NCBI GenBank assembly: GCA_963666285.1
Contig: OY762711.1
DNA from: Sedimentisphaerales bacterium
GTDB taxonomy: Bacteria > Planctomycetota > Phycisphaerae > Sedimentisphaerales > SM23-30
Reading direction: 5' to 3' (one strand)
DNA: 64,000 bases
The notes under the pieces were generated by a model. The model searched no databases, was not told where the DNA came from, and was given only the letters and a program-made list of their open reading frames with translations. Positions 1 through 64,000 of the stretch are shown here, piece by piece. Position 1 is the stretch's first letter. Each line of letters begins with the position of its first letter. Both the position numbers and the translations under genes were made by a program.

Positions 1-2
1 AA

Positions 3-626
3 CCTGATCTCGATATAACTTTTGGCCAGACCGACCCTGCTGATATCATCTACGGGTGCAGACATAACCTGGACTGTCTTTCTAAAAGCACAAACTCAAA
101 TGACGTTGCAGAATTCATTATGGATAGGCCCAAATGGACTTTTGAGAATAACACCGAAAGCTTCGATATGATATACAGTTCTCAGCATAACCTGCTCCAA
201 AATGGCAAGGTTGTCTGGGCTGCTATTGTACTGGCAAATGAAGACTTATTCAAAGGGGCCGGTGAGCAGCTGCCGGCTGCGATAGTATATAGTTTTGACC
301 CTTTTTTCGACTCACAGCCTCAAAAGCTCAACGAAATCTCGGATTTGATATTTACAGTTAAGGCGAATAGCTCAGATTCCGAACTAAATGATTTTGCTAA
401 TATTGTTTCTGACAAGAAAAAAGTAATTCTAAACACAAAAGTTCCAAATTGCCTTACCGATAATAAAGAGTGCAATTTCTGCTTTATCATAATAGATCCT
501 GACTTCCTGCCTGATGGTAGATTATCAAAACGGTTGCTGCCGGTTCTGGCCATTCCGGGCCAGGACACTGCATTATTGCTTCCTGATGAGTTTTGGGACC
601 AAAGGCTGGTCGATTTCTATAAGTAA
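3..626 (+). CDS. hypothetical protein (5' truncated by window edge)
   Basis: The frame of ORF 120..626 is open back to position 3; no recognised motif. Confidence 0.6.
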   Translation, partial: PDLDITFGQTDPADIIYGCRHNLDCLSKSTNSNDVAEFIMDRPKWTFENNTESFDMIYSSQHNLLQNGKVVWAAIVLANEDLFKGAGEQLPAAIVYSFDPFFDSQPQKLNEISDLIFTVKANSSDSELNDFANIVSDKKKVILNTKVPNCLTDNKECNFCFIIIDPDFLPDGRLSKRLLPVLAIPGQDTALLLPDEFWDQRLVDFYK

Positions 627-664
627 ACACAAGTGTAGTAAAAGATTAAAAGGTATTGTTGATT

Positions 665-2167
665 ATGCTGCAAAGATTATATGTTATTGTATTGCTATTG
701 GTTCCCTTATGCCTTTCCTCCTTTGCCGATTTGCCTGTACCCACCGCCGAAAAATTGCCTCGGTACCGAGGCTTCAATCTGCTTAACAAGTTCTATAAAG
801 GACCAAATTCTGGACCTTACGATGAAAGTGATTTCCAACTGATATCTGAGCTCGGATTCAATTTTGTCCGACTGCCGATGGATTATCGAATTTGGATAAA
901 TAACGGAGATTGGAATGAATTTGATCAACATCAAATGCAGGAAATTGACCAGGCAATAGAATGGGGTATAAAGTACCAGGTTCATGTCTGTCTCAATTTC
1001 CATCGTGCTCCCGGATACACTGTTGCCCAACCTCCTGAAAAAACCGACCTATGGACCGACACCGAAACTCAAAAAGTATGTGCTATGCATTGGGCTTACT
1101 TTGCCAGGAGATATAAAGATATACCCAATAAATACCTCAGCTTTAACCTGCTTAACGAACCCAAAGATATTAATAAAGATAAATTCATCAAAGTTATTAA
1201 AATACTGGTTGAAGCCATCAGAAATGAAGACCCGAACAGGTTAATCATATCCGACGGTATAAACTGGGGCCAAACGCCTTGCCCGGAACTTAAATCTCTC
1301 AAAATTGCGCAGGCAACCCGCGGCTATGAACCGTTTGAACTCACTCATTACAAGGCAGAATGGGCAAATCAGGAAACGGACTGGAGTGTTCCAGCCTGGC
1401 CGCAGCCGCTGGCTATTAACGGATATTTATATGGGCCTGATAAACGGGATCTGCATTCACCAATACTCATAGATGTAAACCTAAAAGATATATGCAAGAT
1501 GAAAGTTAAAGTTGGCACCGTTTCTCGTATTGGCAACCTCATTGCCAAAGCTGACGACAAAACTATATGGCAGCAGGCTTTTACTCCCGGACCGGGTAAT
1601 GGCCCCTGGGAAAAAGTTGTCTTCAAGGAACAATGGAACATGTACCAGAATGAATACAACCGGTTCTATGAATTTGAAATCCCCGCAGGCAAATACACTC
1701 TATCTATAGATAATATCGAAGGTGACTGGATAACTATTCCGGCTTTATCATTTAGCCATCCTGACGGTATCGAAAACCAGCTTGACATTACTCTCAAATG
1801 GGGGCAGGAAAATATCAAGCTCAAATACGACCCTTCTGATTCTGCCTCTCCCTTTACCGCTGAAAAATCTCGCGATAAACAATGGCTCAGGGAAAAGTAT
1901 CTTGATCCTTGGGTAAAACTGAAAAATGATAATGTCGGTGTTTTTGTTGGTGAATGGGGAGCATATAATAAAACCCCGCACGATGTCACTTTGCGGTGGA
2001 TGGAAGATTGCCTGAAAAACTACCAGGAAGCTGGTATAGGTTGGGCTCTATGGAATTTTAGAGGATCATTTGGCATTATGGACAGTTCCCGCAAAGATGT
2101 GCAATACGAAGAGTTCAGAGGGCACAAACTTGACCGGAAAATGCTGGAACTCCTACAGAAATATTAA
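665..2167 (+). CDS. glycoside hydrolase family 5 (cellulase family), secreted, with inserted beta-domain
   Basis: Signal peptide; GFNFVRLP, NLLNEP (acid/base), VGEWG (nucleophile) and GWALW motifs. Confidence 0.9.
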   Translation: MLQRLYVIVLLLVPLCLSSFADLPVPTAEKLPRYRGFNLLNKFYKGPNSGPYDESDFQLISELGFNFVRLPMDYRIWINNGDWNEFDQHQMQEIDQAIEWGIKYQVHVCLNFHRAPGYTVAQPPEKTDLWTDTETQKVCAMHWAYFARRYKDIPNKYLSFNLLNEPKDINKDKFIKVIKILVEAIRNEDPNRLIISDGINWGQTPCPELKSLKIAQATRGYEPFELTHYKAEWANQETDWSVPAWPQPLAINGYLYGPDKRDLHSPILIDVNLKDICKMKVKVGTVSRIGNLIAKADDKTIWQQAFTPGPGNGPWEKVVFKEQWNMYQNEYNRFYEFEIPAGKYTLSIDNIEGDWITIPALSFSHPDGIENQLDITLKWGQENIKLKYDPSDSASPFTAEKSRDKQWLREKYLDPWVKLKNDNVGVFVGEWGAYNKTPHDVTLRWMEDCLKNYQEAGIGWALWNFRGSFGIMDSSRKDVQYEEFRGHKLDRKMLELLQKY

Positions 2168-2172
2168 ACCGG

Positions 2173-2712
2173 TTATAATAATTGTTCAATCCTGGAAACC
2201 AAAGATTCTGGTGATGTCCTTGGCGTAAACCGCCAAACCGGATGCCCTTGTCTATCTATCAGGAATTTAGTAAAATTCCATGGAATATCTATGCTGCCGC
2301 TACTGTTAGGCACTGCTCGCGTCAGCCATTTATATAAAGGATGAGCCCCTTCTCCGTTTACCTCTATCTTATCAAACATGGTAAAGGTTACACCGTAATT
2401 CTGCTGACAGAATTTCTTGATCTCTTCTGCGGTACCAGGCTCCTGGTTCCTGAACTGGTTACAGGGAAAACCGATTATTTCAAAACCTCTATCCTTATAT
2501 TTCTTATACAACTCTTCCAATCCACCGTATTGAGATGTATAAGCACATAAGCTGGCAGTATTTACCACCAGTACAACCTTGCCTCGATAACGGTCCAGAC
2601 TAACCTCTTCTCCGCCAAGCAAATTAGCAGAAAAGTCATACAAGGTAGTACTATCTGAGTTCTGCTCCACTCTGCTTATTTTTTCAGAAGAATTACAGCC
2701 TGAAATAAACAT
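2173..2712 (-). CDS. glutathione peroxidase family protein (probable lipoprotein; 5' end probably interrupted by the intron)
   Basis: VNTASLCAYT, GFPCNQF, QEPG and WNFTKFL motifs; ISGC lipobox near the N-terminus. Confidence 0.9.
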   Translation of the reverse strand: MFISGCNSSEKISRVEQNSDSTTLYDFSANLLGGEEVSLDRYRGKVVLVVNTASLCAYTSQYGGLEELYKKYKDRGFEIIGFPCNQFRNQEPGTAEEIKKFCQQNYGVTFTMFDKIEVNGEGAHPLYKWLTRAVPNSSGSIDIPWNFTKFLIDRQGHPVWRFTPRTSPESLVSRIEQLL

Positions 2713-2727
2713 AACAGCTGAAAATAA

Positions 2728-4627
2728 ATCGAGTAGGCGGGGGTATTACTACCCCAACCTCTCACACCACCCGGCAAGCCTGCTAAGCACCAAGGCGGTT
2801 CCCTATGGTCTGTTTGCCAGTTCCTGCCATCTTTCCAGCGTACTTACCAATCCTTGTTCTTTAAACCGTTGCAAATTCATAGCTTGATGAGATTGTGGTA
2901 TCGCACTTTTCCTCCAGAGACCCTTGCCGGACAACGCACCTATCCAGGCTTGATACTCATCAACACCATTTCGCCTATAAAATCTTGCTATTGTATAGAC
3001 TCGCTTCAACTGCTTGAGTTTAATCACTCGCAGTTTACGACGAACCCAACAATCCAATCCTTTTAGCTTGTGTTTACACTGAGCATAACGATAATATGTC
3101 GTCCAACCTGTTAAAGTCATGTTGATCCTGGCAATTATCTCTGAATATCTGCCCGGTTTATTACGCCGGGTAAGGCTACGTACCTTATCCTTAAAACGGC
3201 AGATACTCTTCGGGGCTATACCAAGGTTCCCGTCGCCGAAACAGGCGATAGCCAAGGAAGCTTCTTTCACTTACATGGCCAACCGCCGATTTCTCCTTAT
3301 TAACACGAAGTTTAAGTTTAGACTCAAGGAACTTTGTTGCACTTTCAAGTACCCGTTCACCTGCTCTGGTTGACTGTACATATATATTACAGTCATCGGC
3401 ATAGCGAACAAAGCGATGACCTCGTTTTCCAGTTCTCTGTCGAAATCTGTTAACAGAATATTCGCCAGTAGTGGACTTAGCGGACCACCTTGCGGTGTCC
3501 CGTCTTTACGAGGTATTACTACACCATTCTGCATTAAACCTGCATTCAAAAAGGCTCGTATTAGTTTTAACAGTCGTTTATCCTTGATATAACGAGCTAT
3601 TCGAGCCATCAATACATCGTGGTTTACACGATCAAAGAATTTCTCCAGATCCAGGTCAACTACATAAACATAGCCTCCCTTTACGTACTCACTGGCTTGA
3701 TCTATCGCCTGATGAGCACTTCGACCCGGACGAAACCCATAACTGAGTTCGCTGAATTCACGCTCCAGTATGGGGGTAAGCTTCTGTAGAATACCTTGCT
3801 GAACCATACGGTCTATGGCCGTGGGAATACCCAACTGACGTTTTCCACCGCCGGATTTGGGGATTTCCACCCCTCTTACCGGTGATGGAACATATGTACC
3901 GGCCATTAAGGATTCTATCAGTTCATCTATATGCTCGCGGCACCATGCATACATGTCATCAACGGTCATACCATCGATACCTGCTGCCCCGTTGTTAGAT
4001 ACCACTCGCACATACGCTGTTCGCAGATTGTCTTTATCGACTATCTGCTCCATAAGATGGTCGGTCAGGGGTAAGACTTCGGGATTCGCCGGGATGCAAC
4101 TACACGCCTCTAACCCGGTAGATTGAGTTCCGCTCTCTCCACCGCAGCCGAAGTTCAGGTTGTGCTGAGTTGACAGTGGTCTGTTGTCCATCGAGTCTCC
4201 TGTTATTACGTTCCTGTCCATAAGATTCAGTCCTTCGCAAATATTAAAAGGGAATATTTACTACTATGACCTCTGCTGACTTCTGTAAGGCTCCAATGCT
4301 TCTCGGACATTATAGCCTTGAAACAAATGATGTTGATACCCAACATACCTTACAGACCTCCCGGGGTAAGATTTAATACTTCCGGTCGGGCCTCGCCGGA
4401 TTTACCTTTATCGTCTCCGAATGAGTATCGGGCTTCAGAATCCATTGCTTCCTTACCCGGACGACACCGGCCTTATATCCGATTCCTGTTCGTCGAGTCC
4501 GACTTTTGCCTAAGGCTTCCTTACCACCCAGCGTCACCGCTACGCAGTTGCCTTCGACTTGCGGTTCCGCTCATCACGGCCCGCAGGGGACTTTAACCCC
4601 ATGAGCATTAAATCATGCCCGGCGCAC
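2728..4627 (-). mobile_element. group II intron, class C (IIC), 1900 nt
   Basis: 5' end GTGCGCC at 4627. Domain V GAACCGCC...GGTGGTGTGAGAGG lies just after the ORF stop; domain VI ends CCTACTCGAT at 2728. Inserted directly after a terminator hairpin; RT/maturase without endonuclease domain. Confidence 0.92.
2803..4221 (-). pseudogene. ltrA: group II intron reverse transcriptase/maturase with two frameshifts
   Basis: RQLGIP, SYGFRP, DLEKFFD and GTPQGGPLSP motifs. RYADD (YADD at 3392-3403) lies in a shifted frame between indels at ~3425-3428 and ~3239-3241. Confidence 0.88.
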
Positions 4628-4655
4628 AAAAAAGCCGGACAAATATGACCGGCTT
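4628..4655 (-). terminator. rho-independent terminator of the prepilin-type gene; intron target site
   Basis: AAGCCGG-N10-CCGGCTT followed by a T run abutting the intron 5' end. Confidence 0.85.
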
Positions 4656-4677
4656 ATAATCAATTATAATATCAAAA

Positions 4678-5592
4678 TCAACGACCACCGTACCATGTAA
4701 CAACCCTTAAAAGGTCTGGCTGAAGCATTCCAGTTTCTGTATCATAACACCATTCTGTATTTTTCGCCACTTCAGCTGCATCAATTCTATAGGTTGTTTT
4801 TGCAAGCTCCAAAGTCTTTGGAGACTGCCAACTGGTTATTTCTGCATGCCCATCAGCAAAAGCAATAGTTCCTCTCTTATTATGCCATACCGCCATATAA
4901 TCCCACCAAGAGCTGTCCTGAAATTTATTTTCTCTAGAATGAACTTGGAAAGATCCTAGAAGATAATTCTGCCCCAACGTTGACTCTTCTACAAACACCA
5001 TTTTTTCTGACGGTGTTTTAATCTGGCCGGCTTTTGTATAAGCTTTAACTCCATTATGACCACTTACAACATCTTCACCATTCATTGTTCCTGTAATCGC
5101 ATAAGAAACAAAAGCATCCATTGGAGCACTTTTCTTAAAATTCTTATCTCCCGGACAATGGTAAACATCATGGGTCTTGTTATATTTCCATAACTTACCT
5201 AATTCGATACCGAACTTACGGTAATCCAGGGCATTTGTATTATTAAATGCTGAATCACCATTTGACAATGACCTGTGATTATTAGATCCGCTGGTATCTT
5301 CAACTGTCGGTGCACATATCCAAGGGTGTAAACCGGCTGGACGCCTATCAGTCTCATTGTAAGGTAACTGGCCATTGTAACCGGAAGCCATTCCGCCAAC
5401 CAGCTGGTCTCCATTGTCGCCGCAATACATTACCCAGGATGAAATCAATGCTTTCTGGTTGCCCAAACATACGGCAGCCGTTGCCTGTTGCTTTGCTTTA
5501 TTCAAAGAAGGCATTAAAATACTTACCAATAAGGCAATAATAGAAATTACTACCAATAGCTCAATTAATGTAAAACCTTTTCTTTTTGACAT
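4678..5592 (-). CDS. prepilin-type N-terminal cleavage/methylation protein with H-X9-DG motif (DUF1559-like)
   Basis: KGFTLIELLVVISIIALLVSILMPSL at the N-terminus; HNKRGTIAFADGH near the C-terminus. Confidence 0.9.
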   Translation of the reverse strand: MSKRKGFTLIELLVVISIIALLVSILMPSLNKAKQQATAAVCLGNQKALISSWVMYCGDNGDQLVGGMASGYNGQLPYNETDRRPAGLHPWICAPTVEDTSGSNNHRSLSNGDSAFNNTNALDYRKFGIELGKLWKYNKTHDVYHCPGDKNFKKSAPMDAFVSYAITGTMNGEDVVSGHNGVKAYTKAGQIKTPSEKMVFVEESTLGQNYLLGSFQVHSRENKFQDSSWWDYMAVWHNKRGTIAFADGHAEITSWQSPKTLELAKTTYRIDAAEVAKNTEWCYDTETGMLQPDLLRVVTWYGGR

Positions 5593-6059
5593 TTTGTTCT
5601 CCTGTTATATATAGAACCTATAAAAATAATGTGGAATAATTATAAAGTAATGCTTTGTGACTCTTTTCTGGTTGAAAATTCGAATAAATGATTTTTGATG
5701 GTATTATTACAAAAAAAACAATATCATTTTCTTTTCAATAATAAACCCGTAATATGCGGGAAGTTGGAGTCTAAAAAAGCAAAATATATAAAACTTTTCA
5801 AATAAATACGTTACAAAAAAAACACAGTTTTATAACCACTTTGCCACAAACCATTATACACTATTTTGTTTCAAATGCGAAGAAAAAACTACCAAAATTC
5901 TCGCCAAAATCACCTTAATTTGTAACAATTAAACAATGCATGCAAATAAAATGGTTTAAAAAACTTATAATAATACATATGTAAGCCCATACAAACATAA
6001 ATATTTACTAAACAATAACTTAATAAATCCAATACTGGACTGCCATTTAAGCATGCAAA

Positions 6060-8096
6060 TTAAAATCTTAACTGTAAACGCCCAAAAAACATACGACCCG
6101 GTGTACTGACTGAGGTATAGTGCCCAAAACCAAAAACAGGGTCATGTTCATCACACAATAAATCTGAAACTCCGATTAAAATTTCACCGTCCCCATCAAA
6201 TATTTTTCGGCTTAGAGTCATATCCAGCCTATGGCTGGCCCCGACGTCATCTATATCAAAAAATGATCGTGTCGTATCCGCAAAACGATAATTTGTATTT
6301 AAAGTCCAGTTATTGTCAACATAATATCTCCAGCTCACCCCAGCCTTATGCTTTGCCGGTGCATAGGACCTGAAATTCTGGTCGGCATATTTATCTCGAA
6401 GATCATTATAGGCAAACCAAAAAGTTAACTTAGATGTTTTTAATCGCTTTTCTAATTCAATCTCTGCTCCATAACCCTCAATTTTATCCTGGTTATACAC
6501 CTGAGACATTCGCCTGCCCAGGCCTAATGGATCATCAACAAATTCTAAACCCACCATATTATCAAATTCCTGATAATAACCATTTATAAACAATTGGGTA
6601 TTATCTTCAAACACCTGCTGATATCCAACTTCATATGACCATATTTCTTCATTTTTCAAATTATCTGGTTTCAGAAAATTAGTGGCATATAGACCGGGCG
6701 CTACCATAATACTCACCTGGTTGGAATTCCTTAGAAAATATGTTGGTGCACGAAATGCCCTGCCAACACTAAACCTCAAGGACTTTTTTTTCTGCTCATT
6801 CATATGACGCAGAGCTGTCACCCTGGTAGCTACTTCATCATCATTATCCGAAAACCAGTCCCCTCTTAGCTGCCCTTCAAAAGTCCAGTTTTTGCTGTAT
6901 TCCCACCGGTCTAAAACAAAAGCACCTATCTGTCTTTCATTTGCATATTTTTCTTCATACTGCACTTGAGTTGGACTTGGAGAATCAAACTCCAGCGATG
7001 TAAGATGCAGATTTGCTCCCGCCTGGATATGATGCCGATTGATTTCTGCTAAATCATACTGAACTTCAAAATCGTATTCTTCGGCCAGGTAATTCACTGT
7101 CGCCATGCTGTGAATATCATAATTGTTATACCTGCCTTGTAGATACCCGCTGCTGCCGTCGTCAAATTTACAATTTAACCTGGCATAGGCAAATAAACTT
7201 TCAGTAGTATAATCATCTCTTGAATATATACCGACATACTCTATATTTCCTGTACTGAAGTCTGTATAATCCAGACCGAAATCGATTGTCGTATCATCAT
7301 TTATACGGTAAGTATTCTTTATATCTAATATGTACTTTCTGACATTATCCGTTGCAGAAAAACCTAATGGACCGATTAATGTTTCTAATGTGCCATTTCT
7401 GTACGACAACTCTCCGGCACCTGCCCGCTCGGAATCGACCAGTTCCTGCCATAGAAATGACAAGCGAGTACTGAATTTCTCATTACCAAAACCATACCTC
7501 AAATGATTCTCAATATCATTAAACTCAGTAAAAGAAGAACTTATAAATACGCCCTGAGTGTCCGAGGGCTTCTTTGTTATAACATTAATGACGCCATTTA
7601 ACGCATTTGCACCCCAAGCTGCTCCTCCGGGACCTCTCAAGATTTCAACTCTTTCAATATCTTCTAATATCAATGGATAGATAAAAAATTCCACTCCGCC
7701 ATAATAAGGACTATTATAGGGTTTCCCATCGATCAGTATCAGCGATCGCTCTGCCATTATATCATGCATTCCCCTGACACCTGTAGGATATATGCCCCTA
7801 CGGCAAGGAAGAACATCAACTCCAGGACGAAACTGCAAGATATTGGGCAAATCCATCAAACCGCTATAATGAATATCTTCTGATGTTAAGATACTCACCG
7901 GGATTGTACTTTCATTGATCCACTGCTCCTGTCGTGATGCCGACACAATTACCGGCACTTCCAGTAATTCCTCAAGTGACATATCCAGTATGTCATCATC
8001 AGAATTATCTTCAGAATTTTCAGCTGAATTAGCCAATGTGACCATAACTGAAAAATATACCACCAGAAATAATATTGTAGTAAAACTCTTATTCAT
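6060..8096 (-). CDS. TonB-dependent outer membrane receptor
   Basis: Signal peptide, plug motif IERVEILRGPG...GVINVITK, C-terminal Phe. Confidence 0.92.
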   Translation of the reverse strand: MNKSFTTILFLVVYFSVMVTLANSAENSEDNSDDDILDMSLEELLEVPVIVSASRQEQWINESTIPVSILTSEDIHYSGLMDLPNILQFRPGVDVLPCRRGIYPTGVRGMHDIMAERSLILIDGKPYNSPYYGGVEFFIYPLILEDIERVEILRGPGGAAWGANALNGVINVITKKPSDTQGVFISSSFTEFNDIENHLRYGFGNEKFSTRLSFLWQELVDSERAGAGELSYRNGTLETLIGPLGFSATDNVRKYILDIKNTYRINDDTTIDFGLDYTDFSTGNIEYVGIYSRDDYTTESLFAYARLNCKFDDGSSGYLQGRYNNYDIHSMATVNYLAEEYDFEVQYDLAEINRHHIQAGANLHLTSLEFDSPSPTQVQYEEKYANERQIGAFVLDRWEYSKNWTFEGQLRGDWFSDNDDEVATRVTALRHMNEQKKKSLRFSVGRAFRAPTYFLRNSNQVSIMVAPGLYATNFLKPDNLKNEEIWSYEVGYQQVFEDNTQLFINGYYQEFDNMVGLEFVDDPLGLGRRMSQVYNQDKIEGYGAEIELEKRLKTSKLTFWFAYNDLRDKYADQNFRSYAPAKHKAGVSWRYYVDNNWTLNTNYRFADTTRSFFDIDDVGASHRLDMTLSRKIFDGDGEILIGVSDLLCDEHDPVFGFGHYTSVSTPGRMFFGRLQLRF

Positions 8097-8419
8097 AAGT
8101 ATTTAGATTAATAAATGTATATCATTTCATACATTATTCACACTCTGCTAATTTGATATCGACACCATATATTACCTCTCTTTCAAAAAAACTGACGAAA
8201 ATTACGGTTTTTTTGTAACTTGTTGTTTGTTATGCTGTAATATATTATAAATAACAATTATTACTAATTTTAAGTTGCTTAATATTGCTGATTTATACAA
8301 CGCTTTTGTGTTATCGGCCTTATTGGCACGGATTCTTGTTGAATCTATGGCAATAAAAACCGAATAACAATAATGAAGGCAGGCATTTAGCTATGGCTCG
8401 ATCGGTCGGGACAAACTAA

Positions 8420-8998
8420 ATGCCTGAGCTTAAAATGTCTGTTAAAATTGAAAATACTCTAGAGATGATTACAGTTACTGATCAGGAACTCGCTGCACGG
8501 GCCTGCGACGGGTGCAGATCGTCTTTTGACGAGCTGGTGCAAAGATACAGCCAGAAGGTTTTCAAGTTCATTTTCATGAAAACCAACAATATCGAATGCA
8601 CTGAAGACATTGTGCAAGATGCATTTGTCAGGGCTTGGCAAAATATTGAAAAGTATGATCCGCAATATTGTTTTTCAACCTGGCTCTATACTATTGCTAT
8701 CCGGCTTACTCATAACCATTTCCGGAAACGCAAAATAAATTGTATAGAAGATGAAATCTTAGACAGTAGAAGCGGCAACCAGCAAACACCGGATCAAATT
8801 GTCAGCCAGGCGGAAGAAAACCAGAGAGTCTGGAAATTGGCAGCTGACCTTAAACCGGAATATTACAATATTCTTTGGTTGAAATATGTTGAACTGCTCA
8901 GTATAGAAGAAATTGCAAAGGCTACAGGCAAAAGTGAGGCTAACGTTAAAGTGATTCTTCATCGAGCCAGAAACAAACTAGCGAAAAAACTTAATTAA
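8420..8998 (+). CDS. ECF RNA polymerase sigma factor
   Basis: EDIVQDAFVRAW, FSTWLYTIA and a region 4 HTH. Confidence 0.92.
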   Translation: MPELKMSVKIENTLEMITVTDQELAARACDGCRSSFDELVQRYSQKVFKFIFMKTNNIECTEDIVQDAFVRAWQNIEKYDPQYCFSTWLYTIAIRLTHNHFRKRKINCIEDEILDSRSGNQQTPDQIVSQAEENQRVWKLAADLKPEYYNILWLKYVELLSIEEIAKATGKSEANVKVILHRARNKLAKKLN

Positions 8999-9027
8999 AT
9001 TGACACCTTTTTTTTGTTTTGAGGGTT

Positions 9028-9660
9028 ATGATGTTTTGTGAACATTATAGATTAAAAATTTCAGAATCAATCGATACCGGCATGGAACTACCTTCCGGTA
9101 CTCTAAAGCATATTGCTAAATGCAAAAATTGCAGGCAATATTTTGATTCTATTAAAAAACTTGAATTCACTCTGGAACAAGAACCAGAGGCAATACGGAA
9201 TTACAATTTCGATAATCTTAACCTGGCAATCAGCAGCAAAATCGACCTCGATGAACCGATTGACACTGAATCATTGCATTATCCAACGATCAAATATAAT
9301 CACAAGTTTGCCATGGCTGCTACGTTAATTATCGCCGCCACTCTTGCATTTTCGATCTTTGTTAACTCTACTACGAAAATAGAACACACTGATACTCACT
9401 TGGCGAATAGCGGCAATACCCCATCAACCCATATCGAAACTGCCGACATTCAGGGAACCGAAGATAAAAACTCGCTTGCCGCTACTCCGCAAATGGCGAT
9501 CATATTCCAGCTTTATTCTAATTTAGACAAAAAAGAAGTTAAATCCACTCTTTTGGAAAGTAAGGAATACTACGACAAAACCCAGGAAATATCAGAAAAA
9601 TCTTATGATATTTTGAATAAAGCTCTTAAAAACAGTCATTTTATATCATTACTGTTCTAA
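9028..9660 (+). CDS. putative zinc-finger membrane anti-sigma factor
   Basis: HIAKCKNC (HxxxCxxC) motif, a single TM segment, directly after the ECF gene. Confidence 0.75.
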   Translation: MMFCEHYRLKISESIDTGMELPSGTLKHIAKCKNCRQYFDSIKKLEFTLEQEPEAIRNYNFDNLNLAISSKIDLDEPIDTESLHYPTIKYNHKFAMAATLIIAATLAFSIFVNSTTKIEHTDTHLANSGNTPSTHIETADIQGTEDKNSLAATPQMAIIFQLYSNLDKKEVKSTLLESKEYYDKTQEISEKSYDILNKALKNSHFISLLF

Positions 9661-9668
9661 CACATACG

Positions 9669-9704
9669 CTGCGTTGCTTTAATACTAACACTAAAGCAAC
9701 GCAG
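9669..9704. terminator. hairpin between convergent genes (likely bidirectional terminator)
   Basis: CTGCGTTGCTTTA-N10-TAAAGCAACGCAG. Confidence 0.75.
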
Positions 9705-9712
9705 AAGCAATT

Positions 9713-9997
9713 TCAGCTTGTCTTATATACATCTATCTCAGGTTCACCTTCGCAATGCCCTACGATCTGGGGTAAAATATTCTTGAAATGGTCTGTGTCA
9801 AAATGGGCTTTCAAGTCATCATTTGTATCCCATTTCTCTATAAAGGCATAAACACCATCCTTTTCCGTATGCTTATGCAAATCATATTCCAGACACCCGG
9901 TCTCCTTTAATGTTTCAAATATGAGCTCTCTCACAAGAACCATAAATTCCTCTAGCTCGCCCACTTTAACCTTTAATTTAGCTACTACTGTAATCAT
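9713..9997 (-). CDS. ABM-family (putative quinol) monooxygenase
   Basis: ETGCLEY...IEKW...AHFDTDHF; ATG at 9997 with GAGAGG RBS. Confidence 0.85.
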   Translation of the reverse strand: MITVVAKLKVKVGELEEFMVLVRELIFETLKETGCLEYDLHKHTEKDGVYAFIEKWDTNDDLKAHFDTDHFKNILPQIVGHCEGEPEIDVYKTS

Positions 9998-10029
9998 AAT
10001 TTTCCTCTCAAAATAAATATATAACAAAA

Positions 10030-10080
10030 TAGTTAATTTCGCCGTTTTTAAGTTGCATAAACCGCCAAAAGTGCGATTCC
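10030..10080 (+). repeat. dispersed repeat R1, copy 1
   Basis: AGTTAATTTCGCCGTTTTTAAGTTGCATAAACCGCCAAAAG; similar to 41658, 43698, 50264 and 54428. Confidence 0.7.
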
Positions 10081-10143
10081 GCTCAAACAGTTGCTGAAAT
10101 CTAATAATAGAGTATCAATTAAAAAAATCCAGCATAAAACATA

Positions 10144-10306
10144 AGGTGACCTATGGAAATTGCTTTTGATGCGATAGTTTGAAATTTTGGTTGCTGGCAA
10201 GGAACATAAAATCGTGCATATTGAGCTATATTCACGGTTTTATGTGACGCATGTCAGCAGACAAAAGAAAAACTAGTCGCTCAAAATGAATTTCCAGGGG
10301 TTGCCT
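10144..10306 (+). mobile_element. palindromic MITE-like element (163 bp) with TA target duplication
   Basis: Imperfect TIR AGGTGACCTATGGAAATT / AATTTCCAGGGGTTGCCT, TA on both sides, internal long hairpin. Confidence 0.8.
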
Positions 10307-10506
10307 TAAGTTTTCCTAAAAACTAAATTGCATTTTTTACAGCAAATTCAGAATACTATTGTTCTTTTAACTTACCAGCATCATACACTAAAACCGGTAC
10401 CAACACTTCTTTCATGCAAATATACTGGTTACGTTTTTTTTACATAACTATGAAAATAAACAAAGACATTGATTCAAAATAGTGTAAAATGGGAAACGGA
10501 TTAAAA

Positions 10507-11301
10507 ATGAAAGAAACAGAAACAAATAAAATAGCATGGGGCAAATTATCAAAAGACCACTATAACCATTATAAAAAGGTACTGCTAAGTGGTAAATTTC
10601 AATTAGATCCCACAATACTTGCTGAAATTGGTGATATTAGCGGCAAAACAGTTTTGCACCTGCAATGTAATACAGGTGCAGACTCAATCATGCTCGCCAG
10701 GATGGGCGCAACTGTCACTGGAGTTGATTTTGTCCCTGACAATATTTTCTATGCTCGTAAATTAGCCGAAGATTGCGGCATCAATAACATACAGTTTATT
10801 GAATCAGACATAATGAAATTAATGGATTTTCACCATGACAAGTATGATATTGTTTTTACCTCTAATGGTGTGCTTATCTGGCTACCTGATAAAAATAAAT
10901 GGGCGGAAACCATAAGGCATACATTAAAAGATGATGGCTTTTTTTATATTCATGACGCTCATCCTTTTTATTACATCTTTGATGAAGTTGAATATCCAAA
11001 AGGTAACTTGATCGCTAAATATCCTTATTTCAGCAATGCACCTGATATGTGTGATACTATTGGCGGATATGCCTGTGAATCAAAAACGGTAAAAACATAT
11101 GAATGGATGTATAAAATTAGCGACATCATCAATTCTTTATCCGCGGCAGGTTTATTTATTGAATATATGCATGAATATGACAGATGTTCGCCCGGCATGG
11201 TGGCCGGCTCTAATGAAACAGATCAAAATGGGTTAGCATATGTTAAGGAATTTGAAAATATAATGCCGGTTGTATTCAGCTTAAAAGCCGTGATTAGATA
11301 A
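10507..11301 (+). CDS. class I SAM-dependent methyltransferase
   Basis: VLHLQCNTGADS...GVDF and YDIVFTS motifs. Confidence 0.88.
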   Translation: MKETETNKIAWGKLSKDHYNHYKKVLLSGKFQLDPTILAEIGDISGKTVLHLQCNTGADSIMLARMGATVTGVDFVPDNIFYARKLAEDCGINNIQFIESDIMKLMDFHHDKYDIVFTSNGVLIWLPDKNKWAETIRHTLKDDGFFYIHDAHPFYYIFDEVEYPKGNLIAKYPYFSNAPDMCDTIGGYACESKTVKTYEWMYKISDIINSLSAAGLFIEYMHEYDRCSPGMVAGSNETDQNGLAYVKEFENIMPVVFSLKAVIR

Positions 11302-11490
11302 TTTTAGCACTCAAACCTTCAAGCTGCAATAGTCACCGAATATGACCATGCGTTACTCATTATATTATAATCAAAGTGTGTTGTGATATAAAGCTTAGTA
11401 AATATAATATAATAATATGTTCACTAAACACGCAAAAGATATACTTCAGTTAAAGCATTGTAATCAGAATTAAATAATGGAACTTATAAC

Positions 11491-12402
11491 ATGAAAAAGT
11501 TTTTTTTGATAAATTGGTTATTGTTCGTTGTCTCATTTACTGGCCTTATGACTGGTGGCTGTGCTCGATATGGAATTTTATGTGATAGTAGTCAAATTAA
11601 ATACGCAAAGACAGCTGAGATTTCAGATGATGCCTCCAAAATAGAATCTCTACATATAAATATAGATTCTGGCTCTATTACTGTCCGTGGGTCAGATACG
11701 GATGAATGCCGGTTACTAGCAACGATAAAAGCACTTTCATTTACCAGCAAAGAAGCCAAAGCGTTAGTTGATGGAACTCAAATAAAGATACTGAATTCTG
11801 GGACACAAATGGAAGTTGAAGTCAAAAAGCCGATAATGCAAAAATTTGATCAACTTGAAGTTTCACTTGAAATTTCAATTCCACACGCAATTTCATCTAA
11901 ACTGCATACATCAAGCGGCAATATAATAGTAACCGGCCTGGACGGTTCAGTTGACTGTAGTACTATAACCGGCTCGATTGAGATCAAAAAAGTGCAAGGA
12001 AATGTCACAGCCAATACTAACAGTGGAAATATTAAGCTGGATGACGTTGAATCGCAGCATATGGAACTAAAGGTAAAGACTGGATCGATAAATGGTGAGG
12101 CTTTGGTGGATGAATTGACAGGAGCAGTAATATCAGGAAACATTTCTATGAAATGTATACCGGGATCAAAGGTTAGCGACGTTTCATTATCCGCTAATAC
12201 AGGCTGCATATGGCTAACACTGCCAAAAGATTATTCTGGCAATATAGATGTATCGACAGATCTTGGTCATATCGATTCAGACTTGCCGCAAGTAACAAAA
12301 AATCCTGACCATAAGAAGCTTAGAGGTATTATTGGAAATGGCAACGGAAAGTTAAAAATAAAGACTATTAATGGGGGAATTACTGTTAAGATGCAAAATT
12401 AG
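11491..12402 (+). CDS. DUF4097-like beta-strand repeat lipoprotein
   Basis: Lipobox TGGC; repeated T-x-SG-x-I units. Confidence 0.85.
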   Translation: MKKFFLINWLLFVVSFTGLMTGGCARYGILCDSSQIKYAKTAEISDDASKIESLHINIDSGSITVRGSDTDECRLLATIKALSFTSKEAKALVDGTQIKILNSGTQMEVEVKKPIMQKFDQLEVSLEISIPHAISSKLHTSSGNIIVTGLDGSVDCSTITGSIEIKKVQGNVTANTNSGNIKLDDVESQHMELKVKTGSINGEALVDELTGAVISGNISMKCIPGSKVSDVSLSANTGCIWLTLPKDYSGNIDVSTDLGHIDSDLPQVTKNPDHKKLRGIIGNGNGKLKIKTINGGITVKMQN

Positions 12403-12520
12403 ACTATCTTAACAGTTACCTATGCACTGAACTCACACTTTAAATTTACACTTTACACTTTCAATGCCGCTCCTCTTTTTTTCATCCTTCATCCTTTATA
12501 CTTCATCCTTCAGGTGCAAA

Positions 12521-13596
12521 CAATATTGATATAAACATTACTTACGCGTAAGCTTTAAAATAAGTTGTGAGCCGTTAGGCGAACACCATAATTCTTCACT
12601 CTTCGTTCTTCACTCTTCACTTATTTTTTGGTCTGCCCAACACAAAAAAATAACAACTTACGACAAATTCCACAAAATCCCCTCCCCACCGCAACTCTTC
12701 CCCAAACACGCCTCGCACTCATTCAAACATCCCCGCACTCATTCAAACATCCCCGCACTCTTCAATTTCTATTCGTTTTTTAACCCATCCTTCACCTAAC
12801 TACTCTCACTTATAAATCAATTAGCCTCGGCGAAGCCGACACCTTCACATCATTGGACTTGTCCAATGATGTGCCAGAGTGCGAAGCACGTAGTTAATAT
12901 ACTGGTTGCTGGTCGCTCGTTGCTGTTTAGCTGCTTATCTGCTCTAATCTCTAACGACCTTCGGTCGTTCGCGTAGCCGTTTAAAATAAGCCGTCCGCGA
13001 AGCCGAAACCTCAACTCTTACCTCTTACCTATGTTCGCGTTCCCGTCCGTATAACGCCGCACCCATTCAACGTATCGCCGTATATTGCCCGCGGCCCGCA
13101 ATTCCCCGCCGTTCAAATCCATTTGCCTTTTCACCGCCATCCCACCGCCGCGCCGCCTCGTTACCTTTCCGCACACCTCCCGTTACCCATGTCCTGAACG
13201 AACCAACCTTCCCTGGCATCTGAAACCTGATCCCTGGCCCCTGATTTTCTCGAAAAAATCACCGCGTTTTTACAACCACCAAATCGCGAAAATCAATAAT
13301 TCCCAAAAATTTTATCCCGTTTACTACAAACACCTTACAATTTTTCGGGCCAACCATCCCGCCCAAAAAATCAGCGCACTTTCGACATACCATCCAATAG
13401 CAGAGAGCCGACAAAAAATGAGTACCAGCAAATATCAGCTCTCGCTAAAACTTAACAACGACGAAAACTTCGTCTTAAATATAAACAACGCTCAATAAAA
13501 ACTGAATATTTGTATCACGCCTCGGCAAATCAGAATGATTTGCCCTCTAGAATTGACAATCTCAATTCGTCTCCGCAAGAGCTTGCCTCGCAGCGG
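12521..13596. repeat. large non-coding modular element, copy A
   Basis: Collinear with 54654-55875; identical or near-identical blocks at 12788-12829, 12837-12895 and 13515-13596. Confidence 0.92.
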
Positions 13597-13617
13597 TCTG
13601 GCAGCAGACCCTGCCTG

Positions 13618-14931
13618 CTATTCAGGGTCAGCGTCAACCAGCATAAACCTTATCTGGGCTTCTGCTGCCAGCTGATCTCCTACCATTGCCTTACATTTAC
13701 AGTCACCGGTACGACTCTTAATACGAACAGCTTCAACTTCCAATATAAGCTGATCGCCCGGCACAACTGCCTTTCGCATTTTCACCTTATCCATACTCAA
13801 TAGAACCGCAAGCTGACCGGTATGCTCCAGACGCTGGGCAAACAAAAGACCGGACATCTGTGCCAGGGCCTCTACAATCAAAACTCCCGGCATAATAGGC
13901 GTACCGGGGAAATGGCCCTGGAAAAACGGCTCGTTCATTGTCACATTCTTTATCCCAACCGCACGTTTATCACCTTCGATTGAGATTACCCTGTCAACCA
14001 TCAGAAACGGATAACGATGCGGAAGTATCTTTTGTATCTTCCTGATATCCAATACCGTATCAGATGACGGCGTCTTTTTTTCCTGCTGTCTCTCGGCAAC
14101 ATCAAGCAGCTCACTTACAAGCTTATGATTGGTGCTGTGCCCGCTGCGATACGCCACAATCCTGCCATGAATAGGCCTGCCAAGCAGCATAATATCACCC
14201 AACAGATCTGCAATCTTATGTCGTACACATTCATCCTGGAAACGAAACTCATTATCCATCGGACCTTCCGGGCCAATTACCAGAACATCTTTACCGGTAA
14301 GATGCGAGCCTATCCCTTGTTTACTGAAATGCTCGGCCTCTTTCTGAAGAATAAATGTTCGTGCCGGTGATATCTGGCTGATAAAGTTTTCCTGGGAATG
14401 ATGGTATCGATACAGCTGGCGACCTATTAGCGGCTCACTTTCAGAATAGTCCAGTTCGTAAATAACGGTCAGCTCGTCACTCTTGTCAGGTAATGCATAC
14501 AAAACAGCGTCACCTTCTCTAACCGTAATTGGCTCGGTGATAACGAAAGGCTGCACTTTCTTTACCTGCTCAACAATACCGGCTTCAAGGAAAGCCTCGG
14601 TAAATGGATGACAGCTGCCGTCAATATTAGGCATCTCGACATTATCGATCTCGACTATCAGGTTAGTTATGCCTAACGCATTTACTGCCCCCATAAAATG
14701 TTCGATAGTTTCGATATAAGCATCACCAACACAAAGTGCCGTACGACGCATACGCTGCGTAACCCTATCAATATTCAACGGAATAGATACCGGAGGGTCA
14801 AGGTCAACACGAATAAACTCTATGCCGTGATCTACATCTGCCGGCTTCATCTTAAGAGTAACGTCATTGCCGGAAAATAATCCTCTATCCGCAACAACAG
14901 CCTCTTTTGCAATTGTCTTCTGGTTGTTCAA
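13618..14931 (-). CDS. lpxC: bifunctional UDP-3-O-acyl-GlcNAc deacetylase / 3-hydroxyacyl-ACP dehydratase (LpxC-FabZ)
   Basis: QKTI, TIEH, ARTF and RHKIADLLGD (LpxC); LPHRYPFL and GHFPGTPIMPGVL (FabZ); likely TTG start at 14931. Confidence 0.95.
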   Translation of the reverse strand: MNNQKTIAKEAVVADRGLFSGNDVTLKMKPADVDHGIEFIRVDLDPPVSIPLNIDRVTQRMRRTALCVGDAYIETIEHFMGAVNALGITNLIVEIDNVEMPNIDGSCHPFTEAFLEAGIVEQVKKVQPFVITEPITVREGDAVLYALPDKSDELTVIYELDYSESEPLIGRQLYRYHHSQENFISQISPARTFILQKEAEHFSKQGIGSHLTGKDVLVIGPEGPMDNEFRFQDECVRHKIADLLGDIMLLGRPIHGRIVAYRSGHSTNHKLVSELLDVAERQQEKKTPSSDTVLDIRKIQKILPHRYPFLMVDRVISIEGDKRAVGIKNVTMNEPFFQGHFPGTPIMPGVLIVEALAQMSGLLFAQRLEHTGQLAVLLSMDKVKMRKAVVPGDQLILEVEAVRIKSRTGDCKCKAMVGDQLAAEAQIRFMLVDADPE

Positions 14932-14955
14932 TACACAAATCTCTCTAAAAAGCAA

Positions 14956-15966
14956 TTAATCAATTTGCTTCAATACTTTATTCACTTTCTTAGCCATATC
15001 AGGCAGCTTCTTTATTACTGCTATCTGACGCATGACATCACTAAAATTCTGAACAGGGTTACCAATTACCTTGCTGCCGGCTGCCACAACCTGCCCCTGC
15101 ATAATTCCAGACTTGGGGCCTACCATGACCCTATCTTCAACCACGGCATGGTCACCCATACCTACCTGACCGGCCAGGACAACATAGCTCCCTATATGGC
15201 AACTGCCGGCAATTCCAACCTGGCTAACTATTATGCTATTTGCTCCGATTTTTACATTATGAGCAATCTGCACCAGATTATCAATCTTTGTACCTGTTCC
15301 AATTACTGTACTGCCAAATTTGGCGCGATCTATACAAACATTTGCACCAATCTCGACATCATCTTCGATTACTACATTCCCAATATGGGGAATATGCTTA
15401 TGTTTGCCATCTACCATACGGTAGCCAAAACCATCGGTACCTATCGATGTATTACTGTTTATATCTACTTTATCGCCAATAACGCAGCAGTGGTTTACTA
15501 CAACGTTGGGCCAAATCCGACAATTTGAGCCGATTTTCACCTTTTGGCCGATATAGCTGCCGGCACCAATGGTTGTATTATCACCAATTTCAACACCTTT
15601 TTCAATAACTGCCGATGGGCCTACAATTACATTTTTACCAAGTTTAGCAGATGGTGCAACCGCGGCTGTTGGATGATGTTGAAAATCCGGCCCTTCAAGT
15701 TCAGGGGCAAACATCTGCAGCAAAATATCTACTGCTTCATCAACATTATCAACATAAAGCAGTACAACTCCTTCGACAGAATCAGTACCTTTGGGCACTA
15801 TCGCTGCTGATGCTTTTGTTGCCACAAGTTTTGATGAGTATGACTTGTCAGTCAAAAAAGATATCTCTCCATTAACTGCATCATCCAGCGAATTGATTGC
15901 CGTTATCTCAACACTGCCATCTGCTGCTGTACAGCCCAGCTTATCAGCTATTTCCTGTAATTTCAT
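14956..15966 (-). CDS. lpxD: UDP-3-O-(3-hydroxyacyl)glucosamine N-acyltransferase
   Basis: Hexapeptide repeats, [19 protein letters not shown]. Confidence 0.95.
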
Positions 15967-16057
15967 ATTATCTCTTAATAAATCTATTGCGTCGGCCTTT
16001 AAAATAAGGTCACGCAGTGACACCGTAACTTTTCACTTTTAGTTATTAGTTTTTTAC

Positions 16058-16654
16058 TTACTTAGCTGCATCCATCTTCTCAATTACCATGCCGGTAATA
16101 TCAAGAGTTGGGGCATTATAGATCACCTGACGTTCACGAATAACCGCAAATAGCTCCTGGATATTACGAGTATTGGAAAGATCGGTATCGTCTTTATTAA
16201 CAACTAATGTAAGGTTATTTTCACGTGCAACCTGAGCAGTTGCAATAGTAAGTTTTCCGTATAGTGCTTCTGTCCATGCACGAGTTTCAATAGAAAGTGT
16301 CTGCTGCTCGTATTCCTTTAACGCTTCCAGACGAGCCTTCTTATCAAACCAGGTTTTCAGCTTTTCTGAATATTCTTTGCTGCCCGGCTCATAAACATTT
16401 TTCAGTTCTTCATCGATCGCGTCAGCTTCTTCTTTGATCCTGCCCATCTCTGCTCGAGCTTCAGTGCCGCGTTTTTCTGTCTCTTTCTGACGGTCGAGGT
16501 ATTCCTGGCATTCAGTAAGAGCCTTGGTAACATTGACAACCGCTATCTTTCCCGATGATACCTTAGCAACATCCTGGGCATCTGTTGAACGTAAAGATAT
16601 AAATAAACCGGCAATAACTACCAAAGCAACAGCCAACATAGCATTATTTTTCAT
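16058..16654 (-). CDS. skp: OmpH/Skp periplasmic chaperone
   Basis: Signal peptide, KIAVVN, coiled coil, DITGMVI; position upstream of lpxD. Confidence 0.88.
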   Translation of the reverse strand: MKNNAMLAVALVVIAGLFISLRSTDAQDVAKVSSGKIAVVNVTKALTECQEYLDRQKETEKRGTEARAEMGRIKEEADAIDEELKNVYEPGSKEYSEKLKTWFDKKARLEALKEYEQQTLSIETRAWTEALYGKLTIATAQVARENNLTLVVNKDDTDLSNTRNIQELFAVIRERQVIYNAPTLDITGMVIEKMDAAK

Positions 16655-17062
16655 AATGAGTCCTTTCAGTTTGTATTATCCATAGTAGCAGCTTCAAAAT
16701 ACTACAGATGTAAATTGATTTTTCCTAAACGTTTTTGCACCCTACAATTATAGTCAATATACGAGCAATAACAACCCAAAATCAGGTAATTTGGTACAAC
16801 CTTAACACCATTAATATGCTCTTTTTTACTGGCTAATTGGCCACATATCGGCATCCACAAAGCATCCAGACAAATTAATAACTTGAAATTGATATTTAAA
16901 TCACTATATTATGGTGCGGGTGTGTTCTGGCTCTGCCAGATAACATCCCCTACCGTATTTGTAATTATTCGTAACAGAGAATACCTGGTACGACCATAAT
17001 AAGCCAATTTGGGGCAAATTATTATTTCGGATTACCAGGAACTCGCACGCTTTGCGTGTTAA

Positions 17063-18379
<1,317 letters not shown>

Positions 18380-18409
18380 TCGCACGATTACATTCCACCC
18401 AAAAACCTC

Positions 18410-18445
18410 AAAAGGCGCGACCAATTATGGCTCACGCCTTTTTTG
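18410..18445 (+). terminator. rho-independent terminator of eno
   Basis: AAAAGGCG...CGCCTTTTTT. Confidence 0.8.
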
Positions 18446-18528
18446 TTGCATTCTCACATCTAACTACGTAGAATGAAATAAGTTAGCTTTTGAGTAAAAA
18501 TTGAAACCGTCAAGAAAGGGTGTTTAAA

Positions 18529-19221
18529 ATGAAAAAGGCAATTGGTCTTCTAACTCTATTGATTCTATGCAATTGCGCATGTTTTACTTATGCTGATACT
18601 ATCTCTGTCCTCCTGCCTCAGTTCAGTGATAAAACCGGCCCGGTTACTGAAGATATCGACTTGGAAACGGTTTTTACAGATATTGAATGGGTTTCAATGA
18701 AGATATCAGGCTATGCAACTCCTGGCTATGGCCAAGGTGACGGTGTTGAAAGACCATTCTGGGAAACTTATACAATCCCTGCTGAAATCGAAGCTTACAT
18801 GAGTTATCCTGATCTCGGATATTTTCTGGCAAAGTCTGATGAAGTTAATGGGACATTCGAAGTTGAGATCGTGTTTAATAAAAAATATTATGCCAATTGG
18901 AACGTTCTATTTGATGGAATACATGACCTTTCTCTATATACCAGCTCTATATCAGTTATTGGAGGAAATACAATACAGCAGCCATCAATAACCTTTTATA
19001 ATGTCACTATGTCTGTTGGCGGCACAATAGACTCTTCAGTTCATGAGATTATCTCAGACGAAGACAGAATCTATATACAGGAACTGACCGAGCTCGTTAG
19101 TAACTGGCTGCAGGAAGGTTCTGCACCAAACCTTGACGGAGACCTCAACCTGGACGGTAAAGTTGACATGACAGATTTCGCTATGCTCGCTGATACCTGG
19201 CTTAACGAAACAACAGAATAA
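18529..19221 (+). CDS. secreted protein with C-terminal dockerin-like EF-hand motif
   Basis: Signal peptide; GDLNLDGKVDMTDFAMLADTWL. Confidence 0.8.
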   Translation: MKKAIGLLTLLILCNCACFTYADTISVLLPQFSDKTGPVTEDIDLETVFTDIEWVSMKISGYATPGYGQGDGVERPFWETYTIPAEIEAYMSYPDLGYFLAKSDEVNGTFEVEIVFNKKYYANWNVLFDGIHDLSLYTSSISVIGGNTIQQPSITFYNVTMSVGGTIDSSVHEIISDEDRIYIQELTELVSNWLQEGSAPNLDGDLNLDGKVDMTDFAMLADTWLNETTE

Positions 19222-19283
19222 ACATAAATACAGAACATTAGTTCATACACGCAAACTTCGTTATCCCAAAAATTTTCGATCAT

Positions 19284-20354
19284 ATGAATACATCTAACCA
19301 CCAGCACCTGAAAATAAAACATTTCCGCATGTGGGGCATCTTTTTAATTCCGCAGTTTTTTATGGCATTAAAGATACTCTTCTATCGCATTCAATCTCTT
19401 GCTGCAAGAGGTTTTGACATTTCCCTACCCGGCTATATCTCCGATTTGCCGCTTCAGCTTATAACCATATTCATTACAATATACTTCCTGTTCTGGGGCC
19501 GAAAAGCCGCCAATATTTTGCAGTATTTTATGAACCAATGGCAGCCTGAATATCGAACAGATTTAGCCGCTTACGCGATCAGAATGCTGGGACTGATTTT
19601 CCTGCTTAAACTTATTAAAGATGTTTCTGCTCTATTTATTGCAATCCTGTATGGTTTCAAATCCGATATTTCTTTGTTTAATTCAATACCAGTACCAATT
19701 GCCGTAGTTTCCATAATAACGTTTTCAATACAAATATTATTAACATGGTATCTACTATATAAAGGTAATTTCTTATTTAACATCGTACATCGCCCAGGCA
19801 TAGAAATAAAAGATACCTGCCTGAAAGCTATACACTGTTGGGGGCTGTTTCTACTGCCAAGATTCCTGTATTCAGCTACTGGTTTTATTGCATTTGCGTT
19901 TTACAACCCTTCCCCGGATGCTTACATCTCTCAGAAACAAAAAATCACTTTCCTGATGCAGCATCTCAACTACATATATGTATTCACTATCACAATTTAC
20001 CTGCTTCTTTTCGGCAGGCAAGCTGCAATATTACTGGGATTTTTCATGAATAAATGGCAATCTCAGCATACAAGCGAAACTGCTGCATTTTTCATCCGCA
20101 TCCTGGGTATGCACCTGCTGCTCCAGCAACTCGAATCAATAGTAAGATTATTCCAGAACATCACAACCCGGCACCAATGGCATGAATTCAAAGATGCATA
20201 CAATCTGCCGGGCATCCTCAACCTTACTTCCCTGCCGCAAATTTTAACCATAGCTGCCTGGCTTGCTGTCACCTGGTACCTGCTCTACCGCGGACGGTTC
20301 CTACTCAACTTCATCAACAGACCAGCCCATAATCCGCAATATCCTGATCTGTAA
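19284..20354 (+). CDS. polytopic membrane protein with internal duplication
   Basis: About 8 hydrophobic segments; two homologous halves. Confidence 0.7.
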   Translation: MNTSNHQHLKIKHFRMWGIFLIPQFFMALKILFYRIQSLAARGFDISLPGYISDLPLQLITIFITIYFLFWGRKAANILQYFMNQWQPEYRTDLAAYAIRMLGLIFLLKLIKDVSALFIAILYGFKSDISLFNSIPVPIAVVSIITFSIQILLTWYLLYKGNFLFNIVHRPGIEIKDTCLKAIHCWGLFLLPRFLYSATGFIAFAFYNPSPDAYISQKQKITFLMQHLNYIYVFTITIYLLLFGRQAAILLGFFMNKWQSQHTSETAAFFIRILGMHLLLQQLESIVRLFQNITTRHQWHEFKDAYNLPGILNLTSLPQILTIAAWLAVTWYLLYRGRFLLNFINRPAHNPQYPDL

Positions 20355-20415
20355 AACCAATCATCAGGCATATAAAAAAGCGTGATCAAGTACTGACCAC
20401 GCTTCATATATAATT

Positions 20416-21858
20416 TTATTCCTGCCTGTTATTCTCTGGCAAATGGCCGGTATCTTTCGGCATCTTAGCATTCCACACCAAAAGCATACCTTTCAGCCGT
20501 TTGACAATATCAGGATTTTTATCGGCCAGGTTTTTCGTCTCACTGCGGTCATTGTCAAGATCATATAGCTGTACTTTAGAACCGTCATATTCACAGAGCA
20601 GCTTCCATTTACCGTCTCGAACAGACAAGTCCGGCAGATTTTTTACCCCGGAATCTGAATTCCTGTCCGGAGGCCTGCGGAAAAATATCGGGGCCTGCCT
20701 GCTCTTCTCAGACTTACCTAGCAATGTACTTGCCAGGTTCTCACCGTCAAAATCAGCCTTTGGTAAAGCTGCAGTACCGGTAATATCCAATATCGAAGGC
20801 ACCAAATCTATCGCACTGAAAATGGACTTGGTATTTACCTTACCGGCCTTGCTCTTTTCTAAAAGGCCCGGCCCCCATGCTATCAGCGAAGATCGCACTC
20901 CGCCTTCATAAAGCATTACCTTACCACCCCTGAAAGGCCCGGCCGAACCTGCACCATGTTCCGGGCCATTATCAGAGCATATCAGGATAAGAGTATTATT
21001 TGCCAGTTTAGGATCATCTTTAACCTTGCTGAATAATCTACCAAACTGCTGGTCCATCTCTTCCAGTACACCGAGGTATATCTCGCGTTTATTTCTTGAC
21101 CATCTATCAACCGAAGGGAAATACGGGCTATGTACATCATCCGGCCAAACGTTAATATAGAATGGCTTATCTGCTGTCTTTGCCTTATCGATAAATTCAA
21201 CCGCCCTATCGACAAAACCACTGGTAATCTTCGAACGTAGCATCCAGGTATGCGGGCCGCCCAGCCTTTCGGCATCGCCCCAGATACGACCCTTCTTGAC
21301 TCCGCCCTGCCCGTCTGGAACTTCCGTCAGCGGCAGAAGTTTAGGGCCCATACCCTCAAAATTAGTCAGCGATTCATCAAAACCATATTCTGTTATCGCA
21401 GGAGCATTATCAACATCACGCTGACCGCCCATATGCCATTTGCCGAAATGACCGGTCATATACCCATTATTATGTAGGCATTTCGCCAGGGTAACCACCT
21501 CCGGGTCCAGCCAGTTAGCTATACCACGCTGCTTATTCAGCTCACGACGTGCCAGGTATGAACCTATACGGTATCGCTGAGGATAACAACCGGTTGTAAT
21601 CGCAGTTCGTGACGGCGAACAGATCGGAGAATTAACATAAAACTGCTCGAACCTTATCCCCTGGGACGCCATTTTATCAATATTCGGCGTGGAGGCATCG
21701 GTATTGCCAAAACAGGAGAAATCTCCCCAACCCATGTCATCTACAAACACAAGAAGCACATTTGGCTTATCTGCGGCATACAAAACGGGGGAAAAAATAC
21801 CGGCAAAAAATAAAAATACAAAAATTAACAATAATCTTCTACAGGCTGCATTGTTCAT
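20416..21858 (-). CDS. S1 family (formylglycine-dependent) sulfatase
   Basis: PNVLLVFVDDMG, CSPSR, GKWHMG and SDNG motifs. Confidence 0.95.
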   Translation of the reverse strand: MNNAACRRLLLIFVFLFFAGIFSPVLYAADKPNVLLVFVDDMGWGDFSCFGNTDASTPNIDKMASQGIRFEQFYVNSPICSPSRTAITTGCYPQRYRIGSYLARRELNKQRGIANWLDPEVVTLAKCLHNNGYMTGHFGKWHMGGQRDVDNAPAITEYGFDESLTNFEGMGPKLLPLTEVPDGQGGVKKGRIWGDAERLGGPHTWMLRSKITSGFVDRAVEFIDKAKTADKPFYINVWPDDVHSPYFPSVDRWSRNKREIYLGVLEEMDQQFGRLFSKVKDDPKLANNTLILICSDNGPEHGAGSAGPFRGGKVMLYEGGVRSSLIAWGPGLLEKSKAGKVNTKSIFSAIDLVPSILDITGTAALPKADFDGENLASTLLGKSEKSRQAPIFFRRPPDRNSDSGVKNLPDLSVRDGKWKLLCEYDGSKVQLYDLDNDRSETKNLADKNPDIVKRLKGMLLVWNAKMPKDTGHLPENNRQE

Positions 21859-22043
21859 GATAATACTCCTAAAACAATGTAAAAAACAATACTTACAGTT
21901 CAATACTTTTTTTATTATAACAATTTTCCACATCTTTTCCAGTGCCTATATTTCTTAAACTGACCGATCAGAATCTGCATATTTTTATCTTTTTCATTGT
22001 TGAATAGCATAAATTATTATATAGTTCTATTTACTAATACTTC

Positions 22044-22096
22044 AGGCGCCCTCCTGAAATTGCTTTTGATGCGAAAGTTTAAGATTTTGGTTGCCT
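22044..22096 (+). mobile_element. internally deleted derivative of the 10144 MITE
   Basis: Left ~50 bp match 10144-10194, then join the right end GGTTGCCT-TA. Confidence 0.7.
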
Positions 22097-22123
22097 TAAT
22101 TCTACATTTTCTAAGGAAATTTT

Positions 22124-23215
22124 ATGAGAGCTGCAAAACTTATTATATTTTTCACCTTCCTCGGTAATTCTCTTTATGCAGACACTGTCATACAAAATGA
22201 TATGCCCGCTATTCAAATGATAAATTACGCCCAGATGCAGGAAAACATTTCGAGTGATACCAGATGTGAATATATGACAGCCGATGGTCAATGGCTTGCA
22301 ATTAAGGCATCAATAAAAGATAAAAAAGCTGAGTTTTGCCCGGTAATTGCAAAATCATTTCGACTTTTACTTCCCGGCAGCAAACCGAATACTGCAACAG
22401 ATACGCTTATAGTCGGTTTTGACAAAGGTCGTTATAAAGATACGATCCCGTTAATTAACGCTCACTCACATAACGACTATGAACACAAGAAACCATTAAT
22501 AGAAGCTCTTAATAATGGGTTTTGCAGTATTGAGGCTGATATTTACCTGAAAGACAATGTATTAGTTGTTTCGCATGATGAAGACAAAATAAAAATGGAC
22601 AGAACCCTTGAAAATCTATATCTCAAGCCGCTGTATAACATGTATTTGGAAAAGAAAAACAATTCCGGTAAATTGTCTCATCAGGACGATTATGAGCTGC
22701 TATTGTATATAGATATAAAAGAAGGTATAGAAGTTTACCATGAGCTTCTGGTAGTTCTAAAAAGATACCGCGAGATGCTTACAAAAACAGAAAACGGCAG
22801 AGAAATAACCGGTTTCGTTCGAATCATTATAACAGGAAACAGACCTGTCGATGAAATATTATCCGATAACAACCGGTACATGTATCTTGACGGTAGAACC
22901 AATGAGATAGAAAAATACCAGGAATACCCCCAAGGAGCTGTTCCGGTAATAGGAATTAGTGCATCTAATTTTAAAAGAAAATCTTTAGACACTTCTTCAG
23001 AAAACAGTTTTGCTCAAAAATATGATATTGATAAAATTAGAGAACTTGTCGCAATATGCAGAAAAAATGGATATAAACTTCGACTTTGGACAGTCCCAAA
23101 TGATTCTTCAAGCTGGTCGGTATTAATAAATCTTGGCGTTGATCTTATAAACACTGACAATCTGACCGGCCTTAAAAACTATCTTCTGGATAACTCGTTC
23201 ACTATTAAGCAATAA
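22124..23215 (+). CDS. PLC-like/GDPD-like phosphodiesterase (AIM6-like), secreted
   Basis: NAHSHNDY, SIEADI, VSHD, LYIDIK and GVDLINTD motifs. Confidence 0.8.
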   Translation: MRAAKLIIFFTFLGNSLYADTVIQNDMPAIQMINYAQMQENISSDTRCEYMTADGQWLAIKASIKDKKAEFCPVIAKSFRLLLPGSKPNTATDTLIVGFDKGRYKDTIPLINAHSHNDYEHKKPLIEALNNGFCSIEADIYLKDNVLVVSHDEDKIKMDRTLENLYLKPLYNMYLEKKNNSGKLSHQDDYELLLYIDIKEGIEVYHELLVVLKRYREMLTKTENGREITGFVRIIITGNRPVDEILSDNNRYMYLDGRTNEIEKYQEYPQGAVPVIGISASNFKRKSLDTSSENSFAQKYDIDKIRELVAICRKNGYKLRLWTVPNDSSSWSVLINLGVDLINTDNLTGLKNYLLDNSFTIKQ

Positions 23216-23265
23216 TATCCTAAAAACCTTATGACTGCCAATAGACTATATTGATTATTGAGCAA

Positions 23266-23799
23266 TCAGATTATATTCTTTTTAGACCATTCTCTTATCT
23301 TACGGATCTCCTTTTGGGATAAATTCAGCGATTCCAGAAAATCCTGATGAGCTTCCGGTGCCGCTGCTTCAAATTCACGGTGCCATTGCCGCATTCCCTG
23401 CTCATCCAGCCCGGCTGCCGCCAGGAAACTCACCCACATCTCCCTGGTTACCACCCTGGCATCCTTCAACAGCTTCTTATTACCCAGTAGCCCGACGATT
23501 ATCTGCTGCTGACAACGCAGATCATTTATCTCATCGTTTATCGCTGACAGTCGCTGCTGCAGTAATTCCGCTCGATGCGACTTGCCCTGCTTGAGAATCT
23601 CGGCAATCTCATTCAGTGAAAGACCCGTTCTGCGAAGCTCACATATCTGCTCAAGCTTACAATAATGTTCATCGGTATAAACTCGATAATCGCCGCTCGC
23701 TCGCTTTCCCGGACTTAACAGACCTATCGAATCATAATACAGCAGCGTACTGCGAGACAATCCAAACTCTTTCGCCAGTTTTGAAACACTGTATTCCAT
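23266..23799 (-). CDS. MerR family transcriptional regulator with WH..FE..P..H..FL C-terminal domain
   Basis: SRSTLLYYDSIGLL...YRVY HTH; ATG at 23799 with GAGG RBS. Confidence 0.92.
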   Translation of the reverse strand: MEYSVSKLAKEFGLSRSTLLYYDSIGLLSPGKRASGDYRVYTDEHYCKLEQICELRRTGLSLNEIAEILKQGKSHRAELLQQRLSAINDEINDLRCQQQIIVGLLGNKKLLKDARVVTREMWVSFLAAAGLDEQGMRQWHREFEAAAPEAHQDFLESLNLSQKEIRKIREWSKKNII

Positions 23800-23810
23800 G
23801 TTCAAACCTC

Positions 23811-23840
23811 AAAAAGCCCCCCGGCATAACACCGGGGAGC
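23811..23840 (-). terminator. intercistronic terminator/attenuator between the small gene and merR
   Basis: GCTCCCCGG-TTATG-CCGGGGGGC-TTTTT. Confidence 0.75.
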
Positions 23841-23851
23841 ATAAACTGCCT

Positions 23852-24037
23852 TTATTTATATTGGCTTCTAACCTGATTTACCCATTCGACATCACCCGGC
23901 TTTAGCCATTCCAGAAAACTCTGATGACCGTCCGGGTTGGTATGTTCAAATATCTTATGCCATTTGTGCATATCTGCCTGGCTCAAACCAACCTGCCCGA
24001 ACATATCCTTCCATTGTTCTACTGATACTTTACTCAT
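23852..24037 (-). CDS. 61-aa stand-alone homologue of the MerR C-terminal domain
   Basis: GAAAGGA RBS; 17/42 identities to the MerR C-terminus by manual alignment. Confidence 0.85.
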   Translation of the reverse strand: MSKVSVEQWKDMFGQVGLSQADMHKWHKIFEHTNPDGHQSFLEWLKPGDVEWVNQVRSQYK

Positions 24038-24118
24038 TTGATTTCCTTTCAATCTTAGGATAACATTTTTCGTTAAAACTCCAATAGCATTCTGGCCAAA
24101 AACTGCTAACTGAAATCT

Positions 24119-24149
24119 AATTTACACTATAAAGCTATAGACAGGTCAA
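24119..24149 (-). promoter_or_regulatory. MerR-type promoter (19-bp spacer with dyad operator)
   Basis: TTGACC-N19-TAAATT; the spacer contains CTATA-N4-TATAG. Confidence 0.8.
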
Positions 24150-24265
24150 ACACAATATTATTTTTTTTCAATCTTCTACCTTTCCTGCTCACTGGAATAC
24201 TATCCATTAACAGGCTATAATCTTATAAAGAAATACATACAAAATCATCAGAAAGGAAACACAAA

Positions 24266-24460
24266 ATGAAAGCTTATGTAAATGCTGAAACCTGCATAGG
24301 TTGTGAAGTTTGCGTTACTACCTGCCCCGGCGTATTCCAGATGAACGACGATAATATAGCAGAGGTCATTGTCAATATCGTGCCGGAAGCTGACCAGGAT
24401 AACTGCCGAGAGGCTTCTGACTCATGCCCGGTAGAAGCCATTACAATCGAAGATGATTAG
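24266..24460 (+). CDS. single-cluster ferredoxin
   Basis: CIGCEVCVTTCP and CPVEAI motifs; GAAAGGA RBS. Confidence 0.93.
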   Translation: MKAYVNAETCIGCEVCVTTCPGVFQMNDDNIAEVIVNIVPEADQDNCREASDSCPVEAITIEDD

Positions 24461-24489
24461 ATCGCCCAAATTACGTAATAGCCATCAGG

Positions 24490-25800
24490 TCATAATAATG
24501 ATTTCTGCTTTATCTCGAGATATTTCTTCAAAAGCTGAGGTGTTAGCTGCTTCGGTTCAACATCCAGAACTGAAACTCCGCTTCGGCTCATACTTAGCAA
24601 TGCCTCACTTCGCTGATTCATTATATCAATTGCTACCGCCTTCTGATACAGGTTTTCAGAATCAAATAACGGCTCACTGGAAACTGCATCTACATCTGTA
24701 TCTACCATAGTTATAGCCAACGGTAAATGGCGGCGGCGAAACCTGGCCATATATCCGATTATGTCGGCATTGGCACTGCTGTCAATTATATCTGTCATCA
24801 GGCATACCAGGCTCCGTTTACGGCTTTTTAACGCCAGGTATTGACAGGCAGAATTATAATCACTTTCGACCATTTTGGGCTTCATATCATAAAGCTGGTC
24901 TACCACAAGGTTCAGGTTGCTTAACTTCCTGACCGGCGGCAGATACCTGTCGATTTTATCACTAAAAACAAGAAGGCTAAACCAGTCACCGCGAGACAAG
25001 GTAACACCTGCCAACATGATTGCTGCCTCGATAAAATAATCCAATCTGCTCTGGCCGTCAAACTCAGAAACACTGCTTCGACCGGCATCAATTGCAACCA
25101 GAACATTCTGCTGACGTTCTGGCTCAAAATTGCGCACTATCATCTGCTGACGCCGGGCTGTTGCTTTCCAGTCGACTTTATTAGTACTATCGCCGGGAAC
25201 GTAATAACGCAAACTTTCAAAGTCTGTCCCCTGTCCGTATTTCCTCATTGAGGTCAAACCCGGATCATTTGTATATCCATGCCTTAACAGGTAATTAAAA
25301 TGATCAAACTTTGTCAAATTGGGATATACAACTACATCCGATTCCAGATATATCTCATACTGACGAGCCAGTATCCCCAGGGCAGGCAGCACCCGCATAT
25401 ACAAAGTACTGTAACGATAATGACCTCTTTTTACCGGACAAACATTATATCTAACAACAGCATCTTCTCCCCGTAGCAGTTTAACCTTGATTGGCTTGTT
25501 ATCGTAAACAAAATCATCAGGCACTCCATCGACTAGCCACAGTTCTACCGTCCTTCGGCTATTATTGGAAATATGAAGTTCAACCTGCTCTTCTTTTCCC
25601 TGGGAAAATCTGGATGGCACTACCCTGTTTATACCAACTTTGGAACGTCCGGGTACCATAAAAAAATCTATCAGAACATAAAACAGCAGCAGAAGATAAT
25701 ACAGCAACCCAAGGCTGGCTATTCCGTCTACGAACTGACCGGCCAGTAGCGCAGGGCTTCCTAGCAGAATCAGGATTATAAGTTTTAAGGATGGTACCAT
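24490..25800 (-). CDS. DUF58 domain protein
   Basis: FESLRYYVPGD...DWKATAR; VWA-like C-terminal half. Confidence 0.9.
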   Translation of the reverse strand: MVPSLKLIILILLGSPALLAGQFVDGIASLGLLYYLLLLFYVLIDFFMVPGRSKVGINRVVPSRFSQGKEEQVELHISNNSRRTVELWLVDGVPDDFVYDNKPIKVKLLRGEDAVVRYNVCPVKRGHYRYSTLYMRVLPALGILARQYEIYLESDVVVYPNLTKFDHFNYLLRHGYTNDPGLTSMRKYGQGTDFESLRYYVPGDSTNKVDWKATARRQQMIVRNFEPERQQNVLVAIDAGRSSVSEFDGQSRLDYFIEAAIMLAGVTLSRGDWFSLLVFSDKIDRYLPPVRKLSNLNLVVDQLYDMKPKMVESDYNSACQYLALKSRKRSLVCLMTDIIDSSANADIIGYMARFRRRHLPLAITMVDTDVDAVSSEPLFDSENLYQKAVAIDIMNQRSEALLSMSRSGVSVLDVEPKQLTPQLLKKYLEIKQKSLL

Positions 25801-25832
25801 TTATTTGCTCGCCAACTTTTATAGTATATCCC

Positions 25833-26789
25833 CTATCTGGGCACCTCTATTCTACCCAGCAATACATTTAGACAGTCATCTGCTGACCGACCCTCAATCT
25901 CGTATTCCGGCTTGAGAATAACTCTATGTCTTAGTACCGGTAAGGCCATTTCTTTTACACTGTCAGGGGTAACAAACTCATATCCTGAAACAACAGAGTG
26001 AGCTTTCGCCGCCAGCAGCAGCATACCCCCCGAACGCGGACCCGCACCTAGTGCTATCTGGGGCATAACCCTTGTTTCCCGTACTATCTTTACAATATAA
26101 TCCAATACTTTCTGATCTGTTGGCAGCTTTCGCACGTAATCTCGTATTTCTGCCAGAGTAGCAAGGTCAACTACCTTCTCAATATTTGCGGTTGACAAAT
26201 CACGACTGTCAAAACCGGCTTCGATATTGGCAAGTATACGGTTCTCATGTTCAAGCTCAGGATAATCAATATTAATCTTAAGCATAAACCTGTCCAGTTG
26301 AGCCTCCGGCAACGGATATGTCCCCTCAAATTCTACCGGGTTCTGTGTCGCAACCACCATAAACACTTTTGACAGCGGATAAGTTACTCCGTCAACTGAA
26401 ACACTCTGCTCTTCCATAGCTTCCAGGAGTGCCGATTGTGTCTTGGCCGGTGCCCGGTTAACCTCATCTGCCAGGAATATATCGCTGAATACCGGGCCAT
26501 GGCGAAACTCAAAGCAACTCCCGGTATTATTATAAATATTCACACCAACAATATCGGAAGGCATCAGGTCGGGCGTAAACTGTACTCGCATAAACTTACT
26601 ATCTGTCAGAACTGAAAGTAGTCTGGCTAATAATGTCTTGGCTGTCCCCGGAACGCCCTCTAGCAGCACATGCCCTCCGGCAAACATTGCAGAGGTTAGA
26701 TGCTCCAACGCTCTTTCCTGACCGACAACTACCCTTCCGGCCTGTTCTATTATCTGCGAAACATAAGTATTAACTTTTCCTGTATCCAT
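25833..26789 (-). CDS. MoxR family AAA+ ATPase
   Basis: GVPGTAKT, QFTPDLMPSD, DEVNRA and EGTYPLPEAQLDRF motifs. Confidence 0.96.
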   Translation of the reverse strand: MDTGKVNTYVSQIIEQAGRVVVGQERALEHLTSAMFAGGHVLLEGVPGTAKTLLARLLSVLTDSKFMRVQFTPDLMPSDIVGVNIYNNTGSCFEFRHGPVFSDIFLADEVNRAPAKTQSALLEAMEEQSVSVDGVTYPLSKVFMVVATQNPVEFEGTYPLPEAQLDRFMLKINIDYPELEHENRILANIEAGFDSRDLSTANIEKVVDLATLAEIRDYVRKLPTDQKVLDYIVKIVRETRVMPQIALGAGPRSGGMLLLAAKAHSVVSGYEFVTPDSVKEMALPVLRHRVILKPEYEIEGRSADDCLNVLLGRIEVPR

Positions 26790-27942
26790 CGGATAACTCC
26801 AATTCTATTTTGCCTAATTCTTTTATTAGATTTTTAACTTCTCGTTTTGATATTTCACTTTCTAAAGCCGCACCTGCCCTGTCTAGAATATCCCGGTAGT
26901 ATCCTTCCTGCCCTTCAGTTCTCTTGGCGATTTCTGCTGAAAGACTTATATTATCACAAGTTGCAGGAAGGCCAACAGATTCAGAAAACTTTCCTCGCAG
27001 CCATTTATAATTCAACTCAAACATAAGCGGATACGCCCCGGCATTAGTCCAGCATGAACCTGCCGAATGAACATATTCCAACTTGGCACGACGTCTCTGA
27101 CCCGGCAGCTGCCTAACCGGGCCAAATCGCTTGCCCTGCTGCCATATATAACACATTCCGGCAACTGCCAGCGAAACTACAAACCACCCCCAGGGTGTAT
27201 TTGCCAGCATATTACCTAACAGGGTATATGATGTCTCTATATCCTTATATTCTCGATAATGACTCTCATCAAAAAGTACCTCTCCTGCACGTATACCGCC
27301 TAAGGCATAATGCACCAGATTAATCGCAAGTACACTGTTGTCATCGAGGCTAAGGTTCGTATTCGTTAAAATATCTGGCGATACAAGCCTGATTATTTTG
27401 CCAAGACCTAACTCCTTCTCTATTATCCTGGCCTTGCTATTTTCGTAGTACAACACCTTATATTCTTCAGTATCATCCATATCAAAGGAATACCTGAATT
27501 CCCAACTAGTCTTTGTCACATCCCGGGCCAGGATATTTTCCTCTTCTTTAACTTTACCCGAAGCACCTCCATATAACGCTGCTATACTATCATCCGGGAG
27601 TATTCCGCTATCGCAGATCAATACCCCGCCATCACGCACCCATCTCTCAAGCGAAGCTATATGATCATCAGCTATCACTACCTTTGGAGATATCATCAAC
27701 AATACCTTACAGCTTTCCTGCAGCTGTTCGAATCTGTCCAGCCTGTCGATATTGTATTCAAGCTCTTCACATAACAGGTAGAATGCCTTTGTCCCTTTGA
27801 AACCGGTGTACTTACTGCTGTGTAGATCTTTGTGCAGTTCAGACTCACCTGAACCCAGTGAAAACATTATAACAGTCGACAAAACAATCAGGCCTGTGAT
27901 TATCAATAGATCTTTTTTATTGTCTTTGATTGCTTTCAGCAT
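26770..27942 (-). CDS. DUF4350 domain membrane protein
   Basis: GTKAFY, WVRDGG, FDESHY, RFGP; position in the cluster. Confidence 0.82.
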   Translation of the reverse strand: MLKAIKDNKKDLLIITGLIVLSTVIMFSLGSGESELHKDLHSSKYTGFKGTKAFYLLCEELEYNIDRLDRFEQLQESCKVLLMISPKVVIADDHIASLERWVRDGGVLICDSGILPDDSIAALYGGASGKVKEEENILARDVTKTSWEFRYSFDMDDTEEYKVLYYENSKARIIEKELGLGKIIRLVSPDILTNTNLSLDDNSVLAINLVHYALGGIRAGEVLFDESHYREYKDIETSYTLLGNMLANTPWGWFVVSLAVAGMCYIWQQGKRFGPVRQLPGQRRRAKLEYVHSAGSCWTNAGAYPLMFELNYKWLRGKFSESVGLPATCDNISLSAEIAKRTEGQEGYYRDILDRAGAALESEISKREVKNLIKELGKIELELSDGYRKS

Positions 27943-28724
27943 TAGTTCGCCTGCTCACACTCCCGCTCTATCTGCTCGTAAGCACTATACATATTTCGGA
28001 AGTATAGCTCATCGCATCCCTTAAATCCGTATGCCACCGATTCAAATCCGATAATATACTGTCGAAATTTATTAAATATAATGCTGCCGCGCCCGCATTC
28101 CCGCAAGTAATCTCCGTTTGTCTTGGATGGATGCACTATGATATACTCAAATGACTCAAGACGCTTTAATAGCGATGCTGTCAAAAATGACAACGCCCGG
28201 GCATAATCCTTCGCCGCTAGGCTTTTTTCCATCTCTAACAGAAGGTCTTTCACACTCATACGATAGGTATTCTCTGCAAAATCGCCATCAACTCCAAAAG
28301 CTTTCCTATTCGCAGAACCTGTGTGAATTGTAATATACAACGCCCATATAAAATGTGCTAATATTGCCAGCATAGTTATAACACACCAGATTATTAGAAC
28401 CCATACCAGGAAATTTGCCAGCCCGGAATGCTCACCAGGTTCTCTATCTCCAAATAATTTATCCAGAAAATCAATGACTTTTCGCCAGAAACTGTTTTCC
28501 TGCCCCAAGATGTCCCTGAACTCTGGCCGGCTCATAACTTTTTGGGTCGAGTCTTTTATTGCTGAGCTTTCCGGACATTCTACAGATTCACGAATTGAAG
28601 ATGCCCCCAATGCATAATCTCCTGGCTCAGAACCTTTCCCATCTTCAGCATATATATCAATGGCCAACAGCAATAACAATATTACCATTGGCCATAATAT
28701 GATTTTTTCTGTTATTGTTTTCAA
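27942..28724 (-). CDS. DUF4129 domain membrane protein
   Basis: SKTNGDYLRE...FESVAYG motif. Confidence 0.82.
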   Translation of the reverse strand: MKTITEKIILWPMVILLLLLAIDIYAEDGKGSEPGDYALGASSIRESVECPESSAIKDSTQKVMSRPEFRDILGQENSFWRKVIDFLDKLFGDREPGEHSGLANFLVWVLIIWCVITMLAILAHFIWALYITIHTGSANRKAFGVDGDFAENTYRMSVKDLLLEMEKSLAAKDYARALSFLTASLLKRLESFEYIIVHPSKTNGDYLRECGRGSIIFNKFRQYIIGFESVAYGFKGCDELYFRNMYSAYEQIERECEQAN

Positions 28725-29608
28725 TCCAACCTGCCGGGATCATATGTAAAATCTCTAACTTCCTGGTCTATACCAGCTGTATCCTGACCTGCCATACCTT
28801 GTGCCAGCATTTCCAGGTCAAAACCTTCCTTACGAATCCGCAGATCATAATATAATAATACAATTGCTCCGGCTGTTATCGGTGCAGTTATTATTGATGC
28901 TATTGTTTGCATCGCCTGCTGTACTATTAAAAATGTGGTACTGGCTGATTCTACCGATTCCGGGTCAGTTATAGCTGCTAATCCTCCGCCCATTATTGCT
29001 CCAACTATCCCCGTGAGTGCTCCATTAATTATTGCAGCTATCAATCCGGCTAAAAATATTGTTCCGAATATTTTGCCTAGATTACCCTTCGTCAGTTCTT
29101 TGCTGCGGCTAAGTGAACTCATCGCCCCTGAACCTTCAAGAACTATCACCACTGATATCATACTGTACCATAAACCAAAAATAACACCTGGCACAATAAA
29201 CAAAAAGTACCCTAGAATTATTATCAGCGTAGAAACAAAGCCCGCACCAATCATCTTGCCTAGTTTTGGTAGAACAACACCAAATACTTCACCTGTTTCC
29301 AAGCTCTTTCCCAAATATAATTCTGAAAAACCCTGGGCCAGAATTCCCGAACACAATACAGTTCCCAACATAGATAGTAAACCCGGCCCCAAAGCCATTA
29401 CGATCGCAATGATCGCCTCTGCACCTGACATATTCTGATTTGGCGATGAAATCACCGTTACATTCAGAAATGCTGAAATAATACCAATAGGAACAAAAAT
29501 AATTGATATCATCGCTGCAAATTTAAGAAAATTCTTACTGTAAAAGAAAAATACCCTGTCAATAATGCGAGTCGCACTCATTGGCACAAATTGCTGACCT
29601 TCCATCAT
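28721..29608 (-). CDS. integral membrane protein (GDPD membrane-domain-like)
   Basis: About 6 TM segments; SLSRSKELTKG and YYDLRIRKEGFDL motifs. Confidence 0.82.
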   Translation of the reverse strand: MMEGQQFVPMSATRIIDRVFFFYSKNFLKFAAMISIIFVPIGIISAFLNVTVISSPNQNMSGAEAIIAIVMALGPGLLSMLGTVLCSGILAQGFSELYLGKSLETGEVFGVVLPKLGKMIGAGFVSTLIIILGYFLFIVPGVIFGLWYSMISVVIVLEGSGAMSSLSRSKELTKGNLGKIFGTIFLAGLIAAIINGALTGIVGAIMGGGLAAITDPESVESASTTFLIVQQAMQTIASIITAPITAGAIVLLYYDLRIRKEGFDLEMLAQGMAGQDTAGIDQEVRDFTYDPGRLD

Positions 29609-29805
29609 AAGTCCTTTCACCTGATAAATAATAACCATTAAAATATTTAGTAGTAACTTAAAATATTATATTTGCTATAACTCCATTGTCAATCAGTAAT
29701 TCTAACGTTTTTCGTCTTGTCCGAGTATTTATTTGATTCCATAGCGGCTGCATACTATAATGTCATTTGTTCTGGACATTTATGATTGTTAATAGGATTA
29801 ATCAT

Positions 29806-30570
29806 ATGATCGAATATGACGTACATGACAAAATTGAAACCCCGGAAAATGTAGAGCTCACCCGCACTATCGCCGGGCTGGGGTCAAGAATTTCTGCGGG
29901 ATTATTTGACTATTTGCTAATCGTTTTGATCTTCCTTGTCATTTTTTTCATTCTCGCGCTAAGTTCAAACGTCTTTTCATATCGCGGCGGCAGTATGTCA
30001 GATTTCGTTTTGGCCGCTTTCTTCATAGGCATGTTTCTATTCTACTGGGGCTATTTCGCTTTTTTTGAATGGATTACCAACGGCCAGACTCCCGGCAAAA
30101 AAAGTGTCCACCTCAGGGTAGTTTGCGAAAACGGCAGCCCGATCACGTTCAAACATATCGCCGTTAGAAATATTATTCGATTTGTCGATATGCTGCCGGG
30201 CATGTATTTCCTCGCTATTGTTTTCATCTTCTGTTCCAAACGTAAACAAAGAATTGGTGATATGGCAGCAGGAACAATAGTGGTAAGCGAAGAAAAACTG
30301 CAATACGGAGCAACTGACAAAGTTAATAAGAAAAATGACAATTGGCAGATGGAAATTACTGCTGAAGTTCTGGAAAAATCCGGCCTGAGCCCCGAAGAAC
30401 TTAACATTATACAGAACTTTTACGTTCGAAGATCGGAGCTTAGCCACGATGCTATTGTCAAAATACTGCCTGGCATACTTAAGCCGATAATGTCACGTCA
30501 AGGCACCTGGCGGGATGATATGTCTATCAGTGAAATGCTTGACTATATTGAATGCACGTTGCAGATTTAG
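29806..30570 (+). CDS. RDD family protein
   Basis: TPENVEL, AGLGSR, GQTPGK and QRIGDMAAGT motifs. Confidence 0.92.
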   Translation: MIEYDVHDKIETPENVELTRTIAGLGSRISAGLFDYLLIVLIFLVIFFILALSSNVFSYRGGSMSDFVLAAFFIGMFLFYWGYFAFFEWITNGQTPGKKSVHLRVVCENGSPITFKHIAVRNIIRFVDMLPGMYFLAIVFIFCSKRKQRIGDMAAGTIVVSEEKLQYGATDKVNKKNDNWQMEITAEVLEKSGLSPEELNIIQNFYVRRSELSHDAIVKILPGILKPIMSRQGTWRDDMSISEMLDYIECTLQI

Positions 30571-30588
30571 AAGTAAAAAGGAAAAAAC

Positions 30589-31569
30589 ATGACACCGGCT
30601 GCCTTTCTGGAAAACCGAAAACCCATCTGGGACAGGGTCGAGCACCTGCTTGACTGTGCCGGTAAATCCGGATGCAGAAAACTCACCCACCAACAGCTGC
30701 ATGAATTAACCAGGCTGTACCCTACAATTGCGGTCGATGTATCAAAAGTCAGAATGTATAAGTTGGATAATATCACTCTGTCAAGGGTTAACGACCTGGC
30801 TATACGGGCACACGGTTTACTCTACCAAAGAAAAAAAGAAAAAAGCGATACCGGTGTTATTAAATTCATTCTGAAAGACTATCCGGCTATCTTCCGAAAA
30901 AATATCTCTTATCTGCTTTTCGCCATTTTGCTCTTTTGCATACCTATGGTCTCGACATATTCGATTGTCAGGCTCAACCCCGATACGGCATACACCTTTA
31001 TGCCATACGGCCTGGATATTGAAAATTCGGATACTGTCACCGCCGAAGATGTCAGCGAGCGATACCGACAAATGTCCGGAACGGTAATGTCCGCTTCAAT
31101 TACAACAAATAATATACAAGTCGCCCTGATTGCTTTCTCACTGGGCATAGTTTTCGCACTGGGAACCTGCTATATATTGCTTTCCAACTCAATTATGCTG
31201 GGCTGCTTCATAGGCCATTTTACAAACCATGGGCTCAGCACCGAACTATGGTATTTCCTCGCACCACACGGCCTGCTGGAAATATTTGCGATTATAGTTG
31301 CCGGTGCCGCCGGGCTAAAACTTGGACTTTCAATACTAATACCCAAAAACCTTACCAGGGTTGACTCACTGAAAAAAGGTGCCTCTGAGTCTGTTGTGTA
31401 TGTGCTGGGGACAATTCCAATGTTCATCGTTGCAGGATTCATTGAAAGCTACATCACACCCGCCTATTTTGATGGAAGGTTAAAAGTACTCATTGGCTTC
31501 GCCGCACTTGGCATATCCCTGGCATACCTGCTCCTAGTCGGCAGAAATAAGCCGCAAATGGAAAATTAA
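30589..31569 (+). CDS. SpoIIM/DUF95 family membrane protein
   Basis: ITTNNIQV, PHGLLE and AGFIESYITP motifs. Confidence 0.92.
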   Translation: MTPAAFLENRKPIWDRVEHLLDCAGKSGCRKLTHQQLHELTRLYPTIAVDVSKVRMYKLDNITLSRVNDLAIRAHGLLYQRKKEKSDTGVIKFILKDYPAIFRKNISYLLFAILLFCIPMVSTYSIVRLNPDTAYTFMPYGLDIENSDTVTAEDVSERYRQMSGTVMSASITTNNIQVALIAFSLGIVFALGTCYILLSNSIMLGCFIGHFTNHGLSTELWYFLAPHGLLEIFAIIVAGAAGLKLGLSILIPKNLTRVDSLKKGASESVVYVLGTIPMFIVAGFIESYITPAYFDGRLKVLIGFAALGISLAYLLLVGRNKPQMEN

Positions 31570-31653
31570 AAAAGCCCGATAGTTTTTTCTACCGAGCTTA
31601 GTTTACTTCATTAGGAACAATTATTTTTTTACTGCTTCTTATCTTTTGCTCTA

Positions 31654-33333
31654 TCAGCTCCCGCCAAACAGCAGGAATAACCCCAGCGTTGTCAAAACAA
31701 CGGCAAATGTAATAACACCCACCAGGCCCAATATATCATTGACCGGTGCCGGTACTACTTTTTCAAAAGGCCTGTTAGCCGTATTCAAACCACTGGCAAC
31801 CGCCCTTTGAGCTGCGTTCATACCGCGACGTTTGGATTGAGCTTTCTCCTGGATCTGTGGTTCCTGTAATGGTACTTCGGCTACTGCTTCTTCCTTAGGC
31901 GATGTCTGTTCGGCCAATTCCTGCATGACAATATCTTCGGCTTCTTCATCTGAAGCTGAAACCTGGGCGGCAAAAGAAGGCTCTTTTTCTTCATCTTCAT
32001 TTACAATCTGATTCAGGTCTTTCATCTGCTGGTCAAGGTCTTCCAGAACCTCTTCAGCATTTGGTATACCAGAATCTTCTTCCATAGCCGCTGCCTCTTC
32101 GGCTGACACTTCTACCTCTTCAGCCTCCGGCACCTCGGCTGCTGGTTCTTCTGCTGCCGCCTCTTCCTGACCATCTTCTGCAAAGACATCCGCCAGCTCC
32201 TCTATTTGCTTTTCCAGGTCTCCGGCAATAGCATCTTTTTCTTCTTCTGCCTCAACCTCTGGCTCTGGCCCAGCCTCTGCTGCAGATTCTTCTATACTCT
32301 CTGCTGCCTGCTCTACTTCCAGGACAGACTCTTCTGCCGCTTCTGAAACAGCTTCCGGCTCTTCTTCGATAGCCTGAATCTCTTCGCTTTGATCTTTTTG
32401 GGCAAGCTCCGCCACTGCCTCATCAAAAGCATCTTCTTCGGAAGCAGGTGTTTCCTCTTCCTGGCTATCTTCTACCAGAGATTCCACTTCTCCTACAGAA
32501 TCCACATCTTCAGCGGCTTCCACAGCCTCTTCAGATTCTACAGGCGATACTGCTTCATCTACGACATTCTCCTTCTTCACCCCTTCTTTAGCTGACGCTT
32601 CTTCTGCGATATCTTCAATATCACTTTCACTTATCTCCTGTGCCAGTTTCGCCAGCACATCATCTACACTCTCTTCTTCTGCCGGTTTTTCTTCTGCGGC
32701 AGCCTCTTCCTTAGCTGCCTCAACTAAATCCTCGGCTTTTATCTCCGGCTCAACTTCAGTCTCAGCCTCAGGCTCTTCTATTGCTTCTAACTCTTCTACC
32801 CCTGCTTCAGCCTCAACTCCAGCCTCAGGCTCTTCTATTGCTTCTGGCTCTTCTACCACTGCTTCAACTTCAGCATCTGGTTTATTTGCAGTTTCTGGTT
32901 CTTCGCCAATGTCATCTATTTCTTTCAGCGCTTCACCATTAATTGCTTCAAGCTCAGCTGTCAGTTGTGCCAGCGGATCATCTTCTTCCGATTCCGCTTC
33001 TGATGTGTCTTGTCCCTCGGCTGAAATATCAGTATTTTCCTGCTGTGTATTATCGGACGCTCCCTCTGCTTCAAGCTCTTCCTCACCCGGAGTTTCTATA
33101 TCCTCACCGATACTTTCAAGTTCAGATGCCAGGCTGTCTAATACAGAATCTACATCATCAGCATCCTTTTTAGCTTCCAACTCGATATTTGATTCGTCGG
33201 TCGATGACTCAACATCATCACCAACCTCTCCTGACAGCTCGGATAGCGACTTTCCCGCGCTCTCCAGCAACTCATCGATATTGTCTGGAACGCCATCCTG
33301 ACTTTCCTGAATTTTTTTGTTTTCATCCGCCAT
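31654..33333 (-). CDS. extremely acidic low-complexity protein with C-terminal membrane anchor
   Basis: E/D/A-rich 559 aa; one C-terminal hydrophobic helix; 57-bp tandem repeat at 32763-32876. Confidence 0.85.
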   Translation of the reverse strand: MADENKKIQESQDGVPDNIDELLESAGKSLSELSGEVGDDVESSTDESNIELEAKKDADDVDSVLDSLASELESIGEDIETPGEEELEAEGASDNTQQENTDISAEGQDTSEAESEEDDPLAQLTAELEAINGEALKEIDDIGEEPETANKPDAEVEAVVEEPEAIEEPEAGVEAEAGVEELEAIEEPEAETEVEPEIKAEDLVEAAKEEAAAEEKPAEEESVDDVLAKLAQEISESDIEDIAEEASAKEGVKKENVVDEAVSPVESEEAVEAAEDVDSVGEVESLVEDSQEEETPASEEDAFDEAVAELAQKDQSEEIQAIEEEPEAVSEAAEESVLEVEQAAESIEESAAEAGPEPEVEAEEEKDAIAGDLEKQIEELADVFAEDGQEEAAAEEPAAEVPEAEEVEVSAEEAAAMEEDSGIPNAEEVLEDLDQQMKDLNQIVNEDEEKEPSFAAQVSASDEEAEDIVMQELAEQTSPKEEAVAEVPLQEPQIQEKAQSKRRGMNAAQRAVASGLNTANRPFEKVVPAPVNDILGLVGVITFAVVLTTLGLFLLFGGS

Positions 33334-33443
33334 TTTGTTACTTTCCGATTATTCGAAATACGGTTAAAATACACACTGGCTCTACCAGAGCAGTATTATG
33401 TATCGACAAAATCACAATCAACATAAACAGAGAAAGTAAAAAA

Positions 33444-34205
33444 TTGGAAAAAACCGCTAAAAACTGCATAAAAGGAACCAAATGGTTCCATTTTTGTCCT
33501 ATAACCAGCAATGTCATTGAAATCGAAGGTCCGGAATTCAAACATATTACAAAGGTTATGCGATTAAATCTGGAAGATTACGTGCAGATTTTTGACGGCA
33601 GCGGCACCATCGCAGCTGGTAAAATCACCGAAATTACCAAAAACTCTGTCAAGATTCTCCCGGAAAACATCGAAACTCTACCTGATACCAATGCCCAAAG
33701 TCCTATAATTATCGCTGCCAGCGTTGCCAAAAAAGACCGGTTTGAATGGCTTATCAGCAAATGCACCGAGCTGGGGGTTGACCACATATACCCGGTTATC
33801 TTCGAACGAACCGTAAAGCAGCCCGGCAACGAAAAAAAACTGATTGAAAGATATAAAACCCTCGCACTTAACGCAGCTAAACAGTGCCAACGGCTGTATC
33901 TGCCCATTATTGACTCCCCCGCTACCCTGGCCCAGACAATAAACAAAATAAAAGATAAACATCCAAATGCTTTACTAATTACAGGATCACTTGATGATTC
34001 TGCCGATTCAATAAGCAAAACCTTCCAAACTGATACCCCAATCGCTGCTTTGGTCGGCCCTGAAGGTGGCATGACCCCCGACGAAATCAATTTTCTTGAA
34101 ACTGTCGGATCATCTCCTGTTAAATTAACTGACTCTATTCTTCGGATTGAAACCGCGGCAATCGCTTTTGCCTCGATTTTGTGCACACTGAGAGACAGCA
34201 AATAA
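33444..34205 (+). CDS. rsmE: 16S rRNA m3U1498 methyltransferase
   Basis: HITKVMRL, KCTELGV, GPEGG and ILRIETAA motifs; likely TTG start at 33444. Confidence 0.93.
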   Translation: MEKTAKNCIKGTKWFHFCPITSNVIEIEGPEFKHITKVMRLNLEDYVQIFDGSGTIAAGKITEITKNSVKILPENIETLPDTNAQSPIIIAASVAKKDRFEWLISKCTELGVDHIYPVIFERTVKQPGNEKKLIERYKTLALNAAKQCQRLYLPIIDSPATLAQTINKIKDKHPNALLITGSLDDSADSISKTFQTDTPIAALVGPEGGMTPDEINFLETVGSSPVKLTDSILRIETAAIAFASILCTLRDSK

Positions 34206-34477
34206 TCACGCCCACCCGCCTGTAAAACTCATTGTTTAATAATTCCACGTTTTCCACAAACCTCTTTATTTTGCCGCAACATATCCATAACAACCTAAAA
34301 TCCAAAGACTTACAACATTTACTTACTTAATAAGATTTAAGATTATTCCCTAATAATAATATTTCTAGCTGAAATCATTAAGGATATAATAAAAAAACAA
34401 AATTATTGTCACATTTTTAAATCTAAATCAATTAGCTTAATAGACAGGCGAAATTCTAACCTTTCGCATTAAATGAG

Positions 34478-35008
34478 ATGGATCAGAATAATAACGATAA
34501 TAGATATAATTTGTTCCTGAAATTATTCATGGAACATCAGGGCAGGATATTAGGTTTTATCTTAAAACTTTTACCAAACTATTCTGCTGCCGAAGACATT
34601 CTTCAGGAAACAGCTTTGGTTTTGTGGGATAAATTCAGTACATTTGAAGAAAACACAAACTTCATGGCATGGGCTAAGCAGATTGCCAAAAACAAGGTAC
34701 TGGATTACATCAAAAAGAATAAAGTTCGTTCTATTGTTCAGTTTGATGCCGAAATAATACAAAACCTATCCGAAGAGGAAATCTCAAATTCCGCTGACGA
34801 TAAATACAGTGAAGCTTTACAGGAATGTGTTGGTAAACTGGAAAACAAAAGTAAAGAAGTTATAAGACTCAGATATATCGACAGGTTAAAGGTAAAGGAT
34901 ATCGCCAACAGGCTCGGACTTAGTGCAAACTCTTTATCAAAACATATTTCAAGGGTACACTTTCTGCTTAGAAAATGCATAGAAGACAAGATTTCAATGC
35001 AGGGATGA
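34478..35008 (+). CDS. ECF sigma-70 factor (Rhodopirellula/Verrucomicrobium type)
   Basis: AEDILQETALVLW and NFMAWAKQIA motifs; region 4. Confidence 0.92.
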   Translation: MDQNNNDNRYNLFLKLFMEHQGRILGFILKLLPNYSAAEDILQETALVLWDKFSTFEENTNFMAWAKQIAKNKVLDYIKKNKVRSIVQFDAEIIQNLSEEEISNSADDKYSEALQECVGKLENKSKEVIRLRYIDRLKVKDIANRLGLSANSLSKHISRVHFLLRKCIEDKISMQG

Positions 35009-35011
35009 CGT

Positions 35012-36739
35012 ATGGAAAACCAAACAGAAATCAGAATACATGAACTGGTATTCAAGTCAGTAGAAGGGATTATTACTGAACCGGAATGCCGCGAGCTTGA
35101 AACTATCGTCGCCAATAACATTCAAGCCAGGGATATTTATTCAAAATGCATTAAACTCAATATGAAAATGCTTAGCCTCAGGGAAAAATTCTCAGGCTCG
35201 TCTGATTTATCAATGATCGTTCATGACAGTAGCGATATTCATAGCCGGGGCGATAGTATCGACATATGCAATGAAATTCTTGATGTTCTCAGCGAAAAAG
35301 AAAACACTGCCCCTGCTGTTGATATAATTGAGGAACCGAAGAAACCTGTTATCGAAAAAGTCACGGTAAAACAGGTCGAGTCAAAACCGCACCTTTTTTA
35401 CCGTGTGTATAACGCTCTGGTTACTATTGCGGCTGTTTTTATGTTCCTCTTTATTGTTTATGCCAACATCTTTCCTCCTCAATATACAGAACCGGTGGCA
35501 ACTGTTACCGACCAGCTAAATGTTTCTTGGGATAAGAATTCTAAAAAGCTTAATATTGATGAGAGGATAATGACAAATCATCCTCCTTATATAATAGAAA
35601 AAGGCATCATTAGAATCTCATACGATCAAGGTGTTGAAGTCCTTATAGAGGGACCCGCTGAATTTGAAATCGAAAGAGCCGGCATATTCCTTGAATATGG
35701 CAAACTTTTCAGTAGTGTATCTGAAACCGGTCAGGGCTTTTCCGTCGATAGCCATTTTACCAGACTTGTTGACCTCGGAACAGAATTTGGCGTTGAAATC
35801 GACCGAAAAGGATCCTCTCAACTCCATGTTATAGATGGTAAAGTACAGTTTTATGCCGGAATTATTGGCGAAGATAAAGTCAGTAAAACGATCCATGAAT
35901 ATAATGCGGTTAGCTTCGATTCTACCAGCGGCAATGTCAGCTCCATACCTTTCAAGAAAGATGATTTCGTCCGACAGATCTGCTCTGATACCGGGATAAT
36001 CTGGAGAGGGCAAAACCGAATCGATCTGGCCGATATCGCTGGCGGTGGCAATGGATTCGGTACCGGAATGCTAGACTACGGGATTAACCATAAAGGTGAA
36101 ATCTGCAGGCTTAACCAAATAAATGTACAAAATAAAATTAAAGAATTTATTCAGATATCAGATAATCAATTTATCGATGGCATCTTTGTCCCGAACGGGC
36201 CAACCAAAATTGACTCAACAAACACAATCTTTTCGAATTTCGAATCTACTAATAACAGATTCTATATGGGTATTCTTAATGGTGCCTGGCATCAGCACAC
36301 AGATGATTCTGTTCCTCGCCATGCCCTGCGATTAGATGGCACAGAATGTGGAACCCTCGAAAAACCGGCTATATATATACATGCCAACCAGGGTATCACA
36401 TATGATCTGGACGCTATCCGCAAATACACAAAAATGAACATCGTACGATTTGTATCTAACTGTGGATTATCTGAATCTTATGGTGATTATACAGATGATA
36501 TATTAAAAGTAAGAAAAAAATTGATTGAAAAACCTAAAGCATCATTTTATGTCCTGGTAGATGGTCAGGAAAAGTTCCTTCGTAAAGATGCTACCTATCT
36601 TGATGGTACGGTAGAGATATCCGTTGATATCAGCCCGGATAATCGCTTTTTAACCCTGGCTACTACCCAGGGAAGCGATAATGGCAACGATGGCGACTGG
36701 ACTCTATTTGCTGAACCAGCCCTGGAACTCGCTAAATAA
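35012..36739 (+). CDS. FecR-like anti-sigma factor with C-terminal NPCBM-like carbohydrate-binding domain
   Basis: TM segment; EGPAEF and VDLGTEFGV motifs; IHANQGITYDL...GDWTLFAEP. Confidence 0.85.
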   Translation: MENQTEIRIHELVFKSVEGIITEPECRELETIVANNIQARDIYSKCIKLNMKMLSLREKFSGSSDLSMIVHDSSDIHSRGDSIDICNEILDVLSEKENTAPAVDIIEEPKKPVIEKVTVKQVESKPHLFYRVYNALVTIAAVFMFLFIVYANIFPPQYTEPVATVTDQLNVSWDKNSKKLNIDERIMTNHPPYIIEKGIIRISYDQGVEVLIEGPAEFEIERAGIFLEYGKLFSSVSETGQGFSVDSHFTRLVDLGTEFGVEIDRKGSSQLHVIDGKVQFYAGIIGEDKVSKTIHEYNAVSFDSTSGNVSSIPFKKDDFVRQICSDTGIIWRGQNRIDLADIAGGGNGFGTGMLDYGINHKGEICRLNQINVQNKIKEFIQISDNQFIDGIFVPNGPTKIDSTNTIFSNFESTNNRFYMGILNGAWHQHTDDSVPRHALRLDGTECGTLEKPAIYIHANQGITYDLDAIRKYTKMNIVRFVSNCGLSESYGDYTDDILKVRKKLIEKPKASFYVLVDGQEKFLRKDATYLDGTVEISVDISPDNRFLTLATTQGSDNGNDGDWTLFAEPALELAK

Positions 36740-36808
36740 AACATTGTTGGTTTTGTGTGTTCACAAAACTATAAAATATATTACTTAAATAAGTTTGGAG
36801 GTATTGAA

Positions 36809-39103
36809 ATGAAAAAACTGGTCACATTATTACTTTCTTGCATGCTTTGCTCAAGCACATTTGCAGCATCAAGTCCTTATCCCGTTGATTCGGACACTTT
36901 GCATTTATGGCATTTTGACGCACTGGCTAACGGTACTGTTTTGGATATGGTCGAATCCAATCCAAAAAACCTTACCCCTGCTAATGGATTAACTTTAACT
37001 GATTCACAAGCCGGCTTTGGAAATGCTGTCAATACTTATGACGGCGATGCTGTATCTCAGGTATACATCGGAGATTACGCTAATAAAATCCTTATCTCGG
37101 AATTATCTGGCACAGACGGTGCCTTTACCTTTGAAGCGATTGTCAAGCCTATGGTCGCCCAGGATGCTGTTCCACACCATATGGAAATCTTAACTCTTGA
37201 AGATGATGATGCTAACACCGAACGCGGGTTCCAATTCAGAATTAACGATAATGGCCAGCTCCGTTTCCAGACTATCGCAGGTATTATTGTCTCTTTTGAC
37301 GCAACTATTTCATTCACAGCCGACACCTGGTACCATGTTGCCGTAACTTATAACGGTCAGGAAAATACTGCCGACAACATCAAACTATACTGGACAGAAA
37401 TCGGTTCTGCCACATCTGCCCAGGAAGTAGGCTCTTACCAGCTCACCGAAGATCTGAAAAGTGATGTTTCCAGCTTTTTCTGCGTTGGTAATGAATTGAG
37501 AGCTAATGGTGGCTTTACAGAAAACTTCGAAGGTCTGGTAGATGAAGTTCGCATCAGTTCAATTGCTCGTTCTGCTGACGATATGTTGCCAATATCATCT
37601 ATCCCTTGGGCTAATAATCCTGCCCCGGTTCCCGGTGAAAAACTTGAAACCATGGACGCTATTTCTGAACTGCAGTGGAATACGGCTGAACTGGATAATG
37701 TCAGTCAACATTATTTATATATCTGCAAAGATGAACCGAATTTTGTCGATATTACTCCGGTAACAGTTACCGACCTTACCGACCCGATTACTGAGTCACT
37801 TCCAATCTCTCTTGAAAGTGATAGCCTGTACTTCTGGCGCGTCGATGAAAGTATCAGCAACTCTGCTCCTACTGACGCTGCTACCGTAACCGGTCCAATC
37901 TGGGTATTCGAAACTCCGCCTTCAATACCTATCATACTAAACGCTCCTGAAAGCCTGCGTGTTTTCGACTCTGAAGCTGCTGCTTCTCTGGCATGCAAAT
38001 TCTCAAGCTTATCTGAGCCAACTGTTCAATGGTACAAAGTTGGTGACACTAATCCATTATCTGCTGGCGGCAATATATCTATCAGCATATCACAGGACGG
38101 CAGCACATACACCTCCACACTTCAAATCGCTACACCTTCTATAAGCGATGAAGGTGAATATTACTGCGAAATCACTAATAGTGCTGATACGGTTTCTTCA
38201 GATAACGCATATCTGATCATCAAACGCCTGCTCGCTCAATATGACTTTGAAAACACCCTTGCACCAACCGCCGGTGAAGCTGATGCCCCAACTGGTATCG
38301 GCAAATCCATGGCCGGTCTGGTTGACCCTAACGAGCTGCAAGCTGCTGATATTACTCTGGATTTCGAAACTGGTTTTGACAGTCTCGGTCAGGCTGTTGT
38401 TATTGATGCTGATGAATTCATCGATTTCAGTACTGAAGGCTATCCAAAAGCCGGTGCTGTTGATGGCGGACTGGGCCTTGGTATGGACGCTGGTACATTT
38501 GTTTGCTGGATTAAACCGACTTCAATTGGAATTCTATATCAAAACTTCAACGATGGAAACGCAAGTGGCATAAGCGCTAGCCTGGAAGCAGATTCAAGTG
38601 CTCGTATCTATGTTAGAAGTGAGAATAATCATAATGTTGAAATTCTCGGCAAACCTGACAGACCTGAATATGACATCTTCGACGGCAACTGGCATATGTT
38701 CGCCTTTACCTGGGAAGCAGGAAAGACAAGTACGGTATACGTTGACGGTCAGCCGGTAGCATCTGGCAGCACTGCCAACAATACCCCATTTGCTCAATGG
38801 CAGTATTCTGTTCTGCTTGGTGCCGGTCGCCAGACTGCTAATCGCCAGTTCCTGCAGCCGGAATTTGCCGCTTCTGTTGACTATCTGAGAATATACAACT
38901 ACAAACTGGACGAAGAAACAAATGATGTCTTTGCCCAGGAATATCTTGACGCTACGGGTATTGTCCCTTGTCTGAATGTGAATTTTGATGGAGTTCAATA
39001 TAACTTTGATAATTCTGGTTCGTCTTATTGCCGGATAGATCTGGCTGACTTCGCTGTCTTTGCCGCTTCCTGGTTGGATGACGGTCTATTTGATGCCCAG
39101 TAA
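36809..39103 (+). CDS. secreted LamG/Ig/LamG protein with dockerin-like C-terminus
   Basis: WYHVAVT, DEVRIS, YFWRVDE, DEGEYYC; CRIDLADFAVFAASWL. Confidence 0.85.
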   Translation: MKKLVTLLLSCMLCSSTFAASSPYPVDSDTLHLWHFDALANGTVLDMVESNPKNLTPANGLTLTDSQAGFGNAVNTYDGDAVSQVYIGDYANKILISELSGTDGAFTFEAIVKPMVAQDAVPHHMEILTLEDDDANTERGFQFRINDNGQLRFQTIAGIIVSFDATISFTADTWYHVAVTYNGQENTADNIKLYWTEIGSATSAQEVGSYQLTEDLKSDVSSFFCVGNELRANGGFTENFEGLVDEVRISSIARSADDMLPISSIPWANNPAPVPGEKLETMDAISELQWNTAELDNVSQHYLYICKDEPNFVDITPVTVTDLTDPITESLPISLESDSLYFWRVDESISNSAPTDAATVTGPIWVFETPPSIPIILNAPESLRVFDSEAAASLACKFSSLSEPTVQWYKVGDTNPLSAGGNISISISQDGSTYTSTLQIATPSISDEGEYYCEITNSADTVSSDNAYLIIKRLLAQYDFENTLAPTAGEADAPTGIGKSMAGLVDPNELQAADITLDFETGFDSLGQAVVIDADEFIDFSTEGYPKAGAVDGGLGLGMDAGTFVCWIKPTSIGILYQNFNDGNASGISASLEADSSARIYVRSENNHNVEILGKPDRPEYDIFDGNWHMFAFTWEAGKTSTVYVDGQPVASGSTANNTPFAQWQYSVLLGAGRQTANRQFLQPEFAASVDYLRIYNYKLDEETNDVFAQEYLDATGIVPCLNVNFDGVQYNFDNSGSSYCRIDLADFAVFAASWLDDGLFDAQ

Positions 39104-39126
39104 TATATTATTAACATGTACACAAT

Positions 39127-39156
39127 ATGTCGGCTCACTTTACGGTGAGCCGGCAT
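39127..39156 (+). terminator. intercistronic hairpin
   Basis: ATGTCGGCTCAC-N6-GTGAGCCGGCAT. Confidence 0.6.
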
Positions 39157-39261
39157 ATTGATATTTAAACTAATACTGTTTTTTTGATAACTTGTGTATT
39201 TTACTTCCAGCAAGAGGTTTGCTGGAGTACACATATTAAAATCCCCTTCGGAGGTAAGAAA

Positions 39262-39987
39262 ATGAAGAAAGTTGTTTTATTTTTACTTGGTATGATTGCC
39301 GTAGCATCACAAGCTGCTGTTATCGATGATTTTAATGATACAGATCTATCCGAGTATACTATCAATTTTGTGCTCGACCATGCTGCTGGTTATTCAACCA
39401 CCTACTCATCACCTTCAGGAACCCTTCAGGCAACTAAAACTAATGATACATCGCCCGAACAAGTTACATTGTTACGTGATGATTACAGTCTCTCAATTGG
39501 TGATACACTTCGCATCGACACATCTGTAATCGCTGGCGGCTATATGGACTTTGGTCTTGCCGTAGCAAAATCAGCCGATCTTGCTGATGTTGTTGAAGGC
39601 GAAACTGGTGACGTTAGAGATGGATTCTTGACCATATATTTTAAGACAAGCTGGGGATCTATCGGATATGCAGGATGGGATAGCGGAAATATTGGTGGTA
39701 ATTCTGGTGCCGCCTCTCCAGCATATAGTGATGTAACAGGCCTTTACATTAGCCGTCTGAGTACATATGAGTTTGAAGCTGGATACTCTACTGCCAGTGG
39801 TGACTCTTCAGTTGTAACATGGACTTGCACTAACAGCGACATTGGAAATGCTGTTGGCTTTTATTCCGATCTAAGAACACAAGATGCTACAGTGGGTAAC
39901 TTTGACAATCTGACTATCGTTCCTGAACCGGCTACAATGGCATTATTAGGTCTGGGCGGATTAGTCGCTATTCGTAAACGTAAATAA
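39262..39987 (+). CDS. PEP-CTERM exosortase-target protein
   Basis: Signal peptide; VPEPATMALLGLGGLVAIRKRK. Confidence 0.93.
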   Translation: MKKVVLFLLGMIAVASQAAVIDDFNDTDLSEYTINFVLDHAAGYSTTYSSPSGTLQATKTNDTSPEQVTLLRDDYSLSIGDTLRIDTSVIAGGYMDFGLAVAKSADLADVVEGETGDVRDGFLTIYFKTSWGSIGYAGWDSGNIGGNSGAASPAYSDVTGLYISRLSTYEFEAGYSTASGDSSVVTWTCTNSDIGNAVGFYSDLRTQDATVGNFDNLTIVPEPATMALLGLGGLVAIRKRK

Positions 39988-40056
39988 TTAATTTTGATCG
40001 AATTATTACTATTGATCTGTTGTGGGCCTGGCATCAGGCTCACAACAGATATTTTT

Positions 40057-41637
40057 ATGATGAAAGAAAAGAGAAAATCTAAACAGATAAGATTCGCCTT
40101 TCCTGCTCTGTTTTTAACAGCTTATTTTTTGGCTGCTCTGAATTCTGCTCTCGCACAAATTAGCGTGGACAGGATCGGAGACTATCTTATCGATTCCGAA
40201 GCCTTTACTCTGGTTGGCGGCAATTATGGTACAAGCATTAATGGTCTGTCATTCCAGCAGGATATGGTTATCACCCACCTGAGCTGGCAGTATGTAGCTT
40301 ATTATAATGGAAGTCATCATGTCTGTATTGCTAGAAGGAAATTACCGACAACAAATTGGCAGATACTTGAACTGACCGATTATTACTTCGACAGCAATGA
40401 CGCCCATAATATAATCTCAATGGGTATTTGCCCCAATGACGGTACTATCCATCTGGCATTTGACCATCATGTACACCCTCTCCACTATAGAATTTCAAAC
40501 ATAAATACTGCTGCCGATCCAGATTCCACAACCTGGATACCTTCTGTCTTTGAAGCTACCAGAAACTATTTAGAGACAGGTAAAAGCGTTTCAGGGCTTA
40601 CCTATCCGCGGTTCTGGCAGACTCCAAATGGCAACCTTCAGATGAGTTACCGCTTCGGAGGTTCCGGCAGCGGCGATATGTACCTTGTCGATTATGATGG
40701 CAACACTCATTCATGGGGCAATACCAGGAAAATTATTGCTCGCAATGGTATTTATTCTGATTATCGGGATACCAGTTCATCCCGTAACCCGTATATGAAT
40801 GCCTTTACCTATGACGCTAACGGTCGCCTCCATGCAACCTGGTGCTGGCGTGAACAGACTCAATGGGCCAACCACGATATCCTTTATGCCTATAGCGATG
40901 ATGGCGGCTTCACCTGGTACAATAATAACGTCCCCTCCGGGGTCAAATTTGAAACCGGGACTGATACCGCTCAGACTTTGCTAAAACTGAATTACCCTGA
41001 AACTCAGCCCCAAATTATTGGGGCCTATACAGGCAATACCACCGATGACACCTGTATCAACCTTAATTCCAACGGGCTGATTGTCGTTCCTGTTAGTAGA
41101 GCTTACGGGCTTATGAACCAGCAGACTCAGGCTGTAGACCCATGGAACAGGCCCCACATAGTTATGTGGCATTGTACAGACGAAAGTTACCGGTATGCCG
41201 TTTCTCAAGGCATCAGCATTGGAGAGACTTGGGGGCCGGCCATTGCACGCAGGTACCATCATTACTGGCGCGATTCATATGGTAAATGGCAGCATAGAGA
41301 GTTACCGGAAGTCGCGGGAAACAGACCAAAACTTTTCATCAAAAGTAACGGAGATGCCTTTCTTGCTTATATCGCAGCTATGAATCCACTGCCTTCAGGT
41401 GCTGTCGGCAAATATTCAAGCGGCGACCTGGTAATTATGGCTGCTACCGCTGATACTGAGTGGACTGACTGGAAATATGTCATATCCGAAAGCGGACCTT
41501 TTGGCAACGAAGTACAAGGCGACTACCACAGGTTCAGGCTCGATGAAATTTTATCTGTAAACGTACAGGACAGACAAACCGATACTGATTACCTGACACC
41601 GCTTAGAATTATTGATTTTGATTGTAGTTTAAAATAA
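40057..41637 (+). CDS. BNR-4 repeat beta-propeller protein (candidate rhamnose/uronate polysaccharide lyase)
   Basis: FQQD, QYVAYY, DAHNIISMGI, HLAFDHH, TYPRF and SDDGGFTW motifs. Confidence 0.75.
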   Translation: MMKEKRKSKQIRFAFPALFLTAYFLAALNSALAQISVDRIGDYLIDSEAFTLVGGNYGTSINGLSFQQDMVITHLSWQYVAYYNGSHHVCIARRKLPTTNWQILELTDYYFDSNDAHNIISMGICPNDGTIHLAFDHHVHPLHYRISNINTAADPDSTTWIPSVFEATRNYLETGKSVSGLTYPRFWQTPNGNLQMSYRFGGSGSGDMYLVDYDGNTHSWGNTRKIIARNGIYSDYRDTSSSRNPYMNAFTYDANGRLHATWCWREQTQWANHDILYAYSDDGGFTWYNNNVPSGVKFETGTDTAQTLLKLNYPETQPQIIGAYTGNTTDDTCINLNSNGLIVVPVSRAYGLMNQQTQAVDPWNRPHIVMWHCTDESYRYAVSQGISIGETWGPAIARRYHHYWRDSYGKWQHRELPEVAGNRPKLFIKSNGDAFLAYIAAMNPLPSGAVGKYSSGDLVIMAATADTEWTDWKYVISESGPFGNEVQGDYHRFRLDEILSVNVQDRQTDTDYLTPLRIIDFDCSLK

Positions 41638-41657
41638 GAAATTACCCAAACATATAG

Positions 41658-41772
41658 GAGTTTACTTTCGTAATTTTTAAGTTTTTCATTCACAAGGCCC
41701 TGTTACGGCCTTTGCGTATAACGTTTAACAGTCAAAAGTGCGACATGCATATGATGCGAAGCATAAACCGCA
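41658..41772 (+). repeat. R1 remnant interrupted by repeat R2
   Basis: R1 left part, then GTTTTTCA...GGCCCTGTTACGGCCTTTGCG (also at 50073-50145), then GCATAAACCGC. Confidence 0.6.
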
Positions 41773-41790
41773 CTGGGAGATAGAAAAGAA

Positions 41791-43692
41791 ATGTATGATA
41801 TAATTAAATATTTTTTATTGTTTGTATTGACAGCTTTACCAGGAATTGCCGCTGCGCAATATCCGGGAACTTATACTGCCGACTCTGACACCTTGCATTT
41901 GTATCATTTTGATTCAGATGGAAGCGATTCGGTTGGTTCATTAAACCTGACAATTGCCGATGGTGCCTCACTTGAATCTTCAATAAACGGCTTTGGCAAT
42001 GCCGTAAACACCTATGACGGCACTACAGGTTCCAGCCCCTACGCTGGCGACACTGTCAATAAAACACTAATTTCCAATTTAGTCGGCTCTGATGGTGCTT
42101 TTACCTTTGAAGCTATTGTTAAACCAATGGTAAGTCAGAGCTCGATACCTAACCACATGGAAATTATTTCTCTGGAAGACAGCGACGGTAACAGTGAACG
42201 AGGGTTCCAGTTCCGCATCAATACCGATGGCACACTGAGATTTCAAACTCTTGCAGGAATTGTCACTAATTTCAATTCTGCTATCACATTTACCGCTGGA
42301 ACATGGTATCATGTGGCTGTAACATATAATGGCCAGGAAAACACCACCGATAACTTAAAACTATATTGGACGGAAATCGATGCCAACTCTACCGTTCAGC
42401 AAGTTGGTTCTTTCCAGCTTTCTGCAGACCTTACCTCAGATGTTGATGGTTATTTCGCTGTCGGCAACGAGCTGAGAGCAACCGGTGGTTATTCGGAAAA
42501 TTTTGAAGGAGTTATCGACGAGGTACGCATCAGCCAGGTTGCCCGTACTGAATCTGAATTGTTATATATCTTATATGAAGGCTTACCTTCTATAATTGAA
42601 CATCCGGAAAATATCAAATGCCAGGCAGGGCAAACTGCATCATTAGAATGTCGCTTTACCGCGGAAACACTGGGCCGGGCAAACTGGTATAAGTCAGATG
42701 ATACGGAAGACTTAATGCTTCAGAATACCGATACAAATATTTCCATCTCTCTGGATTATGATACTGACACTATGGAATATACCTCATCTCTGACTATAGA
42801 TAACTGTGAAATTTCAGATATGGGCAATTATTATCTTGCCGTCAGCAATGATTCCGACCAGGTAATATATTCAAATAAGGCAGCATTGACCGTTCAAGGC
42901 CTCTTTGCTCACTGGACTCTCGATCAAACTGATTTCACTGGCACATATTATACCGAATCCATTGCCGGTAAAAATGCTGAAGTTGAATCTGTACCGGCAT
43001 TTACAATTGGTGCGAATCAGGAATCCAACGGAGCAGTAGAAATAAATTCTACTGGCGGATGGGCTGTAGCAGATTCTGATAACTCAATCGTCCTGCCCAA
43101 TACTTTTACTATCTCTTTCTGGGCTAACTGGCAGGACCAGACCAACACCGGCGATGATTTGTATATTGATTCCGGCATCGGAAATAAAATATCTATTGCA
43201 AATGGTATTAAATCACAAACCTGGCAGCATATATGTACCGTATTTGAAGATAATACCTGCAAACTTTATATCGACGGGATTCTTACCGCCCAGTCCGAAT
43301 GGGACATCCCCCAGGAAATGACTGCCGAACTCTATATTGGCAGTGCTGAAATGGGAACCGAAATATTTAACGGCCAACTGGATGATATTCGAATATATAA
43401 TTATGCCATGAATGATACCGAAGTTGCTCAATTGAGATTTGATTTTGCCGCGTTGCGTTCCTGTATTAACTCATACAGCAGCAGCGTTGACTGGTCCGGC
43501 CCGCAAAATACCCCGGATTGCAAAATTGACATCTATGACTTAGATGCCTTTGCTGGTCAGTATCTGGGTACAAATGAATTATATGATATCTCAGGACCTG
43601 GCAGCCGGCCTGATGGAATAGTAAGCCTTTTTGATTTTGCTCAACTATCTTTTGCATGGCTGGATTGCGGATTATTCCCCAATTGCCTATAA
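41791..43692 (+). CDS. secreted LamG/Ig/LamG protein with two dockerin-like repeats
   Basis: N-terminal LamG domain closely paralogous to that of the 36809 gene; DCKIDIYDLDAF and DGIVSLFDFAQLSFAWL. Confidence 0.85.
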   Translation: MYDIIKYFLLFVLTALPGIAAAQYPGTYTADSDTLHLYHFDSDGSDSVGSLNLTIADGASLESSINGFGNAVNTYDGTTGSSPYAGDTVNKTLISNLVGSDGAFTFEAIVKPMVSQSSIPNHMEIISLEDSDGNSERGFQFRINTDGTLRFQTLAGIVTNFNSAITFTAGTWYHVAVTYNGQENTTDNLKLYWTEIDANSTVQQVGSFQLSADLTSDVDGYFAVGNELRATGGYSENFEGVIDEVRISQVARTESELLYILYEGLPSIIEHPENIKCQAGQTASLECRFTAETLGRANWYKSDDTEDLMLQNTDTNISISLDYDTDTMEYTSSLTIDNCEISDMGNYYLAVSNDSDQVIYSNKAALTVQGLFAHWTLDQTDFTGTYYTESIAGKNAEVESVPAFTIGANQESNGAVEINSTGGWAVADSDNSIVLPNTFTISFWANWQDQTNTGDDLYIDSGIGNKISIANGIKSQTWQHICTVFEDNTCKLYIDGILTAQSEWDIPQEMTAELYIGSAEMGTEIFNGQLDDIRIYNYAMNDTEVAQLRFDFAALRSCINSYSSSVDWSGPQNTPDCKIDIYDLDAFAGQYLGTNELYDISGPGSRPDGIVSLFDFAQLSFAWLDCGLFPNCL

Positions 43693-43697
43693 TACCT

Positions 43698-43757
43698 AAG
43701 TCAACTTCCGCAGTTTTTAAGTTGCATAAGTCGCCCAAAAGGGCCTTTCTGCAAAAC
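43698..43757 (+). repeat. dispersed repeat R1, intact copy
   Basis: AAGTCAACTTCCGCAGTTTTTAAGTTGCATAAGTCGCCCAAAAGGGCCTTTCTGCAA. Confidence 0.8.
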
Positions 43758-43786
43758 CGAACTCTAATTGAAAGGATTATATAATA

Positions 43787-45957
43787 GTGAAAATTTCTAC
43801 ATCTTTGATAATATGTCTGTTGATTACTATTACTGCCATCCAAAGCTCTCTATTTGCACTTCCCGCCCCTACCGGCTTGATGTGTGAGCTGCTGGCTAAC
43901 CCTGAAGTAACAACTATCGGCGATTCTGATCCTGAATTCTCATGGATTATGAATTCTAACCTGACCGGAGATTACCAAACCGCGTATCAGGTTATGGTCG
44001 CTTCAAGTACTGCTTTACTTGACCTGGATAATCCGGATTTATGGAATAGCGATAAGGTAGTTGATAATATTTCAATTAATGTTGCTTATAATGGAACCGA
44101 TTTATCTGCCCAAAGTACATACTTCTGGAAAGTGCGTATCTGGAACAATCTGGACCAGGTTTCTAGCTGGTCTGAAATACAGGAATTCCATACTGGCTCT
44201 GCCCTGTCTGACTACAATACCGCACGCTATAGCCAGGTCGGATCACAGATTGCTCCTGTAAGTGTAACTTCCATTGAAGAAGGAAGATACCTGGTTGATT
44301 TTGGCAAAGATGCCTTTGGCTATATCATATGGACAATTCCCAACCAGGCAATACGGATTGGAACTGAGACTGAAACAATATTAAAGGTTAAACCTTCACT
44401 ATCTGATTCTATATCTGATGGCTCCGTTCAATTTCATTTCGGTGAAAAACTGGAAGACGGCATAGTTGACCGTTCACCCGGTGGCACAATAAGGTACTAC
44501 CAGACATCTGTCTCTCTCGACGGATCTGAACAATACGAATCCACCCGCCTGGAACTACCACCGGTATCCAGATCCCCTCAGAATTTGGACGTATTGCACC
44601 TTTCCGCTACCTCGAAATTGTCGATTGTCCATACTCTGTTTCTGCCGCTGACATCCGCCAGGTTTCCGTACATTATCCTTTTGACGATAATGCCGCTTCT
44701 TTTTCATGCGACAATCAGTATTTAAATGATGTTTGGGAATTGTGTAAATACAGTATCAAACCTACCAGCTTCTGTGCGGTATATGTCGATGGTGACCGGG
44801 AACGCAAGCCTTATGAGGCTGATGCCTATATCAACCAGCTCTGTCATTATAGCGTTGACCGTGAATTCTCTCTGGCACGATATTCTCACGAATATCTGCT
44901 CTCTCATCCTACCTGGCCGACCGAGTGGAAACAACATTCTATCATGATGGCATGGGCCGATTATCTTTACACTGGCAACAGTGAATCATTGGCCCAGAAT
45001 TACGACACGCTCAAAGACAGTAAGCTTCTTTACCAATACGCCCGAACAGATGGCCTGTTAGACACTGACGGCCTTCAGGACATCGTTGACTGGCCTTCCG
45101 GCGAACGCGATGGCTATGTCTTCAAATCAGTCAATACGGTTGTTAACGCTTTTTATTATCACACTCTTATACTTATGCAGCAGATAGCTGAAACTCTTGG
45201 CAACACCACCGATGCCCAGCAGTTCGCTCAGGACGCAGAACTGGTATACCAGTCCTTCCAGACAGTACTTTTCAATTCTGATACCGGGTTATATACTGAT
45301 GGTGAAGGCACTACCCATTCGTCTCTTCATGCCAATATGTTCCCGCTCGCTTTCGGGCTGGTACCGGACGACAAGCTGGATACTGTTGCTGATTTTGTCA
45401 CATCCAAAGAAATGGCATGTAGTGTTTATGGTGCTCAATATCTGCTGGAAGCCCTGTTTTTAGCCGGCCGCGAACAGGCTGCCTTTGACCTAATGGCCTC
45501 TACTGGTTCGAGAAGCTGGACCAATATGATGCTCGAAGGGTCCACTATTACTTTGGAAGCATGGGGGATCGCCTATAAATCAAATTTAGACTGGAACCAT
45601 GCCTGGGGTGCTGCTCCGGCAAATATTATCCCTCGTTTTATTGCCGGCATACGCCCGCTGGAACCTGGTTTTGCACACGCTTTGATTCAGCCTCAACCTG
45701 CGTCACTCAACCAGTTCAGTACTCAAATACCTACAATACGTGGTGATATTACTTTATCTGTGACCAAACAGACTGACAATTGCTCTTTCCAAATCGTAAT
45801 ACCGGCTAATATGACTGCCAGGTTTGTAATTCCAGTAAACTGTGAAGGATATTCAATTATTTCACTCGATGGAACAACGGTCACCCCACAGCAAAATGGC
45901 TCGTTAAGATTCATTGATCCGATAGTATCCGGCACCCACACTATTATCTGCCAATAA
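43787..45957 (+). pseudogene. alpha-L-rhamnosidase (GH78) split by one frameshift
   Basis: YFWKVRIW, VDFGK, DGDRERKPYEAD and WNHAWG motifs; adding one A at 44538-44539 restores EIHPPG...PFRYLE. Confidence 0.85.
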
Positions 45958-45986
45958 CATAGTATGCCGCTTTGCGACAATCATTC

Positions 45987-46022
45987 CCTAATACCTTTCA
46001 AACTGGCATCGATCAGTTTGAG
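45987..46022. repeat. repeat R3 hairpin (second copy at 55937-55973)
   Basis: CCTAATACCTTTCAAACTG-N-CAGTTTGAG in both copies. Confidence 0.7.
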
Positions 46023-46034
46023 CTATTTAAAATG

Positions 46035-46076
46035 AAAATACCCTTTGCATCACACTTCGAATGCAAAGGGTATTTT
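46035..46076. terminator. bidirectional terminator hairpin
   Basis: AAAATACCCTTTGCAT-N-ATGCAAAGGGTATTTT between convergent genes. Confidence 0.8.
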
Positions 46077-46188
46077 ACTAAAATGTCTGTTATTCGATAC
46101 CTAACCCCAAAACATATCTTTTGTATTATTTCGAGATTAGTTCTAGAGCACTCCTATTTAAGAGTGTCTCTGAAAATTACTTTTAATA

Positions 46189-47946
46189 TTAAAATTCAGT
46201 TGCAGAGCCGTTACTGCCGCCCATCTGCATTCCCATAAAGGATTGTGCAATTGACTTAACCGCGTCAACAAATGTCTCTACTGTTTCCATGCTCACATAA
46301 CATGTTTCACGAACATAGCCGTCTTCTAGCACAACCGCACTGGCTCCGTATCCTTTTACACTTGAACTTAGTGTTTCCATAACCGGACCCATCATTGCTG
46401 CCTGCATCGCCATCGCCGGATCCTGTTTGGCCATTTCCTGGGTCTGGGCATTCATAGCTGCTCCAACATAGTCAAACATATTACTGATATCAGCGATAAA
46501 ATAAATATTGGCTGAATCCGGCATCTTGCCTGCAACTTTCATAAATCCGTCATTACCTTTCAGTGTTTTTTCGCTTCTTGACAGTGTAATCGCCTCTGAA
46601 AGGGCTGCTTTGTCCATTGTCTGAACATACATACCTGATTTGCTTTGGCCAAAATACAGGTCAACTTCAGTCTTAAACACTTCACCGTTTCCGGTTGGAA
46701 GCGGCTGACCTATGGTATATTTCAAATTAGAATAGGTTACACCGTCAACTTTACCGGCTTCTGGTTCGAATGTATTAACCTCAAAGAAACTCTGAAACTT
46801 CTTGTCGGCAAAATTACTGATCATATCATCTACACTCTTCTTATCGAGCTCTGTTTTTGTCAGTGTCATAGCTGCAGCTTCTGGGGCTATTCCTTCTGTT
46901 GTTGTAATATATTCCCCCTGCACATGAGTACCGATCTTGTCTGAATACTTGTCAAACATTTCTGCTATAGTCACATTAATATCTGTCAAAAACTCATCTA
47001 AACCGTCAATTTTACCTTGGGTCGCCATAGCTACTATATTCAGGATAAAACTATACATGTCCTTCAATACCGCTGGATCAAGACTTACAGAAGTCATTGT
47101 CATTAGATTGCCGTCAGGCATAGCTGCCAGGTCATCAATTGATGTCTGCTTATATGGCTTCAAGGCATTCGATAACGAACCGCCAGGCATATAAAACATA
47201 TTTGCTGTTGTCTTAAATCCACCATCCTCAACATCAATTGCCAAAGACAGTTTATTGATCTCGGTTACGGAATTTATGATCTCCTGAATTTTTCCTACCA
47301 GCTCCGGCTGACTCTGCAATTCTGGAACACTTGCCAGCCCCAGTGGAACCATTGATTTTGCCATTATCATAACATTTGTCAGGTTGGCATATACCGATAT
47401 ATCTGAACTTGACATATCAGACGCTACTACATCAGGCACACTCATACCTGCTGAGCTTGCTGCCGCCATCTTAAGGTTAGCTTCGTTACTGGCTACCATC
47501 AGGTAGTTGCCTTTAGCGGTCATAAAGCCGTCATAATCGAATTTATACAACCCGCTTTCAAGCTTCTCGCTTCCGGAGGCTTCTATTACTGACTGAGGGT
47601 CATTTACCGGCAAATATACCAGTAATGCTTTCTCTCCTGCCATAAATGATGTCATGGCAAAACAGAATGGGCGTGATTTGTCCAGGGCTAATCCTTCTGA
47701 CAGGCCGATATCATCTGATAATTCTCCTACGATTGTGTCTATTGATACTTCCTCTGGCAGACCAAATTTCTGTACAATATCACCTAATTTAGAGTCCAGG
47801 TCAGATAATTTCCCGGAAACAACAACCAGTTCTGCTGTCGATGGCACCAGATTCAATACATCCGGACCCGCTCCGCAAACTGCAACACTTAAAACCATTA
47901 AAAGTGTTAAAGTTATTTTTGACAATAGTTTACACATAAACATCAT
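46189..47946 (-). CDS. secreted hypothetical protein
   Basis: 585-aa ORF with signal peptide and AGGAG RBS. Confidence 0.75.
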   Translation of the reverse strand: MMFMCKLLSKITLTLLMVLSVAVCGAGPDVLNLVPSTAELVVVSGKLSDLDSKLGDIVQKFGLPEEVSIDTIVGELSDDIGLSEGLALDKSRPFCFAMTSFMAGEKALLVYLPVNDPQSVIEASGSEKLESGLYKFDYDGFMTAKGNYLMVASNEANLKMAAASSAGMSVPDVVASDMSSSDISVYANLTNVMIMAKSMVPLGLASVPELQSQPELVGKIQEIINSVTEINKLSLAIDVEDGGFKTTANMFYMPGGSLSNALKPYKQTSIDDLAAMPDGNLMTMTSVSLDPAVLKDMYSFILNIVAMATQGKIDGLDEFLTDINVTIAEMFDKYSDKIGTHVQGEYITTTEGIAPEAAAMTLTKTELDKKSVDDMISNFADKKFQSFFEVNTFEPEAGKVDGVTYSNLKYTIGQPLPTGNGEVFKTEVDLYFGQSKSGMYVQTMDKAALSEAITLSRSEKTLKGNDGFMKVAGKMPDSANIYFIADISNMFDYVGAAMNAQTQEMAKQDPAMAMQAAMMGPVMETLSSSVKGYGASAVVLEDGYVRETCYVSMETVETFVDAVKSIAQSFMGMQMGGSNGSATEF

Positions 47947-48076
47947 ACATCTCCTTGATAAATTAAAAATACTATTGCTGCATGCACAATTGGATATTGT
48001 GCCTCAAATTATTATCCACATACACTTATACATCCGACCTGAATGACGGTTACAAAAAAAAATACTTATTATTATA

Positions 48077-49195
48077 TCACTTCATCCTTTCCAAGCCGGC
48101 TGCCAGCACCGACCTTGGACAGCCGAAATTCAGCCTGACATAACCTGGCATGTCAAATAATTTACCGTCTGACAAACCTACCCCTTTATCTTCAAACCAG
48201 CTGATAGGATTATCTGTCCCCAACTCTCTGCAGTCAATCCAGCAAAGATATGATGCCTCAGGATTTGTGCATTTCAAACCGGGAATCTTACGGATTTCCT
48301 CTACCGCAAAATCACGGTTCGCGGTCAGATATTCCAGTAGTTCCTCACGCCATGGTTCACAATACTTATACGCCGCATAAGCCGCCACATAACCCATTGT
48401 ATTAGGAAATGACGATATCTTTTCAACTATCGTACGATATTTTTGCCGCAGCTGCTGGTTTGATATTATCGCAAATCCTGTCATAAACCCTGCTATATTA
48501 AAGGTTTTCGATGCTGACATCATTGTTATCGTCCTGTCCTGAACCTCTTCATTCAAAGACGCTATCGGTATATGCTTGTTGCCGCCTAATACTATCTCAC
48601 AATGGATCTCATCACTTACTATCGGCAGATCATTCCTCAAACATATATCTGCCAACTTCTCCAGCTCAGCCCGGTTATATACCCTGCCGCTGGGATTATG
48701 GGGGTTACAGAACATCAGTAACGCAGTCTTATCGTTTACAGAATTCTCAAAACGGTCAAAATCTATTTCATAATATTCACTGTTATTAATCATCGGTACT
48801 GCACTTGACTTACAATAACATACCTCAGGAATCTCCAGAAATGGTGGGTATATCGGCGTAAACATCGATACTTCCTGACCCGGCAAACATAAACCCCTTA
48901 TTGCACATACAAGGCCTGATACCAGCCCGGCAGAAAATACTATCCAGTCTGGCTTGATCCGCCACTTATACAGATTCCACATTCGCTCCACTATCTGTTC
49001 TCGAAGCTTATCCTGAACTGTTGTATAGCCAAATATTTTATGTTCGATTCGGGCTTTGATGGCTTCGATAACTGGTTCCGGCAAAGCAAAATCCATATCT
49101 GCTACCCACATCGGAATTATATCTCGACCTTTATATTTGTCTATTTTTACTGCACCTGTTTCAGAACGATCTATTACTGTATCAAAATCAAACAT
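48077..49195 (-). CDS. MalY/PatB family PLP-dependent C-S lyase
   Basis: IPMWVADMDF, CNPHNPSGR, SDEIH and SASKTFNIAG motifs. Confidence 0.93.
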   Translation of the reverse strand: MFDFDTVIDRSETGAVKIDKYKGRDIIPMWVADMDFALPEPVIEAIKARIEHKIFGYTTVQDKLREQIVERMWNLYKWRIKPDWIVFSAGLVSGLVCAIRGLCLPGQEVSMFTPIYPPFLEIPEVCYCKSSAVPMINNSEYYEIDFDRFENSVNDKTALLMFCNPHNPSGRVYNRAELEKLADICLRNDLPIVSDEIHCEIVLGGNKHIPIASLNEEVQDRTITMMSASKTFNIAGFMTGFAIISNQQLRQKYRTIVEKISSFPNTMGYVAAYAAYKYCEPWREELLEYLTANRDFAVEEIRKIPGLKCTNPEASYLCWIDCRELGTDNPISWFEDKGVGLSDGKLFDMPGYVRLNFGCPRSVLAAGLERMK

Positions 49196-49330
49196 TTTTT
49201 CTTTCTCTCTCGAACATCCTTAAATTAATACACTGGTTAAAAATATACGTTATTAGTAGTTATAGCATTTCCAATCATAAATTATCGAAAATTCCAGCCT
49301 GTCTCAGCATAAAGAGTTTTCCGATGGGTT

Positions 49331-50056
49331 CTAATTTCCAATAGTATCCATTTTCCATCTCCCGCCTGGCTCTGTCGCATAATATAACGTCAAATTTCGT
49401 ATATCTATTATATTAGACGATACCGTCACCAGGCCTCCGGACGCATCTGTCATCCAGATTCCCGGATCAGCTCCCATATCATTCGGCAGCAAAACCGCCT
49501 GCAATTCTTCTCTACTTGGGTGTTCAATACCTTTTAAACGCCCGGCCGCATAGTCATAACGCTCAAAGGTGCTCATATGACCGGTTTTATAGCCTTCCTT
49601 ATCTGCATATTCAACATCACAAAAATGGTTTGTTACCACCTTTACACTGCCGCAAGTGCTAACCTCAATATTTTCTCCATACATCTCTACCAGCATAGCA
49701 CCTTCACGATCCGCTAAAATCACGTTATAACCCTGCCACGGCCCTTTTTGCTTCAAGATTTCTATCCACTGTCCCAAACCGGTTACTTCCGGCAGTGTCT
49801 CGGTCAACATCAGACTCGGCAGCTTCAGCTCACCTTCTTTATATTTATCCCTGTCACCCGGCCAGAATTTTGACTGCACCATCGCAGTCACAAAACCGCA
49901 GCCATGCTTGTTCAGCCCCCAACTGTAATGCTTATCACCAACCGTCTTACAGGCCATTATATTACCATCATTTATTATCTCCTCGACTTCTGGAGCCGCC
50001 TTATCCCTGTTCTTAAACATTATTCCTGCTTTCCTGAGATATCCAATTGTACACAT
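49331..50056 (-). CDS. N-terminal-nucleophile cysteine hydrolase-like protein (NRDE/C45-like)
   Basis: MCT start, KNRD, GLNKHG and VTNHF motifs. Confidence 0.7.
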   Translation of the reverse strand: MCTIGYLRKAGIMFKNRDKAAPEVEEIINDGNIMACKTVGDKHYSWGLNKHGCGFVTAMVQSKFWPGDRDKYKEGELKLPSLMLTETLPEVTGLGQWIEILKQKGPWQGYNVILADREGAMLVEMYGENIEVSTCGSVKVVTNHFCDVEYADKEGYKTGHMSTFERYDYAAGRLKGIEHPSREELQAVLLPNDMGADPGIWMTDASGGLVTVSSNIIDIRNLTLYYATEPGGRWKMDTIGN

Positions 50057-50285
50057 TTTTTATTCCTTCTTCGTTTTTCACTTAACTGGCCTGTTACGGC
50101 CTTTGCGAATAATGTTTACCTGTCAAAAAGTACACAAGCGTATTTGACAATTCTAACCGAAAAACAGATGGTTAGTAAAGAAAGAAACTCTTTCTGCAAT
50201 TTCAATCTCTGCAAAAAAATATCTCCTGGAAATAATAACAACTTTTTTTTAGAACTTCCCCTCAAGTTAACATTCGCAGTTTTTA

Positions 50286-50440
50286 GAGCACTTTAATATT
50301 TTCTGTTCCGATTTATGCCTCTGTGAGAACGAGGCTGACAAAGAAGAAAACAAAGTAATATTCATATATTGCTAGTATTTCTGATGAAGTCAGCCGAAAC
50401 CACAGCAAGCAAAAAACGAACATAAAATATTAAATTGCTC
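50286..50440 (+). mobile_element. palindromic MITE (155 bp) inserted at TA inside an R1 copy
   Basis: TIR GAGCACTTTAATATTTT / AAAATATTAAATTGCTC (16/17 match); TA at 50284-85 and 50441-42; removal restores R1. Confidence 0.88.
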
Positions 50441-50581
50441 TAAGTTGCAATAATCGCCTAAAAGGGCCCTCCCTACACACTATTTACACAAAAAAGGCCC
50501 GGAGCAAAAGCCCCAGGCCTAATCCTTTAATTACATACATGCCGCAGTATAAGTGCTATACTGCAAAACATTCAACAACCA

Positions 50582-52717
50582 TTAGTTATTATCATCATAG
50601 ATACGATGAGAATCCATCCAGGTTGCTGCAAAGATTGCCAAGTCAGGCAGGTCGATTACGCAGTTGCCATTGTAATCATAAGGTAATGATTCCTGGTCAT
50701 AATCACATACCCAGCCGCCTGCAATATCCATATAATCCTGAGCAACTTCTCCAGTAGTCAAAGCGTAGTTATAGATCTTAACTTCGTCAATCTTGCCATC
50801 GAAATACCTATCAACAGCAAACTGACTCTTGGCAAAATAGTTCAACTCAGGAGCAACATCAACAGGATCAATTGTTGTTTCCTCATTTACACCGGCAAGC
50901 TCGCCATTTGCATATACTTTTGCTGTATCTCCGGCAAGTGTGACGGCAAGATAGGTCCATTCTCCCTGAACAATGGAATATGAAGAGTCAACTATCTGCT
51001 CGTCGCCGCCATTGCGGATTACAAAACGAACTGTATCACTATCGCTTGGTGTCAGGAATACATAATGAGTTTCATCATTGCCAAAGTCCCACACACGCTG
51101 AAACGCAGAGTTACCTGTCCACTTAACCCAGCATGATACTGTCATATCGCCATAATTAACTGCACCGGCAGGAATCTGGCCATATACACCATTGGGATCA
51201 TTTTCAGAAGGATTAACAAAGCTTATACTGCTTGCACCCAGCTCGGCATCTACAACATCAGTATCTAAAACTGGAAGACCAATAGCTGCCTCATCATCAC
51301 TCATCAGAGCCATGTCCCAACCATCAACAGTATCAGGAGTAACTCCTTCACTGACAGATTCGATTGGATAATAGCTGACCAGCCTGGATACCATCGCACG
51401 GCCGGGACCGGTTTCTTCACAAGAAACAGAGCCCAGAAAATTTGATGCAACACAATAAAATACACCTTCATCAGCAGGCTGCATATCAAGAATCGTAAGA
51501 GTATCTGTTGTCACACCGGAATAATCAGCTCCATCTACCAGCGGAGCTGCTTCGCCAACCTTATACCACTGAAAATCAATAACATTGTAAATATTTACAA
51601 GAGTAAACACCAATGGAGAGCCCGGTTCTACAACCGCTATTTCCGGCACAACACTAAACGGAAGAATATTATCATTAATAGTTGTAAAACTGGAAACCGG
51701 GGTAGGAGAAACCACATTGGAATTTGAATCATAACCAATTACTTTCCAATAGTATTTAGTCAGATACTCCAGATCTTCAGTTAATTCGCCTTCCAGGTCA
51801 ATCGTATATTGCTCACCAGAAGTTACTGCCATACCTTCAACAATCTTATAACCTTCCCCACTAGGATCGGTAGATAAGTTAGGGTCTGGAAACGGTGCCA
51901 GCTGAACATCAACTGTAACAATCCTTGGATCCGAAACTGTAAATACCAGATCATTATCTGCTTTATCGGGTTCAACTCCAATATGTTCGGCACCATCAGC
52001 AGGTGAATTATTTTCTACTGTAAGAATCCTGATATTGTCAACTCCTATAAAGTTCCAGGAATCAATCGTCAATTCATACTGGTGTATACGAAGGAAAAGT
52101 TCGCCACTCCCAGCTGATGATAAATCAAACTGCCATACTTCTTCTTGCCCAGGATCACCGGTTGTCAATACAGATGTCTTGGTAACCTGGTCAACCACTG
52201 TTACACCTGACGCTCCAAAAATATCAAGAGCTGCTCCATTTTCCGGGGTAAAAGTACCATCTGATTCCAGAATTGTGAAAGTCAAACCAATTTCCAGTGG
52301 ATCCTCACCCTGGTCTGTTAGGCGAGCCCAATCAAACGCTATTTGGATGACAGTATCTCCAGCTTCCTTTGTGCCGATACTTTGATATGCCCAGTTATTT
52401 TGTAAATCTGTTCCTAAATCACCGGGATCAGGATTCGTATTGATATTATCAGCCTCTCCTGACAATACCAGAACACCACCTTCATTATAAGAGGCTCCGG
52501 CAATCTTTACCCAGGCATTATGCCAACTATATGAATGAATATACCAGCCTACTTTATTCACCTCAAAATCCCAGATATCGGCTGCTACAACAAGACCGTC
52601 TTCGTCATATTCCGTATTAGCCTCAAAATCTCCATTTGTAATCCCAAGCTCAGCTTTTAAAACACCGGCAAAACACATAACAAAACAAAACACAAGTAAC
52701 AAACCAACCTTTTTCAT
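50582..52717 (-). CDS. secreted Ig/LamG protein with dockerin-like C-terminus
   Basis: YYWKV, DEGVFYC, WTYLAVT, DEVKIYNYAL; YDYNGNCVIDLPDLAIFAATW. Confidence 0.85.
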   Translation of the reverse strand: MKKVGLLLVFCFVMCFAGVLKAELGITNGDFEANTEYDEDGLVVAADIWDFEVNKVGWYIHSYSWHNAWVKIAGASYNEGGVLVLSGEADNINTNPDPGDLGTDLQNNWAYQSIGTKEAGDTVIQIAFDWARLTDQGEDPLEIGLTFTILESDGTFTPENGAALDIFGASGVTVVDQVTKTSVLTTGDPGQEEVWQFDLSSAGSGELFLRIHQYELTIDSWNFIGVDNIRILTVENNSPADGAEHIGVEPDKADNDLVFTVSDPRIVTVDVQLAPFPDPNLSTDPSGEGYKIVEGMAVTSGEQYTIDLEGELTEDLEYLTKYYWKVIGYDSNSNVVSPTPVSSFTTINDNILPFSVVPEIAVVEPGSPLVFTLVNIYNVIDFQWYKVGEAAPLVDGADYSGVTTDTLTILDMQPADEGVFYCVASNFLGSVSCEETGPGRAMVSRLVSYYPIESVSEGVTPDTVDGWDMALMSDDEAAIGLPVLDTDVVDAELGASSISFVNPSENDPNGVYGQIPAGAVNYGDMTVSCWVKWTGNSAFQRVWDFGNDETHYVFLTPSDSDTVRFVIRNGGDEQIVDSSYSIVQGEWTYLAVTLAGDTAKVYANGELAGVNEETTIDPVDVAPELNYFAKSQFAVDRYFDGKIDEVKIYNYALTTGEVAQDYMDIAGGWVCDYDQESLPYDYNGNCVIDLPDLAIFAATWMDSHRIYDDNN

Positions 52718-53076
52718 TTTTTATTCCCCTTGATAAAAATACATTTTTACTTCCCTTGACTATCGGGATATACCAATGAACGCATAAAAAATAATACTAC
52801 AGAACAAATTCAAGAAGCCGGACTCAATGCTGTTAAATTTATTATACCACTACAATTCGCTTTAACAACTTGAATTTAACCCTGTTTTCCCACATTTTTA
52901 TATTTCTTTCTGCATTATACACATTCCCAATTTATTACTCACAATCATGCATAAAGCGATCGATATTTTTCAGAAAATTAACCAGAATACAATACATAAT
53001 ATAGACGAATTCCAACTATTATGGATTATTTAAAAAGATGTGGACGAAACTCACTTAATAGCCATAATTAATAGCC

Positions 53077-54429
53077 ATGACAGTAGCCTGCAACCTTAAA
53101 ATAATACTGAATTATACCAGACTCACAATCGGGATTTTGATGCTATTCCTGTCGGCTTTCGCCAACGCTGCTCATTCAAATACAACCGAAAGTATCGAAC
53201 CGGAAACATTAAAAGATCTCATTATCCCTGCTTCCGCTGACCGGGCCAGGCGTTTCGAAGCTGTAGAACTCGCCATCAGCAGCTACCCCGAATCTGCCCC
53301 GGTCTGGATCGCTCAGGCCCTGGTCAACACACCCGATCTGCAAGTTGCCGAACTGCTCCTGCAAAAACTCGAATATCTCTCCTCACCTTCATCGATAAAA
53401 TATCTTGCAATGTATCACCCGCAGAATAAGCAATTAAAAGAGAGAACTATCAAACTTTGCAAAAACATAACGCAAACCGATTACCCCCAATACGCTCTCG
53501 CCATTGTCAACCAGGACCAAAGCAAATCTGACCTGCCCGAATTCCAAATGACCTCCGACATCTGCAAAATATGGGAAAATCTCAACCTCCCACGCAGCGA
53601 TGCCGAAAAATGGCTACACAGCATTACTCCCCAAAATACTATCACCAGAACCATGAAATTCTGCCTCGACCGGTTTAACTGCATCCCTTCAACCTTCATC
53701 GAAATTGTCCAGTTCCGCAAACTCGAAAATATGCCGAAACCTGAGATCCTGACTCTCAAAAACAAGTTTGACATCCTTGCCGACCATGGTTATCTGTTTT
53801 CCATTGGCGACCTGGGCCTGTTGCAAAACCTGCCAATAGAAACAATTAAAACCTCTCGAGAAAACCTGGAAAGCGTCATCTCCCCATACCTCCAAAACGC
53901 CAAACATATCAGCCGCCCCCCCGCATACAGAAACGCTGCCAACGACAAACCTGACGATTTCGCCGGCCAAAAAGATTCACTTACTATCACCGACCTGCTC
54001 CGGCTTAAACTCATCATCAATTATATATCACAAAACAACCAAAAAGACATCAACTCATCCCTCACCCAGCCAACCGACAAAAGCGAGATCGGCGGACTCA
54101 TACACCTCAAAAATGACAGCCTGGTTTTCCAGTATTACACCCCCGGCAAATCCATCGGCCATCATCGCTATATAGAATCACAACAGTTATTAAGCGATGC
54201 CCCCAACGCCATCGCACGCTGGCATATACACGACCAGCGAAACACCTCACGCAACCTTGCAGGCCCAGGCATAGACGACATCAAATACGCCCAAAACCTC
54301 AACTCCGCCATCGTCATAATTACCTTGCTCCAGGACACCGCCACCGGCATAACTGCAAACTTCGACTATGTCAACTCGTCAGGCACCACCATCGACATCA
54401 CAGTTACCAATATTGTAAACTTACATTAA
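53077..54429 (+). CDS. exported protein with C-terminal JAB/MPN-like motif
   Basis: Signal peptide; EIGG...WHIH...AGPGIDD. Confidence 0.65.
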   Translation: MTVACNLKIILNYTRLTIGILMLFLSAFANAAHSNTTESIEPETLKDLIIPASADRARRFEAVELAISSYPESAPVWIAQALVNTPDLQVAELLLQKLEYLSSPSSIKYLAMYHPQNKQLKERTIKLCKNITQTDYPQYALAIVNQDQSKSDLPEFQMTSDICKIWENLNLPRSDAEKWLHSITPQNTITRTMKFCLDRFNCIPSTFIEIVQFRKLENMPKPEILTLKNKFDILADHGYLFSIGDLGLLQNLPIETIKTSRENLESVISPYLQNAKHISRPPAYRNAANDKPDDFAGQKDSLTITDLLRLKLIINYISQNNQKDINSSLTQPTDKSEIGGLIHLKNDSLVFQYYTPGKSIGHHRYIESQQLLSDAPNAIARWHIHDQRNTSRNLAGPGIDDIKYAQNLNSAIVIITLLQDTATGITANFDYVNSSGTTIDITVTNIVNLH

Positions 54430-54503
54430 GTTTACTTTCGCAGTTTTTAAGTTGCAATAACGAAGTGCCTCTGGTAAATCGCCTAAAAGGGCCTTCTTGC
54501 AAC
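54428..54503 (+). repeat. dispersed repeat R1, copy carrying a short internal insertion
   Basis: AAGTTTACTTTCGCAGTTTTTAAGTTGCAATAA[insert]TCGCCTAAAAGGGCC. Confidence 0.8.
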
Positions 54504-54653
54504 ACTTTGAATTTAAACAAAACGTGAGCGACAGCGAATTATTCCTGATGTCAACGTACATCAGGACACCTCAATTCTTCACTTCATTTTTCATTTTGCG
54601 TAGCTCGCCGCAACTCTAAATTTTGGTTCATTTCAGACTTCAAACAGATACTG

Positions 54654-55875
54654 CAATTTTGATATAAATTTTACTTTCGCGTCAGCTTTAAAATTAGTTG
54701 TGAGCCGTTAGGCGAACACCGGAATTTTTCACTTTTAATTTTTCATTTTTCATTTTGCGTAGCTCGCCGCTCCGTGGCATCTGGTCTGCCCACAATCCAA
54801 AAATAACAACTTACGATAATATCCGCAAAATTCCCTCCCCGCCGCACTACCTCTGCAACCCGCCTCGCACTCATTCTTATATCCCCGCACCCTTCAATTC
54901 CATTCCGTTTTTTAACCTCTCCTTCACCTAACTACTCTCACTTATAAATCAATTAGCCTCGCCGAACCCGGTTAAAATAGGTCGCGTAGCGACACCTTCA
55001 CTCCTGGGAACGCTGAGTACAAGCTCGGCACATTATTTAACCAGGTCGCGTAGCGACACCTTCACATCATTGGACTTGTCCAATGATGTGCCAGAGTGCG
55101 AAGCACGTAGTTTATCTGCTGACAGCTGACCACTGGCCGCTGGTCACTCGCTGCTGATTACCTGTTCTACTATCATCTGTTCTAATTTTAAACAAGCCGT
55201 GAGCGACAGCGAATTATTCCTGATGTCAATGTACATCAGGACACCTTAATTTTTCATTTTTAATTATTCATTTTTCATTTAGCGTAGCTCGTCGCGTCTC
55301 CGCTCCGTCCCCGTGTTTGGGCTTCCGTACCTGTTTGATGTTCCGCCGTATATTGTCCGCGGCCCGCAATTCCCCTTCGTTCAAATCCGTTACCCTTTTC
55401 ACCGCCGGCCACCCGCCGCGCTGCCCCGTTACCTTTCCGCACACCTCCCGTCAACCATCAATTAGCCGCGAGCGGTAGCGAGCAACCTTCCATGGCATCT
55501 GAAACCTGATTCCTGACCACTGATTTTCTCGAAAAAATCACCGCGTTTTTACAACCACCAAAACGCGAAAATCTAAAGTCTTCAATTTTTTTATCCCGTT
55601 TACTACAAACACCTTACAAACTTCCAAACCAACCAGCCCGCCCAAAAAATCAGCGCACTTTTGACATACCGTCCAATTGTAGAGAGCCAACAAAAAATGA
55701 TTACCAGCATAAATCAGCTCTCTACAAAACATAACAACGACGAAAACTTCGTCTTTAATATAAACAACGCTCAATAAAAACCGAATATTTCCTTCACGCC
55801 TCGGCAAATCAGAATGATTTGCCCTCTAGAATTGACAATCTCAATTCGTCTCCGCAAGAGCTCGCCTCGCAGCGG
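54654..55875. repeat. large non-coding modular element, copy B
   Basis: Collinear with 12521-13596, with extra modules; an additional module copy lies at 54512-54611. Confidence 0.92.
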
Positions 55876-55973
55876 CCTGTTCCAAGCTTTGCTTGGTCTC
55901 CGCGCAGCATTCCAGGCAAGGCTTTACTTAGCCTTGCCTAATACCTTTCAAACTGTCCATCAAACAGTTTGAG

Positions 55974-56375
55974 TTAATTATCTACACACAGTCCTAATGA
56001 TTCAATTTTTTGCATCAGCTCGCTTTTTTTCACTGGTTTTACTATATAATCCTCACACCCTTCTTTATATGATGCTACCACATTCTGAGGGTCTCCGAGT
56101 GCTGACGTCATTATAACCTTTACCTTACTGGTTATAAGGCCCTGATTTTCATTCTCATAAACCCTTATTTTTTGAAGGAATTCATGACCATCCATTTCAG
56201 GCATATTAATATCAAGGCAGATCAGGTCAAATGGTTCACCACTGTCAATTGCAAAAGTAAACATGCCATACGCGTCTCGTCCATTTTCTGCACATGCACA
56301 ATCTGCAATACCTTTGAAATGAAGCTTCATTAAAACCTGAGATGCATTATTGTCTTCAACAATTAAAACTTTCAT
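55974..56375 (-). CDS. single-domain response regulator (CheY-like)
   Basis: VEDN, LDINMPEMDG and KP motifs. Confidence 0.93.
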   Translation of the reverse strand: MKVLIVEDNNASQVLMKLHFKGIADCACAENGRDAYGMFTFAIDSGEPFDLICLDINMPEMDGHEFLQKIRVYENENQGLITSKVKVIMTSALGDPQNVVASYKEGCEDYIVKPVKKSELMQKIESLGLCVDN

Positions 56376-56395
56376 AATTTGTCCTCATAATATTA

Positions 56396-59300
56396 CTATA
56401 TTTTTATAACACTTTCTAACCAGCCTGAACTGGAAAGATACGATACTAATTTTCGATATAATTCATCAACCTGTTTAAAATATAGACTTACCATTTCGTA
56501 ATCTTTTTCCTTTGCATATTGTTCTAAAACAGATGAAATTTCTGATAATTTCACTGCTCCAACATTCGCGGCCATCCCTTTTATCAAATGTGCTAAATGA
56601 GCTGCCTGTTCATAATCTGAAACCTGAACACTATTTTCCAGTTTAGCTAATAAATTATCAGCATCCCGGCATACCGCGGTTGAAACAGCTTCAATGGTCT
56701 CTCTATTACCGCATACACTGATTAATTGATCAACATCCAGAATATCACTAACCTTTGATAATAGTTTTTCTGCCATTACTTCATCATCTAAACTGTATTC
56801 GCTTTTTTTATCCAGAAATTTATCTAAACAGCTATAAAGCGCTTTTTTATCATAAGGCTTTGGTATAAAATCCAAAAATCCGGCTTCCTGATATTTTCTC
56901 TTCTCCGTTTCCATTACACTTGCTGTAATAGCGACAATTGGAACTCTGGAATTAATCCTCTGTATTTCGCTAATTGCATCTAAACCATTCAATACAGGCA
57001 TATGGATATCAAGCATGATAAGATCAAACTCTTCCGACTTTACCCTTTCAACTGCCTGTCTGCCGTCTTCTACTATTACTATATTTACTCCCGCTTTTTC
57101 AAGCATTGCTTTTATGAGTATCTGGTTTGCAGGATTATCTTCTGCTACCAAAACTTTTCCACTATAAGTGCCGCTTGCCACAGCATCTTCATCATTAGCC
57201 AGCATATTTTGCGAATCTCCATATTCAGCCCCTTCCGGAACTTTTACTGGCACTGTAAGTATAAAGGTTGAACCTTTTCCTTCCACACTTTCCACTGCCA
57301 TCTTGCCTCCAAGCAGGTCAACTATTCTTGATGTTATTGACAACCCTAAACCAGTTCCTCCATACTGTCTTGTCGTACTGCTGTCAGCCTGGGTAAAAGG
57401 CTCAAAAATCGCTTTAAGTTTTTCATTTGATATACCTATACCGCTATCTTCTATCTCAAAATGTAAATAATCTGTATCATCACTCTTACCTGATGATGTT
57501 CGCACTTCAACTTTTCCTTCCTTGGTAAACTTAACAGCATTACCTACAAGATTTATTAGACTCTGCTGCAGCCTGTCAGAATCAGCATTTACCATTTTAG
57601 GTAGTTCGTTCTCACAGATAAATGCTAATTCTAAATTCTTCCTCTCTGCCTGGGCGGTAAACATCCCTTTTAAACCGTTCAGCATCTCATACGGATCGAA
57701 ATCATGTTCATCCAAATCCAGCTTACCGGCTTCAACCTTGGACAGGTCAAGAATATCATTTATCAGACATAGCAAAGAGTTGCCTGACTCGAATATTAAC
57801 TTAACATACTCGTAATATTCTTCAGGCAGTTCCTTCTCCATTAAATGCGCACTAAAGCCTATTATTGCATTCATGGGAGTGCGTATTTCATGACTCATAT
57901 TTGCCAGAAACTGGCTCTTTGCCTGATTTGCTACTTCCGCTTTTTCCGCCATCTCTTGTGCCAGCTCAGTCTGCTCCTGTAAATTTTTATTCATTTGCAG
58001 GAGTTTCTGCTCTGCTTTCTTTTGGTTTGTAATATCTATCAAACTCTCTAAAAGATATTCTTCGCCTTCCAGTGTGATTTTACGAACGGTCTTTAATACC
58101 TGCAATTCTGTACCATCTGGACGAATTACTGTTTTTTCTGAATTATCAGCTTCATTACCTAAGTCCAGAACAGGGCATTCTCCATACTTTCTTGGACAAA
58201 CAAATCGATGACACACTTTTCCAACTAAATCACTTACACTCACATCGACTATCTCTGCCGCAGCCTCATTTGCCTCAATGATAACTCGATCACTGCAGCG
58301 AATAAGAATTATACCGGCCTGAACAGAATCCATTAAGGCACATGTTCGTTCATGAGCATCTGTTAGATACTTATATGCATATTCCAGCTCCTGGAAAGTC
58401 CTTAGCGTATTCTCCGCAATATCTTTAAATTCCTGGATCATAAAACCAGTTGTGTCCAGATCTCTGTTCTTACCTTCTTCTTCTGACAGCCCCCTGGTTA
58501 TTTGCTTCAATTCACGGTCAATTCTACTTGTCATTTTTGCAGAAACAAAAGAGGTTCCTGCAAATGCAATCATACTGAAACCAAGAATAATCAAAATCTG
58601 AACCAATAGTTTCTGCCACATATGGTATGCCGCTTCAGATATTGTCTTCTCTATATCATCAAGATATAAACCTGTTCCGACAACCCAGCCCCAATCATGT
58701 ACACCACGAACATATGACACCTTGCTTACTACTCTTCCTAAACTAGGTTTGTTCCATTTGTAGTCAACAAAACCGCCGTTAGGGCTTTTCCCGGCATTAA
58801 TAAGTTCTTTTACTACCATTACGCCATCTGGGTCTTTTAAATTAGATATATTTTGGCCCACCAATTCAGGCTGAGTCCTGTTTACCAGTTCAATTCCATC
58901 ATAGCTTTTAACAAAATAATATCCTTCCCCATTAGCAAATGAAATAGAACTCAGGTGTTTTTTTACTTCTTTCATTATTTCTTGTTCGGCAACACCTTTA
59001 TTTGATAAATTATCTCGCATTTGATTTACATCTGTAATAGCAATATCAACCATCATTTTCAATAGTTGCTTCTTGTTATCTACCATTTGTGCCGCTAATG
59101 CCTCTTTATCAAATCTAAACGAATACCATGTTTGAATTATAAATGCTGTTAATAAACTAATCAGAAGAATAGAAGTAGCCCAAAGTAAATTACTTTTTAC
59201 AAACGATGCCAATAGTCTAACCTTGCCTTGTCTGTTTAGTATTGACATCCTGGTAAAACTTATTAATGCAAATATAAACAATATTGCCCCTAGCGACAGA

Positions 59301-60319
59301 GCTGATACTACTGACCATGTTTCTTTCTGAATATCACCGATTATACTAACATCAATCGGTAAAGATGACCTGTCAAGATTGTGCCTGACCAGCTCATTCG
59401 TATCAAACATAGCTTTATTTGGGCTTTCTGTAACAACAGGAGGAATTTTACCATCTTTTAATATCCTTTTACCAAGCAAAGCCGCCATCTCACCCTGATA
59501 TTCAGAGCTTACCATCTGACCGCCGACAACACCATGGCTCAGATACAGGTCCAACATTCCATAAACCGGTGCTGGAGAATGCTTACTAATCAACTCAGAA
59601 CATTCTTCATAAGAATAATAATGATTGTCCCTGTCTCTGTTATATGTCATTAATAAGACAGCATCTTCGGGAGATATGGCAGACAAAGAACTTAATAGTT
59701 CTCCCATTGCCAGAGAATCAAAATAAATTAACTTAAAACCATAATCCTTCAATTTAAAAGCCGACTCAACTTCGTTCTTAACCTGCTGACCTGTTTGCGT
59801 TGTACCTGAGACCAGGTACAAATTCTTTGCTTTTGGTTGAAGCTTACGAATATAATCTACCGTGCTTATTGGGTCGACTTTTTCTGCAGCACCTGTAATC
59901 CGTCCTTCAAAACCGTCCAGTAAAGTCGGTGAATAGTTGTTTATTCCACAAAAAACAACTGGAACATCTGGAAATAACTCTTTGGAATATTCCCTTAGAA
60001 ATGTTAATGCATTATTGTCAGAAATGATTATTAAATCAGGATTTAAGTCTGAATACTTTGCTACCAAATGCTGAAAAACAATTGGAGATACTTGTTCTAA
60101 CGGATGACGCTTACTGTCAAGGTATTCAACATATAAATCATAATGGTCTTTATCAAACTCATTAATCAGGCTTTTCTCTACACCATCAGTCCAGGTAAAA
60201 CCCTCATGATAAGAATGAATTACCAGGATTTGTGGCTTTCCAGCTTTTTCCGCACGCAGGATAGTACATAACCATAAAAGAACAAATATCACTACCCTTT
60301 GCAACACCTCTGTTTTCAT
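56396..60319 (-). CDS. hybrid sensor histidine kinase (periplasmic binding domain, Cache, PAS, HisKA, HATPase, REC, Hpt)
   Basis: [35 protein letters not shown] and AHLIKG motifs. Confidence 0.95.
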
Positions 60320-60607
60320 TTAGCTTAATCCCAATCACTAAGTAGTAGAATTTCAATTCCCCAAATAAATAGTTAATATTCAAGCTATTCTCAACTATTT
60401 AATAATCGGAAAATATTAAGCTTAACTGTCTGTTACATTTACAAACAACAAAATATTGCGAAATAGCCAATATTGGACGTTTAAATAACGTCATGTAAGA
60501 TAATGAGTTACAATAACATCTTGCTTGAAACTATGATATAATATCAAAGAATATTGATTGGGACACTCAGGTTATGGGACTGGGAATTATTATTAAAGAC
60601 AAAAAAA

Positions 60608-61402
60608 TCAATGTATATTTATTCTTCTACGAACAAACCCGGCAATATAAATTCCTGTGCCGGCCAAAAATACCGCACCAGGTGCAGGTACAGATGGTGT
60701 AATATCCTCAAGAAAAACAGTATCAATGTCCAAGGAAGATAGACCTTCGCTCAGGCTGCCCACCAATGGATTATAGATATATCCATCGTACTTAAACATT
60801 AGGGTTAATTTATAATTTCCTACTGCAGAAAACTGCCCTTGCGAATATAGAACATCTCCACCAAAATACATCCCGGTTGCTGAGGAATTATGGTTCGTCC
60901 ATATTAATCCATTATTACTGCTATTTAACCCCAGATACATACTGTAATAATCAATAGAATAACTAGCATCAGTCAAAACGGCATATAAAAAATCACTTTC
61001 CCCATATTCTGAAAGCCACGACATATCAACTCCAACACGATAATCAAGAGTACCGTCCAGGTAGAAAGAACTGCTTGTCATAGCAATATAGCCATACGTA
61101 TTATTATAATCATCAAAGGGATATGCCTGAGATTCTTCAAGGCGAACAATGTCATCAGTTGTATCTGTCAAAACCATACTCATACCGGGAACACTCGGAT
61201 TAGAGCCACCAATATTATTCCAACCGGAAACGGTCCACCCAGCCGGGCCAAATGGACCTGGATAACTTTCACCATAACCGGAACCTGCATCAGAATAATC
61301 AACTGAAGCCATATTCCATAACTGAACGGTATTACCACCTGAAAGAAATGGAGTAATAACCGATATCAAAAATAAAATCTGGGTCAAACGAGAGAATTTC
61401 AT
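60608..61402 (-). CDS. PEP-CTERM-like (VPAP) exosortase-target protein
   Basis: Signal peptide; VPAPGAVFLAGTGIYIAGFVRRR. Confidence 0.85.
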   Translation of the reverse strand: MKFSRLTQILFLISVITPFLSGGNTVQLWNMASVDYSDAGSGYGESYPGPFGPAGWTVSGWNNIGGSNPSVPGMSMVLTDTTDDIVRLEESQAYPFDDYNNTYGYIAMTSSSFYLDGTLDYRVGVDMSWLSEYGESDFLYAVLTDASYSIDYYSMYLGLNSSNNGLIWTNHNSSATGMYFGGDVLYSQGQFSAVGNYKLTLMFKYDGYIYNPLVGSLSEGLSSLDIDTVFLEDITPSVPAPGAVFLAGTGIYIAGFVRRRINIH

Positions 61403-61672
61403 ATAGTTTCTTCCTTCCGAATTTTAAAATCAAATTACTCCCGTTATTCTCCTCTATATGTTAATATATACCAGATTTACATTATTTTTCAATTAACAAT
61501 ACAAAAAAAAACATTAAATTTCAAAAATGTACTAAAACTAAAAGAATTGAACTTATTTACGGTTTTGATTACAATCTGCATAAAATTAGCATTCAGGCTA
61601 TATAATCCCCATATAAACAAACCTTAATATAGCCTTTTAGCACACAACAACATTGATCAGGAGTATAAAAGT

Positions 61673-63808
61673 ATGTATAGAATAAGTTTACAATTGTTAT
61701 TATTAACAATTGTCACCCCATCCCTTTTGGCCCAGGCCAACATAACTGATTATGTAAATCCATTTTTAGGCACTGCCCCACTTACAAATCCCAAAGAGAT
61801 TGGATATACTCCGCCAGATGAATGGCGAGTCTGGGCTGGTTTGGTATTCCCAGGTGCTTCATTACCAAACGCTATGGTTCAACTGAGCCCAATCACAGAA
61901 TTTGGCAGTGGAGCCGGATATGAATATGAAGATGATACCATATATGCTTTCACACACACCAATAAAGGACATTGGAATCTCTGCAATATCCCTATTATGC
62001 CGGTTTCAGGAGACGTAACAGCAGCAGATTTCGGGTCTCAATACAGCCATGAAAATGAATCTGCCAAACCGGGATATTACCAGGTTTACCTCGAAAGGTA
62101 TAATATCAATGCCGAACTGACATCTACTCTTCGCTGTGGTTATCATAAATATACCTATAAAGATAACACCGATAAAAAGCTTATTGTAAATATCACAAAA
62201 TCTAACGAAAGAATAAGAAGATACAATATTCTCCCTGATGGAGATTATGCCTTTGAAGGATACCAGCAGGCCAATGACTATGTTTATTTTTATGCAATAT
62301 CAAATCATAAAATCAAAAAAATCGAATTCCTGCCTTCACGTCGAAGAGGTATACCAATAATTCAGTTCGAAAATTCCAATAAACCCTTGGAAATCAAGAT
62401 CGGACTGTCTTTTGTCAGTACTGAAAATGCTAAAAATAACCTGGAAGAACTCACCGGAAAGAATTTTGACCAGGTAAAGCAGGAAGCATCTGAAACCTGG
62501 AATAAACTTTTATCAAAAATCAAGGTAGAAGGCGGTACAAACCGTCAAAAAGAACTGTTTTATTCATCTTTATATAGAAGTTTCTTATGGCCTGCCCTGA
62601 GAAGCGATATCAACGGCGAATTCAAAGATGGAAGTGGAGAAATTGTTAAGAAAAACTTCAAATACTATACCACTCCGTCGCTATGGGATACCTACAGAAA
62701 TAAACTCGTACTTCTTGGATTACTCTCCCCTGATGTTACAAATGATGTTATCAGCTCTTTAATAGATTTAGGTGAAAAACGAGGTTTTATGCCGACCTTT
62801 TTCCATGGCGACCATGCCGCTCCCTTCATCTCCGGGTCATACCTCAGAGGCCTAAGAGATTATGATGTTAAAAGTGCCTACCAACTGCTTCTTAATAATG
62901 CAACCAAAGAAGGTGGAACTCGCCCTCATATAGCTGAATATATCGAAAAAGGTTATATTTCAACCCCTGCGATTGATAACCCGGAAGTAGAAACTAAAGC
63001 CAAAGCCGGTGTAACTAAAACGCTGGAATACGCTTACGATGATTATGCTGTAGCTCTACTAGCTAAAGAGCTTGGCGATACCAAAAACTACGAAATACTT
63101 ATGAAACGGACAGGTAATTATAAGAACCTGTTCGACCCTTCTACCGGCCTTATGAGAGGCCGTCTTGAAAATGGGCAATGGGTAGATAATTTCAACCCGC
63201 AATATCCTTATTATGAATATATGTATCGAGAAGCAAACGCATGGCAATCGACATTCTTTGCCCCGCATGATTCTGAAGGGCTGGTCTCTCTTTTTAAAAA
63301 TATAAATGAATTTGAGGCTCAGCTTGACAAACTCTTCTCAATACCATGGAATGAAAATCATATAGCCAGAAATGTATCTTCTTTTATTGGGCAGTACTGC
63401 CACGGCAACCAGCCGGACCATAGCACTCCATACATGTATTACTTTGTTAACAAACAGGAAAAATCTCAGGCAATACTCAACCGTCTTATGGAAGACTTCT
63501 ATGGAATGGGCGAATTCGGCCTGGCACTTTGCGGCATGGATGATGCTGGTGAAATGTCTAGCTGGTACGTCTTTAACGCAATAGGACTATATACTTACTC
63601 GCCGGCTGATGCAGAATACATTATAACTGTACCAATATTTGACAAAATCGACATCCGGCTGACAGACAACCAGGCCTGCACAATTATCAGGAAAAACTCC
63701 GGAAAAAAAATACAGGAAATAACCTGCGGAGCCAAAAAACTTGATAGCTATTTTATCTCTCACAAGACACTTTTTGAAGCTAAAACCCTCACTATAACAA
63801 CGGAATAA
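61673..63808 (+). CDS. GH92 alpha-mannosidase
   Basis: SLWDTYR, TLEYAYDD, HGNQP and DDAGEMSSW motifs. Confidence 0.93.
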   Translation: MYRISLQLLLLTIVTPSLLAQANITDYVNPFLGTAPLTNPKEIGYTPPDEWRVWAGLVFPGASLPNAMVQLSPITEFGSGAGYEYEDDTIYAFTHTNKGHWNLCNIPIMPVSGDVTAADFGSQYSHENESAKPGYYQVYLERYNINAELTSTLRCGYHKYTYKDNTDKKLIVNITKSNERIRRYNILPDGDYAFEGYQQANDYVYFYAISNHKIKKIEFLPSRRRGIPIIQFENSNKPLEIKIGLSFVSTENAKNNLEELTGKNFDQVKQEASETWNKLLSKIKVEGGTNRQKELFYSSLYRSFLWPALRSDINGEFKDGSGEIVKKNFKYYTTPSLWDTYRNKLVLLGLLSPDVTNDVISSLIDLGEKRGFMPTFFHGDHAAPFISGSYLRGLRDYDVKSAYQLLLNNATKEGGTRPHIAEYIEKGYISTPAIDNPEVETKAKAGVTKTLEYAYDDYAVALLAKELGDTKNYEILMKRTGNYKNLFDPSTGLMRGRLENGQWVDNFNPQYPYYEYMYREANAWQSTFFAPHDSEGLVSLFKNINEFEAQLDKLFSIPWNENHIARNVSSFIGQYCHGNQPDHSTPYMYYFVNKQEKSQAILNRLMEDFYGMGEFGLALCGMDDAGEMSSWYVFNAIGLYTYSPADAEYIITVPIFDKIDIRLTDNQACTIIRKNSGKKIQEITCGAKKLDSYFISHKTLFEAKTLTITTE

Positions 63809-63881
63809 TGCTTGAGCATATTTTGCATATTATATATCATATAGGAATAATGAACTTATTTGATGAAATTAAGGATCTAAG

Positions 63882-64000
63882 ATGATTAGAAATACACTGT
63901 TTTCACTTGTCAAACTAATAGTAATTACTTTTAGTATTATTACCATAAATCTATATGCTGCAGATTTTAATAAAACCTTTGTAAATCCGATCTACGAAGG
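63882..64000 (+). CDS. secreted protein, 3' truncated (GH43-like start)
   Basis: MIRNTLFSLVKLIVITFSIITINLYAADFNKTFVNPIYE...: signal peptide plus an NP motif. Confidence 0.55.
   Translation, partial: MIRNTLFSLVKLIVITFSIITINLYAADFNKTFVNPIYE

Follow-up and report, generated by a model that had tools for sequence, protein, structure and literature searches.

Two related non-coding elements in the window (the whole 64,000-nt stretch analyzed here, C1:3872001–3936000 of the Sedimentisphaerales bacterium genome G000) belong to a repeat family that is spread through the chromosome and whose copies are patchworks of one another. We consider it somewhat better than an even bet, with a probability of roughly 0.55, that the element is a mosaic repeat system resembling BIMEs and NIMEs, which spreads and is reshuffled by short-tract recombination anchored in its modules. 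An earlier note on this DNA had counted two copies, here called A and B. The genome (6.35 Mb, 97% complete, with 6.15 Mb in its largest contig, C1) contains 30 full-length cores among 35 core matches, far above chance, and the scaffold with exchangeable modules described in that note is borne out across the family.

The element in the window

Copy A (12521–13596) aligns with copy B (54654–55875), and the contents of the slots differ between the two. The shared blocks were confirmed as described: 12788–12829 and 54920–54961 are identical (0/42 mismatches), as are 12837–12895 and 55054–55112 (0/59), with identity stopping at the block ends in both cases, and 13515–13596 differs from 55794–55875 at one of 82 positions, with no further extension. 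A 20-bp tandem duplication (12714–12760, plus strand) is also present as reported and is private to copy A. The two copies were placed correctly overall but start further left than proposed, copy A near 12440 rather than 12521 and the arm of copy B near 54517. The left border of copy B abuts a second short repeat family (window positions 41663–41782 and 54408–54516), which has about 96–100 matches in the genome.

Copy A is located between a DUF4097 gene and lpxC–fabZ, and copy B between an uncharacterized gene and a response regulator. A position just downstream of a minus-strand gene was suggested for the element; this is correct for copies A and B but not for the family, where the 30 copies divide 18 to 12 and no gene-orientation rule is apparent. 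The proposed lack of a credible ORF was upheld: a 137-aa frame at 13085–13498 has no Pfam match, 1–2-bp indels are present, and the longest stop-free frame in each of the 30 cores extends over 67–157 codons. Similarly, no TIR or TSD was found at 30 end pairs, where the ends are ragged and the only direct repeats are of 4–7 nt, as expected by chance; for this comparison, the positions of left ends were approximated from k-mer depth and TIRs were judged by eye. Searches against Rfam at gathering and E-value thresholds gave nothing credible over the element, and no IS match was obtained, so that neither a known family nor a set of just two copies describes what is found. The only Rfam matches in the window are pieces of a group II intron, away from the element. 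This intron (3271–4543, minus strand; pieces D1–D4) is single-copy, has its RT domain split over two frames and does not lie at a module.

Anatomy of the arm, core and extension

Each full copy measures 1–1.3 kb and consists of a modular arm, a core and, in some copies, an extension. On the G-poor strand, the arm begins with a heptamer array, a TTTAAAA–hairpin–ACACC slot, a second heptamer array and a second hairpin, and continues with a TGGTCYGCCC hub, an AAAATAA(N4)TTAC box, a C-rich tract, a 28-bp palindrome and further slots before reaching the core. The arm of copy A (12440–13037) has its heptamer arrays, mini-hairpins, hub, box and palindrome in this fixed order. Its first hairpin slot (12565–12587) carries a GTTA loop allele, where other copies have GAA, GTA, GTAA, GTAC or a 38-nt allele; the slot hairpins are interchangeable, and compensated variants are present. 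The hub (12629–12638, plus strand) is followed by the box (12647–12661, plus strand) and by the perfect 28-bp palindrome (12846–12873), variants of which, including a compensated ATAT-centered form, occur elsewhere. In copy B the arm (54517–55305) contains two 38-nt hairpin slots and heptamer arrays, with the hub at 54781–54791, the box at 54800–54814 and the palindrome at 55063–55090.

The core (13038–13509 in copy A, 55306–55788 in copy B) is ∼485 bp long, poor in G on the plus strand (13%), poor in indels and mosaic. It terminates near AATAT, and its end motif (13490–13509 in copy A, plus strand) is boxA-like in some copies but degenerate in both copies of the window; the rRNA leader of G000 has the boxA GTTCTTTGACAATTAAA, which the core end matches in a few copies. 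Stand-alone boxA-like motifs were also seen outside the modules, at C1:3246261, 6033477 and 6150241. The right extension, with its hairpins (13510–13596 in copy A, 55789–55902 in copy B), is optional: roughly one copy in three has it, and its cut-off point varies. Overall, left ends are ragged and the core end is fairly sharp.

Three kinds of motif were counted in the modules. (i) Loops of the form C[GNA]G or C[GNNA]G, on either strand, close 142 of 290 module hairpins (stems of at least 5 pairs), compared with 19/684 in other intergenic DNA and about 3/108 in shuffled sequence. (ii) The box has 27 of its 74 matches in modules where 1 is expected. It resembles an IHF site and is a putative binding site; the canonical IHF consensus is not enriched in modules (6 versus 6 expected). 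(iii) The hub has 55 of its 108 genomic matches in modules and exceeds its control in G000 by 69 to 21; most relatives lack a clear enrichment. The hub is followed by several different long tract families, at least two of them in addition to that of the element, and one of these shows weak similarity to the core profile (E = 1e-6). Two families besides that of the window begin with this hairpin and hub, at C1:248, 1125, 1130, 1250 and 1255 kb and at 407, 5267, 5271 and 5399 kb; the copies at 1250 and 1255 kb are inverted and lie 5 kb apart. As for the loops, GCGNAGC and GCGNNAGC are described in PMC13037366 as extraordinarily stable mini-hairpins when made of DNA and much weaker ones when made of RNA.

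Family size and distribution

With the core of copy A (13038–13509) as query, 35 match clusters were obtained, of which the 30 full-length ones were analyzed and the five partial or split ones were excluded from all statistics; a core profile search gave 36 matches. The modules are far more numerous. With 24 of the 30 arms as queries, 467 loci were identified that total 82 kb, or 1.3% of the chromosome, all of them on C1 and none on the three 65-kb contigs of G000. The copies are dispersed among neighboring genes in either orientation, without significant replichore bias (217/467, p = 0.14; 83/192, p = 0.07; 20/52, p = 0.13) and without a relation between identity and the distance separating copies (Mantel p = 0.27).

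The cores are mosaics

The 30 cores have a mean pairwise identity of 83% (range 71–92%), and the most similar pair reaches 91.5%. Among 483 alignment columns, 191 are invariant, 79 vary in a single copy only and 172 are biallelic with both states shared among copies. Linkage between core sites is lost over very short distances: across all columns, r2 falls from 0.54 to background by 80 bp and, when an 81-column block that reflects a module swap is left out, from 0.34 at 1–3 bp to 0.04 at 21–40 bp (background 0.033). None of 300 permutations reaches either trend. A copy-path count gives 8.4 switches, a figure without a null control. The same decay is seen in G018 (32 loci) and in G010 (27 loci, partly by block swap in this genome). 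IS copies in the same assembly are 98.5–100% identical, and the mosaic pattern is therefore specific to this repeat family.

Forward simulations of conversion among 30 copies reproduce the linkage with tracts of 40–100 bp, for which r2 values of 0.24–0.33, 0.12–0.19 and 0.08–0.11 were obtained, whereas tracts of at most 40 bp agree better with the range of identities and with a longest identical run of 83 bp. Duplication of whole copies was rejected, as it yields a flat r2 of ∼0.55 and identical pairs, unlike the data. These simulations are crude, with 3–6 replicates and uniform mutation. Two observations exceed the neutral model: singleton columns (0.18 versus 0.09–0.13) and the clustering of invariant sites (0.43 versus 0.15–0.21, maximum 0.33). 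To explain them, one must invoke selection, a slowing of exchange or conversion that depends on identity. As for the suggestion that the scaffold is constrained, much of the alternation of scaffold and slots can arise from recombination between copies instead of selection, yet the invariant columns cluster beyond what neutral conversion produces.

Captured flanks and insertion sequences

The 3′ part of the DUF4097 gene next to copy A (gene 11491–12402), together with 72 bp downstream of it, has been copied from 11929–12474 (plus strand) to C1:1255.3–1256.1 kb. The copied piece is 5′-truncated, 545 bp long and adjacent to another module array, its junction falling within a module, and a later MITE insertion interrupts it. 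Per 40-nt bin, identity is 92–100% up to 12474 and 57–80% in the adjoining array, where the order of modules is the same; both versions of the flank occur in short-read unitigs. Either the flank was copied via a module anchor or the array has been overwritten far faster than the flank has mutated, and both accounts require recombination at modules. A MITE of ∼165–200 bp is also present in the window at 10127–10328; it has about 60 copies, and a related copy is the one that interrupts the DUF4097 fragment, at C1:1255.5 kb.

Three other copies have an RHS-core-like flank in common (86–100% identity), which may be a cassette rather than a capture. Captured flanks are found in both senses. Among low-copy duplicate pairs more generally, 41/135 have an end no more than 60 bp from a module, where 8% would be expected by chance; IS insertions and sister subfamilies are part of this count. 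A tRNA-Arg-like gene, recognized by eye, is duplicated together with ∼110 bp of upstream DNA (C1:2548295–2548458 and 2695018–2695182), and one of the two adjoins an element end. We did not accept this as flank capture: the partner locus lacks a module and the duplication may derive from an integrative element.

Some insertion sequences are concentrated at the modules. Copies of IS3a (6/9), IS110a (7/9) and a third IS110 (3/3) lie within 44 bp of a module, in contrast to another IS110 (1/4) and to four other IS (0/13 copies); for RT-bearing group II introns the count is 1/2. REPs are known targets of IS3- and IS110-family elements (PMC1525189).

Related genomes and the AAAATAA(N4)TTAC box

Core DNA was not found in 60 relatives, the sole weak match (E = 7e-4) being spurious and in a coding region. 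The core was likewise not found in the near-complete congeners G001 and G003, where the box occurs 0–1 times. The exact core hairpin motif has no match in genome, viral or metagenome contigs, collections that possibly do not include near relatives, and neither the 28-bp palindrome nor the tandem box has a match in viral contigs. Short motifs of the arm match 7 of 24 family genomes.

The box is the sole feature clearly common to the element and to analogous families of related genomes. Its counts among 25 family genomes are burst-like, with 16–180 occurrences in six, 7 in one and 0–2 in 18 (0–1 for reversed-pattern controls), and it is amplified in five related genomes besides G000, namely G010, G012, G018, G020 and G022; G001, G003, G009, G014, G015 and G017 are among the box-poor ones. 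Four of the box-rich relatives (G010, G022, G018 and G020) have their own multi-copy, G-poor and gene-free elements that end in tandem boxes 32–33 bp apart, and those of G010, G018 and G020 show 11-bp phasing of A-tracts, which the G000 core does not. Core and hub profiles of G000 and the families of G010, G018 and G020 do not match in either direction. As the profiles of the related-genome families match each other around the boxes but do not match the G000 core, we rate these families as probable analogues with a common motif, and homology with the G000 core is unsupported by the sequences. In a species-level genome collection the tandem-box pattern occurs in 87 stretches; among the matches listed, 79 of 80 come from seven Planctomycetota records. 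In the box-poor genome G017, the single box lies close to one end of a small element bounded by terminal inverted repeats, which hints that the box may be a site for a host factor.

At the lpxC–fabZ site, three congeners each have different neighbors, and the genomes compared provided no empty-site allele or pair of strains that would show the birth of a copy. Downstream of lpxC–fabZ, a different neighbor was seen in each of four congeneric genomes, and two other genera continue, as judged by eye, into an lpxA-like gene. An inversion joining copies A and B via a G003 kinase was considered and dropped, the kinase of the window not being its best match.

Helper genes and host repair

The helper search recommended earlier covered a few chosen gene families. 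None of the four-helix-bundle, Y1/RAYT, RT, GxxExxY, Y2, RecT and GIY-YIG families tracks the element or the box bursts, and apart from IS genes no ORF recurs beside the copies in six genomes. G000 has five PF01797 (RAYT) matches, none flanked by modules in the flanks examined, and some 7 kb around a RAYT-like gene are free of modules. Y2 transposase (PF04986) was found in one of five genomes (G020) and is absent from G000, G010 and G018. A small GIY-YIG gene (∼95 aa) is 15 kb from the nearest module; the hairpin behind it resembles a type that occurs in modules in 11 of 17 instances, but GIY-YIG genes are commoner in G001 and G003, neither of which has a box burst. RT genes are present in five of the six box-rich genomes and in 8 of the 19 others. 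RecT was not found. GxxExxY (PF13366) has no gene in G000 and is present in 20 of 24 family relatives, and four-helix-bundle genes at C1:8296 and 5096210 have these heptamer and hairpin modules on their flanks. For Planctomycetes, PMC6006769 reports Y1 proteins of class 3 with atypical hairpins, and these are still a helper candidate.

Loss of mismatch repair was rejected as a cause, as the mutS and mutL genes of G000 are intact. MutS and MutL should hinder RecA-dependent exchange at 17% divergence. A comEC gene is present.

Comparison with known systems

Cyanobacteria have SDR elements in heptamer (STRR) arrays (Elhai et al. 2008). SDRs are tiny hairpins nested in 7-nt tandem repeats, with compensatory changes, and the modules of G000 are built alike; SDRs measure 21–27 nt, however, and are not known to include a long core or a box or to capture flanks. 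Rolling-circle elements of the IS91/ISCR type have one fixed and one variable end, capture flanks and leave no TSD. In the G000 element the core end is fairly sharp, although with optional extensions, and one clear capture occurred at the other end; Y2 transposase and near-identical copies are lacking. A MITE or other non-autonomous IS would be expected to show what is missing here, namely TIRs with a TSD and near-identical recent copies (the maximum being 91.5% identity). Large structured ncRNAs of the GOLLD, ROOL, OLE and HEARO type differ in that the element has no Rfam match and its core no long-range pairing backed by covariation, and integron attC sites lie between co-oriented gene cassettes of an array, unlike these dispersed copies with neighbors in either orientation.

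The closest parallels are found in REP/BIME and NIME systems. E. coli BIMEs are also intergenic mosaics of hairpins and linkers with hundreds of copies and chimeric forms, are also targets of IS3 and IS110 elements, and capture of flanking gene fragments has been proposed for them (PMC3333891, PMC1525189). The G000 element differs from them in the absence of a GTAG or CGTC foot (0/247 GNA/GNNA hairpins) and of a RAYT gene beside the repeats, in units that are co-oriented instead of head-to-head, in its heptamer arrays and hairpin-poor ∼485-bp core, and in its larger size. The NIMEs of Neisseria (dRS3 plus RS) likewise combine short palindromes with many families of spacers in arrays that are dynamic; these arrays have been proposed to favor recombination of neighboring DNA and to admit IS and phage (PMC1797815), and they have been linked with the Ssn/NTS system (PMC11893778). 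In G000 several tract families follow one hairpin and hub, but many types of hairpin occur where NIMEs have one dRS3, the modules keep a collinear order over 1 kb and no Ssn-like gene is clearly flanked by repeats. Having no GTAG foot, no linked RAYT gene and no clearly linked Ssn gene, the element belongs to neither group. Streptococcus BOX repeats (67–637 bp) are similarly modular and intergenic but are regarded as non-autonomous units moved by an IS (PMC3184786); the G000 family shows no duplication of units and a far richer set of modules. Comparable intergenic repeats are listed in PMC3184786 and PMC3372372. In the literature searched, mostly open-access papers without their supplements, we found neither an account of such elements in Phycisphaerae nor an earlier description of a long ∼485-bp core combined with patchwork structure and flank capture.

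Models for spread and reshuffling

In the recombination model that we prefer, copies would swap short patches, tens to ∼100 bp in length, by non-reciprocal DNA recombination, with exchange starting in identical blocks or at single-stranded mini-hairpins. A new long copy could form when a locus that already contains a short module takes up the remainder from another copy, the uptake being anchored by the module at one end and completed by an imprecise joint at the other. An anchor and an imprecise joint of this kind would also explain the captured gene fragments. The engine might be host recombination, within the genome or with sibling DNA (a comEC gene is present), or a hairpin-nicking enzyme. 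No benefit to the host would be necessary, and the element could be selfish or neutral DNA that serves as an insertion haven and a substrate for rearrangement. Three points fall outside this model: why the strands are asymmetric, why the core ends fairly sharply and why other genera amplified unrelated cores with the same box.

Its main rival is a dedicated single-strand enzyme. Here the copies would be non-autonomous single-strand elements (HUH, rolling-circle or Ssn-like), moved in trans by an enzyme that recognizes the mini-hairpins or the box, and would be mosaic from birth or become so later. Although unlikely on balance, this would account for one fairly sharp and one ragged end without TSD, for flank capture, for DNA mini-hairpins with compensatory variants and for the burst-like distribution of the box, and TnpA-REP is reported to recombine ssBIMEs and may sequester flanking genes (PMC3333891). 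It is at odds with the absence of young identical copies, of a GTAG or CGTC foot and of replichore bias, and with the helper results: the RAYT-like and GIY-YIG genes lie far from any module, Y2 transposase is missing from three box-rich genomes and no ORF recurs beside the copies. These points also bear on the non-autonomous element proposed in the earlier note, which holds in part, given that no pair exceeds 92% identity, that whole-copy duplication fails in simulation and that no helper gene tracks the element. As a still more tentative and rather doubtful extension, the families could form an undescribed Sedimentisphaerales class of gene-free, strand-asymmetric elements with box and mini-hairpins, distinct from REP/RAYT, IS and retroelements and amplified by a dedicated enzyme that patch-copies several templates, so that copies are born mosaic and can carry fragments of host genes. 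If a dedicated enzyme does drive the arrays, it would represent a new ssDNA-processing activity.

The other alternatives we regard as improbable to various degrees. The element could be RNA-based, either a family of long ncRNA genes or a transcript that a group II intron RT returned to DNA while switching templates, and the pronounced strand asymmetry (13% G on one strand), the boxA-like end of some copies and the RT genes of the box-rich genomes fit this idea. The G-poor strand of copy A folds better than shuffled sequences (z = −3.0); the other strand does not (z = −0.8), and above-chance folding is confined to the G-poor strand and to local hairpins. In a consensus fold of the 30 cores, a test that covered the core alone, compensatory changes affect 4/68 and 1/33 pairs, each in a single sequence. 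Promoter and terminator matches over the element are at chance level, the stable loops occur on either strand and are of a kind far stabler as DNA (PMC13037366), RT genes are also found in other genomes, and flanks are captured in both senses. A structured ncRNA is thus not supported, and the earlier reading as a large ncRNA fails on the lack of covariation in the core, on hairpin loops that occur on either strand and on the absence of orientation bias. We give equally little credence to selected chromosome-organizing sites (nucleoid-protein binding, bent DNA) with mosaicism as a by-product: the enrichment of the box in modules, the tandem boxes and A-tract phasing of G010, G018 and G020 and the excess clustering of invariant columns agree with such a role, but in the near-complete congeners G001 and G003 the core was not found and the box occurs at most once, the G000 core lacks the phasing, the IHF consensus is at expectation and the three 65-kb contigs have no modules. 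Moreover, only one HU/IHF gene was found in G000 and none in G018 (93% complete). Finally, it is very improbable that the pattern is an artefact of assembly or polishing. The genome is metagenome-assembled and no listed unitig spans the whole element, but copy-specific stretches of copy A (12507–12817, 13019–13135 and 13554–14200) match short-read unitigs with 0 differences and at single-copy depth in one sample, possibly the source of the assembly; IS copies in this assembly are nearly identical, and two other assemblies show the same decay of linkage. In a second sample, one unitig has differences at four listed arm-start sites (two family-majority and two rare alleles); it was set aside, as it may stem from the duplicate locus.

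How long bacterial mosaic repeats such as BIMEs, NIMEs, BOX and heptamer arrays originate and spread can be put to the test here, with 30 collinear copies in a near-complete chromosome and parallel families in sister genera. The family is a clean example from nature of dispersed repeats that exchange DNA at 17% divergence, in a genome with mutS and mutL genes and on a tract scale that can be measured. For the host, the arrays occupy 1.3% of the chromosome, steer the insertion of IS3 and IS110 elements and move gene fragments; in draft genomes they are often at contig ends.

Other duplications in the genome

Two duplications were also noted. A laminin-G/Ig protein gene region of the window (50491–52729) is repeated at C1:3995843–3998048 with 86–97% identity, and an inverted duplication of ∼30 kb relates C1:966869–998572 to 2111384–2142580 with 88–94% identity.
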